From contig CM119379.1 in NCBI GenBank assembly GCA_051294905.1, forward strand, positions 25,296,001 through 25,360,000: DNA of 64,000 nucleotides, read 5' to 3'. Below, piece by piece: positions 1-64,000 of the stretch (its first letter is position 1; each line of letters starts with the position of its first letter). The position numbers were made by a program, and so were the translations under genes. A model generated the notes under the pieces. That model worked only from the letters and a program-made list of their open reading frames with translations. It was not told where the DNA came from and did no database searches. The DNA is from Botryllus schlosseri (Eukaryota).

Positions 1-163
1 ATTATCATATTGTCGCCATAAAATTACCGTCGAAAACACCACGAGATATCTTGACAGTAACATTACTGTCAGATCTAGAAGTAGCAAGGGAAAGCATTCT
101 ATTTAATGACGTGTCATTAGCAGATTTTCAAAGTTCCATCATAATCTATGATAGCACAATCAC

Positions 164-2121
164 CTTCCAGATGTATTTCCCCGTCCGTTGCAGAACCATT
201 TCTTGGTCGAATTGCACATGACAACGCAGTTGGGATCATGGATGCCACAGTACCTGAAACGTTAATATCACATAGAAACCAGCACCAGTGGGATTCAAAT
301 GCATAGGCTCGATGTTGATGATTTGATGTTGTTGAAAGGTTTGGTCAGCAGAATGTCTCTTCAAGTAATCGTAATAATAATGGATAAGGGAATATGCTAG
401 CTTTGCAAAAAGCTTCAACTCCTCAATTATAGTACGGAATGCCAATCATGAAATCACTACAGAAAACCAGTCCAAAATGTCTCGACAGAATCTGGAACAG
501 TGACCTTCAATTTCTTTTCCTCTTGGTACAATATACTACTATTGAAACAATATATTTATTCTCAATCACGGTTCTATATCCTCATAGTAGCCTACTCTAA
601 TAGTACACTACAAGATTCAGTGTTTTCTATGCCAGCCACCGCAATAGCGTAGCTCAATGGCTCATTCGAAACAACATCACATCGCTCACCAAATGCATAA
701 GCAGGATAAAATTTTGGTTGGGAGCATAAAATTTCAACAATACATGACATCGCAGACATATTGTGATAGCATGACAACCACATATTTCCAAAATGCTACA
801 GTTGCGAGTGGCAAACCTTTGTGTTTGCCTGTCTAAGCCGTTCAACACATGCTGTGATTCTGGCATTATAAAGGCCTAGGTGGGTGTCTGATTTCAAAGA
901 CTACTCCAAGTCGCTTCGACACCATCCTATCTTTTCATTGTATCGCAATCTTGATATTTTTGAAAGAACAAAATTAATTACAATGAACTCAAAAACAGTT
1001 ATATTCTCACCCGCAAGCATGTTCCGGAAGATCTTTCGTATAGTAAGTGTCTTCCTCGTCCTCCTCTTCAAATCGCAAGTCTGCGACGCCTTGAGTTGCC
1101 ATGTGGATCTGCTCTTGCAAACCTCCACCTTCGTGATCATCCGTCTTCAGCTCATCATGATTAATCCCATTGATATCAACACCCTGGAAATTGTATAGTA
1201 AATGTTAAGAGCCCCTTGACAAGGGTGGCATTCTACATGATTACTAGGGTTGGCAAATTCAAATACCTGATTCCTAATCGAGTATTAGTCATAACAGTAA
1301 CGGTATGAAAGATCTGGGATGTAGGCCTACCTTTTATGCTGTGACAAGGAATATTACATAGCCAGTTCTACGATCTACACCACATTAAAAATATGTTAGT
1401 GATTATTTGACCATGCTTGTTCAATTGCACTCTGTGCAACTGTCGTGGGTTTATCACGACTTCACAGGTAGCCTACCGTATGTCATTTCTACTAACATAG
1501 TAAGCTTTGCACTACAACTACATGTTTCCTAACCTGTATTACAAATCGAATACCCGAGCGATTAAGACTCTCTCCCTCTCTCTTTCGATTCTGAATCGAG
1601 TTCTACAGCTACACATCACATTAAAGATATTTGGTCTCTTTCCGGCCACCAAACCTATTTCATTGCACTTTGTGACAGTTTGTGTCTTCGCAGATATGTT
1701 TTTGCCACTAACGTAAATAGCTCTGTACTGCATGCCATAGTGGAAAACTGTAACTGTAACTACGTAGTGTGTATATGTGTGAAAAAAAAGCATAAACTGA
1801 CAGCATAGGCCAACTTTCGTACTGCCATCATCAGAATAGGAGCATAAGTTTTTACCTGGCTGTTTTCTGGCAACTCCAACTGGCTTTGAGTTTGTGTTTG
1901 CGTCTGGGTTTGTGACGGCATTGTGAAGTCGGTAAATTCATAATCACTAGCCTGAAAACGGAGAGCATTGTGAATTAAATTTCATACATAACTCGGTTCA
2001 AATTTATGCAGTAGCTCCGTAACCGTACCTGGGTATCGCCGCCAACAGTTAAATCACCGTCTTCAGTGTCCAAGAACGTGAGTGTTTGTGAACTCGGACC
2101 ATAGGCATCCACAGTACCCAT
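164..2121 (-). CDS. UPF1: Regulator of nonsense transcripts 1 (UPF1), 5' part; exons 2029-2121, 1856-1951, 1011-1183, 164-253; continues beyond window start
   Basis: Spliced translation gives [21 protein letters not shown]...DTQ|[16 protein letters not shown]...|...[21 protein letters not shown]|[29 protein letters not shown], the hallmark UPF1 N-terminus and CH zinc-binding domain. All junctions are GT-AG and phase-consistent. Confidence 0.97.
860..985 (+). mobile_element. 3' tail fragment of the abundant CR1/L2-group LINE family (in UPF1 intron)
   Basis: ctaggtgggtgtctgatttcaaagactactccaagtcgcttcgacaccatcctatcttttcattgtatcgcaatcttg matches the 3' UTR that follows the RT C-terminus at 50770-51380. 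Boundaries approximate. Confidence 0.75.
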
Positions 2122-3289
2122 CTTGGCAAAAATCAACGAGTAACCTACACCAATGGACAATTTATCAGGATACTATATTCTGTCAATTTTTAATGGAAAA
2201 TATTAGGGATTTCCTGTTTGCCATCTTCATAGTACGGACTTGGATAACTAATATTTCCAGTGGTCTAATTCAACTAATCAAGAGCGAAATGCAGGTAACC
2301 TAATTTCTGGTTTTCCTTAAAGTGCACTACAGAACTCAGAACTGGGTAAGTGCATATAAGCGAAAACGGCCGAGCTTGGTGTTGAGACATTTGCCATTCT
2401 CATGCAGATTTGAGCAGCGCGATCTCAGATTTGATATCAAATTAACTTGAATTTAGCGGTATTTCTTTTACAAATTCAGCAATTCCAATTCTAATCTAAT
2501 TTGGACAAAATGCGCATGAATAATTCTAATTTTAACCTTATTTGCACAAAACTGAATATAGCTATATAATTCTAATCTAATTTGGAAGAGCTGACAAATT
2601 TCTAGTTATTCAACTCTGGTTCATCTGGTACCATCAGCGCTGTTTGCTATCATAGAAACAGTATATCCAAATTGAGGCGTCAGAAACCGAGCCCGTATAC
2701 ACAGCTGTACAAGCTTAAGTTATTATGCTTGCAGTTCACGACCTTTCTCATATCTTCCAATTATGAACACTGATACTACAGTATTTCCCTATCGACGAAG
2801 ACGATCTAATATAAGCCGGAAGTCTTCTCTAAGCAAAAGTAACGTTTGCGTATATGTGGACTATGGAGCGACTCACTTTTGCTATAGATGATTTCAAAGT
2901 ACCGTTGCTAGTCAACGAAAACAGGGATATGGATCCTCGAGATACAGACACGCTTTTACCATGAGTCGATCAATCGGAAAATCGTTGACCAGTCCTCCTT
3001 CCAGTGAGAACAAGTGAACATCGTTCGATGATTTTCTGTAACCTGCTGCACACCAGGGTCGAGGGAACTAAGCGACGGTGAAACGAGTGGCTCCTGCTCT
3101 GCTTGTCACCAGACAACTAACCGACCGTGACGCATGTTCCTATCATTTTCTTGTACCCACTGCGACCAGTGGTAGTGGTCACGAATGTTACCAGTGAATT
3201 CGGCGTCCCATATCCTTACCGACCCCTAACTTTAACCCCAAGCTAACCGCTATTTCCTAACCCGAATACATGCATAATTTACATACGAT

Positions 3290-3700
3290 CCCGGCCTTGA
3301 TCTGATATCAACCTCGCCTATCGACACATCCGACATTCATTTTCATCGCTAGTCGTTTGTGCTATATCATATTTCTTTCCATCCGGTGTACATGTGAGCA
3401 ATTGTGCATGTAGGCCTACGTACATTCCTCTTATTCAAATCGCCTAGGTGGGGTCGGATCTTTCCATTGCACCGCAGTCTTGTGGTGTTTTGAAATGACG
3501 AGATTCAGTAGGCCCACAGTTCAGTTTATTATCAAAATCTCATCATTTCAAAACACCACAAAACTTCGATACAATGAAAAGATAGGAGGGTGTCGAAACG
3601 GCTTTGAGTAGTCTATGAGATCAGACACCAACCTGGGCCTTGGCGATGTAAAGAGGAAACATGCGCAATTGCGCATTGCACGCTGAATGAAAAGTAATAG
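3290..3700. mobile_element. Two opposed 3' tail fragments of the same LINE family (+ ~3290-3520, - ~3530-3700)
   Basis: Same tail motifs (ctaggtggg...tctttccattgcaccgcagtcttgtggtgttttgaaatg) in both orientations. Boundaries approximate. Confidence 0.65.
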
Positions 3701-5246
3701 AAGTTAATATAAAATGACTAATAAACTCACATTGATACCTAATGCCGCTTCTCATAACTCATTCACCTATTTAGTTATACTGGGCATGTATATCCCTCAC
3801 CTTAGTGAAACATACATTTTCGAATCTGAACACAATATGCTGGCTTTCATAACGTTACAATACATTTTTAACGCCAAATTCTCTGGAATGGTGTGGTGCT
3901 GTGGGCGTGCGGTCGGTTCGGACTTCGGAATCGACAATCATTATTCATTGGCAAAATAGTGGTTAAATCAGGTCTGCTGCCAACTATCCTGTCATAAGTT
4001 GTTGAGTAAAGCCAGTCGTGCCAATAGCAATTTCAAATTTGTTTTCTTTACGTGATTAATTACTCGAAATAGTTGTTGTATAATGTATACTGTGTAATTG
4101 TGTATGTATGATGGATTTTATTATATTACTATGTCTATTTTGAGTTGGAGTATGCACAGAATACTGTTACAGTTGGCAACTGACTCTGGAGGCCTCTCGG
4201 GCCCCTTCTCCCTAGTCTGTAGTGTGACCTATCTATCAATTTATAACAATAACTTGAGGATTGAGTGAACAATGATTTGCGACGATTCATTTTTCACTGC
4301 ACGATTGTACTCAACAGTGACGGATAAATTCCTCTCTACAGAACCAATATATTCATGATAGTTGTAATGGTGGTATTAGCACGGCAATCTATTCCCTTTA
4401 TAATCTATCTGAGTCTATAGCTTGATAACCAAATCCCATTTAATTGATGGAGCTTTAGCATCAGGGTTCAATATCGCAATCTTTGATAGCATCTTACCCT
4501 GGCTCAGAATCCATGTGAAAAGCATGCTTATTTCAAGTAAACATAGATTTACCACTGAGCAAACAACCGGCGCTTCAGCTATTGAATATCATAACATAAA
4601 ACGATTCTTGAAATATATCGTTTCAAAGATGATAATACTTCTGTGACCATAAAATTCGTCCAATACCACGATTTACGCATATAATCAGGCTGGATTCACA
4701 AAAAGTGTTCAGTTACTATGGAGAAGCCATGAAAAATAGATTCAGAATATTGTGCAATTACCTATGTTCAATACTTGTAAAAATAGTGCTTCGGAATATG
4801 TGAATATACTCATGACAACACTATACAATACATAATGTTTTTCATGGTTTGTTCACTATGGCTATTCACTTGGGTTCGACTACTGCGACAAATATTTGTA
4901 ACTGCAGTATGCACAAATATTGAGTGAAAAGAAACTTCAAACACTTGAAGGTGCAATAGAACTGAATATTCTAGACCAAAATTCCTGAAAATTGCACAAT
5001 GTACACAACGACGCGGTGTAAGTCATCAACAAGGCATGGGAAAAGCTGGCAGTATAGCATTGTGTTGGTGAATGTAACTCACTAGTTCACTAGTTCAGTT
5101 CACTAGTTCAGTGTTTCTCAGTGACATTGTGAGATTCGAACGTACAGCAGACCACATTGCAATGGGCCATTTGGTGCAAATTCCACTGTGCTGCAAGCAG
5201 TTCTAGATCCATTGTTCCATTGTTCATCTTAGTTCATTTTGCGACA

Positions 5247-5951
5247 TTAGTCATGTGGATACATCTGATGAGCAGCCGGCCGTGTGTGGAATTGCGCACC
5301 ATCATAAAATTCAAAATAATCCCATACCTTTGGATTAATTATGTGGACGTTAGTGAAGCTACTTATTTTATCTTGTGCAACATAAGTCATATGATTACCA
5401 GGTCTATCCCGGACATCTGCTAATATTAAATAGTGTGGCATATCAAGACTGGATTTGTCTTGTCCATAAATAGCATTTATCCAGTTGGTGGGAGCCTTAC
5501 AATGAATATCCCAGCCAATAATAACACCTCGATAGCCGAATTTATTGTGTTTTATAACTTGTCCGACCCGAAATTTCACAGTCTTTGGCCTTGGTGACCT
5601 TGTCGCAGTAGATTGAGCGAAGTAGCCTTTGTCGCTTCTATACTTGAACATCTCTTTCGCTACATTCTCTCCATTCGGAAACGTTGATGTGGAAAAACTC
5701 TTTGCTTTCAACTTTTCACGAGTTTTTAGGTCGATACGGAATATCGCAACGCCGGTGAAATGATACCATAATCGTAGCATCAGTGTTTTCGCTTGAGCAA
5801 ATGTCTCTTTTGTAGCATCCATCATTTGATGGAGATTGCCGATTCGTATAGAGTTGTTGTTGGCACCATACCATTGCGCAAGGAAGTACTGAGTAGGCAC
5901 TGCGAGAAGTATCAAAACAAGTTGCACATATTGCCTCCTGTTTTCAGGCAT
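5247..5951 (-). CDS. Intronless hemimethylated-DNA-binding (YccV/HspQ-like) domain protein, FBXO21-C-terminus-like, with N-terminal hydrophobic segment and no F-box
   Basis: Uninterrupted ORF from ATG 5951. C-terminal half VKFRVGQVIKHNKFGYRGVIIGWD...MPHYLILAD...TYVAQDKI...PKVWDYFEFYDG matches the YccV-like domain pattern. N-terminal YVQLVLILLAVPTQYFLA is hydrophobic. Confidence 0.85.
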   Translation of the reverse strand: MPENRRQYVQLVLILLAVPTQYFLAQWYGANNNSIRIGNLHQMMDATKETFAQAKTLMLRLWYHFTGVAIFRIDLKTREKLKAKSFSTSTFPNGENVAKEMFKYRSDKGYFAQSTATRSPRPKTVKFRVGQVIKHNKFGYRGVIIGWDIHCKAPTNWINAIYGQDKSSLDMPHYLILADVRDRPGNHMTYVAQDKISSFTNVHIINPKVWDYFEFYDGAQFHTRPAAHQMYPHD

Positions 5952-7030
5952 CGTTAACCGCAAAACGATCTTTTTTTTGTTATAACCATTCGTTCACTCT
6001 CTGTGACAAAAAACATACTTGGCGGATTACAGTCAAAAGGAGGTGCACATATTTTGTCAATGTTGAATAACTACAATGTTGAAAACTATTCTACCGAGTA
6101 GCATCAATGTCGGCAACTATCAACCCTATACCAGCAACAGCAACAATTTCATTATTTTACTCGAGTAGCAACATATCGGCAACTATCTGGGAACGATACT
6201 TCAATATTCTACTAAGTACCAAGTAGCACCACGCCAGCAGTCTCAGCACTGATCCTGCCAACAATATGCACGCATTCTCATTAATCTAGTGACATATACG
6301 AGATTGGCATAGGGATTGTGCAAGTACCGTAATATTACTGCTGTAGTGCAGTGTTTCATCAACATTGAAATAAAAGTGTAACGTTCTAGTATCGGTTATG
6401 AACGACAAAAAAATATGAACAGAATATATTCAAGGCATTCTAAATGACTGATTGTTTTTTTTTACAATACAGCTGCCTTAGCACAACGCCCGAGCTCAAC
6501 AGCGAACTGTGGTAACTGCAACACCAGTACAAAACCGAGGGCACTGTCGCCACACCATCCCTCCACCTCTGAAGCAACTATCTATATATATGAGCTTATT
6601 GACCAAGCTCAACGTCAAGCTACTGTTGCATCAACATGCAGCGCATCAGTGCACTAACAGATTGTAGTCGTGTTGTTTGTCAAGTTCTCACTAAATCGTA
6701 TAAAGCCAATATGTGCATTGTGCAGTTCGGCTTGTGTTGAAACCGCTGAGCTATATAAACCGTAATTTCAGAATATTGCGGTACCATAAAATCATAGCAA
6801 TTTACAGCGTAGCTGGCATGGAGAGTTCCATCTGAATACGATCGATGTTGTGGTTAACAGCGACACCTATCGCTAACGTAATACTTTTTCGTCGTCACCC
6901 GCCAGAACAGAGATGTAAACAGTAGCCGTAGTAACTAGTAACGCTAACTTTCTATACCTGTGGAACTGTGGATTCTGTGTACTTATATCCAGTTATAGTT
7001 GGACGTTGGTACTACAACATAGTCCCAACT

Positions 7031-10000
7031 ATGAGCTCCAATGCCAAACTTTATAAAAGCAGAGGCGGAACGTACTGCTGTATTCCTGAATGCACAAGCT
7101 CAAGTACAAAAGGCGGGTTCAGCCTGTACAAAATCCCTACTAGTTCTGGAAAGCAGTTTGGAGTGAGCACAAAGCAATGGGCGGAGGAGCTTCACCAGGT
7201 AAGATATCTATAGTAAAGAAATGTTATGAAAATGGCATCCCCATAATGTTGGATAATATAGCTCTTACAAAGAACACTGAATCGCGGGATTTTGACAGAA
7301 ATATCCCAACTTGTGTCAGTCTCAAAATTTTGATTTTACAGGTAATCTTCAGATATCGATATGATGCAAATTTCAACATAAAGGTGAAATCAGGAAAAGC
7401 ATATATATGCTCAAGACACTTCCAAGATTGCGATATTCAGCATTCAAGTTGCCGCTCTTTTCTTAAGATGGGAGTGCTTCCAATTTTAAATTTACCAATG
7501 AAATCTCATCCCTCCAAAATTCCCGAAAAAAGACGACTCATTCAAAAAGTTTGTGACAAAACAACCAAGGAAAAAAGGACATCAATTTCAACAATCGATG
7601 GCATTTTGGATTCCTGGAGAACACTTCAACTAAATGGTTGGCGTTGCTTTCAAGCTTCTGATTACTTGCTTCACCTAAGCTATTACGAAAATCCCTTCCT
7701 GCATTCGACCCCTGACGTTAGTCTCCTCGTCACAGAGAAGGACGAATGTCTTCAATTATCTGTTGCATTTGCTGGGGAGTATGCAATGCAATTATCAACC
7801 GAATTAGAATTTGGGACTAAAAGTTTAGAGGATATGCTGCAGTTTCTTCAAACAATGAAAGTCTGTGAAGGCTATGAATCTGTTCCCAACAATGGAGGTT
7901 GGATTGAAAAGAAAGTTCCTCATATGCGTGAGGGTAGATTGGGTTATACCAGAAGGTAAGCAATGTTTTCTGCCACAGTTTAGCCCAATCCACAACATTT
8001 GCATTCTAGATTTTTCAGTGATGATTGCCAAGTCGCCTATTATAGGAAATCGTTGGTATGCCAAACATGTATGATGCACCATGTGGAGTGCATTAACAGT
8101 TTGCAGCGCAGATTGGAACGCAAAGAACGAACTGAAGATCTTCCCTTAGAGAAGACAGCTCCTTTATCAAAGTGCACTAAAGAGAGGCTGAAATGTACTG
8201 TTAGCTCACATCGCACGAGGTATTCATTCTTACAAATATCAGCATAAATTAGCAAATGCTATGTTTGAAACTACCCTATGTAATCTTAGAATCCGTCAGT
8301 TAGAAAAAGAGTCGAAGGATCATGGTGTTACAGTATCACACGCTTTTGAGAATTTAATAGCCAAAGTATCAGATGAGGATAATCTACTTCGTGACTGGTG
8401 GACATGTCAAAAACGGTTACATGAGACTAAGAGCATCCATGGGAGACGTTATGCTCCTTCTGTAATAAGGTAGGAACATCACCCAGTATTATGTATCAGG
8501 GGAGTGAACTATATTTCGTAAATTTGCTACAGATATTGCTTGAAACTTTATGCGAAGTCTCCATCTGCCTACCGGCTAACTCAGAACATTATGATCCTAC
8601 CCAGTGCTCGTACGCTTCGCAACGAAAGGGTTAAAGCAGTTAACAGGTGCAGCATTGGAGTACAGTCAGGTGTTACCAAAAGGATTCGTAACGCAGTCAA
8701 AGCTACAGAAAATTATCATGAACAGTTTGCTGTGGTTTGCATTGACGAAATGACCATAAAAGGCAGGATAGTTTTGGTGTATTCATGTATAGAAGGGAAT
8801 TTATTCTAATTTTATCTCTATAGAGGATCTTGTGTTTCAGTCAAGAAATGGAAAAGTTATTGGTTTTGTAGATTATGACAGTGATGATCTTAATTGCTTG
8901 TCTTCATCATCATCCAAGGTTGCGACTCACATGCTCGCTGTTTATATCCGAGGTAAAGTGCTCCTAAAACTTTTACAATTCTTTTACTATCTCGTTCTTA
9001 TTTAACACAGGAGTTACAAATAAAAAACTGGACGGTGTAGTTGCATTCTACCCAACGAGCGGTGCTTCGTCAGAAGATCTATTCATGGTCCTTTGCCATT
9101 TGCTAGTGGAAATTCCTTATCAAACGGGTGTAACCATTGTTGGTGTAGTGTGTAAGATTTATAATTGATATCATGTCATAGTTACTTTAACATGTACATG
9201 TACATGCTGGTCATCTACAAACGCCATAAATTATGCAATTCGTAGCTTTTTTCACAACTGCACTATTTCAGTTGATGGTCTTGCGGCAAATCGTGCAGTA
9301 TTGAAGTTGCTGTGCAACGTTGAGGAAAATGGAGAAACTCAGTATAGGATGACGAACCCAGTGGAACCTACACGGTGAGAGCCGTGTGTTCAATGTCATA
9401 ATTGACAGAGAGTTGTTGATAATAATACATTATTTTTCAGGTTCATTTACTTTGTTCCAGATCCTCCACATCTTTTAAAAACGGCACGAAACAATTTACT
9501 TAATCCCAAGAAATGCATGTGGAACAATGGACACATTACAATGCAGCCAATCAAAGATTTAGTGAGGGTAGACTAGTGCATTATAATATTTTGTAGGATA
9601 TGTTTATCCTATATGTTCATGCAGAAGGATATTGCGCGTGGCGACTTGAGATTTTACCCACAGCTGACAGAATCGCATATATCACCAACTCCGTGGGAGA
9701 AAATGAATGTTCGTCTAGCTGCGCAAACTCTTTCCTTCACATTAGGTAACTATAATATGACTTTTATGAAACATAACAAATTCAATTTTATAATCTGAGG
9801 AGCACGCTGTGAATTAACTGATCATTCTGAGCACCAAGATTGAATACATCAGAAATTTTGCTATTTCCTATAGGCTTATGGTGGAACTGTACCCAATTTC
9901 TTTTAGGTTCTGCATTGAGTGAGGCATCACCTGCATTGTCGAAGTTTCTCTTTACTATGGACAAGTGGTTTGATTCAATGAATGCTGGATTCCAAGGATC

Positions 10001-10385
10001 CAAATTCAAACCACAGCGCCGGCCATATTATTCAGTTAACGATGACCGTTTGATTTGGCTTGAACAAGAATTCCTAACTTACCTAAATGATTGGCGGGTT
10101 CAGGCTGAAACAAGACCCCTAATGGGTGATGTGAATCGATCCTTAATGATGCTGAGCACTGCGACTGAACAAGGTTTACAAACTGCCACTAAATCCATGA
10201 TTGCCATTGTAAGAGAGTGTTTGAGGATGGGGGCTGATTATGTACTGCCCCGCAGAGTCAACCAAGACCCGCTCGAATCTTATTTCGGTCATCAGAGACA
10301 GCAATGTGCACGAACAGACGCACCTTCTGTGGCACTATTTAGTGCCAATGCCCGATCAGCTGAGGTGTTGCGTGGGGCTTATTGA
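7031..10385 (+). CDS. P-element-type transposase (THAP zinc finger + RNase H DDE core), 11 exons: 7031-7198, 7342-7955, 8010-8219, 8290-8469, 8533-8762, 8824-8952, 9011-9151, 9272-9374, 9441-9567, 9625-9745, 9907-10385; ~833 aa
   Basis: THAP motifs YCCIPEC...W...YICSRHF...VLPILNLP. Core motifs LKLYAKSPSAY..LPSARTLR, CIDEMTIK, FDGLAANR, DPPHLLKTARNNL, KMNVRLAAQTLS, NQDPLESYFG. Exon lengths sum to 2502 nt in one frame. Intron 8763-8823 is GC-AG. Confidence 0.92.
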
Positions 10386-10490
10386 TTTGAGTTCAAGTTT
10401 ACAATAAATTCAACAGAGAAGAAATTGTTATTTTATTGTAAAGAGAGTTACGAGATGTCGAAACAGGCACTTGAAACTTATTAATGAAAT

Positions 10491-11608
10491 TCATTCTTTG
10501 AGCTTTTTTCGTATAGCTGCAGATCGCCTTTTATTTAATTTGGCCTGATTGTGTGCAGCTAATAAATGTTTGAAGTGCATGTGTGCGCGTGCACGCACAA
10601 ATCTTCTGATGAGTAATATCAGCACATCATTCCACGTCACATTGCTGGAAGTACTTAACGCATTGATGACTGCTTGCTCGTCCATGGATTTACTATTAAT
10701 TTGTTTGCGGACTTCCACTTCTGCCGCAATCACAATTGTCATAAATGCATCACTGGGCACGATCAAAAATCCACGGTTCACTTTTTCATATTCCGGGCAA
10801 AGGGAACCAGATTGAGATATCTGCGAAGATACCCACTTTGCATCTTCACCGGAGAACTTCTTAAGTCCCCACTTTAACAGCGCTCCGGATATATACTGCA
10901 ACACCTTTCTGTCATCGTCCGTAAGTGTCGAGTTGTTTGAAGCAGATCTCTGCCCCATTGGTGTTCGTAAACGTATTACTTGGGGAATGACTGCAGTCAG
11001 CATTCTCTTGATATCAATTTCCGTAGGGTCATGGTCGTGTACGGAATAAGTTTTGCGTAACAGCTCAGAATAAATTTTGAGCATATTCTGTTTCGTCCCG
11101 CGGATTTTAAAAATGTCACCAGTCATAGTTTCCCGGAGACCACTCGATATTTCCAGTTTTGACTCTGCTATGGCCTGTTCTATGATGTCTTTTACTAGTG
11201 GAAGAAGTTCATCGGTACCAGAACCAAATAATATTTCCACGCAGAACGGTCCCGGACTTTCGATCAATTCCCCCGGAACAGAAATTTCATCATCCATCTG
11301 ATAAATATAATATCAAGGTCAATGGAATTTCAATTGATAAAGCCTGCAACTGTAACTTATTCACATCGTATAGGCCAAGGACGGTGTTTGATTTGAAAGA
11401 CACTTTCCTATATTTAAATTGTTACAGTATCGCGTGCTTTGAAATGTAAATTAGTAAATGAGCTCAACAAGTTTTCAAAATGATCACAAAACTGCTAATA
11501 GCCGCACTGCAGCAAGGGAATGAGATGATATGGGATACTCACGTCGTCAAAAATCTCCAGCAATTCAGCTTCGCTCAAATCCATCTTCAACAATTCACTT
11601 ACTAGCTT
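10491..11608 (-). CDS. Second transposon gene (spliced; exons 11543-11608 and 10491-11297, plus a probable upstream exon ending at 11709); C-terminal half resembles the P-transposase C-terminal helical domain
   Basis: Open 268-codon terminal exon preceded by acceptor tttatcag. Phase-0 exon KLVSELLKMDLSEAELLEIFDD with cttacag/gtgagt. Motifs LTDDDRKVLQYISGALLK, VNRGFLIVPSDAF, LIRRFVRARAHMHF. Start codon not resolved. Confidence 0.8.
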
Positions 11609-12649
11609 CTGTAAGGACAGTTATGAAAATAAATGATAAATTCCATTGATTTTAAATGAATAATCATTTTAATGCTGCTGCAATACAACGCGACTTGTCT
11701 CCGCTCACGCGCTCAGTGGCGTCACAGTCATACGAAGATTGTCGGCGATTGTCTGTCGGCACCCCATTGTGTGAAACAATGACGATTTCTGACTTCGACG
11801 TCGATTTTGGGTGGGTTTCAGTTCCCGGGCCGGATTTCAACTTATATATTTAGAATCAGTGCGAAATCTGCTTTTGATTGATACCAGTTTTATTCACTTT
11901 TGCGCTCTGGTCCCATCTGTATGATTACCGAGAAACACACTACAGCAGGTTGAAAAGCAGCATCTGTTATCTCACCACTGGGGGCAGTGCGAAACACAAC
12001 ATCGCATACCGAGTTTCCATGCCAGCTACGCTGTAAATTGCTATGATAAAATCACACAAGGATGTTGAGCAATAGTGGATCGATATTTCATGGATTGCCA
12101 GAGAACATGTTCTGTGAATCCGGCCGCACTCATGGCATGCAGGTTGCAGGCGCTACACATCTGTCAAAAGTGGGGAACATCATCATCAATAATAATAGAA
12201 GATATTCAGGTTCGTCTCACCATGAATACACTATAGAATGTAAACGTTTACATTCTATAAATACACTAATGACTAAGCTATTGTCAATTGAAGTTCTGCA
12301 CTTCCGAGCGTCTCTACTATTGTAATTATATATTATCAATCTAAGACACTACTATATTGCGATTTAATCGTAGTGAAGCTCATATATCCGCTGCTGATGT
12401 TGTTGTCGTTCCGATTCACATTTATGTGCAAATTGTGCACTGTGCAGATTGCGCAATGCACATCGAATGAAAATTCGGAAAGAAGCCATAGAAATGTGAA
12501 AGGACCATGTTTCAGCAAGTACAGGCGCGCTGCAAATGAGCGAAGCCAAGTCCGTAATCTCAGGATACAGGCTGAGGTTGTCGGTGAAAACCGTCCCATG
12601 CAGACGCGGACAGGTTTTTTCTGTTATCCACTCAGGGTTAGTGTTTTTT

Positions 12650-12914
12650 AGAGAGAGAGAGAGAGAGATCAGATTTATTTTCGCCGGCACCATCGAGGTG
12701 CTTTGACGATGGAGATGCGATACGACCTTTAAGCAAGGTCATCTAGTCTGCACCACCGTATTTTTCTCCTCCACGTTATCCATGTATGCTGAGCGCCTAG
12801 CTGGATAGCCGCGGATACCAGTTTTAGAGTCTTTGGTCTGACCCGGCCGGGGATTGAACCCACGACCTACCGATCGAGAAGCTGGACGCATAACCATTAC
12901 ACTGTCTCGCTCGA
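12650..12914 (-). mobile_element. tRNA-derived SINE, full length, (CT)n tail
   Basis: Minus strand: A box (cagtgtaatgg), B box (ggttcaatccc), then cagaccaaagactctaaaactggtatccgcggct..., ending aataaatctgatctctctctc. Other copies at 30828-32260 and 47490-47716. Confidence 0.88.
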
Positions 12915-13971
12915 AGGCATGTTTCGCCAGGTTATCGCTCCGGTCTGTCGGGCGTTCTACTCTAAAGTGCACTGGTGTTGCGGCTACTTAACAACACCGC
13001 CGTTTCGTGATTGGCTGGGCTACGACATGCTGCGGAAGTACTTGACCCCAGGTTTAGTCTATTCTAGTCGTACTAGAGCAGTGGTTCTCAACATTTTTGT
13101 CTTCGCGGACCCCCGGCTTTACTTGAAATTTAGCTCTGTTATCGTGTAAACCTCGTCAGTTCTGTGCAAATATAGCGAAATAACCTTTCTTGAAAATAAC
13201 CACATACTATTTATATAGAAATGAGAAAGGCTCTTATTATTCCAAAGCCAATGTCGCAGTTTCATTTCTTGGAATACGCGGCCGTGTCTTCAAAATATAC
13301 GCGCCGTCGGTCTGATATGAACGAGTGCCGAAAATCCAGTTCCACAAAGATTGGTGGTGCCGAATGGCGATGCAATAATAACGCCGTTGGTCCGCATTTA
13401 TAAGATACTAATTTACCTCACTTTTAGCAGTTTCTGGCAGTGTTGGGATCAAGTCACTACCTTCGAGTCACGAGTCATCTCGAGTCATCGCACATTTTGA
13501 CTCGAGTCAAGTCAAGTCAATCGATTTTCAAAGGTGACTCGAGTCAAGTCAAGTCAGTCGTTTTTTGGAGGTGACTCGAGTCAAGTCAAGTCAAGTCAAG
13601 TCAAGTCACGAGTCAAGTCACAATTCAAGTCAAATTGAATTTTCGAAGTATGAGTGATCATTCAAATTCATTATATTTTACTAGCTGTGTTAAAGAGATC
13701 AATTGGTCATTGATCTTGAATCACATAACGAATATAAAGTTAAATATACATGCAAAAATGCGCTGTATCGCTCACGCAACACGTAAAACTGCTAATAAAA
13801 TACGTAAGTTTGTTTGTTTTGGGGTATTCATGGTGTTTGTCGACTACTATGGTCATTTACACCAGGCCGATATTCTTTTTATTTTCCGTAATTGCCGACT
13901 TATGGCACGCCCCACCTCTTTTTGTAAGACACCGCTGACGTAAGTAACTCTATAGAGCTATATAGCTACAT

Positions 13972-14352
13972 CAGGAGTGTCAAACATACGACCCGCCAAA
14001 TGACTTCATTCGGCCCGCGAAGAAATTCTGAGTATATGTTGAAAATTGCGTGATTTTATCCAACACATTTCTCGAATTTGTAGTAAGAAATACTACTAAT
14101 AAATATTCCTTCAAGATAGCAAATTTCGAGTATGTTCATAGGCCACATTATAACAAACCGACAGCGGAGTTGTGATTGTAGTTATCGTCAGGAGAAAATC
14201 GCTGACATTAACACCCAATTCTGAGAATGCGAAAAAGTGCATATATTGAGTTAAGAGTTAGTAATATTTTGGAATCATTTGACTGGTGCGGCCCGCGAGT
14301 GATCTGTATATTTGAATTCGACCCGCGACGTCAGTTGAGTTTGACAACTCTT
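13972..14352. mobile_element. hAT (Charlie-like) MITE, nested
   Basis: Termini caggagtgtcaaac / gtttgacaactctt. 8-bp TSD AGCTACAT on both sides. Confidence 0.8.
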
Positions 14353-14444
14353 AGCTACATGCTACATTCTCTTATTATCAGCCAAAATAGAGGATCGAGT
14401 ACGAAGCCTCGAGAAGACGAACGAAAGTGATATCGTACAATACA

Positions 14445-15785
14445 CAGAGGTGGTCAAAGTAGTCAAGAAAGCTACTCAAGTAGAAGTAGAAGTAGCGACG
14501 AAAAAATCTACTCAAGTACGAGTAGAAGTACTTCTTCCATAAGCAACCTAAAACTACTTGAAATAGAAGTAGAATTGACTGACTTTAAAAGTACTCAAGT
14601 AAGTAAGTAGTCGTGAAAACGATCCTAATTTGTTCACATTGACTTTATAAAGGTGCAAATTGAGCTATGCGAAAGGTGACGAGCTTGATTCACATTGATG
14701 CATACCAGCAGGTGTCCAATTTTCGATAACATAAGCATTCGTCCACATCATGGGATAAAAATGATAGGATTGATATGGAAATGCGATACTTATCCTGTTT
14801 TCTCGAACAGCACGTTTTAGAAAATAGCATGGTATGGCGCCATCCCCCATATTATAAGGTCCGTAGTTTAGTCGAAGAGCAATACGGAGAAGTTGTATAG
14901 GATACGGTGTAAACACTTTGCGCAATTAGTAAACGTTAATAAAAAATATGGTGGACCGTAAAAATGCCATATTGTGTAGCTTTATTTCCGGAAATTAAAG
15001 GCATTACTACACTTGCTTTTATACTTCAACATGTATGTTATCCATACAAAAGAACTGATATTTATTGTAACTCAAAGTATATGATACTTGGAATTGAAAA
15101 TGCAACATAAATGCTAGTTCTAAAAGTGGAACAGGTTTTTCATGCATTTAGTCCAGAAAGTTTCAAAGGTGGTGTGTGCTGAAACAGCTCTAAAACTAAC
15201 AAAAATGTCAGAGTCCACTTTTCCAGGTTAGGAAGCGCCATGGACATGCTAGATTACGATATGACAAGTAAATGCTAGATTGCGAAACATCAGTTTCAAA
15301 CGTTATGATGAGCCATATATACTGCGATGAATTATTTCGTATAGGCGAAGGGCGACAATGTGGTGTGGACTCAGGGATATCCAGATATCTAGTTCTAGAT
15401 ATCCCTGTGTGAACGGAATCACGTCAACCCGCTACCTAAATTATATTCATAGATACTTTCGGGAAATCATACTGGCAACGACCATACCACTGCGCGCGAA
15501 GCGCGACGAAAATTCTGTTCTTCAATCAACTTTTATGAAAATTAAATGTTGGTACATCGTGAAAACAGCCCCGAAATTCCTCAGGCTATCTTCCTGATTG
15601 GAAGATTGAACTACTTCTACTTGACAAATTGAAAATAGCGAAAAGTAAGTAAGTAGATCACAAAATATTATGAAGTAGAAGTAGGAGTAGCAAAGATCAG
15701 ATCTACTTGAATAAGTACCAGAAGTAGAGGAAAACTACTTGAGTACTTCGAAAAAGTAGAAGTACTTCGTTATTGACCACCTCTG
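14445..15785. mobile_element. hAT non-autonomous element with GTAGAA/TACTCAAGTA subterminal repeats, nested
   Basis: TIR CAGAGGTGGTCAA / TTGACCACCTCTG. Perfect 8-bp TSD ACAATACA. Confidence 0.9.
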
Positions 15786-16451
15786 ACAATACACCAGCCA
15801 TCTATACACATCCGTGAGGATATAAATGCATAAAATATATTTGTTAGATTTAAATCATATAAGAGGGTTGGTAAAGGTGAGCGCCGTGCAATGTAAGGAC
15901 AGAGCCGTCCAATAAACAGTGCTACGTTGCTGTTAAATTAATCTGCTACTATGACAACGCAAGCTTTGATCATTTCGTATGCGGTCAGTGTATTTGTGAT
16001 GTAACAATGTAGTATTAGTGAAACGTACAATCAGTGAATGACTGGTTGCTCTCAAAAGTTACAACGGCGTGTCGTGAATAATCCGAACATGCACAAAATA
16101 CATTGATTTAGTCGACACCGTTTACTTGATGACTCGAAATTGACTCGTAAATTTTGCTCCGAGTCACGAGTCAATCCACATTTTTGAAGCGCCGAGTCAA
16201 GTCAAGTCAAGTCATTTTTGCAAAGTGACTCGAGTCAAGTCAAGTCATTCGAAAAAGTTGACTCGAGTCTGACTCGAGTCAAGTCATGACTCGAGTCATC
16301 CCAACACTGGTTTCTGGTCGAATTTTTAAGTACCAGGACCAATAGACGAAATCCCAATGGGGTGGTTACTTGACTGTTCTTCGAAATTACAATGAAATGT
16401 CGGTCTTGACCGTCTGAGTCGCGAGCCATATGACTTGGTTCGAGTCCAATC

Positions 16452-16850
16452 AATCAGGTTTATTAATATTTTCATCGTTTCAAAACATCACAAGACTGCG
16501 ATACCATGAAAAGATAGGAAGGTGTCGAAACAACTTGGAGTAGCCACTAAGATCAGACACCCACCTTAGCCTAGGCGAAGTAAATAAGAGGCATGCACAT
16601 TGAATGACAAGTATAATGCAGAGAATATAAGACGCAAGCGACAATATGAGGTGGCATGCGGCGGAGGGCGAGGTCGATGTTAGGTCGTGGTCCGGTAATC
16701 CCGAAGACTATGGCTAGTATTGATTTAGAAGAAATTGCTTGTATTTCTTCTAGTCCTTCCAGTCGAGTCATCTCCGTATTTCGAGAAAATGAATCGAGTC
16801 ATTACAAACATGCTATATCGTCCAGCCGATCTTTCTAGCAGCTCATCCTG
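16452..16850 (-). mobile_element. 5'-truncated CR1/L2-group LINE 3' end
   Basis: Reverse complement matches the RT C-terminus/3' UTR at 51060-51370 (gattaccggaccacgacc..., ctaggctaaggtgggtgtctgat...). Boundaries approximate. Confidence 0.75.
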
Positions 16851-18260
16851 AAGCTATTCTGGGACAGTGGTTATATGTATATCACAGAATATTGATTTCT
16901 GCAAACGAAATTCTTCCGAACCCCCAACTAAACATCTGTGACAGCAATATGTTCGTATCAGAAAGCTATTGGCAATCAAAATATTTCATCCCGGACGGCC
17001 ATTCTGTTAGTCCTGAAGTTTTACCAGTTATCAAGCGAAAGTGCTTCGTAATATCTCAAAAAAATAAAAATTGAAGGTTATAAAATCAAGCTATTTCGTA
17101 AATCCGGAGGGTTCGCGGACCTCGGCTGTACTAGAGGCTGATGCTGCGCACATGGAACGACTGCATGATCCATTGAAAGGAAGCGGGTGTCATCAATCAG
17201 CCGCGTAGCTGCGGGATCGCGTATCACCCTGCCTAGCATTACAACCAATCTATACATAATCTCCTTCATTGCGGACACAATCGTAATGACTCAAGTGCTC
17301 GACCTAACCCAACTCTACATTCATCACCCCACGCATTAAAAATCGCCAAAATCATTTATTCGGATGGGAACAATACACAAATATTCGCCGGGGGGGACAA
17401 TCCTACCACTTACTAAGCCAGGATACCTGCCGAAATGAATCCAAACGTATATCCTAGCTTTTCCACTCCTCCCACGCAAAACCGCGCATTATCCAAAGAT
17501 CCATTCCTTCCTAGAGACCACTCAACAAAACACTCCTGCAATACTTCATATCCTTCCATGTACGGGGAGGGGGGACGCATATACAAGAGATAATTCGGAT
17601 CCCGAAGTCTCAGCAGTATTCCTACTTCAACCTACTGAGTACGATCCTCCAGAAGAGGCAGTAATTACGATCCAAAAGATCTGTCAATTTAAAGGAATGA
17701 ATTAGCATGCTAGCGATTCACACAGGTCCGACAACATGCTTCGACAAAAACTAGCCGACACAATTTAAAAGTTGGGGTGTTTCACAATTACAGTAAAATG
17801 ATTGCAATTACCACTTTTCATTCCACAGTAGCCAATTACTGATCCAGCGATTCATGAATTCCAAACGTCCATAAAACACATCCGGAAAAGACGAATATCC
17901 CAGCGCGTTCGCAATCCTACATTAAGTAAAGAGAAGTATCCAAGATCCAAAATTCGGTCCACAGATTTCTGGCGATCCTATCTCTAGGCCAGTCCAGGCT
18001 TTCTGGATAAATTGAAAATCTGTTACAAATTTACGCACGACACAACAGGGCGAATGTGATAAATGCCACTATCAACACATAAATTTAAATGACACAAGCC
18101 AAATGTGATCTATGCCGCGAGTGGAGCAATAATTTACACGACACAAGCCAAATATGATGTATGCCACAAGAAACACATTTTCAAATGCCAATCAGAGGCC
18201 TGTATACCCAATAGTGATAGGTAATGTTTTGTCTTTATATCTGTATCAAACAACGGCACT

Positions 18261-20056
18261 TTATCGCGATCTAGATCGAGATCTACGCGGGGAGTATGAA
18301 GACGAACGTCTACGGCGTGGGGATCTGGAATAAGACCTATGCCGCGGACTATAAGAAGGCGAAGACCGCCCGCCGCGGCCGCCTCTCCGGCCTCTACTGT
18401 TGGAACGGGATCTTGAGCGAGATCTTGAACGCGAGCGTGAACGCGACGAGCAGTTCGGGTCTATCTTCACCCTGATGTACGTGACTTCACCCTGAGAAAT
18501 GATATACATCGGTCAGCAAAAGGAATACTATCAATACAAAACGGAGCTCTAGCGTGTTTTCTTGTCCTTAACAACTTGAACATCACCAATCTGTGTTCCG
18601 CATGAACGTGCCAAAATGTATGGCATTAATAATTGGATTAGGAGTCTAGGTATCGTAAAATTGTCGTTGGGGTCAGGGTTAGGGTTTTGAAGCATGAGCT
18701 TTACAAACTATCAGTCTAGTTCCAGTTAATTGACGATAAACGAACTACTGTCAAGTGTTGTTTCAGTAGAGCATCTGAAAAAAATTCAGTTGTCTCACAA
18801 CTAGAGAACACATCCCTACGTTTTGCATAATATAACATGTGAGCAGCGATGATTTTCGAAGTTGAAGTAATTTCAAGAAAAAATGATTTGAAAAAATGAA
18901 ACATAGCGTGAGCACAGGACACCGATTCCATACAGGGAACACATGACATAGTTTTGCATATCCCAACTGTAAACCAATTAGAAATGCCATAAATTTCGAC
19001 ATGTTGATGCGGAACCTCGATTAGTGATATCTTATCGACGACAAGAAATAGTCCCGGAAACAGTTCATGCTCACCTCGTGAGATTTGAATTTGGTGTCGT
19101 GTAGATGTTTCACAGCAAAATGCATATCTTCTTTATTCACAAACTCCACTATTCCAGTCCCATCTCGGAACACGTCAGAGTAGCAAACGTCTCCCGCTTC
19201 TCTCATGTGATCCTTGATATCTTGCCAGCTTCCAGTTGGTGGGAGTCCTTTATAAATATCAAAATATTAATTCAACAAAACTATCAAGACATAGTAAACA
19301 GAATTTTCATACCGGAAACAACAACCCTGTAATTCGTTCTCTTCGATGGTGGGCCGCCTCTGCCGCGTCCTGGTTCATACCTACCACCGCCACCACCCAT
19401 GTAGCCGCCGCCACCACCTCCACGCATGCTCGGACCATTTCCTCTGGGATATTCGACACGTAACGTGTACCCGTCCAGATTATATCCATTCCTTCCACGA
19501 ATTGCATCATCAGCATCCCTTCAGAATCAAATATTAGTTTCATAGCAATTTAATAATGAATTAATTAACAGTGAAATATAATATTTGAATCTTTTTGGCC
19601 GATACTCGTCAGGCTCAGTGGCGATCAGTATTAATCAGTTAAGAATCAAACTTACAGTGTGTATCAACAATCCAATCAATACTATACACAGTACACTGTT
19701 CATGTTGAATGAAACAATATGTCATGGCAATCTACAAGGCCGTCAAATGTACAATTATTACGCTCTTCAATTCATGTCCTCACAGAAGCAATCACTATCA
19801 ATATCACGCTTATAATTACTACAATGCGAAATGCTCTGAAACACTTCTGTAATGCTAGAACTATACCATTTCCAGCATCAGCAAAGGCTCACCTTGGATC
19901 TTCGAATTCTATGAAGGCAAACGGAGGTCCTTTGCGGGTCTTCAAATCTACGAACCTAATAGGTCCATATTTGAAAAATATATCTTCGATGTCCTTTACT
20001 CTAACATCGGGAGGTAGATTTCCGGCATAAACTCGACATTCTCGTTCTCGGCTCAT
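18261..20056 (-). CDS. SRSF1: Serine/arginine-rich splicing factor 1/9-like (RRM1, Gly linker, RRM2, RS tail); exons 19893-20056, 19313-19518, 19075-19247, 18261-18491; ~257 aa
   Basis: [24 protein letters not shown]...[24 protein letters not shown], pseudo-RRM [29 protein letters not shown] repeats. Junctions GT-AG and in phase. SRSF1 versus SRSF9 cannot be decided by eye. Confidence 0.93.
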
Positions 20057-20934
20057 ATTCGCACTATGATTAGGTAGTTAGCACCGACTGATATCTGGAG
20101 TAGTTGAGGAATATACGATGAAACTATTTATCGAAAATCCCACGTCAGCCTAAGCTACAAGTGGCAAAGAACCGCTTTTTACAAATACAACCACCAGCCG
20201 GCCGTCGCTTTTGCCTCCACGGTTCACCTTTGTCGGATGACTCGGATCGGAGAAACTTCTTCGCCCTACCCACGTGACCAGGTGTCGTCATTTCCCGCAA
20301 AGCTAGACCTCTAGTGATGTACATTGGCGGTTCTAATCGAGATTGATACTGGGATCATAGCAATTTACACAGCGTACGCCGCCAATTGCTATGGTGGGGT
20401 ATCACAGTTCATTTCGGCCGTATTTCATTTTTCCAAGCTTTATTAACAATCAGCGATGAAATTCAATAAGCACCCGATTTCGTCAATGTTTGAAAGATTG
20501 CTGACCAACATAATGGCAAACAACGTAGCTACTCCAACCATAGCCTTTGTAAATGCCATGCTCCAACCTCGTCCTGCTCGACATCGCTGCAATCAGGCCC
20601 GCGCTTTCCACGTAGTATTTAGAGCGGTAGTTACCGACTCAGGCAAGGCAAGTTTTCTTTGGGCTATGGTTATTGGTCCCTTTGAAATATTTTGATAAAC
20701 AACCATGACAGAAAAAAAATGGAGCTTATACTAAAACTTGATTTTCTCAAAATTTGAAAAATGGACATAAAGGTACTTGGATTCCACAGCGACAATTTAG
20801 GGAACTGATTTCTGAAACAACGTATTCAGCACCCTCACGGTCCCGGTAAAAAGGCGAAAGAGCCACTTGGGGGTTAGAAACCCCATGTTGTAAACCACTG
20901 ATACACAGCACCCCTTCAATAATAGTCGGCACTC

Positions 20935-21170
20935 AAGGTTACTGGACCACAATCTGACATATCGACCTCGCCCACCGACAGATGCAGCATTCATTTTCGT
21001 CGCTTACTTTTATGTTATCCTTTCTGCACCCCTTATTTACATGCTGTAGGGAGGTCAAGTAGTATGGTCTGATTAAAAGAGTACTATAAGTCGTTTCGGC
21101 ACCCTCCTATCTTTCCATTATATCGCAATCTTGTGGTGTATTAATTTGATAAAAAATTCAATAAAATGAT
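20935..21170 (+). mobile_element. LINE 3' tail fragment
   Basis: ggaccacaatctgacatatcgacctcgccc...cctcctatctttccattatatcgcaatcttgtggtg...aataaa, the same family tail. Boundaries approximate. Confidence 0.65.
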
Positions 21171-21524
21171 CATCTTAACTGTGCAATCTTTAAGATGCAA
21201 CTGGAAAAAATAATGCGTTGCTTCTCAAAGTGGTCTTTTTCAAACTCGAGACAGGTGTTTGTGTTGCGTATTGCACTTGATACATTTATGCTATGAAAAA
21301 CAGACTATTAATTGCTGCCGTAAGTAGGCTACCAACATTGAAAATTCATTTTGACCAACAAGACAGCATATATTCTACAAACACCATGTTAATACACCCG
21401 TCAACCAGCATTCATACAGTTGCAAAAAATGTAGCACAAGGCTCTACCAACCAATAAGCCCTTCATCCAAGGAGGCAGATTGACGGCTGAGCACACAAGT
21501 CTATTTTCGTCAAAATTAGTTACA

Positions 21525-24500
21525 TTAGGACACAGGTCTGTAAACCACTTCGATCATCTGACACCATGTTGATGGAAGAAGTTTATCCTCCTGTTCTTTA
21601 TAAATGCCAATAGCTGTCAGTAGCGATTCATTCCATTCAGATTCATACCCACAACGTCGATATTGATCTAAAATACAGTTCGACCAAGTGACAAGAGATT
21701 CTGTCACATCTTTGTACGATGGTTTCCCTAGTATGATTTTAACAGTGGTGGGAAATATATGACGGCACAGATGCTTGAAGAATTGCAACACTTCTGGATG
21801 AGCCGGTTCCATTCCAAACTTACCAAAATTGGGAATTTCATTGGTAAAACAGGTTGAAATTAGTGATGTGATCAATACCACAAAATAATCCAAAGATGGA
21901 CCAAATTCCTTCAATTCACAACGGGCTTCCATTGTCATGTTCATTAACTCCTTTATCCAGTCTGCAAGAACTGAGGATTTTACCATTTCTTTTATCTGTA
22001 GGGCATACCCGGATACTATCCAGACCACAGCGTCATGTATATCAATATGGCGACTACATGCCATTATTGTCTCTGAACAGGAACCGGATGGCTGTTTTTT
22101 CTTCAAAGACTCAAAACACACCACAAAGAGAGATTTCAATGCAACATGTGATGCAGGGCTCATATCCATAAAATTCGACACTTTCTGGTCTGTAAATCTA
22201 CAGATAAATGCAAGGTCAGTCATCATCGCCACATCTTCATGTGACTGAATGGAGAACTTTGCCAGAAGAAAAATCTTCACGGTACAATCTTTGACAGCTT
22301 CAAGCGTAAGCGGCGACAGTTTCTCGATGTCTATCAACAGGCTCTTCAAACCGGACATGAAAGCAGCCCTCACACCCAACTGTTCGGACGTATTGCTACA
22401 CATCAAATCACGTGTCTTAGTTTGCAGGAATTGAACAAAATCACCTTCCTTTGCACATTTATATAGTTTCCCAAGGCTTGTGTAAATCATGCTGCGTGAT
22501 TGAACTGGAAGATCGGCAAAAATCTTCGAAGATGTACATTTACACAACAGTGCAGAACAAGCTGATGATCTTTCACATTGCGACAATACCAAATGCATTG
22601 CATGTATCTTGGCTTCAGCACCAGTGCTATTCAACAAAACAGAGTTGAGAGCATTACCCCAATTTACCGGAGGCATGGCAATGTTCTGTGAGCTCTCCGC
22701 TAAGCAATACATGTAAGTTCCACGGTTCTTCGACGCAACATTGCTTGAATGTGATACTCCATCGGCCAGCAAATCGAACAAACTTCTCAACAAGCTTGAT
22801 TTTGACAGGTAATTATATGTGGAAGGCAGTATAAATGAGGAATTATGAACATTATTTTGAAAAAACAAGTTGAGGCATCCAAGATACACGGAAGATTTCC
22901 CCTGCGTTCCGACATCACTGGAAGTATGCAAATGCTTCAAAATTTTGATCGATCCAGAGAGCTTCGAAAGATACTGAACAGCAGTCAGCATTGCAGGGTC
23001 CACAGGCATTGAGAATAAGGAGGCGCTCGCACCACACAATGACGACAGTCCAGTAAGAGCAGCAAATTTCTCTCTCGTGGGTACGTTGGATTTATCCAAC
23101 ACACCAAACCATTGGGTGTAAAGTTTATCCATTGTGTCAGAAACGTCTTTGTCGCCGTTAAGTAACATCCCGCAACACAATGTACCTAGTGAGTCACTGA
23201 AACCAGATTTGTTGGGTACTTCGTCGGTTAATTCAACCAAGTTCCTTAATACTTCATGCGACTCCGCGGAGCTCACCAATCCGCGAACACATCCATGAAG
23301 ACACAGCCAGGTCACCACAGTGGAAATTACCTGTAACGCATCCGGAGATATGTCACCCGTCTTCAAAATCTGCAGAAACTCAGTCCAAAGAACCTTCTCG
23401 CTTTCACAGTCATGGGTAGACTTTGAAAATCGAACGGTTGCGGCTAATCCCCAGCCAACGATGCATCCCAAATCATTTTGCAAATCAAAATGAGAATTCA
23501 CAAGTTTTTGTACAGATTCGAGCATATTTCCATAAATAGCTTCAACAGCATATTCAGATACTGAAGCATTTGAATTGTCCTCACTCTGCTCTTTGATTAA
23601 CACATTCAAAGCATTTCCCAAACTAATTTGCCTATGAAATTCCAATTGCTTATCATCTGCGATACATTCCTTTAAACTCTTAATGATATCATTTACCTTG
23701 CGAAGGCGAGCTTGTGATAATGAAGATAAACAGAACGGAAGTGCGTGGATGGCGCATAGCCTTCCGACTTGCGTAGTGCATAGTCTCCCAGTGGATGAAA
23801 TCGCTCTGTATTGGCACCAAGATAACAAACGACCACTGGGAACATGACCCGGGCACGCAATGGTGATTATGGTGTCCAGTACCATGACGGACCAATGCGC
23901 CATACTGACATATTCTGTGTGTTCGTCCACCCTTTGTTCATCATCATTAAACTGTTCAACTGCAATGAGCAATCCAGTTAGCCCGAGAATTGCATCACCT
24001 TGCATGCTCGGGCTATTTTTAGAGGCGTTTTTCAGGGCATTGATGATTTTGTCTCTACACCATAGCACAGCAGTTTTTATACGATGTTCCTTTTCTTCTT
24101 GATCATCAGATTTTTGCATCTCAATCTCCAGACGTCTGCCGGAAGCCATTACCATCATGGATCTCTTCATGAACGCAACCCAACCCTGCGCGCAACGGAT
24201 CAAATCTTGCCAATTGTTCGGTTCGATTGTTATCTCCTTCAACATGACGTGTATGTTATCCAAAACTTTCCTACCTTCAATAATCGCAAGTTTTTTCGCA
24301 GCGTTGTCAAGATCGCAACTCTCCGCCGCACTGTTTTGCGACAACAACATACTAAATGCTAAGGAAGCTTTCAGACCCGGCTTTTTATTTTTGCCGTAGG
24401 CAGACGCAACAAAGTCAGGGATGGATTTTGCTGCTTTCGGTTGAGTGGACGCCAGCTGAGATTTGATGGCTTTGTGATGTACACCTCTGGGAAGATTTTC

Positions 24501-26813
24501 CAGTTCTTGACGCAGTACAGCGATTAAAAATGAGGAGCATCCTGGCTGGCCGATGCAGTCCACCCTTCTCGCGAAAGTCAAATACTGGCAATAAGGTATG
24601 ACAGTGTTCAAATATTCTTCGTCGGTATCTTCATCAGATTTTGCAGGTCGGAAAGTCAAAGGTAAGTGCTTGATTCTGAATGTTTCCGCATCGAATTTTG
24701 ATAAACAACCGAAAGCTTCATCGGCAAGACACGAGTTTCCACCACCGACCAACTTCCAAATTTCTGTCACAACATTGTTTATTATCGGTTCTACGCCGGC
24801 ATCGGATGGATCGCAAGACGATAGCAGCGAAAGCGTCTTCAAAATAATTTTGACGACGACGATATCCGGGCCAGATTGTAAAATATTCGTGACCATCTCG
24901 GTGATCGTGAGAAGTTTCAGAACTTTATTGACACACAAATTATAAAGGCCCTCCAAAACATAAGCCAGGGCCGCAGTTGGTAGTTTTCTGCTCAACATGC
25001 TTTCGATTAATTTCAGCATATCACTACCATGTTGATGAGGCCGTTCCTTGCACACAAACGCCACCACAGCTGCTTTGGTAATCTTGACACTGTGATCTTG
25101 TGTTATCTTTTTCACAGTGTGCGCTTCCGGTGAATACAACGCAGAAAGTAAATACGGAAAACATCGGCCTTGCACTTTCCACAGCTCGACCATCATTCTC
25201 AAACTGATTGCCTTCAAATTATAATCTGAACTCGTGCCGATGCCTTTGATGACATTCAGAATCGGGGCGACGCAATTTGGATGAGATGCTAAATGCGGTA
25301 AAGTCAGCAGCACATCAACTACAGCAGTCTCATCGGTAATGCTCATGGAATGCAGCAATATCGGCAGAAATTGAAAAGACGCTCGGGAATAGCAACCTCC
25401 GATTTTTGCAACAGTGTTTAATATTTTCGTAAACAAGCCATGAGAAAAACGTGTGCAGTCGTACAGTAATTGAAGCAACAATGTTGACACCGAAATCGTC
25501 GCTTTTTCAACATCACATCCGTCCATTTGCTTAGTGACAGCACTTTTTTCAATTCCATCCAACCAAGATTCACATATGATGTCACAATCTGATGCAGAAC
25601 GGACCGTGTAATCCATGTGATAAGCTTCAGCCACAAAAACACTAGATGTGGAGTTAAATTCAGCAGATGCAGGACTCGCATCATATTTTGTGCAATCAAA
25701 GGTAAAATTCAATATGATTTTCAGCAATGTTCCGACGAGTCCAATGATACCAAAATCATTTGGAATAACGGTCGTCACAAATTTCAACTGCAATAGAGAT
25801 ACTTTGAGCATATTCAAATGAGCTGGCCATATATTTTCGTTATGTTGAGTGAGAAACTTTGTAACCGATTTCAACAAGTTGGGTACCACTTGCAAATTAA
25901 CGCCATTTAGAATCGTGCAAAATCCGATGACTATCACACCGCCATCGATGCTCTTATCAGCACAGTGTTCCAGAATTCGGTTCATAGAATTCAGAGCAAG
26001 ACCGGTGTCGTAGAATGAGGTGCATTTTACTATACAGTTTTGTAACTTTAACATGTAATGTGTGTGGAATAAGGTGCTGCGAGCGCCAAGATCAGACAGT
26101 GCAAATTTTTCAAACGTGCTAATGTTAATGGAGTTAGGTTCGTAATAATCAAAAATATGATGTAGCAACGTTTCGACTTCATTCCCTCCAGTATTCTTCC
26201 CAGCTGTGTACTTTACAATAAGAGCTTCCAGAATTGCAGGCACTACATCTTCCCGCTTCGACAACTTTCCTTTCAATGTAACATATAAAATGGCGGGTCG
26301 CAATGCAACAACCATCGTAGAAAAGCAATCGGCATCGACGCAATCTAACAGCATTTGAGCAATTTCGATGTCAACAGTTCTCCACGAATTAGCACCACTC
26401 TTTAATACGGAGATGAATGGATGCGGACAACTTCTCAAATCATATGGTGATCGAAACGAAACTTTTGGGTACCTCTTCAGATGATCAAACACCTGGAGCT
26501 TCATAAGCAAGCCAATGATATGAACCAAAATTGTTTTGTCATTTGCAGTAGCTGAGAGATTCACGGCCATTGTTACAACATTATCTATATCCAACAGTCC
26601 ATCTTCCGCAAGCTTCACCAACGCGTTGGCACATGCATACCCTAACTGCCTAGAAGGAACATTAGCGCAGTACTGCCATAAAATCTCCAGTTCAGATGGA
26701 GAGTTTCGGGAAGTTTGCAGCTTCGACCGTATCGCGGAAGACAGTTCATTCAGCGCTTGCAATTGAACAAAAGTGCTCGGGAAAGACAATTTCTTCTTCA
26801 GCAATTCAGTCAT
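21525..26813 (-). CDS. FOCAD: Focadhesin, single-exon 1762-aa ORF
   Basis: N-terminus MTELLKKKLSFPSTFVQLQAL...LEILWQYC...ACANALVKL...PHPFISVL follows vertebrate FOCAD as recalled. Further typical motifs RPHQHGSDML, LASTQPKAAKSIPDF, WCRDKI, SPSMQGDAILGL, MPPVNW. Length matches the family. Confidence 0.92.
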   Translation of the reverse strand: MTELLKKKLSFPSTFVQLQALNELSSAIRSKLQTSRNSPSELEILWQYCANVPSRQLGYACANALVKLAEDGLLDIDNVVTMAVNLSATANDKTILVHIIGLLMKLQVFDHLKRYPKVSFRSPYDLRSCPHPFISVLKSGANSWRTVDIEIAQMLLDCVDADCFSTMVVALRPAILYVTLKGKLSKREDVVPAILEALIVKYTAGKNTGGNEVETLLHHIFDYYEPNSINISTFEKFALSDLGARSTLFHTHYMLKLQNCIVKCTSFYDTGLALNSMNRILEHCADKSIDGGVIVIGFCTILNGVNLQVVPNLLKSVTKFLTQHNENIWPAHLNMLKVSLLQLKFVTTVIPNDFGIIGLVGTLLKIILNFTFDCTKYDASPASAEFNSTSSVFVAEAYHMDYTVRSASDCDIICESWLDGIEKSAVTKQMDGCDVEKATISVSTLLLQLLYDCTRFSHGLFTKILNTVAKIGGCYSRASFQFLPILLHSMSITDETAVVDVLLTLPHLASHPNCVAPILNVIKGIGTSSDYNLKAISLRMMVELWKVQGRCFPYLLSALYSPEAHTVKKITQDHSVKITKAAVVAFVCKERPHQHGSDMLKLIESMLSRKLPTAALAYVLEGLYNLCVNKVLKLLTITEMVTNILQSGPDIVVVKIILKTLSLLSSCDPSDAGVEPIINNVVTEIWKLVGGGNSCLADEAFGCLSKFDAETFRIKHLPLTFRPAKSDEDTDEEYLNTVIPYCQYLTFARRVDCIGQPGCSSFLIAVLRQELENLPRGVHHKAIKSQLASTQPKAAKSIPDFVASAYGKNKKPGLKASLAFSMLLSQNSAAESCDLDNAAKKLAIIEGRKVLDNIHVMLKEITIEPNNWQDLIRCAQGWVAFMKRSMMVMASGRRLEIEMQKSDDQEEKEHRIKTAVLWCRDKIINALKNASKNSPSMQGDAILGLTGLLIAVEQFNDDEQRVDEHTEYVSMAHWSVMVLDTIITIACPGHVPSGRLLSWCQYRAISSTGRLCTTQVGRLCAIHALPFCLSSLSQARLRKVNDIIKSLKECIADDKQLEFHRQISLGNALNVLIKEQSEDNSNASVSEYAVEAIYGNMLESVQKLVNSHFDLQNDLGCIVGWGLAATVRFSKSTHDCESEKVLWTEFLQILKTGDISPDALQVISTVVTWLCLHGCVRGLVSSAESHEVLRNLVELTDEVPNKSGFSDSLGTLCCGMLLNGDKDVSDTMDKLYTQWFGVLDKSNVPTREKFAALTGLSSLCGASASLFSMPVDPAMLTAVQYLSKLSGSIKILKHLHTSSDVGTQGKSSVYLGCLNLFFQNNVHNSSFILPSTYNYLSKSSLLRSLFDLLADGVSHSSNVASKNRGTYMYCLAESSQNIAMPPVNWGNALNSVLLNSTGAEAKIHAMHLVLSQCERSSACSALLCKCTSSKIFADLPVQSRSMIYTSLGKLYKCAKEGDFVQFLQTKTRDLMCSNTSEQLGVRAAFMSGLKSLLIDIEKLSPLTLEAVKDCTVKIFLLAKFSIQSHEDVAMMTDLAFICRFTDQKVSNFMDMSPASHVALKSLFVVCFESLKKKQPSGSCSETIMACSRHIDIHDAVVWIVSGYALQIKEMVKSSVLADWIKELMNMTMEARCELKEFGPSLDYFVVLITSLISTCFTNEIPNFGKFGMEPAHPEVLQFFKHLCRHIFPTTVKIILGKPSYKDVTESLVTWSNCILDQYRRCGYESEWNESLLTAIGIYKEQEDKLLPSTWCQMIEVVYRPVS

Positions 26814-27197
26814 CGCTAGATTTTGAGAAGAGAATGCCTAAATAGACAGCACTATTACATCTGCAAAACAGAACAAACATGTTATGCATCGAATAATCGA
26901 CAATTGCCTAGCTGAGTTAAATATAATTGAATGCAAAATTGCTACAAGAATTTCGACATGAGCTTTAAAATAGCAACAGATGCAAGCAGACATAACCATT
27001 AACCAATAATATTAATGTACGATACTCAAATTTCCAATACCAAGTAGGTGACCAGTGCATTAATTTTTTCAGTCCAACTAGTTTACAAATACAAGTCAAT
27101 TGACTTTCTGTCCACAAATACATGAAATCACTACCAGCAGCCAACTCAAAAATACACAGCCTAAAAATGAGAGACTAACAATTTTGCAAACCATTGG

Positions 27198-28712
27198 TTA
27201 ACTCATAGCGTTAATAGCGAACGATTTTGGAGTCGTCAAATCTCCGCAAGAGAGTGCTATATTCCCGTTGCGACTGTACTTAATTTCACAGGTAAATTCA
27301 TTTTCACAATCTTCCGGCAATATTTTAATACTTCCTAATACAATTTCTGAATTTCCACCATCTTGATCAATAATAGAGAGCAGCAGAGTCTCTTCAGGTC
27401 GATCTTTAGGAAATACAAAAATTCTTTCAAAATGAACTGGCAAAACAGTTCGTTGCTTCACAACAACATCCGTTTTATCACCAAATTTCAAGTTGATATC
27501 AACAGGAGCTAGTGATAACATGCAATCATCCTCTGATATTTCACAGCTATCTTGGTTGATAAGAATCCCGGCTTCTACAGCAGCACCGATGGCATTTACT
27601 TCAGAAGGGGGAACGCTTGACAATATTTCAGAGCCTGGAAAGAAGTCGGATACTAACTTCTGCAAACGTGGTATGCTGCAAGTCCCGCCGGTCAAGATAA
27701 CTTTATCGATCATAGACTTCTCAATTCCAAGATTTGAAACAAGATCTTTCAGTGGATTGAGCAGATTTTGTAAATGTTCGTTAGCAAACATTTCGAACAT
27801 TGATCGGGACAGGTTACAGCTGAAATCCATCCCGTCGTGTAAGGAGTCAATGTGGCAGTTAGCAGACGGCATGGATGACAATATATGCTTGCAATTTTCC
27901 GCATTGATCTTCAATTTGTGCATGCTTTTGACGTTAGATGTGATATCAACGCGAGACTGCTTTTTGAATAACGAAGCAAAATGGTTTGCAATTATATCTG
28001 TAAGCGTATCACCCCCGGACTGTTTGGACACAGATTTTTCGACAGATAAAACTCCGTTATTTGATGAAAGCAACGTTGCATCTTGAGACAGACCGCCTAC
28101 TCTGAAAACCAATATATTTTCCGACACAACACTATTTTTTTCAGTACTAATGCCATAAGCAAGGCAAGCTGCGGCAGGCTCTGATATAATCCGCAAAACT
28201 TCAAAGCCGGCCTTAGTTGCAGCCTTCTGCAATGCTTCGTGGTAGGATGTTGGATATCCAATGGGGGCAGTAAACACCGCTTCTTTTGCATCAGACCCAG
28301 TCTGGCTCATTGCTGTCTCCAAAAGTTCTCCGAGTAACAGCTCTAGAACACCTTCAGGAGTTACAGATTTGCTTTTTCCATTTGCCTTCACACAATATGT
28401 GAATTTCCCGTCTTGTGCTTTCTCAATATCTGCTCCGATAACACTTTTTAATTTAGTCCACTCAGTGTCATCTTCGACCCCGTCAAATTCTTTTCCGATT
28501 AGTCCATTGAAATGTTTGATGGTCTCCGAAATATAACGGTGACTGACTTGCTTTGATGCGTAACCAACCAATGCTTCATCAGAGGTGTAGGTTACCATCG
28601 ACGGAGTTAATCGGTCGCCGTGAGAATTCGCGACTACAGATGTTTTTCCATTTTTACCGACAGCGACACATGCAGAAGAATTACCAGCACGAATACCAAT
28701 ATAACTAGCCAT
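27198..28712 (-). CDS. HSPA14: Heat shock 70 kDa protein 14 (Hsp70L1, RAC subunit), single-exon 504 aa
   Basis: Atypical Hsp70 NBD: IGIRAGNSSACVAV...VVANSHGDRLTPSMV, RIISEPAAACLAYGI, LVFRVGG, DSLHDGMDF, EVNAIGAAVEAG. Short C-terminus without lid or EEVD. Confidence 0.93.
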   Translation of the reverse strand: MASYIGIRAGNSSACVAVGKNGKTSVVANSHGDRLTPSMVTYTSDEALVGYASKQVSHRYISETIKHFNGLIGKEFDGVEDDTEWTKLKSVIGADIEKAQDGKFTYCVKANGKSKSVTPEGVLELLLGELLETAMSQTGSDAKEAVFTAPIGYPTSYHEALQKAATKAGFEVLRIISEPAAACLAYGISTEKNSVVSENILVFRVGGLSQDATLLSSNNGVLSVEKSVSKQSGGDTLTDIIANHFASLFKKQSRVDITSNVKSMHKLKINAENCKHILSSMPSANCHIDSLHDGMDFSCNLSRSMFEMFANEHLQNLLNPLKDLVSNLGIEKSMIDKVILTGGTCSIPRLQKLVSDFFPGSEILSSVPPSEVNAIGAAVEAGILINQDSCEISEDDCMLSLAPVDINLKFGDKTDVVVKQRTVLPVHFERIFVFPKDRPEETLLLSIIDQDGGNSEIVLGSIKILPEDCENEFTCEIKYSRNGNIALSCGDLTTPKSFAINAMS

Positions 28713-28917
28713 CTGGATTGAGATAATTGAAACATGCTAAGTATTTAAACTTTGGCAACAGCTGGAGTACACAACGGATATACCAACCAAGACAATCTCC
28801 AATCGGCAAATTGTATCATTTCAAGTCAACTGGTCTCTCTCACTCACAGAACATGCCATGGTTATGGTAGGCTAGTTGTCTAACTATATTCTTTGGTTTC
28901 ACTATAGGCTATTACTA

Positions 28918-30296
28918 CACTACAAAAAAAATTAGACAAATTTGGTCTCAAATTTAAGAAATGAGGATGATTCGCTCTCATTTTCAGCAATTTTGGTCTC
29001 ACTGATGAATTGAGGTCTTAAAATTGACACCGATTCAGATTATTTGGTCTTAAAAATAAGACCAATAAAACGCGTCAAGACCAATAAAACGCATCTTAGA
29101 CATATTGTGCTTATTAAGACAGTTTTTGCTGTGTCAGTATTTTTGGTCTTAAAATTTAGAGCGATTCAGCTTTTTAAGACCATATATAATTGTCACAATT
29201 ATTTGGTCTTAAAAATAAGACCAATAAAACGCGTCAAGACCAATAAAACGCATCTTATAAGACATATTGTGCTTATTACGACAGTTTTTGCTGTGTCAGT
29301 ATTTTTGGTCTTGTTTTTAAGACAAATTTCGCTAATCAAGAAACGACATGATTTGTGGTCTTAAAAATGAGACCGGAAAGTTGACATGGGCCAGGAGCTG
29401 TAAGACATAACTAGCTTATTGAGATAATATTTGATGTGTCAGTATTTTTGGTCTTGTTTTTAAGACAAATTTCGCTAATCAAGAAACGACATGATTTGTG
29501 GTCTTAAAAATGAGACCGGAAAGTTGACATGGGCCAGGAGCTCTAAGACATAACTAGCGTATTGAGACAGTTTATGATGTCTAGCATATTGGGACAGTTT
29601 ATGTTGCATCAGTTATTCTGGTCTTGTTTTTAAGACGAAGTTTGCTAATCAAGAAACATCATGGTCCGTAGTCTTATAAATCAGAACGGAAATTGTCATG
29701 AGCCCTTAGCACAAGACGTAGTTAGGTTTATTTGACAAATTTTGATCCATCAAAGGTCATTGCAAATACAATCTAGCGGTGACTTGAGAGCGGAGAGCCA
29801 AAACGTATTTGGTGGTGCCATGTTTGTCCATTTCTCGTTGATCACATGTCACAATAAGTCAAATACAGGATGCATTTGCACCAGAACAAAAATTCAAAGT
29901 ACCGTACCTTGTCACTTTTCACTGACACAATGGTGTTGGCACGTCTCACTCACCACAAATACTATTATATACTCAAACTACACTATATATTGTTTGGAGG
30001 ATTGTGTACAAATTGGTGAGTGTTATATAGAATGATAATGATATATAATGGGTAGGCTATATAATGAACTACGAATACTGGTATATATGTTATGCTTCCC
30101 TTCATGCAGAACCTAATACTGACATGAATACCCACACAGCACTCGTGGGCGACAATGGTCTTATTTTTCAGCACTTTCAGTTTTAATTTTGAGGCGAAAA
30201 ATCATTGTCAAGACCGATCAGTCTTTAAGACATTTTTTTTCTAAAAAGTCACTTCAAGACCATAAGACCAAATTTGTCTAATTATTTTTTGTAGTG
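28918..30296. mobile_element. Non-autonomous CACTA/EnSpm-type element with internal tandem duplications
   Basis: Termini CACTACAAAAAAAATTAGACAAATTTGGTCT / AGACCAAATTTGTCTAATTATTTTTTGTAGTG, flanked by TA on both sides. Many GGTCTT/AAGACC subterminal motifs. Internal direct repeats of ~157 bp (29044-29330) and ~136 bp (29310-29620). Confidence 0.88.
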
Positions 30297-30827
30297 TAGT
30301 ACTCAGCCCGCAGCGATCTGACATGGACATCGCCTACCGACACAAGCCATATTCATTTTTATCGCTGGTCCTTACAACTCCAGTTACGGTACTTACCATT
30401 CAGTGCTCAAGCCTCTTTACATGCTCTGGCTTTTATACCCTCCTATCGTTTCACTGTATAGTGACATTCTGGTGTTTTATAATCGATTAAAATTTCAATA
30501 AATCACAGACTTCGTGACTTACTTGCATCGAAACCCGTTTGGGGCTTTACGCATGTTGTATACATTCAATGCGTCAAGTTCCTCTAAAACGACGAGGACA
30601 GTAGGGCCGGGATGTAGTTCAGAGAAGTGGTTTCATGATAAATCCCGCCGCTAAAATCTTAATGATCATTGTATTATATATTTCCATCCGCTCAAGACCC
30701 ACAACGTACAATGTGATACACAAGATAAGTGCCATGTAATGAACATATTGCGAGAAACATGTATTTCGTAATAATATTTCGCAAAAATCTCCGAAAAGTC
30801 TGGCTTGAGATACGCAGGTGAGAGAGA

Positions 30828-30932
30828 GAGACATATGATATTCTTTCTCGCCTGCACCATCGAGATGCTTTGGCGACGGAGTTGCGATACGGCCCTATGA
30901 GGTCATCTAGTCTGCACCCCCGTTTTTTTCTC
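30828..30932 (-). mobile_element. 3' half of tRNA-derived SINE with (CT)n tail
   Basis: Matches the 3' half of the 12650-12914 copy (gtctgcacc..., gcaccatcgag, GA repeat). Confidence 0.75.
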
Positions 30933-31052
30933 GTCGGCGAGATGGTGTAATGGTGATGCGTCCGGCTTCTTGATCGGTAGGTCGTGGGTTCGATCCCCTG
31001 CCGAGTCAGACCAAAGACTCGAAAACTGGTATCCGCGGCTATCCTGCTAGGT

Positions 31053-32131
31053 CAGTGGTTTTTCGTCTCTAGGACCCCTTGGCCGATATTTGATCCCCCC
31101 TATGAAAAAGTTGCTTGTGACTAAATAAGGTGATTTTTAACACACAACCATTTGTTGCCTGAGCAATATATGGCCAAACATATACTCAGATATGTTCAAA
31201 CTATGTCGAAAGCGAAACGCACTACACTTTGGCAAAGCAGCCTACAGCTAAATTCGAGCTGTTTTTTACCGGTCGGGTAGCCCTGACGAAAAATAAAACA
31301 CGAAGTCCGCTTGCAATGCTTTGAGTAGAATCGATGAATTAGATATATGTTTTTCACGTTAGCTCATATGTTGGCTTAAAAAGGTAAACATATTCACCAG
31401 CGGCCTTGTGCTGAATTCGCCTTTACTTTTTCCTGCTTGGTAGTAATTTGGTCGAGAGGGTGTCACGGGCCCTACGAAACCGTCTCGCGAGCCTCACTTT
31501 ATCAGGGGGTGTAATATCTACGGAATACATCCAAACATACGCCTTGCTTAAAATCCGCCAAAGAAACATCATCATCGTCATCATCATTGGTTTATTAGCA
31601 ATTTTATCAGTTCAATACACTACAAAAAATGCGATACAATGAAAAGACAGGAAGATGTCGAAGCGACTAGGAGTTGTCTATGGAATCAGACACCCACCTT
31701 GACCTAGGCGATGTAAAGAGGAGGCATGCACACTGAATGAAAGTAAAGAAGATAGTATAGAAAAAGGAAGCGACAAGAAATAGGGCGGCATGTCATGGGA
31801 AGCGAGATCGATAGGTCAGTCGTGGTCCGGTAACCTTGAGGATGGACTGTATTTATTTAGCAGTAATTGCTTGTATTTCGACTCGAATGTGGACACTGGA
31901 CATGCTCGTCGACTGCCGGCGGGATACTTTCCACACATCAGCTCCGGCATATTTGATAGAGCGATGATCTTTTCGGTCGATCATATGATATTTGGACATG
32001 GACGCGCATACAATTGTAAAGAAGTATTTTCACACTTAACATTTCTACCATAAAAATCTAAAACCTTGTGAATCCAGTGTATCTTCCGATACAACCCTTG
32101 AGCCAGATTCCCCCTCGGTTTGGAACCACTG
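31053..32131. mobile_element. hAT Charlie-like MITE inserted in the SINE, itself containing a LINE fragment
   Basis: Termini CAGTGGTTT / GGAACCACTG. TSD TGCTAGGT / TGCTAGGA. Confidence 0.8.
31567..32040 (-). mobile_element. 5'-truncated LINE 3' end with (ATG)n tail
   Basis: Near-identical reverse complement of ~50950-51380. Confidence 0.8.
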
Positions 32132-32962
32132 TGCTAGGAGCCCAGCAATCACGGATAGCATGGAGAAAAAAACGGGGGAGACTAGATGATCTTGCTATAC
32201 AGGCCATATCGCTTCTCCGTCGTCGAAGCATCTCGATGCTGCAGCAAAGAATACCCCGTACCTACCGACCGAATGACGTTTTGAAATAGTCTTCGGGGTA
32301 TTTGTTTCTAGGAAGAGAGCATCCATATCTATTTCGAAATTAAATCTGGACTTGCTCTTATGGCTGTTATTAACACCCATCTTCAGTTCGCGTCGTGTTA
32401 GTCCGGACAGTCGACGCCACGATAATATCTCGTGAGCTCCACGACTTGACTACTTTGGCACGCTGCGTACAGGTTCACACCTCACAGAACGATACTAGTC
32501 TAGAATCGAGAAATGCCTCCAGACCTTTTGCATCATCGAAGCAAAGCATTATTTATTGCGACCCGCTCAGTCGTACTCTTTTTGCTATAGAATGATATAT
32601 TTACCACTTATGATGACGTCATGGATAGTTTTCGTCAATCAGACATAGAGTTAACACTTAAAGTACATGATTGATACTTGGAAGAACAACACATGCAATA
32701 CAAAAACAGCTAAGCTCCCCGGCGCGAGCCACACATAGACCATTCGAACTTGATTAACGAAAAAGAAAAAGACAACGCAATTCGAAATAATAGTGGAAAG
32801 TCTTTCATATTGGCAGTAATAAACAGTGATGATACACAGAATATTGCTTCCAGCTCACACGATCGCATGCAAGTGAAACAGCGCACGCGGACACCATTTT
32901 CACGCCCATGTAATCCCAAGGAACTTGACCATCATTTCTTCTCTTGTCGCAACAGAATCGTA

Positions 32963-35900
32963 TCATGCCCATACCTGAAAAACGTTGGTATATTTAATCA
33001 GTGTGATATTCCCGCTTGACAAATTAACGGGACTACCGAATTGTTCAAACTAGCAAACCAATTCATTGACGGTCAATTACCTACCGGTTTTGAAGCAGTT
33101 CTACTCCTAGTTGAGCATTCAAAAATGAATTTAGTTGCCGCAAAATTGGAAAACAAGTGTCGTCGTTTGGCGCTAATCATGATACTGTTGTTCTCTTGTG
33201 CGAAGTTCATGCAGCCATTGTTAGCTCAGAATCATCGCCACTAACAGCAGTGCAACCAGGTGGATTTTGGCAGTTGAAACCACTACCATTTCAGCCCAAC
33301 CGATCTAATCTAAATATCGGCAGTTGTTTCAAGTTTAGTCGGGATTTTTAAAGCTTGTCAGTTTTAGTTTTGAATATTGAATAGTTCTAGTTGCGCATTT
33401 TGAAAATCCATTAGTTTGGACAAGTCCGGAAATGATAGATGTATTGTACAATGTACAGCCTGTACTGCACACCCTAGTGACAAGGCCAACAGCCAGATGA
33501 GCTTTCATCAAGCTTCCAATTCTCCAGATCGAGTCTCAGTGTCAAAAATGAATATGACATGATATTATTTCTATTCCATTCAATATATCATCGATTGTCA
33601 TCGTGCTTGCCTTTAATAAAATATTCTTTTTATTATAGGTACAAAGTTGACTGATTGCCTGTATCCAATATTATCTTTTCTGTTCATTCAGTGTGCATGC
33701 CTCCTTTTTTACATAGGGTGGGTGTCTGATTTCAAAGACTACTCCAAGTCGTTTCAACACCTTCCTATCGTTCATTGTGTCACAGTCTTGTGGTGTATTG
33801 AAATGATGAAATTGTTGATGATAAATTGAATTGTCACATTCAACACAACTTGTGTTGTGTACCACCAAAAATAAATCACAAAATGAATATATACTTATGA
33901 CTGATTAAATAGTATATTCATATTGAAATGAACCCGAATATTTTCGGCTGACACTCGTCAGGGGTAATCGTCAGCAACTAGTAGAGAATTGGAAAGAACA
34001 TTGTATATCAACAATCGTATCACAAAATATGACGTCACCAGCATGAAAGAGAGAGCGTTCAATGTACTATTTTTAGGTGGTACACGAACTCCTTTTGTTG
34101 ACAGAGTTTTGGTTGGTGTATTTTGATAAAAGTTGATTCCAAGGCACACAAATGGAATTGTGAGCGACCTCGCCCTACGACTGAGGATGAAATAAATGTT
34201 GAAACAAAGTTGTAGTGTTTTGTGAAGTGTTTCCTTGTATTTCGTCCATCTCAGCATGGATATAAGTTTGTCTTTATTGATGTGACACGCATTATCCATG
34301 TGGGAAGGGTCAATAAAATGGATTCCGATGCTTGGTGAACAAAAAAATGACAAGCATAGAATATGGAATCGACTCCCAAAACATGGTACTACAACAGTAC
34401 AATGCGTTAAGTTGGCACATTCCGGGTTCAATAGTATTCCACAATTGTTGGTACAGAATGAAGGAACCCCATTGAGTTTATGATAATAGGCTTTTCACTG
34501 TAAGGAATTACGAGTAGTAAACATAAATTGTCGAATGTTACACTTAATGTTCCATTCAATAAAAATGCGACTCTTCACTCGGGATTCCATTCATGGTGGC
34601 TAGGGTTGTTCAGAATTGATCGACTTTCAAAATGTCGTGGTTTTCAGTCCGATTCCCATGCCTTATACCATAAAAACATATTCTAGGTACTTTTTTTCGT
34701 AATTCATCCCTTGCATCCGTGTGCGCATTGAGCTGGAAGAATATCGGCTAAAATAGGGGATTCCCCTAAAATTTGAGTGTCGCTATTCGGACTAGGCTAG
34801 TAAAACGTCATATATAAGCTGGTTTTATGTAGCTATTGCGGTTGGAGTGCTACATAACCTCCCTATAGAAAGTATTGTCAGTTCAGGACACCATTTTCAT
34901 GTCCCACACTGCCTTAGAACTCCTCAAAACTGCCTAAGACTGATAGTCATTTTGTTGGATCACCTGTCCTACACTCCTCAACCCTACCCGAGATTGTTCA
35001 TCAATTGCCGGGATCACCACGTGCAAGAATACAACTGTAAATGTATCATTCACTCACAGCCATTATAAACATCACATTGTTCAAAGGAAACGGAACAAAA
35101 AGGCAAAGAAACAGATCAACTTGGCCCATTGCATTACACTGGCATGCAAAGCTCACTAGAAGTCGTTTCGGAGGGAAATTTGAGGCCTTGGCAGTGCTGG
35201 CATAGTCTGCGTATTCCAACGCATTCGAGAAAGGCAAACTTCTTGGCAATCGAAATCTGGAGAGTGCTACAGGAAAAGCACAGGCTGATCTGTCATTTGA
35301 ACTGCTGGAACTTTATAATTTAACAAATAATGTCAGAGCTCTTGTGTTTGACACAACTCCTTCAAACAATGGAAAAAATAAAGGTGCGGTTCTGTTACTT
35401 GAAGAATTGATAAACAGGAAAGTTTTCTACTTTCTACTTCTGCTTGTCGCCATCATATTTATGAACTAGTCATCCGGAGAGGTCTGGAAGTGAAGTGTGT
35501 TTGGATCTGCGACCACAGGCCCTGAAAACACAGATTTTAATACCTTCCAAGAAGTGGAAAGATATTGATCAATTAAGAAGCTCTAAAACACTTCAGTTTG
35601 ATGAATGCAGCTGGTTGGCGATCAAAGCTGATGAAGCTAAGCAAGAAATAATTCCACTGATGAAGCCATATAATGGAAAGCAGAAAGAAGTCTTGATAAT
35701 AAATGACTACAGAGAATGTGCAACAGGCACCTTGGCGATTGTAGCTGCCCAATATATTGATAATCGTTTTCGCAGGCCTGGTGCTACTAATAGCACTGGA
35801 TGGATGAGTCAAGTGCTGTACTGTCAAAAATGTTCATGTGGAGAGAGCAAATGGGCTATTCTGAAGAGTTCATTAGAAAGTTGCCCTGTTTTATGTCCCA

Positions 35901-38900
35901 GCTTGGGTGAAAACTGGTAATGCATGTGACGCACAGTATATTGATCTCAAATTCCTTCATGGCATGACAGACTTTTCATTGTGCGATTTCACAGTTGCTG
36001 ATGTGGCATATAAAAAGATGCGAGAACATCATTGGCATCTCACCGAGGAAACGGTGGTATCAACAATGTTCTCGGCTATACCAAAGATTCCTGACAAAGT
36101 GAAGGAAGCGATGGCTGCTAAATTGCTGCAAATGCCAATCCTTGAACAATTTCGCAGAGGTAGGCTATACCTCTGAGTCTAATCTCTGACTCTGTCTCTC
36201 AGTCAATGAGTATGGTTGCTTTAATTGAACCGGAATCATGGTTTCTATCCAATGCTATACATGTCGAACATGATTGGTTTAGTCTTCCAGTTTCGGAATG
36301 GCATACTGATTCGCATTTCGTGACTGCTCAAGAATTTGTGAGTAGCGTTGAAATAGTTAACGGCGCAGCAGAGCGTTTGGTGAAATTGGATACCGACTTT
36401 GATGCTTTCAAAACAGATGAAGAACAGATGAAGAACAGCGAGCGAGCCTCTTGCAAGCCGTGGAAGATAACGGGAACAGATATGCCGAATTCTCTGAAGC
36501 AACCATTTCATCCGGACCTGATTTAAGTAGTATTTGCCAAGTTGATCTGTTTCTTTGCCTTTTTGTTCCGTTTCCTTTGAACAATGTGATGTTTATAATG
36601 GCTGTGAGTGAATGATACATTTACAGTTGTATTCTTGCACGTGGTGATCCCGGCAATTGATGAACAATCTCGAGTAGGGTTGAGGAGTGTAGGACAGGTG
36701 ATCCAACAAAATGACTATCAGTCTTAGGCAGTTTTGAGGAGTTGTAAGGCAGTGTGGGACATGAAAATGGTGTCCTGAACTGACAATACTTTCTATAGGG
36801 AGGTTATGTAGCACTCCAACCGCAATAGCTACATAAAACCAGCTTATATATGACGTTTTACTAGCCTAGTCCGAATAGCGACACTCAAATTTTAGGGGGG
36901 TCCCCTATTTTTAGCCGATATTCTTCCAGCTCAATGTGCACACGGATGCAAGGGATGAGTTACGAAAAAAAGTACCTAGAATATGTTTTTATGGTATAAG
37001 GCATGGGAATCGGACTGAAAACCACGACATTCTGAAAGTCGATCAATTCTGAACAACCCTAATTGGTGGCATTGTGGATCTACACACGCAAAACCCGAAT
37101 ATTTTTGGCTCACACTTGTCAAGGGCAATCGCCAGCAACCAGTAGAATACGGTATTGGAAAGAACATTGTATACAGACAATCGTATCACAAAATATGACG
37201 CCACCGGCATGAAATTTCAACAGCGCTTAATCACAATCAACTATATTCAGATGGTACACCAACTCTTTCTGTAGGCACAGACATAGTCGGCATATTTTGA
37301 GAAAAGTCAACTCCCAAGGCACCCAAATGAAAGTGCTAGTGACCTCTCCCGACAACACGAAATCTGTCGTCTCGGTAATTTTTCATGCTAACGGGATTTT
37401 CCAGCAAATGTTTGCCAATGGCGGAATTGATAGCTTTTGCCTGTTTATGTTCAGGGTTCATTTCAATATGAATATACTATTCAATTGTCTATTGGAGTTC
37501 TGTACCTCCAGAAGCTATAAAATTGTATATGGCAATATTTTGCGGAATGATGAAGACAAATCCACTTACACGTAGAGTGCTATCCCAACTTCCCGAACAA
37601 AACGCAGTGCCGTCTGGAGACATTCGCAATGTGCTGACACGGTTTTCATGGCCGAATAACGCAGAAACTTTGTTTCCTTTGAGCGTGTCCCATACGTGGA
37701 CAAGGTAGTCATTATAAGCGCCAACTATTAGTCGGCCTGAATAGAAATAAAACACTCGCCCCGTGAGTAACCGACATAACAATACTAACGAGTCAGATAT
37801 TTACCACTTGAAGAAAAGTCCAAGCCATTCACACCGAATATGACTGATGGCTTTTGGTAACAGGCAATTTCTCTATCAGCGCGTAGGTCGTACATTCTTA
37901 TCTTGAGAAGTACACATAAACTTGGACGGATGTTCAAAAATAACTTCTTTTTCAGGATTCCGGGGATTCACTGATAGTACATTATTAGGTTGCCTGTAAA
38001 AAAGCTGAACACCAAGTTTGGCTCGATTCCAACTGGTAGGTGTGAACTGGTTTTTTGATTTACTATGAAAAAATAAACAAAAACTTCAAATTTACTGTCA
38101 AGGCCATGAAATTGCTAAGTTTTCTTAAAGAACGATGCTTAACCAGCGGAGGCTAAGTTATTGCAGTTGGAAATCTCGGATTCGCAAAAATAGCCTGCCC
38201 AGAATTATAAACGGAAACCTCAAACAGCTTCACTTCTACTGGTTGGAATTGCGTCAAATTTGTTCTGCATTGTGATTGTAGCCAACTCGACAATCTCAAC
38301 AGTAAAATCTGATTTTTTTCCAAATTTTTCAAATAGTACATTCAAATTTTTAAACTCCTGTGCGCGGATCACATCAACCTGTTGGAATCGAGCCAAATTT
38401 AGCGAGCTGCATTTTTTCAGTCAACCTAACAATTTAATCGGTGAATCTCCGGAATCTGGAAAAGCAACGCAATTTTAGAACAACCCTAATACACATTCAT
38501 ACAGCAATTAGAGCAGTTCAAGTTTGGGTTACAAAATCAGAAGCAGGTTTAACGTGCTGTGCGAATAACAGTTACCCCAAAAACAAAGTTGTGCATCAAC
38601 ACTCCATTCCATCGAAAGATTCAACCATGCAAACCATACAAAGGCGTTGAAAGTGAATAAAAACTTGACCACCACGGGAATTCACACACATTAACGACTC
38701 AAACCGAAGAATATAAGCCGATAGAAGAATACAGGAAAGAATACATAAGTACCTGAGCAGCCTAACAGCACCATATTACATTCTGAGAAGGTCATGCAAG
38801 TGGATCGCACAACAGATCAATGCAAACATAGGATGAAATGCAACAGAGACCTGTGGAACAATACAAATGACTTTGACAGCAGTCTAATGCTGTACGCTGT

Positions 38901-41900
38901 GTTATATAGAGAAAATCCATGCATTCATTACAGGTATGAGGTAAATTAACATTGTGAACGAGTGATGATATTAACACGTAGTGTGTGTAGTGTACTCAAG
39001 ATTACAGTACAAAGTTTCAATGGAAACTTTTGAGGAACTGCTCATGACAGGATGATAAGGTGCATCCTCCGATACACACATCCCCTACAGGCTGCAATAA
39101 GCATATAATTTCAAAGAACTTGGCAACTGATAGCAGCATAGATTTTAGTTGCGAGTCAATTTATCTGCTCATTTCAAGTAAATTGAAACTTTGTCGAGCT
39201 TTGTGTATATTCATGAATCATGACATCAATATTTCCTTCAATTCAACGTATGATTGTAAGGTCGGGGATAAAGATTTGAGACGAGAAGTGAGAGATTATT
39301 TTTTCGAGTACTGAAATTATATAGTCCTTACCAATGAAAGCAAATTTAGCAACGAGAATTATAGTTTCGAAAGTCTTTCCCATTAAGGGAGTGGAAATGA
39401 CATATCCGTAAAGTAGTAAGAAGCCCACGTCTCAGTGTTGTCACTGGGTGCAATGAAATACGCACGATGGAATAGATAACATATTATCGTGAATGTGATG
39501 TAGAACTGGTGATATATTACTAAATGCCGACATAAACGGTACACATTTTAACTCTTCACATCTTCACGTTGATACCTTTCAAGAAGAAACATGCAACAAT
39601 CCATTTCGAGTGCTCGAGACTTACTAAATCAGAAACAACGCATGCAGGTATCACGCCGTCGTAGTGCTTACCGTGGCGTCTTCGGATCCCGACGCGAAAG
39701 CTTCGCCGCTGGGAAACCATCTGCGTAGCAAGAAAACAAAGGCGTGAGTAACAAGGAAATGTGACCATACAAATGAAGTTAGGCTATAAGTAGAGACCTC
39801 ACGGCGTTAATATCTGAATTATGAGTTGAAAATCTTTGGACGCATTCGGCGATACGCATGTCCCAAACGAGAGCCATGTTGTCGCAGCCCTGAAACGAAT
39901 AGCAACATGAATATTGTGCGACATACCCAGGAAACGGTGATCTGACAAGAGTTGGAACACCGGAACCTTTTCAGATTTTCCAAATTAGATTAGATTAACT
40001 GAATTTGCAAAAACTTGGAAATAGAATTGAAGAAACATGGCAAAACTCAAGTTCAGTTATTCTCGTCGAAAAATTTGGATTTGAATAAAATAGTATTGGT
40101 CAAAGTGAATACTATTTTATTCAAATCCAAATTTTTCGACGGCAATAACTCCGCTTCCACTGGTTGGAATTGAACCAAATTTGGTGAACATCGTTTCTAT
40201 AGACAACCTAACACTTTAATGAGGTGAACAGAAAATTTTGAAATTTTTTCGTCATTTATTTTCATTTAATAAATACGAACTTTCTTCTCCAGTAGCAATG
40301 CGGTTACCGGTTGGAATTGAACCAAATTTGGTGTGTAGGCTTAAATTAGGTAACCTAACAATTTTATCTAGTAGCCAGTACTATTTGAGAAAAAAAGTCA
40401 TTTTTGAAGACCCCTACCGCACAGTTCTGCTGTAGCAGTCTCAGGAAGACCAGAAATTTGATTACAATTAGATTAAAATCAAAATGGTAGCTACAGTTTT
40501 CTTCAAATCCGAAAACTTGGACATGGCATGAACTCCAGTTCATATCAAATCAATATTAATTACCGAGAGCACCAAAATAGCAAATGTCTGTACGGATTAT
40601 GCAGAAACAGCACAGAAACATTTCACAAATTAGATAACCCACATTATGCTTTAATTAGAAATTAGAATTATTTTGCCTGCCATCTCTCCCAGCAGCAGGC
40701 CAGCAACATCAGCAAAGGCGTAATAACGGTCCAACCAATAGGATTTCATTAAAATCAATCGGATCCAGACCAATCTGATTTACAAAGTCACTCATGCACA
40801 TAAAAAAAGATTACGGCCTGGCCTAGCCCGAGAGCAACTTGAATTATTCAAGCACAATCAATTCATAATCCGCTAGCTCAGATTACATCTCGGTGCGCTG
40901 GCATCGTATCACCACAGATACCAAAAATACAGTAAAAAACTCCACATCACTGCAAAATGTTAATCAATATCATATGACATACAAACTATTCTGACAAACA
41001 CATCAAAAGCTGGCATCACTAAGACTCGCACAAAAAACTCAATATACTATGTTAATGGTTCCTTCTCCTTGAAAACCTTACTATTGCATGGTCAGAAGCA
41101 GCATAAGCCATAAGGTATAACCCTATTGACAGCACCTCTCTTCTAACGGTGTACTAATAGATAGAGCCCTACTGATTACCACCAGTTTACCGATAATATA
41201 GAGTTGAAATCACACTTTAAAAAAAATATTGGTGTCAGCAATAAAAGCCAATATAATATCGTCAATCTTCATGAGTCACAGCAACGTAGTTGAGAGTCAT
41301 GAAACTATTAACCTGACCGCTAGATTGGTAATATTGATACAGTTCTTTTTAGCTTACAGGCGCCCAGCCAGATACAGCCATTCTAGTATATTACATGTCT
41401 ATTGTAATGGTTGTGAAGCTCTTCAAATAAATGCTCTCAAGTTTTGAAAAAACGCTTTATATCGTATGCTATACCGCTGGAATGTCGGCTTAATATTTCG
41501 GGGTGAAGGTGCTGGTAATCTGCTTTATCAGTATCGACTCAAAAATCCTAAATCGGTCTGACTCTGCTAATAACATTCGTGAAACATCATCATGAAACCT
41601 TGACTTTGAAATCGAATCGCGCCTGTTCACAACAACATACACAGCTTCAAGTACTCGATATAATACAACCACTCCTACACAAACACCAAGACACGATGCA
41701 CTCACCCCAGAAACGAATAAATTTCCTATTTCCAAAGGAGACAAGGTGGCCTGCATCACGTCGCATTGATGGCCGTGAAAGCTTTGAAGTAACTGGCAAG
41801 TCTCCACGTCCCAGAGCGCACAAGTCGAATCTCCGGACGCCGTAAGTATCTGGCAGAAAAGAAACGTAATGATCGCGCCGTTTGAACCGATCGAAGGAAT

Positions 41901-44900
41901 GTGCCGACCTGGTGATCAGATTGCGTGAACGAACACGAAGATATATAACTTGTGTGCATGGCGACCACTTTTCTTTGTGACGCCGCGGTTACATTTTCCG
42001 GGGCGGCATTACCGGCTGCTTTATTTGTCGATGGACCAGCTGCTGCTTGGCCCGACGATGACCCGAGTCGAAATATCGAGCATTTGTTGTCAAGCCCGCT
42101 ATAAAAAAGTAACGATGTCAATGCCTGCAAAAATTCAAAGGGGCGCGCCCCGCGCAATACCAACCCGCACGCGACCAAACTCCCGGTAGGCGAATAAGCG
42201 CAACAGTTGACCCACGTCGTTGGAAGACTGAACGCGTGTTCCTTAACGAAGACGAGAAAGTGACATTGGAGCAGATCCATAACATACGAGATAAGCCACA
42301 ACTTAGCATCCAACACCAATTATACTTGGACAACTAGGCAATTCCAGTTGGACTAAATTTGAGGAAAATGTCGGTAATCCAATCCAAATCTAATTTGTGA
42401 AATGTTTCATTGCTCTAATTTTAATTCTATTCCAATTTCTGGTTTTCCCTAAAATGCTAAAGGGGAACCGAGTCGTGCTCATGCTTACGAGAATGAATTC
42501 AGGTTTGGTATCGACTAAACTTGATTAACGTCCAAGTTTTTGTGAATTCAGCAATTCTAGTCTAATCGGGAAACAGCTGCATTGCTAGAATTCTAATTCT
42601 AATCTAATTTGAAAAATGCCGACTAACTATAATTCGAATTCGGAGATAGTTTGGAAAAGCTCAGAATTTCCTAGTTGTCCAACTCTCACAGCAATAGGGC
42701 GCGCTAGTGATCAGTTTAAAAGTCACTGCAATCAAGGTGTTGAAAATTGTGCATAATGAAATATATCACAGCATAACACACTTACAATGATTGGCGTACC
42801 TTGAATGCTGCACTGGAAGACTTACTCTGCAATGGCTTCTGCTGTTAACTGCGATTTGGGTTGGTTCCGTAGGCCTATTTTCAGATCATATTGGTCAACC
42901 CATACTATGCTTTAGTTAAGAAAGTTGAGGTAGTAAATTCAAAAATGTTTCGCCACTATACAATGTATAGTCGATGTATTATTCAATAAAATCCATTGCT
43001 TACGATAGTTATGCAGCTCAATAAAAACTATCACCTCTAATATACTGTTATTGTTAATTGTCATTTTCTTTTGTGTTATTTTCTACTAGCGATAATCGGC
43101 ATCTTGCCATGATAACCACAATAGCAACGCTCCTGATATCACAAACTATGCGCATCATTACTCATCACTAGGGCGATCTTCTTTAGACGTGTCAAAATTT
43201 TGTCAAAATTGTAGCGTTAGGTCAAAATTGTTCACAAAGTCAATTTTTTTTCGACGTTTGCATTTCGTTTGTATCGTAGATTTTCCACTGTCGGTGAACT
43301 TACCAATTGATATTTTACAGGTCGTAGCCTACTTTATTGGCCTACCGCTGTAAACGGCCAATAGTCTGCTCATTGTGAATGATAAACAGTCAAATAAATC
43401 AAATAGGTAGAAATGGTGTTATGGTCAAAACGTACCGCAATATCCTAACTGAAGAAAGACTTCTTGGGCATTTCATCATTCTTATATTAAGAAGCGCATG
43501 ATGAAAAATTGTGATGTAGACAACATTGTCAGGAGGAAGCAACATGGTGTGTCACCAGCAGTGTACGCACAACTACTGCTGCTGAACGTTCTTTCTCCAA
43601 TCTTGGCAAGCTTCTTAGTAAGGACATGCAGTCATGCACTTTCTACCCAAGAATGTAGGAAAGTATCTCTCGCTGTACTAGGCCTACAACAAATTTTAAT
43701 TATTTCTACCATAATATGTATTTGTAACTACTGAAATTCTTTATAGGGCCAGATTTCGTTAAAATATTAGTTTTTTCATGTAAAGATTTGCCTGTTTTTA
43801 AGCCAAAAACGTTTTTTCAGGCCAAACTACTTCGTTAGGACAGCCAGTTCCAACCAGAAATGAAGATAAGTGGCACAATCTTAACATGATGTGGAAAAAC
43901 ACCTAATTTGCATACGTTAGGTCAAAATTCAGTTTGTTTAGGCCAAAAAGTGTTAAAATTCAGTTTGTTTAGACCAAAAAATGTCAAAATTTTAATTTTT
44001 TGTTCAAAATTATCCTTTTTTAGGTAAAAAAATCGCCCTGCTCATCAGCATTCATTCACAGACTTAGTAGAAGTTACTTACTTTTGAAGCGGAAAATGCA
44101 TCCCAGACAAAAACTTTACCGTCCTGAAAAAAATCGTATATAATCAAATTTAAACAAGATGACACCAACAGATTCCAGGCAATTTATAATGATAATAATA
44201 TTAATATATTATCAAAATTTATGGAGTGCCGAATATAACAATATATCATTCCGTCAAAGTGTGATATTTACCATAACATTACAGCATACCACATTACTAA
44301 TCATTCAACATGACCCAGAACAGTACAGTAAAAAATTACAGTCCCATGTCATTGGAATACTAGGAAAGGTCATTCAAGGAAGCTCAGATCATGGTAATCC
44401 CTCCTTACCTGAGATGAGCTCACAACTCTTCTTTTATCCAAAGACCAATCTATACATAGAACCTTGCTCGAGTGGCCTTTCAAGATCTTCCGCACACGAA
44501 AATTAACTGGCGGGAAGCCTTTCACTTTATCTCCCATAGTAAACACTGGAATATAATAACAACAGAACATGAAAAGAAATTCCTCACAGTACTTCAGATT
44601 CTTAACAATCATCAATATTCATTGTTACACTGGGATGATCCTTTGCAATCATTTATACAGCGAACTCACTCTGGTGCAGTGGTTTTTAAACTTTTTTCAT
44701 CACACATCATGCCCACTTTATCGTCATATCAAAAATTATTGAATAGCAACCAGAATGCTTGCAATCCCAATGCATTGTTTGGTGACATGGAAGGGTGTTA
44801 GGGCTGTTTAGACGGTTGCCAGTGAACCCGTCCCTCGGTGAACCCGTCCCGTGAACCCGTCCCTCGGTGAACCCGTCCCTCGGTGAACCCGGCCCTCGAT

Positions 44901-47900
44901 GAACTCGGCCCTCGGTGAATTCCGCCCTCGCGAAATTTTGAAATTAAGTGTATTAACAAGTATTAATATGAATTATTAAACTAATAATGTTATTATCAAC
45001 TGATTTGTCGATCTTGTAAGGTGGTCAGGGCATGCGTAGATCACGCAGTCACGGAGTGATCAGATCACATGATCACGATTGCGTGGTCGGCTCATTGTTG
45101 AATTGACTTGGCGAGGGGCGGACGTGCGACGTTCGACATCCTCGTACCCATCGCATTGGGTCTTATCGCATTGTATATTGTGTGTGACTTGTTCAGATGA
45201 AAAATATATCCCAACGATTGTTATTGCTCACATATCAACCACGCGTGGTCTGCTCGTTATTGCAACTGTAGGTTGAGGTGGGGTGTTAGGGTTGGGTAGG
45301 GTAGGGGGGAGGGAGACATTAGGGTTCGGGGAGTGGGACATTGGGTTCGGGTAGGATACTAGGGTTGGGGGAGGTGGGATATTAGGGTTAGGATATTAGG
45401 GTTGCCGGAGGTGGGATATTAGGGTTCGGGGAGGGGGATATTAGGGATGGTGGAGGGGGGATATTAGGGTTAGGGTTAGGGTTAGGATATTAGGGTTGCC
45501 GGAGGTGGGATATTAGGGTTGGGGGAGGGGGATATTAGGGTTGGGGGAGGGGGGATATTAAGGTTGGGGTAGGATATTAGGGTTAGGGTTAGGATATTAG
45601 GGTTGCCGGAGGTGGGATATTAGGGTTGCCGGAGGTGGGATATTAGGGTTGCCGGAGGCGGGATATTACTGTTGGGGGTTGGGGGACATTAGGGTTGGGG
45701 TAGGATATTAGGGTTGCCGGAGGTGGGATATTAGGGTTGCAGGTGAATACAAAATTTCCCGAGGGCCGGGTTCACCGAGGGACGGGTTCGCCGAGGGACG
45801 GGTTCACGGGACGGGTTCACCGAGGGACGGGTTCACTGGTAATCGTTTAGACACTTCTCAAATATGGAATTCAGTCTAAACACAGTTATGAGCTGAATTA
45901 AAATCGCACAGAGCGCGAAAAAATTTCCAGTTGAACATTTTGAGCATAATCATGACTAAAGATACCACGTAGCTCATAGATATTTTAGCGGTTTAGCTCT
46001 TACATATCTGACCATAACCTAAATCAAAATTCAATTCCAGCTACAAGCATTTACCAGTTACACTTCATTCAGGGACTTCTTCTGATTGGTGCAAGAATCG
46101 GTATCAGTCAAAATCTAGCATTGAACAGTGTGTGGATGGTACAGCACAATGATATTTAAAATCAAAATATAACTAGGATTATTGCTATTGTGGAAACTAT
46201 GAAGTTTCAGCTCAAATTTAACTCGCGCCTCCCCACAGATGCTTTCACGCTCCCCAATTTGAGAAGTGAGAACCACTGCTCTAGTGAATGATAGTATCTA
46301 ATAGCCATAAAGCAAAACACTAGTTCACTACCCAGTCGAATTGGACAGGTATTTTAAAACAGTTTGAAGTAGTAAGGTAATATCTCTAGGATGTAGGATC
46401 AGATAAACCTAAAAACTAGAAGAGATCCTCAATAAAAGGGGACTATAGTTGTCTTGTCACAGAAACCACACAAATATATAGCTTTTATGGGACATCCCAG
46501 ATGAAATGTAATATCTACGTCTAATGGAAAGAACCATTCTGCATACACTCAAACAAAATATATCATAATTACATAGATCGATGGGGTGGTGATTCCGAAA
46601 GAAAACAATGTTTTTATGCAAATAAAATGAGAAGCAATCAAATGCATACATATGGTTGTCAATAATCTCGGCGATAAACCCAATATATTTACTTTCCTAC
46701 AGAGTTTATCTAAACGTCCCGGTATAGAAATGTTACGTGCATTTGAATAGCTTGCAAACATACGTTAGACTTCGTGGCGTTGTGAAAACAATCAAGTTTT
46801 CTGGAATCTGAGGAATTACGAGGTGAGAGATGGTGTGCATTTTAGACATTTTGCTCGTACTATGTACTTAAAAATGTTGCTAACGACTCTAGTGGCTGCA
46901 CTCAGGGGGAGATAAGTCAGTTAAGTCACATGCTAATAGTAGATTGTGGAGATTATTAGTGATTATTCTCACTTTTTAATAACTGAAGCAATCAGCTTCA
47001 GACATCTACAAATCAAGGAAATCAATATCATATAATATACTTGAACACAACAGAGAAAAAGATACACGATGTCCCATGCTGCACAATATATAGTTACTAT
47101 TACTAACCATTGAATTTACATAATTTACCTGCAGCACAAATAGGTCTAATTGTAAGGATAAGCTACATAGCAAATTCAGCATTCTACTGCAAACAGTGCA
47201 GTATTCTCTCTTACTCTTGCAATTTACACAATAATGAGGACTGGAATAGGATGTATATTTTTGTCATTGATAATTTGCACCATATACACCGACTCATGAT
47301 ATACATGCACACGATCTGTGCATATGCATACCATGAGTGCATGATGTGCATACGACTCTCAGGACTCTGGACAAAGAGACCAATATGGAATCGGTGTCTT
47401 CACTGTCTGGAGCACACCAAAGATTCTACCGACTATACACATTGTGATGCTGAGAACCGCCTTGGCACACTAAATATCTTATGCTAAACGTACTGGGATT
47501 CCAACCCTGGACAAGGAAGGTGCAGATATAACAATATAAGGCTTTCTAAGTCTCGTACCACCCTTCCATGTTATCCCGGTAACACTGAACGTCAGGCGAA
47601 GAAGCCATGGATTCCACGGTTACTAATCAGGTCTTTGGTCGGACCTGACGTGGGATTGAACCCACGATCTACCGATCAAGGGCCGGACGCTCCACCATTA
47701 CGCTATCTTGTTGGCTGGCCAATATACTTTTTTGAGGATTGCAGCAATTGTGCAGTTAGTCACATTATTGGACATTGCTATTGCATAAGATTGCGGATGA
47801 CAATAGCGCAATTGGGTTACAAATATATCAAACATCTGTTTGATCATCCCAAGTTTTCAATGGATATAGTATATGAGTTTGCCCGCTGTGCTGTACTACC

Positions 47901-48115
47901 GTATTCGATTCACGATTTCACTGCACTGGACTGCAGTGCCATTAAGGCGTTAACCGATATATCAATTAATCAAATTCGAAGTTACACTACTCACAGGTAG
48001 CATCGTCAAGCTTGCCGCGATCTTGAAGGAGCTTTTTACGCAATTCTTCAGCTTCTTTCTTCAAGTTTTCAAGGGCTTCTTTGCCGCTCTTATCTGACCT
48101 ACCGACGCCTGCCAT
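32963..48115 (-). CDS. GNB5: Guanine nucleotide-binding protein beta-5; exons 47995-48115, 44409-44545, 44082-44123, 42165-42241, 41909-42098, 41706-41849, 39798-39889, 39672-39720, 37805-37901, 37570-37736, 32963-32974; ~375 aa
   Basis: Coiled-coil N-terminus, then [87 protein letters not shown]|VWA*. These are GNB5-specific rather than GNB1-4 residues. Junctions GT-AG and in phase. Confidence 0.95.
33660..33830 (+). mobile_element. LINE 3' tail fragment
   Basis: catagggtgggtgtctgatttcaaagactactccaagtcgtttcaacaccttcctatc...gataaattgaattg. Boundaries approximate. Confidence 0.7.
34601..37061 (+). mobile_element. Decayed hATm-like DNA transposon with ~525-bp inverted ends (34601-35125 and 36536-37061)
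   Basis: Termini TAGGGTTGTTCAG / CTGAACAACCCTA, flanked by atggtggc / ttggtggc. Internal frameshifted remnants [46 protein letters not shown] are typical of this hAT subgroup. Confidence 0.82.
35140..36450 (+). pseudogene. Disrupted hATm-like transposase
   Basis: The motifs above are spread over different frames with stops. Boundaries approximate. Confidence 0.75.
37925..38488. mobile_element. Fold-back MITE of the TAGGG-terminated family (related copies ~39960-40420, ~54870-55440, 56948-57524, 60848-61243)
   Basis: Shared internal motifs ttaggttgcc, aaatttggctcgattcc, gtagaagcgga arranged as an inverted pair. Right end gaacaaccta-like. Boundaries approximate. Confidence 0.7.
43500..43625 (+). 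pseudogene. Remnant of hAT transposase C-terminal dimerisation region
   Basis: One frame reads [17 protein letters not shown] (cf. hAT xERxFS motif). Short and isolated. Confidence 0.45.
44813..45845. mobile_element. Non-autonomous TIR element with 16-bp subterminal repeats and G-rich core, 6-bp TSD
   Basis: ~100-bp inverted arms built of GTGAACCCGTCCCTCG units. Termini CGGTTGCCAGTG / CACTGGTAATCG. TTTAGA directly repeated at 44807-44812 and 45846-45851. Confidence 0.85.
45290..45740 (+). repeat. G-rich telomere-like minisatellite (TTAGGG / TTAGGGTTGCCGGAGGTGGGATA units)
   Basis: Repeated ttagggtt-containing units of ~20-24 bp, visible directly. Confidence 0.9.
47490..47716 (-). mobile_element. 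tRNA-derived SINE, divergent subfamily
   Basis: Minus strand: tagcgtaatgg (A box), ggttcaatccc (B box), ccgaccaaagacc. Boundaries approximate. Confidence 0.7.
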
Positions 48116-48374
48116 TTTTCCACTCGCCCATTTCGCTCGAATACTCATCTCTGATCTGTATTTGGTTAGGTGGAAACTCCGAATTTCTAAGCGGTAAAAA
48201 TGGCATTTTCCATTCAGTGTTGCGAAAGAGATAAAGATGACTTCAAATTTTAATTAAGATGGCATATCAGCTAAATAAATGGATAATATAGTAAATTTGA
48301 CTTGAAAGGAACTACCTTGAATGGTACACACAGGTTGGTCCGATTTAACAATGCCATACTACCTGTGCGTAGTG

Positions 48375-50429
48375 CAGAGAGAGAGAATTTATTCGGTCCA
48401 TGAACATTGATAATAAACATGGTATAGATAAATACAAAGGAAAGTATATATAATTCAGAACCAGGCTGTAGCGAAGGGATCGGGAGATCATCAAGTCAGC
48501 TACAGCCTGAAAGGATGGTTGTAATATGAAACTTATCACATAATATAACACATTTGCAAGCAAAAAATATAACATATACGCAATGTATCAGAAACAGATG
48601 AAAAAATAAGTGGGATCACAGTAGGTAACCTGAATAAACGAGATAAAACAATTGCACTGGCTACAGGAACACAAACTAGGCAAAGAGACGCTGATTGACA
48701 CATTTATTAAGAATGTTCATATTTTCCTACAAGATATTCGTGAAACACTTGTTTAAAGATATGGAGTGGTTTATCTTTAATATGGGGTGGAATGGAGTTC
48801 CATATACGAGGACCTTGGAAACTGATAGTCTTAGGATGTTCTCGGGGTATGAATAGATTCATAGAAGAGCCTCGGGTATTGTGTGAATGGTGACTGGTGA
48901 TATGAGTGAAATAGTCTAGGAAGATTTCTGGTAGGCTCTCATTGTAGTAGCCATGCATGAGCTTACCTATTTCATAAAAGTGAATATCTTCAACTTTTAA
49001 GATGTTCAAGCGACTATATAAAGGATTTACACTATCTCTGCGATTGGCGAGACAAGTCAATTTAATTGCTTTATTCTGCAGGCTTTTGATCCGATTCAAG
49101 TATTTGGCTTTAGCTGAACCCCACAATACGACCCCATAAGTCAAGTGCGAGTGGAAGAGTGTGTGATATATTGTTAGTCGTGTGGAAAGTGGTAATAGGA
49201 AACGAACTTTTCTTAAGATTCCTATGGCTTTCGATAGTTTAATGCAAATTGAATTAATGTGATCCCCCCAGGATAGCTTATTATCTATAATTATGCCAAG
49301 ATAGGATAGAGACGTCTGGAAAGTAAGTCTTTCATTATTGAGCTTCAGTACTATGTCTTTTGGAGTACCTTTACCAAAGAACATACAGTGTGTTTTTGAA
49401 GTATTTATTGTTAGTCTATTGCTACACATCCAGTCATATATTTTTATTAGATTTGCATTACATGAATACTCAAGGTCAGCCGTATTACAAGATGAGAGCA
49501 TGAGAGATGTATCATCTGCAAACAGTTGAATTGTGAAGTCCGATACATTGTCTATATCATTAATATAAATTAAAAATAGGAAAGGACCCAGAACTGATCC
49601 TTGAGGTACACCCATTTCAATTTCGAGCTTGTCTGTTGAGACTTCACCATTTTTAACAAATTGCCATCTATTACATAAATAGGACTGTAGTAGCTTATAC
49701 ATGTTACCCCTAACTCCATAGTGAGATAATTTCTCCAAGAGTATTGATCTATCCACTGTATCAAATGCCTTTTTTAGATCTAGAAAGATGCAGATGGTGG
49801 ATAGATTACTGAAAAGGTTTTTAGAGATGTTATTTATACTATCTATAACTGCATGCTGGGTTGAGTGACGCTCTCTGAAACCAAATTGTTTTCTGGATAT
49901 TATGCTAAATTTCTCAACGAAGCAAGTTAGCCTTTTAAGTATTAATTTTTCTGTAATTTTAGAAAAAATAGGCAAAATAGAGATTGGTCTATAATTGGTG
50001 AGATCTTTAGGATTGCCTTTCTTCAGAACAGGCGTGACTCTGGCTACTTTCAAAATATCAGGGAAGATCCCAAGCTCGAAGCATTTATTGATCAGTTTAG
50101 TGAGTATAGGTAATATTGTATATATGATCTCTTTCAGAATAAAGACTGGAATACAATCTGGGCCTGTGGCTGTATCATTCTTAAATGAGTGAACTATCGC
50201 GATGACTTCATTCTCAACGACTGGCTGGACAAAGATAGAGTTCTGTTGTGGTTTATCGAGATATTTCTTGTAGTTATTGGTAGGCACATGTTTGTCAGCA
50301 AGGTTTCTGCCAATATTTGCAAAGTATTGGTTGAAAGCCTTGCATATGTCAAGTTCAGATGTTACGGTTGTATTGCCTATGCTGATTTTAGTTGGAAATT
50401 TTTTTTGCTCAGTTGATTTAAAAAGTTTA
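48375..50429 (-). mobile_element. 5'-truncated CR1/L2-group (Crack-like) LINE with 3' UTR ending AATAAA-(CT)n
   Basis: RT ORF followed by ~330 bp 3' UTR ending gaataaattctctctctct. Confidence 0.88.
48707..50428 (-). CDS. LINE ORF2 reverse transcriptase, C-terminal ~570 aa (no start, 5'-truncated)
   Basis: Motifs NYRPISIL, QFGFRERHST, LDLKKAFDTV, GVPQGSVLGPFLFLIYIND, LFADDT, YLGIIID. No stops or frameshifts. The frame stays open upstream of the listed ORF (AFNQYFANIG) to the truncation point. Confidence 0.92.
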   Translation of the reverse strand, partial: KLFKSTEQKKFPTKISIGNTTVTSELDICKAFNQYFANIGRNLADKHVPTNNYKKYLDKPQQNSIFVQPVVENEVIAIVHSFKNDTATGPDCIPVFILKEIIYTILPILTKLINKCFELGIFPDILKVARVTPVLKKGNPKDLTNYRPISILPIFSKITEKLILKRLTCFVEKFSIISRKQFGFRERHSTQHAVIDSINNISKNLFSNLSTICIFLDLKKAFDTVDRSILLEKLSHYGVRGNMYKLLQSYLCNRWQFVKNGEVSTDKLEIEMGVPQGSVLGPFLFLIYINDIDNVSDFTIQLFADDTSLMLSSCNTADLEYSCNANLIKIYDWMCSNRLTINTSKTHCMFFGKGTPKDIVLKLNNERLTFQTSLSYLGIIIDNKLSWGDHINSICIKLSKAIGILRKVRFLLPLSTRLTIYHTLFHSHLTYGVVLWGSAKAKYLNRIKSLQNKAIKLTCLANRRDSVNPLYSRLNILKVEDIHFYEIGKLMHGYYNESLPEIFLDYFTHITSHHSHNTRGSSMNLFIPREHPKTISFQGPRIWNSIPPHIKDKPLHIFKQVFHEYLVGKYEHS

Positions 50430-50490
50430 TACGATCACGATACGATACGATACGATACGATACGATACGATACGATACGATACGTCTAAT
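50430..50490. repeat. (GATAC)n microsatellite at the LINE 5' junction
   Basis: acgatacgatacgatacgatac visible directly. Confidence 0.9.
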
Positions 50491-50769
50491 ACGATCACGA
50501 TTCACGAGTCGATTCGATTCCTACGTTCGGTTCATATCTTTCCATTTTATCACAACCTTGTGATGTTTTGAAAGGTTGAACTGGGCCCATATACGCGACG
50601 TTGATTGTTCAACTCGAATCACGTCAAAAAGTGTCATGGAATGTAGTTTATATGCTGTGATCGTGGAGATAGTTCCGCTGTGGCCACTGCCCCGATAGCT
50701 TCAAGAACTTCTTTGCATCGGTATCAAAAGTGCATAAGTACTCCGACTCATAGCTAGGGCCCCAAAGGG

Positions 50770-51830
50770 GCCTGGCTGCCCATCCAATAAGTCGCTGCTG
50801 AAAAGATTCGGCGTCCTAAACATAGAAGATATGCGGGAACTAGAAATCGCCAAGTTTATGTATCAGTTTCACTGCGGTCGTTGCCCCGAATACTTCAATG
50901 ACTTCTTTACCTCTGAATCAAAAGCGCACAAGTACAACACACGCGCGTCCACGTCGTCCAAATATCATATGATCGACCGAAAAGATCATCGCTCTATCAA
51001 ATATGCCGGACCTGACGTGTGGAACAGTATCCCGCCGGCCATCCGGCAGTCGACGAGCATGTCCACATTCAAGTCGAAATACAAGCAATTACTATACTAA
51101 ATAGATACAGTCCATCCTCAAGATTACCGGACCACGACTGACCTATCGATCTCGCTTCCCATGACATGCCGCCCTATTTCTTGTCGCTTCCTTTTTCTAT
51201 ACTATCTTCTTTACTTTCATTCAGTGTGCATGCCTCCTCTTTACATCGCCTAGGCCAAGCTGGGTGTCCGATTTCATAGACAACTCCTGGTCGCTTCGAC
51301 ATCTTCCTTTCTTTTCATTGTACCGCATTTTTGTGGTGTATTGAACTGATAAAATTGCTAATAAACCAATGATGATGATGAAGTACGACACACGCACGTC
51401 CACAGCGTCCAACTACCATATGGTAGACAAAAATAGATCATCGCTCTATGCCGGACCTGATCTGTGGAACAGTATCTCGCCGGCTATCCGACAGTCATCA
51501 AGCATGTTCGTTGTTCACATTCAAGTCGAAATACAAACAATTTCTACCAAATGAATACTAGTTAACCCTCTGGATTACCTGACCACGACCTGACATATCA
51601 ATCTCGCCTACCGACACTTTTGTCACTAGTCCTTTTACATTTCCTTCTTTTACTTTTCATTCAGTGTGCAATGTGCATGCGTCCTTTTTTACATCGCCTA
51701 GGCCGGTGGGTTGATTTCGAAGACTGCTCCAAGTCATTTCGACACCTTCCTATCTTATATTGTATCGCAGTCTTGTGGTGTTTCGATATAATGAAAATTG
51801 TAGCAATAAATTGAAAAAAATTGAATGGTC
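50770..51830 (+). mobile_element. Two tandem 5'-truncated LINE copies of a second CR1/L2-group family (~50770-51380 and ~51381-51830)
   Basis: RT C-terminus LNIEDMRELEIAKFMYQ...HKYNTR...SIKYAGPDVWNSIPPAIR, then the 3' UTR shared by the dispersed tail fragments. First copy ends aataaaccaatgatgatgatg. Confidence 0.85.
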
Positions 51831-52574
51831 ATTGGTCAACCGGTCAGTACCGATCGAGTAGGCCTACTTCTACTTTTTCGAAGTACTGAAGTATAGGTTT
51901 TGACAGTTTTGTACGCTTTCACAACTCAAAGAGGTTACAACATAAACTTCTACCTCAGCAATCAACTCAAAATACTTGTTTTCGCGCATTTCCATGTAGT
52001 CAAGTGAAGGTTGCGTTAGGAGTGGGAATATAGTTGATCAACCCATCGTCATTCGGAAATGGATCCGAATCTTAATCTTTCTGACAATCATAACAGCCTC
52101 AGCGAACTAAAATTTCTCAAGTCAATACGCCTCATACAGTTCGCCAGCGACACAGCACCTAAACTAGCCTTAGCAACAACGTAAGGTGATCAAATCATCA
52201 ATTTTCAATTGACACAAATACGTTCCAGCATCGAGGTATCATATTCTGGACATGTGTCATTCCCGCCGCTCATAAGTTCGATGACACACTATTCACCTAT
52301 TACAAACTATAGATCAGTAACCCATGGAGTTTAGTAATCTCCACCGAATCCAATCAGTGCAGCTTGATAATCCGTTCAATGGCAGATTGATTGTTACTGT
52401 CAGATAGGCGGAAAGTGATGGACACTAGGCATACAATGCATGCCCAACGCTGTGTCAAAAGTATAGGCCTATTAGAGATAACTACAACCTATATTTTCTA
52501 CACAGTATTCAGATGAATTCTTTGTCCAGTTGCTCAGTGGTTGAATTACCTCTACAAGTGTACGTGCAATGTAG

Positions 52575-53146
52575 CAGGGTTGTAGCCAATGTTCCCTTTA
52601 GGCTAAGCGCGTTCGCCGCCGCGCACTGCTGACAAAACCGCCGCGCAAACAGATATCTGTACCGCGCATAAAAAATCCGAATTCATGACTCTCTTTTGTC
52701 GTTGCGCACCGTTGTCCCAGGGACCGCGCAGACACTTCGTGCAGTGCGCGCAGACTCGTGAAAAATTAGAGGGAACATTGGCTGTAGCCATGCATAATAA
52801 GGTTCCGAGTCACAAGCCAATTTGAATTCCATAGTTTCGACTCCAGTCATTTTCAATTCACCTCGGAGTCAAGTCAAGAGCAGCGGGTTGAGTCCGAGTC
52901 ATAGTGTTCAGTATCGTGTTCAAGTAAGGTTTAAGTCACTTCAGTACAACTAATGGCTCGTCATATCGAAGGCTTCAGATTCATACTACACTCATTTTTC
53001 TCACTCTAAATATGTCTATTCAGACAGATAAACGTTTCTGTGAATATTTTTCAATTACCGGTCATGATATACGAGACTTGAATAAATCATATAGAATGTG
53101 TCGAGTCAATACAGAAATTGACACGCGTCGAGTCATTACAACACTG
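52575..53146. mobile_element. hAT MITE (GACTCGAGTC family) with nested MITE 52587-52780
   Basis: Outer: termini CAGGGTTGTA / TACAACACTG, TSD CAATGTAG. Inner: TIR CAATGTTCCC / GGGAACATTG, TSD GTTGTAGC / GCTGTAGC. Confidence 0.8.
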
Positions 53147-54476
53147 CAATGTAGGCTACATCAATAAGGTTGATCAAACGAAACGCCCTTCACGTAGGGT
53201 TACAATAATTCGGATCCATAAAAGGAGGGCACATTCTGCAAGTCATAAAAGTGAGATTACCTGACTCGAAAACAGCAAATGCTAAAATTTGTATTAGAAA
53301 TCTCGATGTGTTAACTAAAAAAAGGTCATCTTTCCGACTCGACTCCCGAATTACCAACTTTTTAGCTATACTGATGTGGTGTTGACTAAAAATATAAAAC
53401 GAATGGTCCTACCCTCATAAGACCCACTGGAACGTCCGAATTACAGATTTCGCGTCATGTATGGCGTTTTTAGTTCAGCCTGACCATTACCCTGGCTGTC
53501 AAAGCTATAATGGAGGACCAATTTTCCAAAAAGAACATTTAGGCCTCTTAGGAGGTCATTTTCGATTTCCTCATGAAAGATGACAAATACTCTTAAAGGA
53601 CATATAGTAACCCTACTTTGCGTCAAACAAATTCATAATCAGCAGATCTATTATTCCACAAATCAAAGACAAGACGATGTAATTAGCAGACAGGAGGATG
53701 TCAAAACCCGTACAGCACAGTCTATCGATCTAGAGCTGTTAGGGCTTATCTTGTCCGAATCCCAAATTCAAACATCGTCAGGATCTTCTTGTTGACTTGA
53801 GATTGGCAAGGAGTACATTTTATGACGTATAACCACACGATTGCAGCAAACAATAAATTTACAGTGTCAAATTTATCTCGCCAGCTTTTACACCGACTCG
53901 CACACCAAGCTAGTGCAGAAATACTCTGAAACATAGTATAATACTGCCGAGTAGTGACTCGATCCAAAACTTGCAACACTAAATTTCAAGGCAAAAGCGA
54001 TTTAAAGCTATTTGAGAAGTTGTGAATATATTAAAGATTAGTCCAGCCAGTCGAGTAATTGAGCATCACCCATGATGACATCATAGTCTGAAAATGTCGC
54101 AAGTTCAAATACCGTACCGTATGTGATTTTTCTGCGACCAAAAATAATACTATGTCAGATCTTGGTCACATTGAAGATAATTTGGTATTTTTCCGACCAT
54201 ACCTATTTCATTGCACTTTGTGACAATGCTGCGTGTTGATTATGACGTCACAGATACGTCATTACCAGGAACGCGAGTAGCTTCGTTCTTCGTTCTATTT
54301 GTTTCGTATGCTGCGACACGGGACGGCCAATCGAGGTTTCAAGGCTACCACAGTGGAAAATACTATTAAAACTATAATTTTCGTTGATAATTTAACCCTT
54401 GGTGGCAAACATAACATAACTAAGTACCGGTACTCGAAAAAATCATCGCTCGCTACTCGTATCATTAGAATTAATG

Positions 54477-57400
54477 TTATTTGACTGGTATTTCTCCGGA
54501 ACAAAATACCATTTCGCCTGCAATATACGTTCTTAGTATATGAAACGAATCATCCATAAACACGAAATCGGCGTCTGAACCGTACGCGAGAGTGCCTTTG
54601 GTGCGTTCTATGCCTAGAACTTGCGCTGGGTGCAAGGTGGCCGCTTCTATGGCTTCCTCCTTCGTGCAGCCAGATGCCTTATGGAAATGCTTGATGCAAT
54701 GCGGCATTGTGGCGACGCTTGATTAAATGCGAAATGAAAGTAAATAAATTACCCAAACAACAATACGAGTTATGTGATTTCAAAGAAGCTGAGTCAGCAT
54801 AACTATCATATTCTATGCAGTTGAAGTTAAATCTTGAGTTATGAGGTCATCAATGAGCAATACGGCTGTTCAAAAAAAACTTTTTTTCCTGAATCTTGTT
54901 GGCTACGTGATTAAATGGCCAGGTTGCCTTGAAAAACGACGCACAAGAAATTTGAAATCATTCCAACCGGTAATCGCGGATTTCGTACAGTTTGAAAATG
55001 TTGAATTCACCCTAAATGCAAAAACTTTTTTTTTGAAATTTTTCTGTCAACCCCATGAAATTTGACTCAATTCCAACCTGTAGAAGCGGAGTTATTTAAG
55101 TTTTTCTTTGATAATTCTGGGATGATTCTTGATCGGTGGATAATCCAAGAATTATAATCGAAAAACTCTAATAACTCCGCTTCTGGGGTTGGATTTGAGT
55201 CAAATTTGTTTTGCATCGTTTTTGAAGACAGCGCAACAATTTCACTGGGTTGACAGAAAAATTTGAAAAAAATTTTTACTTGCATTTTTGGGTAAATTCA
55301 AAATTTTCAAAACTGTACGAAATCCGCGATTATCGGTTGGCATGAATTCAAATTTAGTGTGCGTTGTTTTTTAAGGCAACCTAACAATTTAATCACGTAG
55401 CCAGCACGATTCAGGAAAAAAAATTTTTTTTGAACAACCGTAATGCGCAATTACACATATGAGGTAATCTAACTTTAATCTAATTTGTAAAATGTTTCTA
55501 TGTTGTAAATTTTAGTTTTCCTGAAAATGCTACGGGAGAACTGTATAGCGCAAAACGGGACAAGCTCGGCGTTCAGACACTTGACATTCAATGTGTCAAT
55601 GTGACATGCGATCATAGCAGGAGGATGAAAAGTGTTTAAAACTAGAGGTCGACCAATTATCGACATGGCCGATTATCGAGGCCAATATTTAGAGCTTTCC
55701 ATATTATTATCGTTATCGGCATATGAAGGCCGATATTTTATATTTGAAAATATTTAAAAATTTCGGAAATTCAATGCTCCGTGTTCTCAATCTCAAGAAA
55801 TCGACGGCGCAAAGGGCGATATATGACAGATTTACCCTTGCAGGAAGAGTTTAACTGGGTGAGCATGCAGAGAAACTATGCTTCCTGCATTTCAATCTAC
55901 CTTTTCTGGACTGATCTGCAATTTTGTATCATATTTTGCTTTTTGGGTTATCCCAAATTTCATCGAACGTGCAAAATTGAGCAATAATTCTTTTCAATTT
56001 CAGTTTTCTCGTTTGTTGTTCAGCTTTTTGTGGCATGAACAAGTGCCATCGTGCCTAATATATAATATTTTTGGTGAAATTGTTCTCTGCTCCTTCCATA
56101 TTAATATCGGCCTATGATATCGGTATCGGCCATGTGAGTGCGCCGATATATCGGTATCAGTATCGGCCTGTAAAAATCAATATCGGTCGACCTCTACTTA
56201 AAACACATTGAAAGAGTACCTGCCGGCTAGCACATCCGTCCCAGTGAGATGTGCCGAGAATCCTGTTATTGTCACAGACTGCTCACCGAGTGGATGCACC
56301 CCGGGACCCAGTCCCATTGCCGCTATAGCGTCCGTTACCAAAACTATACCTGAAACCCAAATCTCGGCATCAATCACAACAAATAGTTGAAATTGACAAA
56401 CTTGATTGAATTCTTGACCACCGACAGTAATGACTCGAGTGACTTTGTGTATTGACTAAATGCGAATGACTTGAACAAGCCAAATGACTCGAGACAATTG
56501 ATACGACTTCATTCAAGTAATATATTTTGATAGCCTTGTAGGGTCTTTTACCTAGTTGAATAAACATATTAAAAGCGAGAAAAATGAGTGTAATTTGCGA
56601 GACATTCGATCTCACCCAAGAATTGTGGAAAATTGAGTTGAACATGACTTGAACTCGAGACTCAATAGTGAACACTATGACTCGGACTTCAGTGGTTATT
56701 ATTTTAGAATACTTTTACTTCGATTTTTCAGATTTGGAAAGAAACATTTTCACTCACTTGCATGTTGCATTGATACATGTATAGGTGTATTTGAGTATGA
56801 ATTTATGACGTTGTTGATACTTCAACTGGAGTACCAACGGTAACTACTTTGACCACCTCTGCTTTTGACACGCATTCACTTTTTTACATACCAAAAAATC
56901 ACTACTTATAGTTGACTAGCAATTTACGACTTTACTGCTACCGTCACTAGGGTACTGACAATCACTATTTTGCCCACTTAGCAGGTAAAACCAAGCAATT
57001 GTACAAAGTTTTCCGGATTCTGGGGATACACTGATTACATTGTTAGGTTGCCTAAAAAAACACGCTGCACACCGAATTTGGCTCGATATCAACTGGTAGA
57101 TGTGAACGCACCGGAGTTTGAAAATTTTTAAATAATTTTACTGTCAACCCCATGAAATTGTCAAGTTGTCCGAGAGGATACTTAACAATTTTTGTCACTT
57201 CCAACAGGTAGAAGCTAAGTTATTGCAGTTGAACGGTGGAAAATCCCAGAATTATAAATAACTTCGATTCTACGGGTGGAAATTGCGTAAAATTTTGCAT
57301 CGTTTTTGTAGTCAACTTCAACAATTTCATAACGTTGAGAGTAAACTGTGAAAAAACATTGCAAAATTATTTTGAAATAAACACAAAATTTTCAAACTCC

Positions 57401-60400
57401 CGCGCGTTCACATCTACATTTTGGACTCGAGTCAAATTTGTCGTGGAGGGTTTTCTAGACAGTCTAACAATTTATCAGTGAATCCCTGGAATCCGAAAAA
57501 AAAAGTCATTTTTGAGTGACCCTAGTGTCAATGCCCGGATTAAAGCAATTCGAAATAGTATTTACTACCAGCTGTCTTATTTCTTAACTATTCTATTCTA
57601 CCTGTGCTGTTATCAGTCACAAGTTGCAACAAAATATATAGTAACCTTTAGGATTAGATCGCCAGGCTATCCGCAAAGCAGCCGGATGAGAATGTATACC
57701 GTCGGTGATCATCCCATAATATACTTTTCTTTCTCTTGCAGTTTTTTTACTCGTTAATAACCCGACAACGCCTGGATCTCTGAAAAACACGCAACGCAAT
57801 GAATTCAAGGTAAAAACAATCATGCAGACGTAACGGACAGACTTGACCGACTGGAGAATCCTGCTTGTCAAATAGACTAATTAGAGCAATTTTCAGGTAA
57901 TTTAATTCTAATCTACTTCGTGAAATGCTTCTACATTCTCATTTGAGTTCCAATCTAATTTCAATATAATATTCACATAGCCAAATTTATTCCACTCTAA
58001 GCTTCTAGACTAACTCTCATCAGGGGCGAACGTCAGTAAATTTGGCAATCCGAATATATTGTTGGCTGATATATTGATGCTCTGTACTTGCAAAAGCCTA
58101 ATACAATTTCTGGTTTTCTGGAACATGCTACAGCAGGACCTTATAGGACTTCCGAAACGAGCCAAAGTTGGTGTACAGACATTTGCTATTCTCAGTTTCA
58201 CAAAAATACCCAAGTTTTACTTACTCAAGCAGTCAATCAGATATGATTTTAGCCTACTTCCATTTTGACCTGACATTTTTCGGATTTTCGGCAAAACTAG
58301 GATTTAAACTGCAACTTAAATGTAATATCGGAAACTTTATTGAATGTATTTTTCATACTAGATGTGTCTATGTGGTTATATTGAAGTTTCTGCAAGAGAC
58401 CACTAACCTGATTGTGATTGTTCGGTATGTTTCATTTCTCTAATTAATGGAAGAGCTCCCGATTTCTAACATTTTGGAACTGAGAAAGAAAATTCTAACA
58501 TATCTGGCGGACCGGGTTGTAACCAAGTCACAAGTCATTCTCACTTTTACAGTTTTGAATCGAATCAAGTCGAGTCATTTTCAATTCACCGCCGAGTCAA
58601 GTCTGAGAACAAGTCAGCTAGTAGAGGATCGAGTCCGAGTCCAACTCATTATGTTCACTGTTCAGTTTTCAGTTCAATCCGATTCAACCCACTTTTTGAA
58701 CTCAGCTCGAGTGATATAGAATGGCTCGCATTTATAACAGCAATTTTCTTAAGTTTTAACAGTTTCTGGCCCTATTTTTCAAGTATCAAGACTGATAGAC
58801 GAAATACCAATAATGCGGTAACTTAACTATTCTTTGAATTTACAATGATAGGTCTGTCTTGGCTGTCCCAGTCTCGAGTCATATGACTTGGTTCGAGTAA
58901 TGCACAATGACTAGAGTACAAGTCGAGTCAATACAAAAATTGACACGAGTGAAGTCATTTTACGCATTTGAAAAAACTACTCGAGTCAATTCACCAAAAA
59001 ATAGCGACTTGACTTGAGTCATTACATTACAACCCTGCCGATGGCCGAGAACCACTGGACTAGAACACTCCATTTGAGATTGCTACATGTACTTGAGCAG
59101 GAATTCACTATGTTGCTTCTACTCAGAGGTCGTCAAAGTAGTGATAGTTGGTACTCAAGTAGAATTAGAAACGTTAATTTTTACTCAAGTATCAATTTGC
59201 AAGCAAGTAAAAATGTAGGTCTTCCAGGCCTAGTTTTGCCTTGAAACTGAAAGCTATGAAGTAGAACTACTTTAAAATCATGACCACTTGAGGAAATAGT
59301 GCAAGTAGTTTTTTTTTACCTTCAGAGTAGGCTACTTTGAAAAGCAGATGTGCAAACGATGTCTACTTTGACCACCCCTGTTGGATACACAATCGGTCAT
59401 ACAAGCGATTCAGTCTAAGTCCGTCTATATCAGTGGTTTTCAACCTCTTTGTCTTTGCGGACCCGCAGACCCCCCCCCCTCCCAAGTTTATACTTTTTTA
59501 TACTTTTTTATATATAAATGTACAAATTCGGTTATCAAACATTTTGCAGATTTGGAGGTTTCGCGGAATCCCCAAAAATGCATCGCGGACCCCCGGTTGA
59601 GAACAACGGGGTCTATATTTCTGAGAAAATACAATCAGAAAAGCATCACTCCCACCTGTGATGAAATGGAAGCATTGCATTGAAGAGATGCGTAATAAAT
59701 GAAGCCCCTTTGTTGACAGCCTCCTCGGCTTTCAGCAAATGACTTGCAGTGTGACCTTGAAATAAAATTGATGCAGTCAGCTATGTAGGTCATGGCGATC
59801 CAATCCCATGTTTACCAGTAGTATTTCATGATTCTTACATTTATTTTATCGCCATCATTCCTATTTATGCCATACAGCCTGACTTTTTTAGGAAGCTCCA
59901 TATCCACATTGATGTATTTGTTGGCTTCCTTGTGTAGAGGCATAATTTTGTAAGCATTTCCAATACTTTTCCATATTTGCAGAGGGACAGGCCCCTGATA
60001 CTATCAAATCATGGTTGAGAGTTCACCATAAACACGTAGTCTATTTTTACAACAAGGTTATCTCGTCTTCTTGACTATATACTATAGGCCCTACACACTC
60101 AGTTGCACTGCTCTCGTCTAGCTTTGTGGCGTAGTTCGTTAGGGGTTGAAATTCTAAATCCCACAACATATTACTTGTTGGTTTTGCACCCCATTAAGGT
60201 CAGGTTTGTCAAGTGGAAGTGGTCACCATTTCACGAAGCAGTGATCAAGCAAAATCTACCTTGAGTACTCAGATTATTATGGTCTTAGACAGGTGGTTGC
60301 CAACCATCAATTTTTGGACAATCACGTGGTTTCTCAGTCAGATTCAAAGTCTCATAGTGTCATTCCGTGAGCAAAAAAACCCATTATGGATATAATATAC

Positions 60401-63400
60401 TCAACGGAAGAATGAGACATAATAATCAATATGCACAAACCTACAGATACGACAATGCCTTTGTTGACTAGCTCTGGAATTGCTTCAATAACGTTTGGAA
60501 CTTCAGGAGCCAAAGTTATGATTTTCACATTTTCGATGCAACCGAAAGTGTCTTGCATCGACTTCAATCCTTTGAAATCGGCCAAAATGTATTGTTCATC
60601 ATGAGCCCCTTTCTTTTTAGCGCTTATGAATGGTCCCTCTAAGTGCCAACCTGTTACAAATTCATAGAGTCAAGATAGCACATTAAAAAAGGCATGGGTA
60701 TGATCATTATCATACCAAGTATGCCAGAGCCCGCTTTGGATCCATTCCTCATACGTAGTTTTGGTAATACCTGTTTGATATAATATTGTTAATTATACAA
60801 CATGAATCATCAGCAAATCAAGGGACACAGTTGTCTCTAAAACATTGTAGGGTTGTTTTTAATTTTACTGCTCATCAAATTTGGCTCGATTCCAAGGTGT
60901 AGAAGCGAAGCTATTGGCGAAAATTTTAAATTTATTAAAAATAAATAATTTTTTTCAAATTTAATTGTTAACCCAATGAAATGGTTGACTTGTCCACAAA
61001 AAATATGCATAACAAATTTGGCTCAATTCCGATCAGTAGAAGCAAAGTCATTGAAGTACGAAATTTGCGATTTTATAAAACAGTATTTACTGTGGAAATT
61101 TTTTCAATTATCAATTACAGAACCACAGAATTTAAATTTTTCCAACTCTAATAGCTTTGGAATTGAACAAAATTAGCCAACCTAACAATTTTATTGAACA
61201 CCCAGTACCATTTGATAAAAAAAAATATTTTTGAACCACCCTAATGCCCGAGTATCGCATGCTGTCCAATGACCACAGTTAAGTGCTACTAAATATAGCC
61301 AGTAACCAAGCTAATTTCAATCCATGTTGTTTTTAATGGAATTCAATGAGACTCAACTCCATGCAAGGCTGGATAGCGGAAGTCAGAGTCACAAGTTGTA
61401 ACGTACATCATTAGTGCAAAGTTCTATAATGTCTCGCGTACTGTGCATCAAATCCATTGGAGTTAACCGACTCGCTCTATTGCTGTTTGCAGATCACGGT
61501 AATGATTAAATTAATAGACTTCACCAAGTCATTTCAATCCCTCATTGTTGGTGACAAAACTATATATTTTGAAATGAACGACAAGCTCAGTTATCTTACT
61601 AATAGGTCATCTTGGATTCCATAAGAAATTTAGTAGTAATGGGTTCTCACACAAACATATTCATTGTAAATCATGAATTCAGCACCAGTGATGAATAATC
61701 TGAACATAAATACTTCGAAAGATGTTGTGTTTACCCTTTTGTATGTTTCTGGTGGAGATGTGACCAGCGTAGGGCAGAAGGAAGTGACGCCATGCTCCAG
61801 TAATCCTTTGGCCACCTTTGACAATCCTTTTTCAACATCCTTATTGGAAGAGAAATCGACTGAAAATCCACCTGGAAGGGAATTCAAAGCTCATAATTTA
61901 ATAACAGGGATCTCTTCGCCCCAATTATTTGAAATTTCATGCCGGTGACATCATATTTGGTGATACGATTGTTCTTTTCAATTCTCTACTAGTTGCTGCA
62001 GACTACCCCTGACGTCTGTCAGTCGAAAACTTTTGGGTATATTTCAATATGAATATGTTATTTAATTGTATATTGAAGTTCTCTACCTCCAAGAAGCTCT
62101 CATAACAGAGATTTGATAACAGCTTTGACTATGACATAACAGATTATCAGCAGAAACTGTTCAATCAAAATCAAATGTTGCATCAAAATTGAAGATTACA
62201 CTGATGCTCAAATATTTATTGAATAGGCCCTATTGTTCATTATTATTATGAAAATGGGATCTTCAAGCAATTAAACTACATGCAGAAAGCACATTAATTT
62301 TTATGGAGAGCAAGTGTATAATATCTCCTATGTGATAAACACTTTGTTCAAACATGATATCTGACTTAACGTACGACAAGGTACCCCTGAGGTGTGTCTA
62401 GAGGCGGAGCAATGTGTAGACACTAAAACACCTCCTTTTAACTAGGCTTACCATACGTCCTTTTTTGAGAGGATTTGTCCTCTTTTTTGACTTTTTTGAA
62501 AGTGTCCTTCCAGGACGCCCTTTTGTCCTCTTTTTAGAGATTTTGTCCTTTTTTTCGAAAATTTAGGTCAGATTTAGAGCAAATTGCGAGCGATATGCCG
62601 CAAATTAGTACAGAAGTGACGCTCCGGCGGGTATTTCGGAGTGAAAAACGGTGATTTTAGCTCTGAGCGAAAAGAAGACCTTTTTTTTAGTCTTCCACTT
62701 GGTAATGTGGGAAAATTCACCGGTTTTTGAGAATTCTTCTCCGGTTTTGCAAGACTGAAATTTCCGAAAAAGTGTCCTCTTTTTAGATTTCCAAAATATG
62801 GTAAGCCTACTTTTAACCCCATCTTAGAAGGCATGTAAACATGCCACATTTGGGGTTATGAATATCGCATTTGACAATGATGATTGATTTCTACACCGTC
62901 AAATGAGTATTTTGAGAAGAAAATTAGCATTATATAAAGTTTTCATTTTCTTTCAGCCATATATTGGTCGTGGTTAACTTTGAAACCATGTGACAAAAGA
63001 AACATGTTCAAGATATGGCCAATAAAATATGAAAATTATACGAAAGCCTGATCTCAAAATTTGGAAAAATAGACATAAGCTATACTTTGATGCCACCACG
63101 ACGATAAGGCAATATCAATATTGAAACTTGAAAAAATCAACAAATTGAAACTTACCGTTGATTTGCAGGTCAATAAAACCTGGAACAATGTAGCAACCAT
63201 GACAGTCAATTTTGAAATCGGCTTTTCTGTGTTCTTCAAAAAATAATTTTCTCGGATTTTCTATCACGCCGTCTCTTACCCAGAGATCTTCCCTGATATG
63301 AAAAACTGATCAAATATCACACCAACGAGACACAGCCTACCAAATTGCCAACAAACCTAATGAACTTATGATCCATTAATATCGTGCAATTATAGAACTG

Positions 63401-63424
63401 ATATATTATACCAGTAACCGTCAT
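54477..63424 (-). CDS. AMDHD2: N-acetylglucosamine-6-phosphate deacetylase; exons 63357-63424, 63156-63292, 61735-61871, 60716-60770, 60441-60650, 59656-59755, 57646-57779, 56220-56349, 54477-54717; ~403 aa
   Basis: YQFYNCTIL...[106 protein letters not shown]. All junctions GT-AG and in phase. Confidence 0.96.
55643..56196. mobile_element. hAT MITE with ATCGG subterminal repeats (AMDHD2 intron)
   Basis: TIR TAGAGGTCGACC / GGTCGACCTCTA. TSD TTTAAAAC / CTTAAAAC. Confidence 0.85.
59431..59610. mobile_element. Charlie-like hAT MITE
   Basis: Termini CAGTGGTTTTCAAC / GTTGAGAACAACGG. TSD GTCTATAT on both sides. Confidence 0.75.
62443..62809. mobile_element. hAT MITE with GTCCT repeats
   Basis: TIR TAGGCTTACCATA / TATGGTAAGCCTA. 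Perfect 8-bp TSD CTTTTAAC. Confidence 0.9.
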
Positions 63425-64000
63425 CACTGCTATCCTTGGGAAATAGTTCACAGACTTCTATTTCATAAAACGCAGAAGTATTATGTAATAGTGTTATATT
63501 CACTCTGCAAAGTGCAAACGATCACGTGAGTCGCATTTTGCAATTGCATCGAGGTCACCTGTTACCCCCTAATCATATTAATAGTCCACTATCATGATTG
63601 CATTGCATCTTTGGAGTGCAAACTAGTTCTAATCAAGAAATAATTCTAATTTCATTCATTCTTACTGAAAGTAGACTGCTTGGACAAATGGACATAAATC
63701 AACCTTTTGCCGTTAACTAATTCATGCAACTTCACTACAGAGTACGTTTCACTGGATGGGTATTTCCCACTGAGCACGAAATAGTTGTAAACAGTCGTAC
63801 CATTGATGTGATCAATTTTGTTAGCACAATCATACCTTTCATATATTGTAAGTATACTCACAATTTTCAACTGGTTTGAAAAAACGAATGTTCCTTTTCG
63901 TCATATATTCAAGTTCAGTTCGCACAATTAGGGTACGTCTGTTGCATGGGATCGCTGCCATATCCCATTGTTACGTCAGGTTCATCTAGTGATGTCACAA

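Follow-up and report, generated by a model that had tools for sequence, protein, structure and literature searches.

The window analysed here, 64,000 nucleotides of the Botryllus schlosseri assembly GCA_051294905.1 (contig CM119379.1, positions 25,296,001 to 25,360,000), carries a P-superfamily element at window positions 6793-12045, with two tail-to-tail genes inside one TIR-bounded unit. The plus-strand gene (ORF1) encodes a P-type transposase without the C-terminal domain (CTD). The minus-strand gene (ORF2) encodes a separate protein which, judged by its predicted structure, is a homologue of that domain. The reading of a P transposon whose CTD is encoded by a conserved gene of its own on the opposite strand is thus largely supported. 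Taking anatomy and mechanism together, we find it fairly probable that the element inserted recently, is apparently autonomous and belongs to a P-superfamily lineage with a transposase split at the RNaseH/CTD boundary, whose two parts assemble in trans.

Element boundaries and subterminal motifs

P-superfamily transposons are marked by GTP dependence and 17-nt staggered cleavage, and their TSDs measure 7-8 bp. The element is bounded by 30-bp TIRs at 6793-6822 (+) and 12016-12045 (-), which are 100% complementary to each other, and by a perfect 7-bp TSD, ATAAAAT, at 6786-6792 and 12046-12052. Both its TIRs and its TSD are therefore those of the superfamily, and the original prediction of a single element with TIRs and a perfect 7-bp TSD held. 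The repeat-finder reported TIR arms of 32 nt; the extra is a palindromic AT from the flank, and the true TIR is 30 nt long. The TIR pattern occurs at two places only in the window, with 0 expected by chance, and the left boundary is supported by the flank of another copy, which diverges exactly at 6793. A second copy of the element in the window was considered and rejected, as none is present.

A 10-bp motif, CGATGTTGTG, lies 20 nt inside the left TIR (6843-6852, +) and 11 nt inside the right TIR (11995-12004, -). Apart from the TIR, it is the only stretch of at least 9 nt common to both end regions in inverted orientation, and its left copy is a candidate THAP binding site. The Drosophila P element has 31-bp TIRs, 10-bp sites at 9 and 21 bp and an 8-bp TSD (PMC7776569). 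The two elements are thus alike in their TIRs of about 30 bp and in the unequal spacing of the 10-bp subterminal motif, while the TSD is 7 bp here and 8 bp in the fly.

ORF1 encodes a transposase without the CTD

The model of ORF1 (7031-10385, +) is based on RNA joints, Pfam pieces and the alignment to chain 6p5a_A of the Drosophila P transposase. The gene runs from the ATG at 7031 to the stop at 10383-10385 in 11 exons and encodes 833 aa, with no internal stops after removal of ten introns. Introns 1-4 lie at 7199-7341, 7956-8009, 8220-8289 and 8470-8532, intron 5 at 8763-8823 (GC-AG; alternative 8771-8825) and introns 6-10 at 8953-9010, 9152-9271, 9375-9440, 9568-9624 and 9746-9906, all on the plus strand. 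Six of the ten are present as GT..AG joints in transcript contigs from two runs; a third RNA run shows use of the acceptor at 9271. An AATAAA (10403-10408, +) follows 18 nt past the stop.

The exon pieces match the Pfam THAP, P-element HTH, TNP-like RNaseH_N, GBD and RNaseH_C families in collinear order, the catalytic region through partial matches to PF21787 (RNaseH_N), PF21788 (GBD) and PF21789 (RNaseH_C). Individually the matches are weak (E 0.0017 to 0.13). The THAP pieces, which cover profile positions 1-37 (E 0.055) and 49-87 (E 0.0017), each stay under the Pfam cut-off because an intron splits the domain. The ORF1 homologue in L007 exceeds the RNaseH_C cut-off with 29.2 bits. The domain order (THAP, HTH, RNaseH with GBD) is that of the Drosophila P element; unlike the fly gene, ORF1 is spread over 11 exons, and up to the end of RNaseH its product exceeds the fly protein by about 270 residues.

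The ORF1 motif NQDPLESYFG aligns with NQDIVEHFFG (E-motif) of 6p5a_A, and ORF1 ends 32 residues beyond it, so the predicted plus-strand gene with THAP and catalytic motifs and a stop about 30 codons past NQDPLESYFG was found as described. The last exon can be aligned to 6p5a_A until about 8 residues short of the ORF1 C-terminus. In Drosophila P transposase the RNaseH domain spans residues 200-566 and the CTD residues 566-751 (PMC10824691); judged by sequence alignment, the end of ORF1 coincides with this RNaseH/CTD boundary. All ORF1 relatives end at the same point, and a search with the last exon returned close CTD-less relatives only. The ORF1 strand retains no exon resembling the CTD.

ORF2 is a convergent gene on the minus strand

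The main exon of ORF2 (11297-10491, -) is an open reading frame of 268 codons plus stop and contains the motifs quoted in the original prediction. The protein would have 268 aa, or 282 aa if a putative acidic first exon, MDLSEAELLEIFDD (11543-11584, -), is included. The homologue P0009 begins with the same peptide (MDLSEAELMRIFDD), and in L007 FDEEELMKIMDE followed by GT lies upstream of ORF2. Between the two exons the gene model places a putative GT..AG intron (11542-11298, -). Its splicing was seen in no read or transcript contig, and the contigs 11278-11417 and 11474-12028 cross both intron ends unspliced. Several GT-AG introns had been claimed for the minus-strand gene; at most this one is left. 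An AATAAA (10432-10437, -) lies 53 nt past the ORF2 stop.

RNA reads covering ORF2 were few and their strand was ambiguous, with the first mate mostly on the plus strand over both genes. Of the two spliced transcripts expected, the RNA data thus contain the ORF1 joints, while ORF2 splicing was not seen. ORF2 may be transcribed from the right end of the element.

The stop codons (10385 on the plus and 10491 on the minus strand) face each other tail-to-tail across a gap of 105 nt, in agreement with the prediction. Misassembly of this joint, which had been raised as a possible objection, is unlikely because contigs from independent studies span it (10342-10808 and 10316-10620). The suggestion that the convergent 3' ends yield dsRNA is weak since the AATAAA of each gene falls inside the gap. 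An overlap of the 3' ends would be only about 10-30 nt, and we rejected substantial dsRNA from convergent transcripts.

ORF2 has the predicted fold of the P transposase CTD

AlphaFold gave a model of ORF2 with a pLDDT of 84 when run on a 17-sequence alignment; this run replaced one on the ORF2 sequence alone (pLDDT 42). Blocks with pLDDT >90 cover most of residues 131-250. Residues 123-252 (10542-10931, -), which contain the conserved helix with Y..G..L.WG and the first part of the long, basic helix at the C-terminus, superpose on residues 617-734 of the Drosophila CTD (6p5a_B) with Z 11.4 and an rmsd of 2.3 Å over 113 of the 118 residues, at a sequence identity of 17% in the structural alignment. 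The model thus has the all-alpha fold of the CTD (6P5A). Among 48,161 PDB representatives 6p5a_B was the sole chain with Z >= 8. The runner-up, 3fbz_A (Z 7.9), lies 3.5 Z units lower and matches the N-terminal half, and for residues 123-252 the second-best match reached Z 6.2. The best Swiss-Prot model match was human THAP9 (610-853), and THAP9_C (PF22824)/P-transposase clusters were the best matches in the ESM-Atlas and the AFDB clusters. A Ciona-type 176-aa protein, H2YBQ4, was also among the structural matches.

The Drosophila CTD is all-alpha, contains an acidic region and ends in a basic helix that extends to the target DNA (PMC7776569). In ORF2 the first 45 residues, modelled with low confidence, have a net charge of -14, and the last 50 (net +11) form one long helix (224-267), so a terminal basic helix after an acidic, flexible segment is found here as well. 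The N-terminal half (28-117) gave generic helical-bundle matches only and is an extra helical domain relative to the Drosophila protein. The CTD-like part is not covalently C-terminal to RNaseH, as ORF2 starts from its own ATG on the other strand and no fused relatives were found.

A Pfam search with ORF2 and 16 relatives returned no family at E <= 1, and PF12596 and PF22824 were unmatched; in this the ORF2 family, which falls under every Pfam threshold, is unlike the THAP9_C proteins. phmmer and profile searches of PDB sequences found nothing, and a word-indexed protein search gave no match with ORF2 and a single known member with the family alignment. Scores in a language-model atlas feature search were <=0.45, an exact look-up of the ORF2 sequence among contigs gave no record and a metagenome scan contained no relatives. 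As sequence profiles do not connect ORF2 with PF12596 or PF22824, the homology rests on predicted structure. The original prediction of ORF2 as the P C-terminal domain was thus upheld at the level of fold, with THAP9 on top, and not at the level of profile similarity. On the structural model, ORF2 as a stand-alone homologue of the P/THAP9 CTD is largely supported.

The two-gene layout recurs and ORF2 is under purifying selection

Tail-to-tail pairs of ORF1 and ORF2 are also present in L003-L005, L007, L008 and the P0009 contig, with ORF2 identities of 27-51%, and the pairing with a CTD-less transposase is seen in at least four other diverged lineages. A one-off internal inversion in this copy, considered in the original prediction, can be set aside, as the pair recurs. 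The 27 relatives of ORF2 are stand-alone proteins of about 240-300 aa and none of them (0/27) is a long transposase; a fusion of ORF2 and transposase in one long protein was absent from the 1.84 billion representatives searched. The open frame of 240-300 aa persists in lineages just 27-30% identical. Of the 14 inter-copy differences listed for ORF2, read in the minus frame, 12 are synonymous and two non-synonymous (P about 1e-6 to 8e-5), and ORF2 is under purifying selection.

Proposed mechanism and alternative explanations

In the fly the variable module is likewise the CTD: with it the protein is the active 87-kDa form, without it the 66-kDa repressor. There, however, splicing of intron 3 adds the CTD to a single polypeptide, whereas the Botryllus CTD-like protein is encoded by a separate gene on the opposite strand. 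Building on the anatomy, the fold identity, the recurrent layout and the selection signal established above, we infer that ORF2 assembles with ORF1 in trans, that it is needed and that it may have a regulatory role. ORF1 would recognise the ends through THAP and HTH and perform catalysis through RNaseH with its GTP-binding insertion. ORF2, with its own start codon, AATAAA and acidic N-terminus, would supply a four-helix N-domain together with the CTD, which is all-helical and has a long basic helix at its end. It would bind the ORF1 oligomer non-covalently and occupy the site that the CTD fills when the Drosophila protein forms its strand-transfer complex, flanked by one subunit's RNaseH and a second subunit's GBD, where it would contact the looped-out transposon strand and target DNA. 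Such a split is plausible because the Drosophila CTD is attached through a flexible, disordered linker and packs against another subunit (PMC7776569). ORF1 by itself would behave like the 66-kDa protein of Drosophila: it would bind the ends without transposing and would probably be repressive; expression of ORF2, rather than splicing-in of a CTD exon, would license transposition. Our tentative proposal, for which we claim somewhat less than even confidence, is that a P lineage turned the repressor-or-transposase switch into a two-gene system, with ORF1 as an end-binding repressor and ORF2 as an obligate licensing subunit in trans under control of a right-end promoter. Were this the case, the element would encode a naturally split transposase, and the P CTD would be capable of acting as a free subunit.

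ORF2 could instead be a genuine CTD-derived gene that serves mainly as a regulator or inhibitor, for example by titrating ORF1 or occupying DNA, with ORF1 transposing alone or with a host factor. Its faster divergence compared with the last exon of ORF1 (identity of 29% vs 59% in the P0009 contig and 51% vs 65% in L003) fits such a role, as do the N-domain without a clear counterpart in the solved CTD and the internally deleted L003 copy, whose intact ORF2 is a possible trans-acting modulator. We nevertheless consider it unlikely, since only the CTD-containing 87-kDa protein transposes in Drosophila and its CTD contacts transposon and target DNA at many points (PMC7776569), while here the ORF1 strand has kept no CTD-like exon and the pairing with ORF2 has been maintained over deep divergence.

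Inversion of the 3' end of a gene would also give the tail-to-tail geometry, and ORF2 might then be the functionless product of an ancestral 3'-exon inversion in a family that canonical single-gene P transposases now mobilise in trans. The data hold no direct evidence of an ORF2 protein or spliced mRNA, which agrees with such a fossil. However, the frame is still open at very low identity, the inter-copy differences are predominantly synonymous, ORF2 has its own ATG, conserved acidic N-terminal peptide and AATAAA, and long fused proteins are missing from the representatives searched; this origin is very improbable. Slightly harder still to credit is that ORF2 is a helical protein of other descent, whether captured or accessory, whose likeness to the P CTD is convergent or artefactual. 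The missing Pfam and sequence matches and the low identity in the structural alignment would suit it, and helical folds can reach a middling Z by chance. Yet the P CTD was the top match in four independent libraries and with two aligners, it stands clear of the next match with nearly the whole target covered, and the partner ORF1 is without exactly that domain.

Comparison with other transposons

P elements are a textbook model of transposition and its control. Of all parts of the enzyme the CTD is understood least, and in flies its presence separates transposase from repressor. A natural lineage with the CTD as a separate conserved gene would be a ready trans-complementation system for studying the role of the CTD, its action as a free subunit and the control of its supply. 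Annotation pipelines would call such ORF1 genes truncated and ORF2 an orphan.

The P superfamily would become one of the few groups of eukaryotic cut-and-paste transposons whose elements encode two proteins. PIF/Harbinger (with a Myb-like ORF) and ProtoRAG are both TIR-bounded, and their catalytic protein depends, or probably depends, on a second protein encoded by the element; in ProtoRAG the RAG1-like and RAG2-like genes are also arranged tail-to-tail. In contrast to ORF2, which corresponds to the transposase's own CTD, the second protein of these elements is not a detached transposase domain, and ORF2 is related to Myb-like and RAG2 proteins neither in sequence nor in fold. Human THAP9, whose C-terminal part was the best Swiss-Prot match, differs: it is domesticated and immobile, and encodes a single polypeptide.

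The literature searched, which left out Kimbacher et al. 2009, contains no report of a two-gene P element. That study reportedly describes ascidian P elements (Pcin/Ciona P-homologous elements) with multi-exon P transposase genes, TIRs and TSDs. On this description, they resemble the ORF1/ORF2 element in combining these three features in sea squirts.

One lineage (L001/L002) carries ORF2 on the same strand as ORF1, 3.5 kb downstream. Its element was searched for TIRs and none was convincing; its ORF1 and ORF2 may be spliced into one mRNA.

ORF2 resembles the C-terminal domain of P transposase

The minus-strand gene of the P-superfamily transposon (ORF2) was originally predicted to encode the C-terminal domain (CTD) of P transposase. 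In sequence-based searches (Pfam, PDB by sequence and by profile, a word-indexed search and an atlas search by features) ORF2 gave no match. However, its AlphaFold model, built from a 17-sequence alignment, is all-helical with a mean pLDDT of 84, and Foldseek placed 6p5a_B at the top of the PDB matches (probability 1.00, TM by target 0.65). This chain represents the CTD in the strand-transfer complex of Drosophila P transposase. Re-alignment with VIA-align superposed ORF2 residues 123-252 on 617-734 of this chain (Z 11.4, rmsd 2.3 Å, 113/118 residues), and the next entry had Z 5.7. When 48,161 PDB representatives were scanned with VIA-align independently of Foldseek, 6p5a_B was again found and was the sole chain with Z >= 8; the next one for the C-terminal half had Z 6.2.

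The same relationship was seen among predicted structures. Human THAP9 (610-853) was the best of the Swiss-Prot AlphaFold models and Drosophila P transposase (534-740) ranked fifth. Many AFDB fold clusters, of proteins named THAP9 or P transposase, matched through their C-terminal parts with probability 1.00, and in the ESM Atlas search by shape, rows 1-5 were clusters of THAP9_C (PF22824) or of full-length P-like transposases. The N-terminal half (ORF2 28-117) forms a four-helix unit with generic structure matches only. ORF2 starts acidic, with a net charge of -14 for residues 1-45, and ends in a long basic helix, with +11 for the final 50 residues; this pattern fits the published CTD. ORF2 thus shares the CTD fold, but neither matches its Pfam profile nor belongs to a single polypeptide with the rest of the transposase. 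From the predicted structure, and not from a profile match, we conclude that ORF2 is probably homologous to the C-terminal domain of P transposase and THAP9, from which it has diverged.

ORF1 ends where the C-terminal domain would begin

The plus-strand gene (ORF1) has an open frame of 833 aa once ten introns are removed, from the ATG at 7031 to the stop at 10383-10385. Its domains were searched exon by exon, not on the spliced protein, and the matches came in the order THAP (profile positions 1-37, then 49-87), P-element HTH, TNP-like RNaseH_N (1-37, then 40-76), GTP-binding insertion domain (2-33, then 40-68) and RNaseH_C (positions 3-32 of 35). Single exon matches are weak, but since they are collinear the assignment is safe. 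The last exon aligns with 6p5a_A, Drosophila P transposase, over NQDIVEHFFG; beyond the aligned block ORF1 continues for about 8 residues. In the Drosophila protein the RNaseH domain spans 200-566 and the CTD 566-751 (PMC10824691). The end of ORF1 thus coincides with the RNaseH/CTD boundary, which confirms that the plus-strand gene carries THAP and the catalytic region without a CTD.

Both genes lie within one transposon

The element at 6793-12045 is a transposon of the P superfamily and shows the testable defining features of this group. As expected, it is one unit: terminal inverted repeats (TIRs) of 30 bp, 100% complementary, lie at both its limits and nowhere else in the window (0 expected by chance), and a perfect 7-bp target-site duplication, ATAAAAT, is present on both sides, compared with 8 bp in the Drosophila P element. 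Contigs from other runs part from the window sequence exactly at 6793 and just beyond 12045 and continue into differing flanks, three or more of them on the right side, so the element is one member of a multi-copy family.

A 10-bp subterminal inverted motif, CGATGTTGTG, is found at 6843-6852, 20 nt in from the left TIR, and at 11995-12004, 11 nt in from the right one, and by analogy it is a candidate THAP site. In the Drosophila P element (PMC7776569) the TIRs are 31 bp long and 10-bp transposase sites follow at distances of 9 and 21 bp; the unequal 20/11-nt spacing echoes this arrangement. At another locus, contigs of runs X12 and X5 join 6808 to 12025 between different flanks. The joint consists of 16 nt from the start of the left TIR, 8 filler letters (TACGCTGG) and 21 nt from the end of the right TIR. 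It may represent either a miniature element made up of TIRs only or the footprint of an excision that left TIR stubs, as P excision does.

ORF2 comprises 268 codons (11297-10491, minus strand). The two genes converge as anticipated, with 105 nt between their stops, and this gap holds one AATAAA signal per gene, at 10403 (+) for ORF1 and at 10437-10432 (-) for ORF2. The prediction that ORF2 has its own GT-AG introns held in part. A putative first exon of 14 codons, MDLSEAELLEIFDD, lies in frame at 11584-11543 (-) and can be joined through one GT..AG intron. Two homologues from other assemblies support it, as P0009 starts with MDLSEAELMRIFDD and the sequence upstream of the L007 ORF2 reads FDEEELMKIMDE followed by GT. 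However, the splice was seen in no read or contig and two contigs cross the intron ends unspliced, so this exon stays putative.

When 1.84 billion representatives were searched exhaustively with HMMER, 27 relatives of ORF2 came up at E <= 0.001 (18 of these at E <= 1e-10), with no long transposase among them. They span 73-298 aa, the complete ones about 240-300 aa, and 17 could be aligned end to end. When ORF2 was compared with other copies from the same species in contigs and reads, 12 of the 14 listed differences were synonymous in the minus-strand frame; 11 fell on third codon positions, where the other two frames would place 2 and 1 (P ~1e-6 to 8e-5). For ORF1, 12/18 were synonymous. Both counts are samples of the best-supported differences and not a census.

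The tail-to-tail layout recurs

The convergent layout is not a one-off inversion, since it recurs in other public assemblies. On the P0009 contig, whose ORF2 is ~29% identical to that of the window, minus-strand genes with RNaseH_C and RNaseH_N matches begin 104 bp past the ORF2 stop. The genes are also tail-to-tail at L007 (ORF2 identity 27%, 63 bp apart), L008 (30%, 11 bp apart) and L003-L005 (51%). All ORF1 relatives end 35-45 residues past NQDPLE. L003 (1-3525) is an internal-deletion derivative that has kept ORF1 13-111 (THAP exons) and 755-830 (last exon) together with an intact ORF2. It resembles a KP-like derivative, but still encodes the CTD protein.

A different order was found in two ~95% identical copies on long contigs, L001 (1-16789) and L002 (1-18789), where ORF2 lies 3.5 kb downstream of ORF1 on the same strand. 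L001 is without the second half of ORF1 (L002 2707-5413). Their homology extends ~3 kb beyond ORF2, and a search for TIRs or element ends in this lineage found none. ORF1 and ORF2 may be spliced together here. Retrotransposon pol genes are present at L001 1-909.

A possible split transposase

In Drosophila, a flexible, disordered linker holds the CTD, which contacts the looped-out transposon strand and points its basic helix toward target DNA (PMC7776569). Because it already acts on the neighbouring subunit through a floppy tether, the CTD is a plausible candidate for detachment. The fly 66-kDa protein, which is without the C-terminal third, binds to P DNA and acts as a repressor; transposition is brought about only by the 87-kDa protein, which has the CTD (PMC7776569). 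By analogy with the former, ORF1 alone would bind the ends without completing transposition, and like the additional part of the latter, ORF2 would complete the transpososome in trans. A split transposase with ORF2 acting in trans on ORF1 is thus a plausible mechanism.

PIF/Harbinger and ProtoRAG are two-protein cut-and-paste elements. The element described here would work like them, but its second protein would be a domain detached from its own transposase. A P element that is split or has two genes was described in none of the texts reached by full-text literature searches, which did not extend to Repbase or to the 2009 paper on Ciona P elements.

Transcripts of ORF1

Transcript contigs of two runs, with a word depth of ~35 over ORF1, show GT..AG joints for six ORF1 introns, and the acceptor at 9271 is used by a rarer joint in a third run. 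The other four predicted introns (8220-8289, 8470-8532, 8763-8823 and 9152-9271) are retained in the assembled transcripts of two runs. These contigs are unbroken across 8008-8950 and 9009-9373, and their source copy differs by ~1.3% from that of the window. With the four introns retained, the frame stops at 8247 and would give a THAP-bearing protein of ~330 aa. The retention could be regulated, like that of intron 3 in the fly P element, or could reflect an assembly preference. In a bulk RNA run, a few reads fell on ORF1 and ORF2, all from other copies and with ambiguous strand.

Other copies carry 13-nt insertions resembling TGTACATGTACAT at 9192-9201, in a short TGTACA repeat within the predicted intron 9152-9271. 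A low-depth alternative GT..AG joint, 7953/9270, was also observed in run X12. It skips 1316 nt between the exon-2 donor and the acceptor of the exon with the second catalytic Asp, and would remove the HTH and the first part of the RNaseH domain from ORF1.
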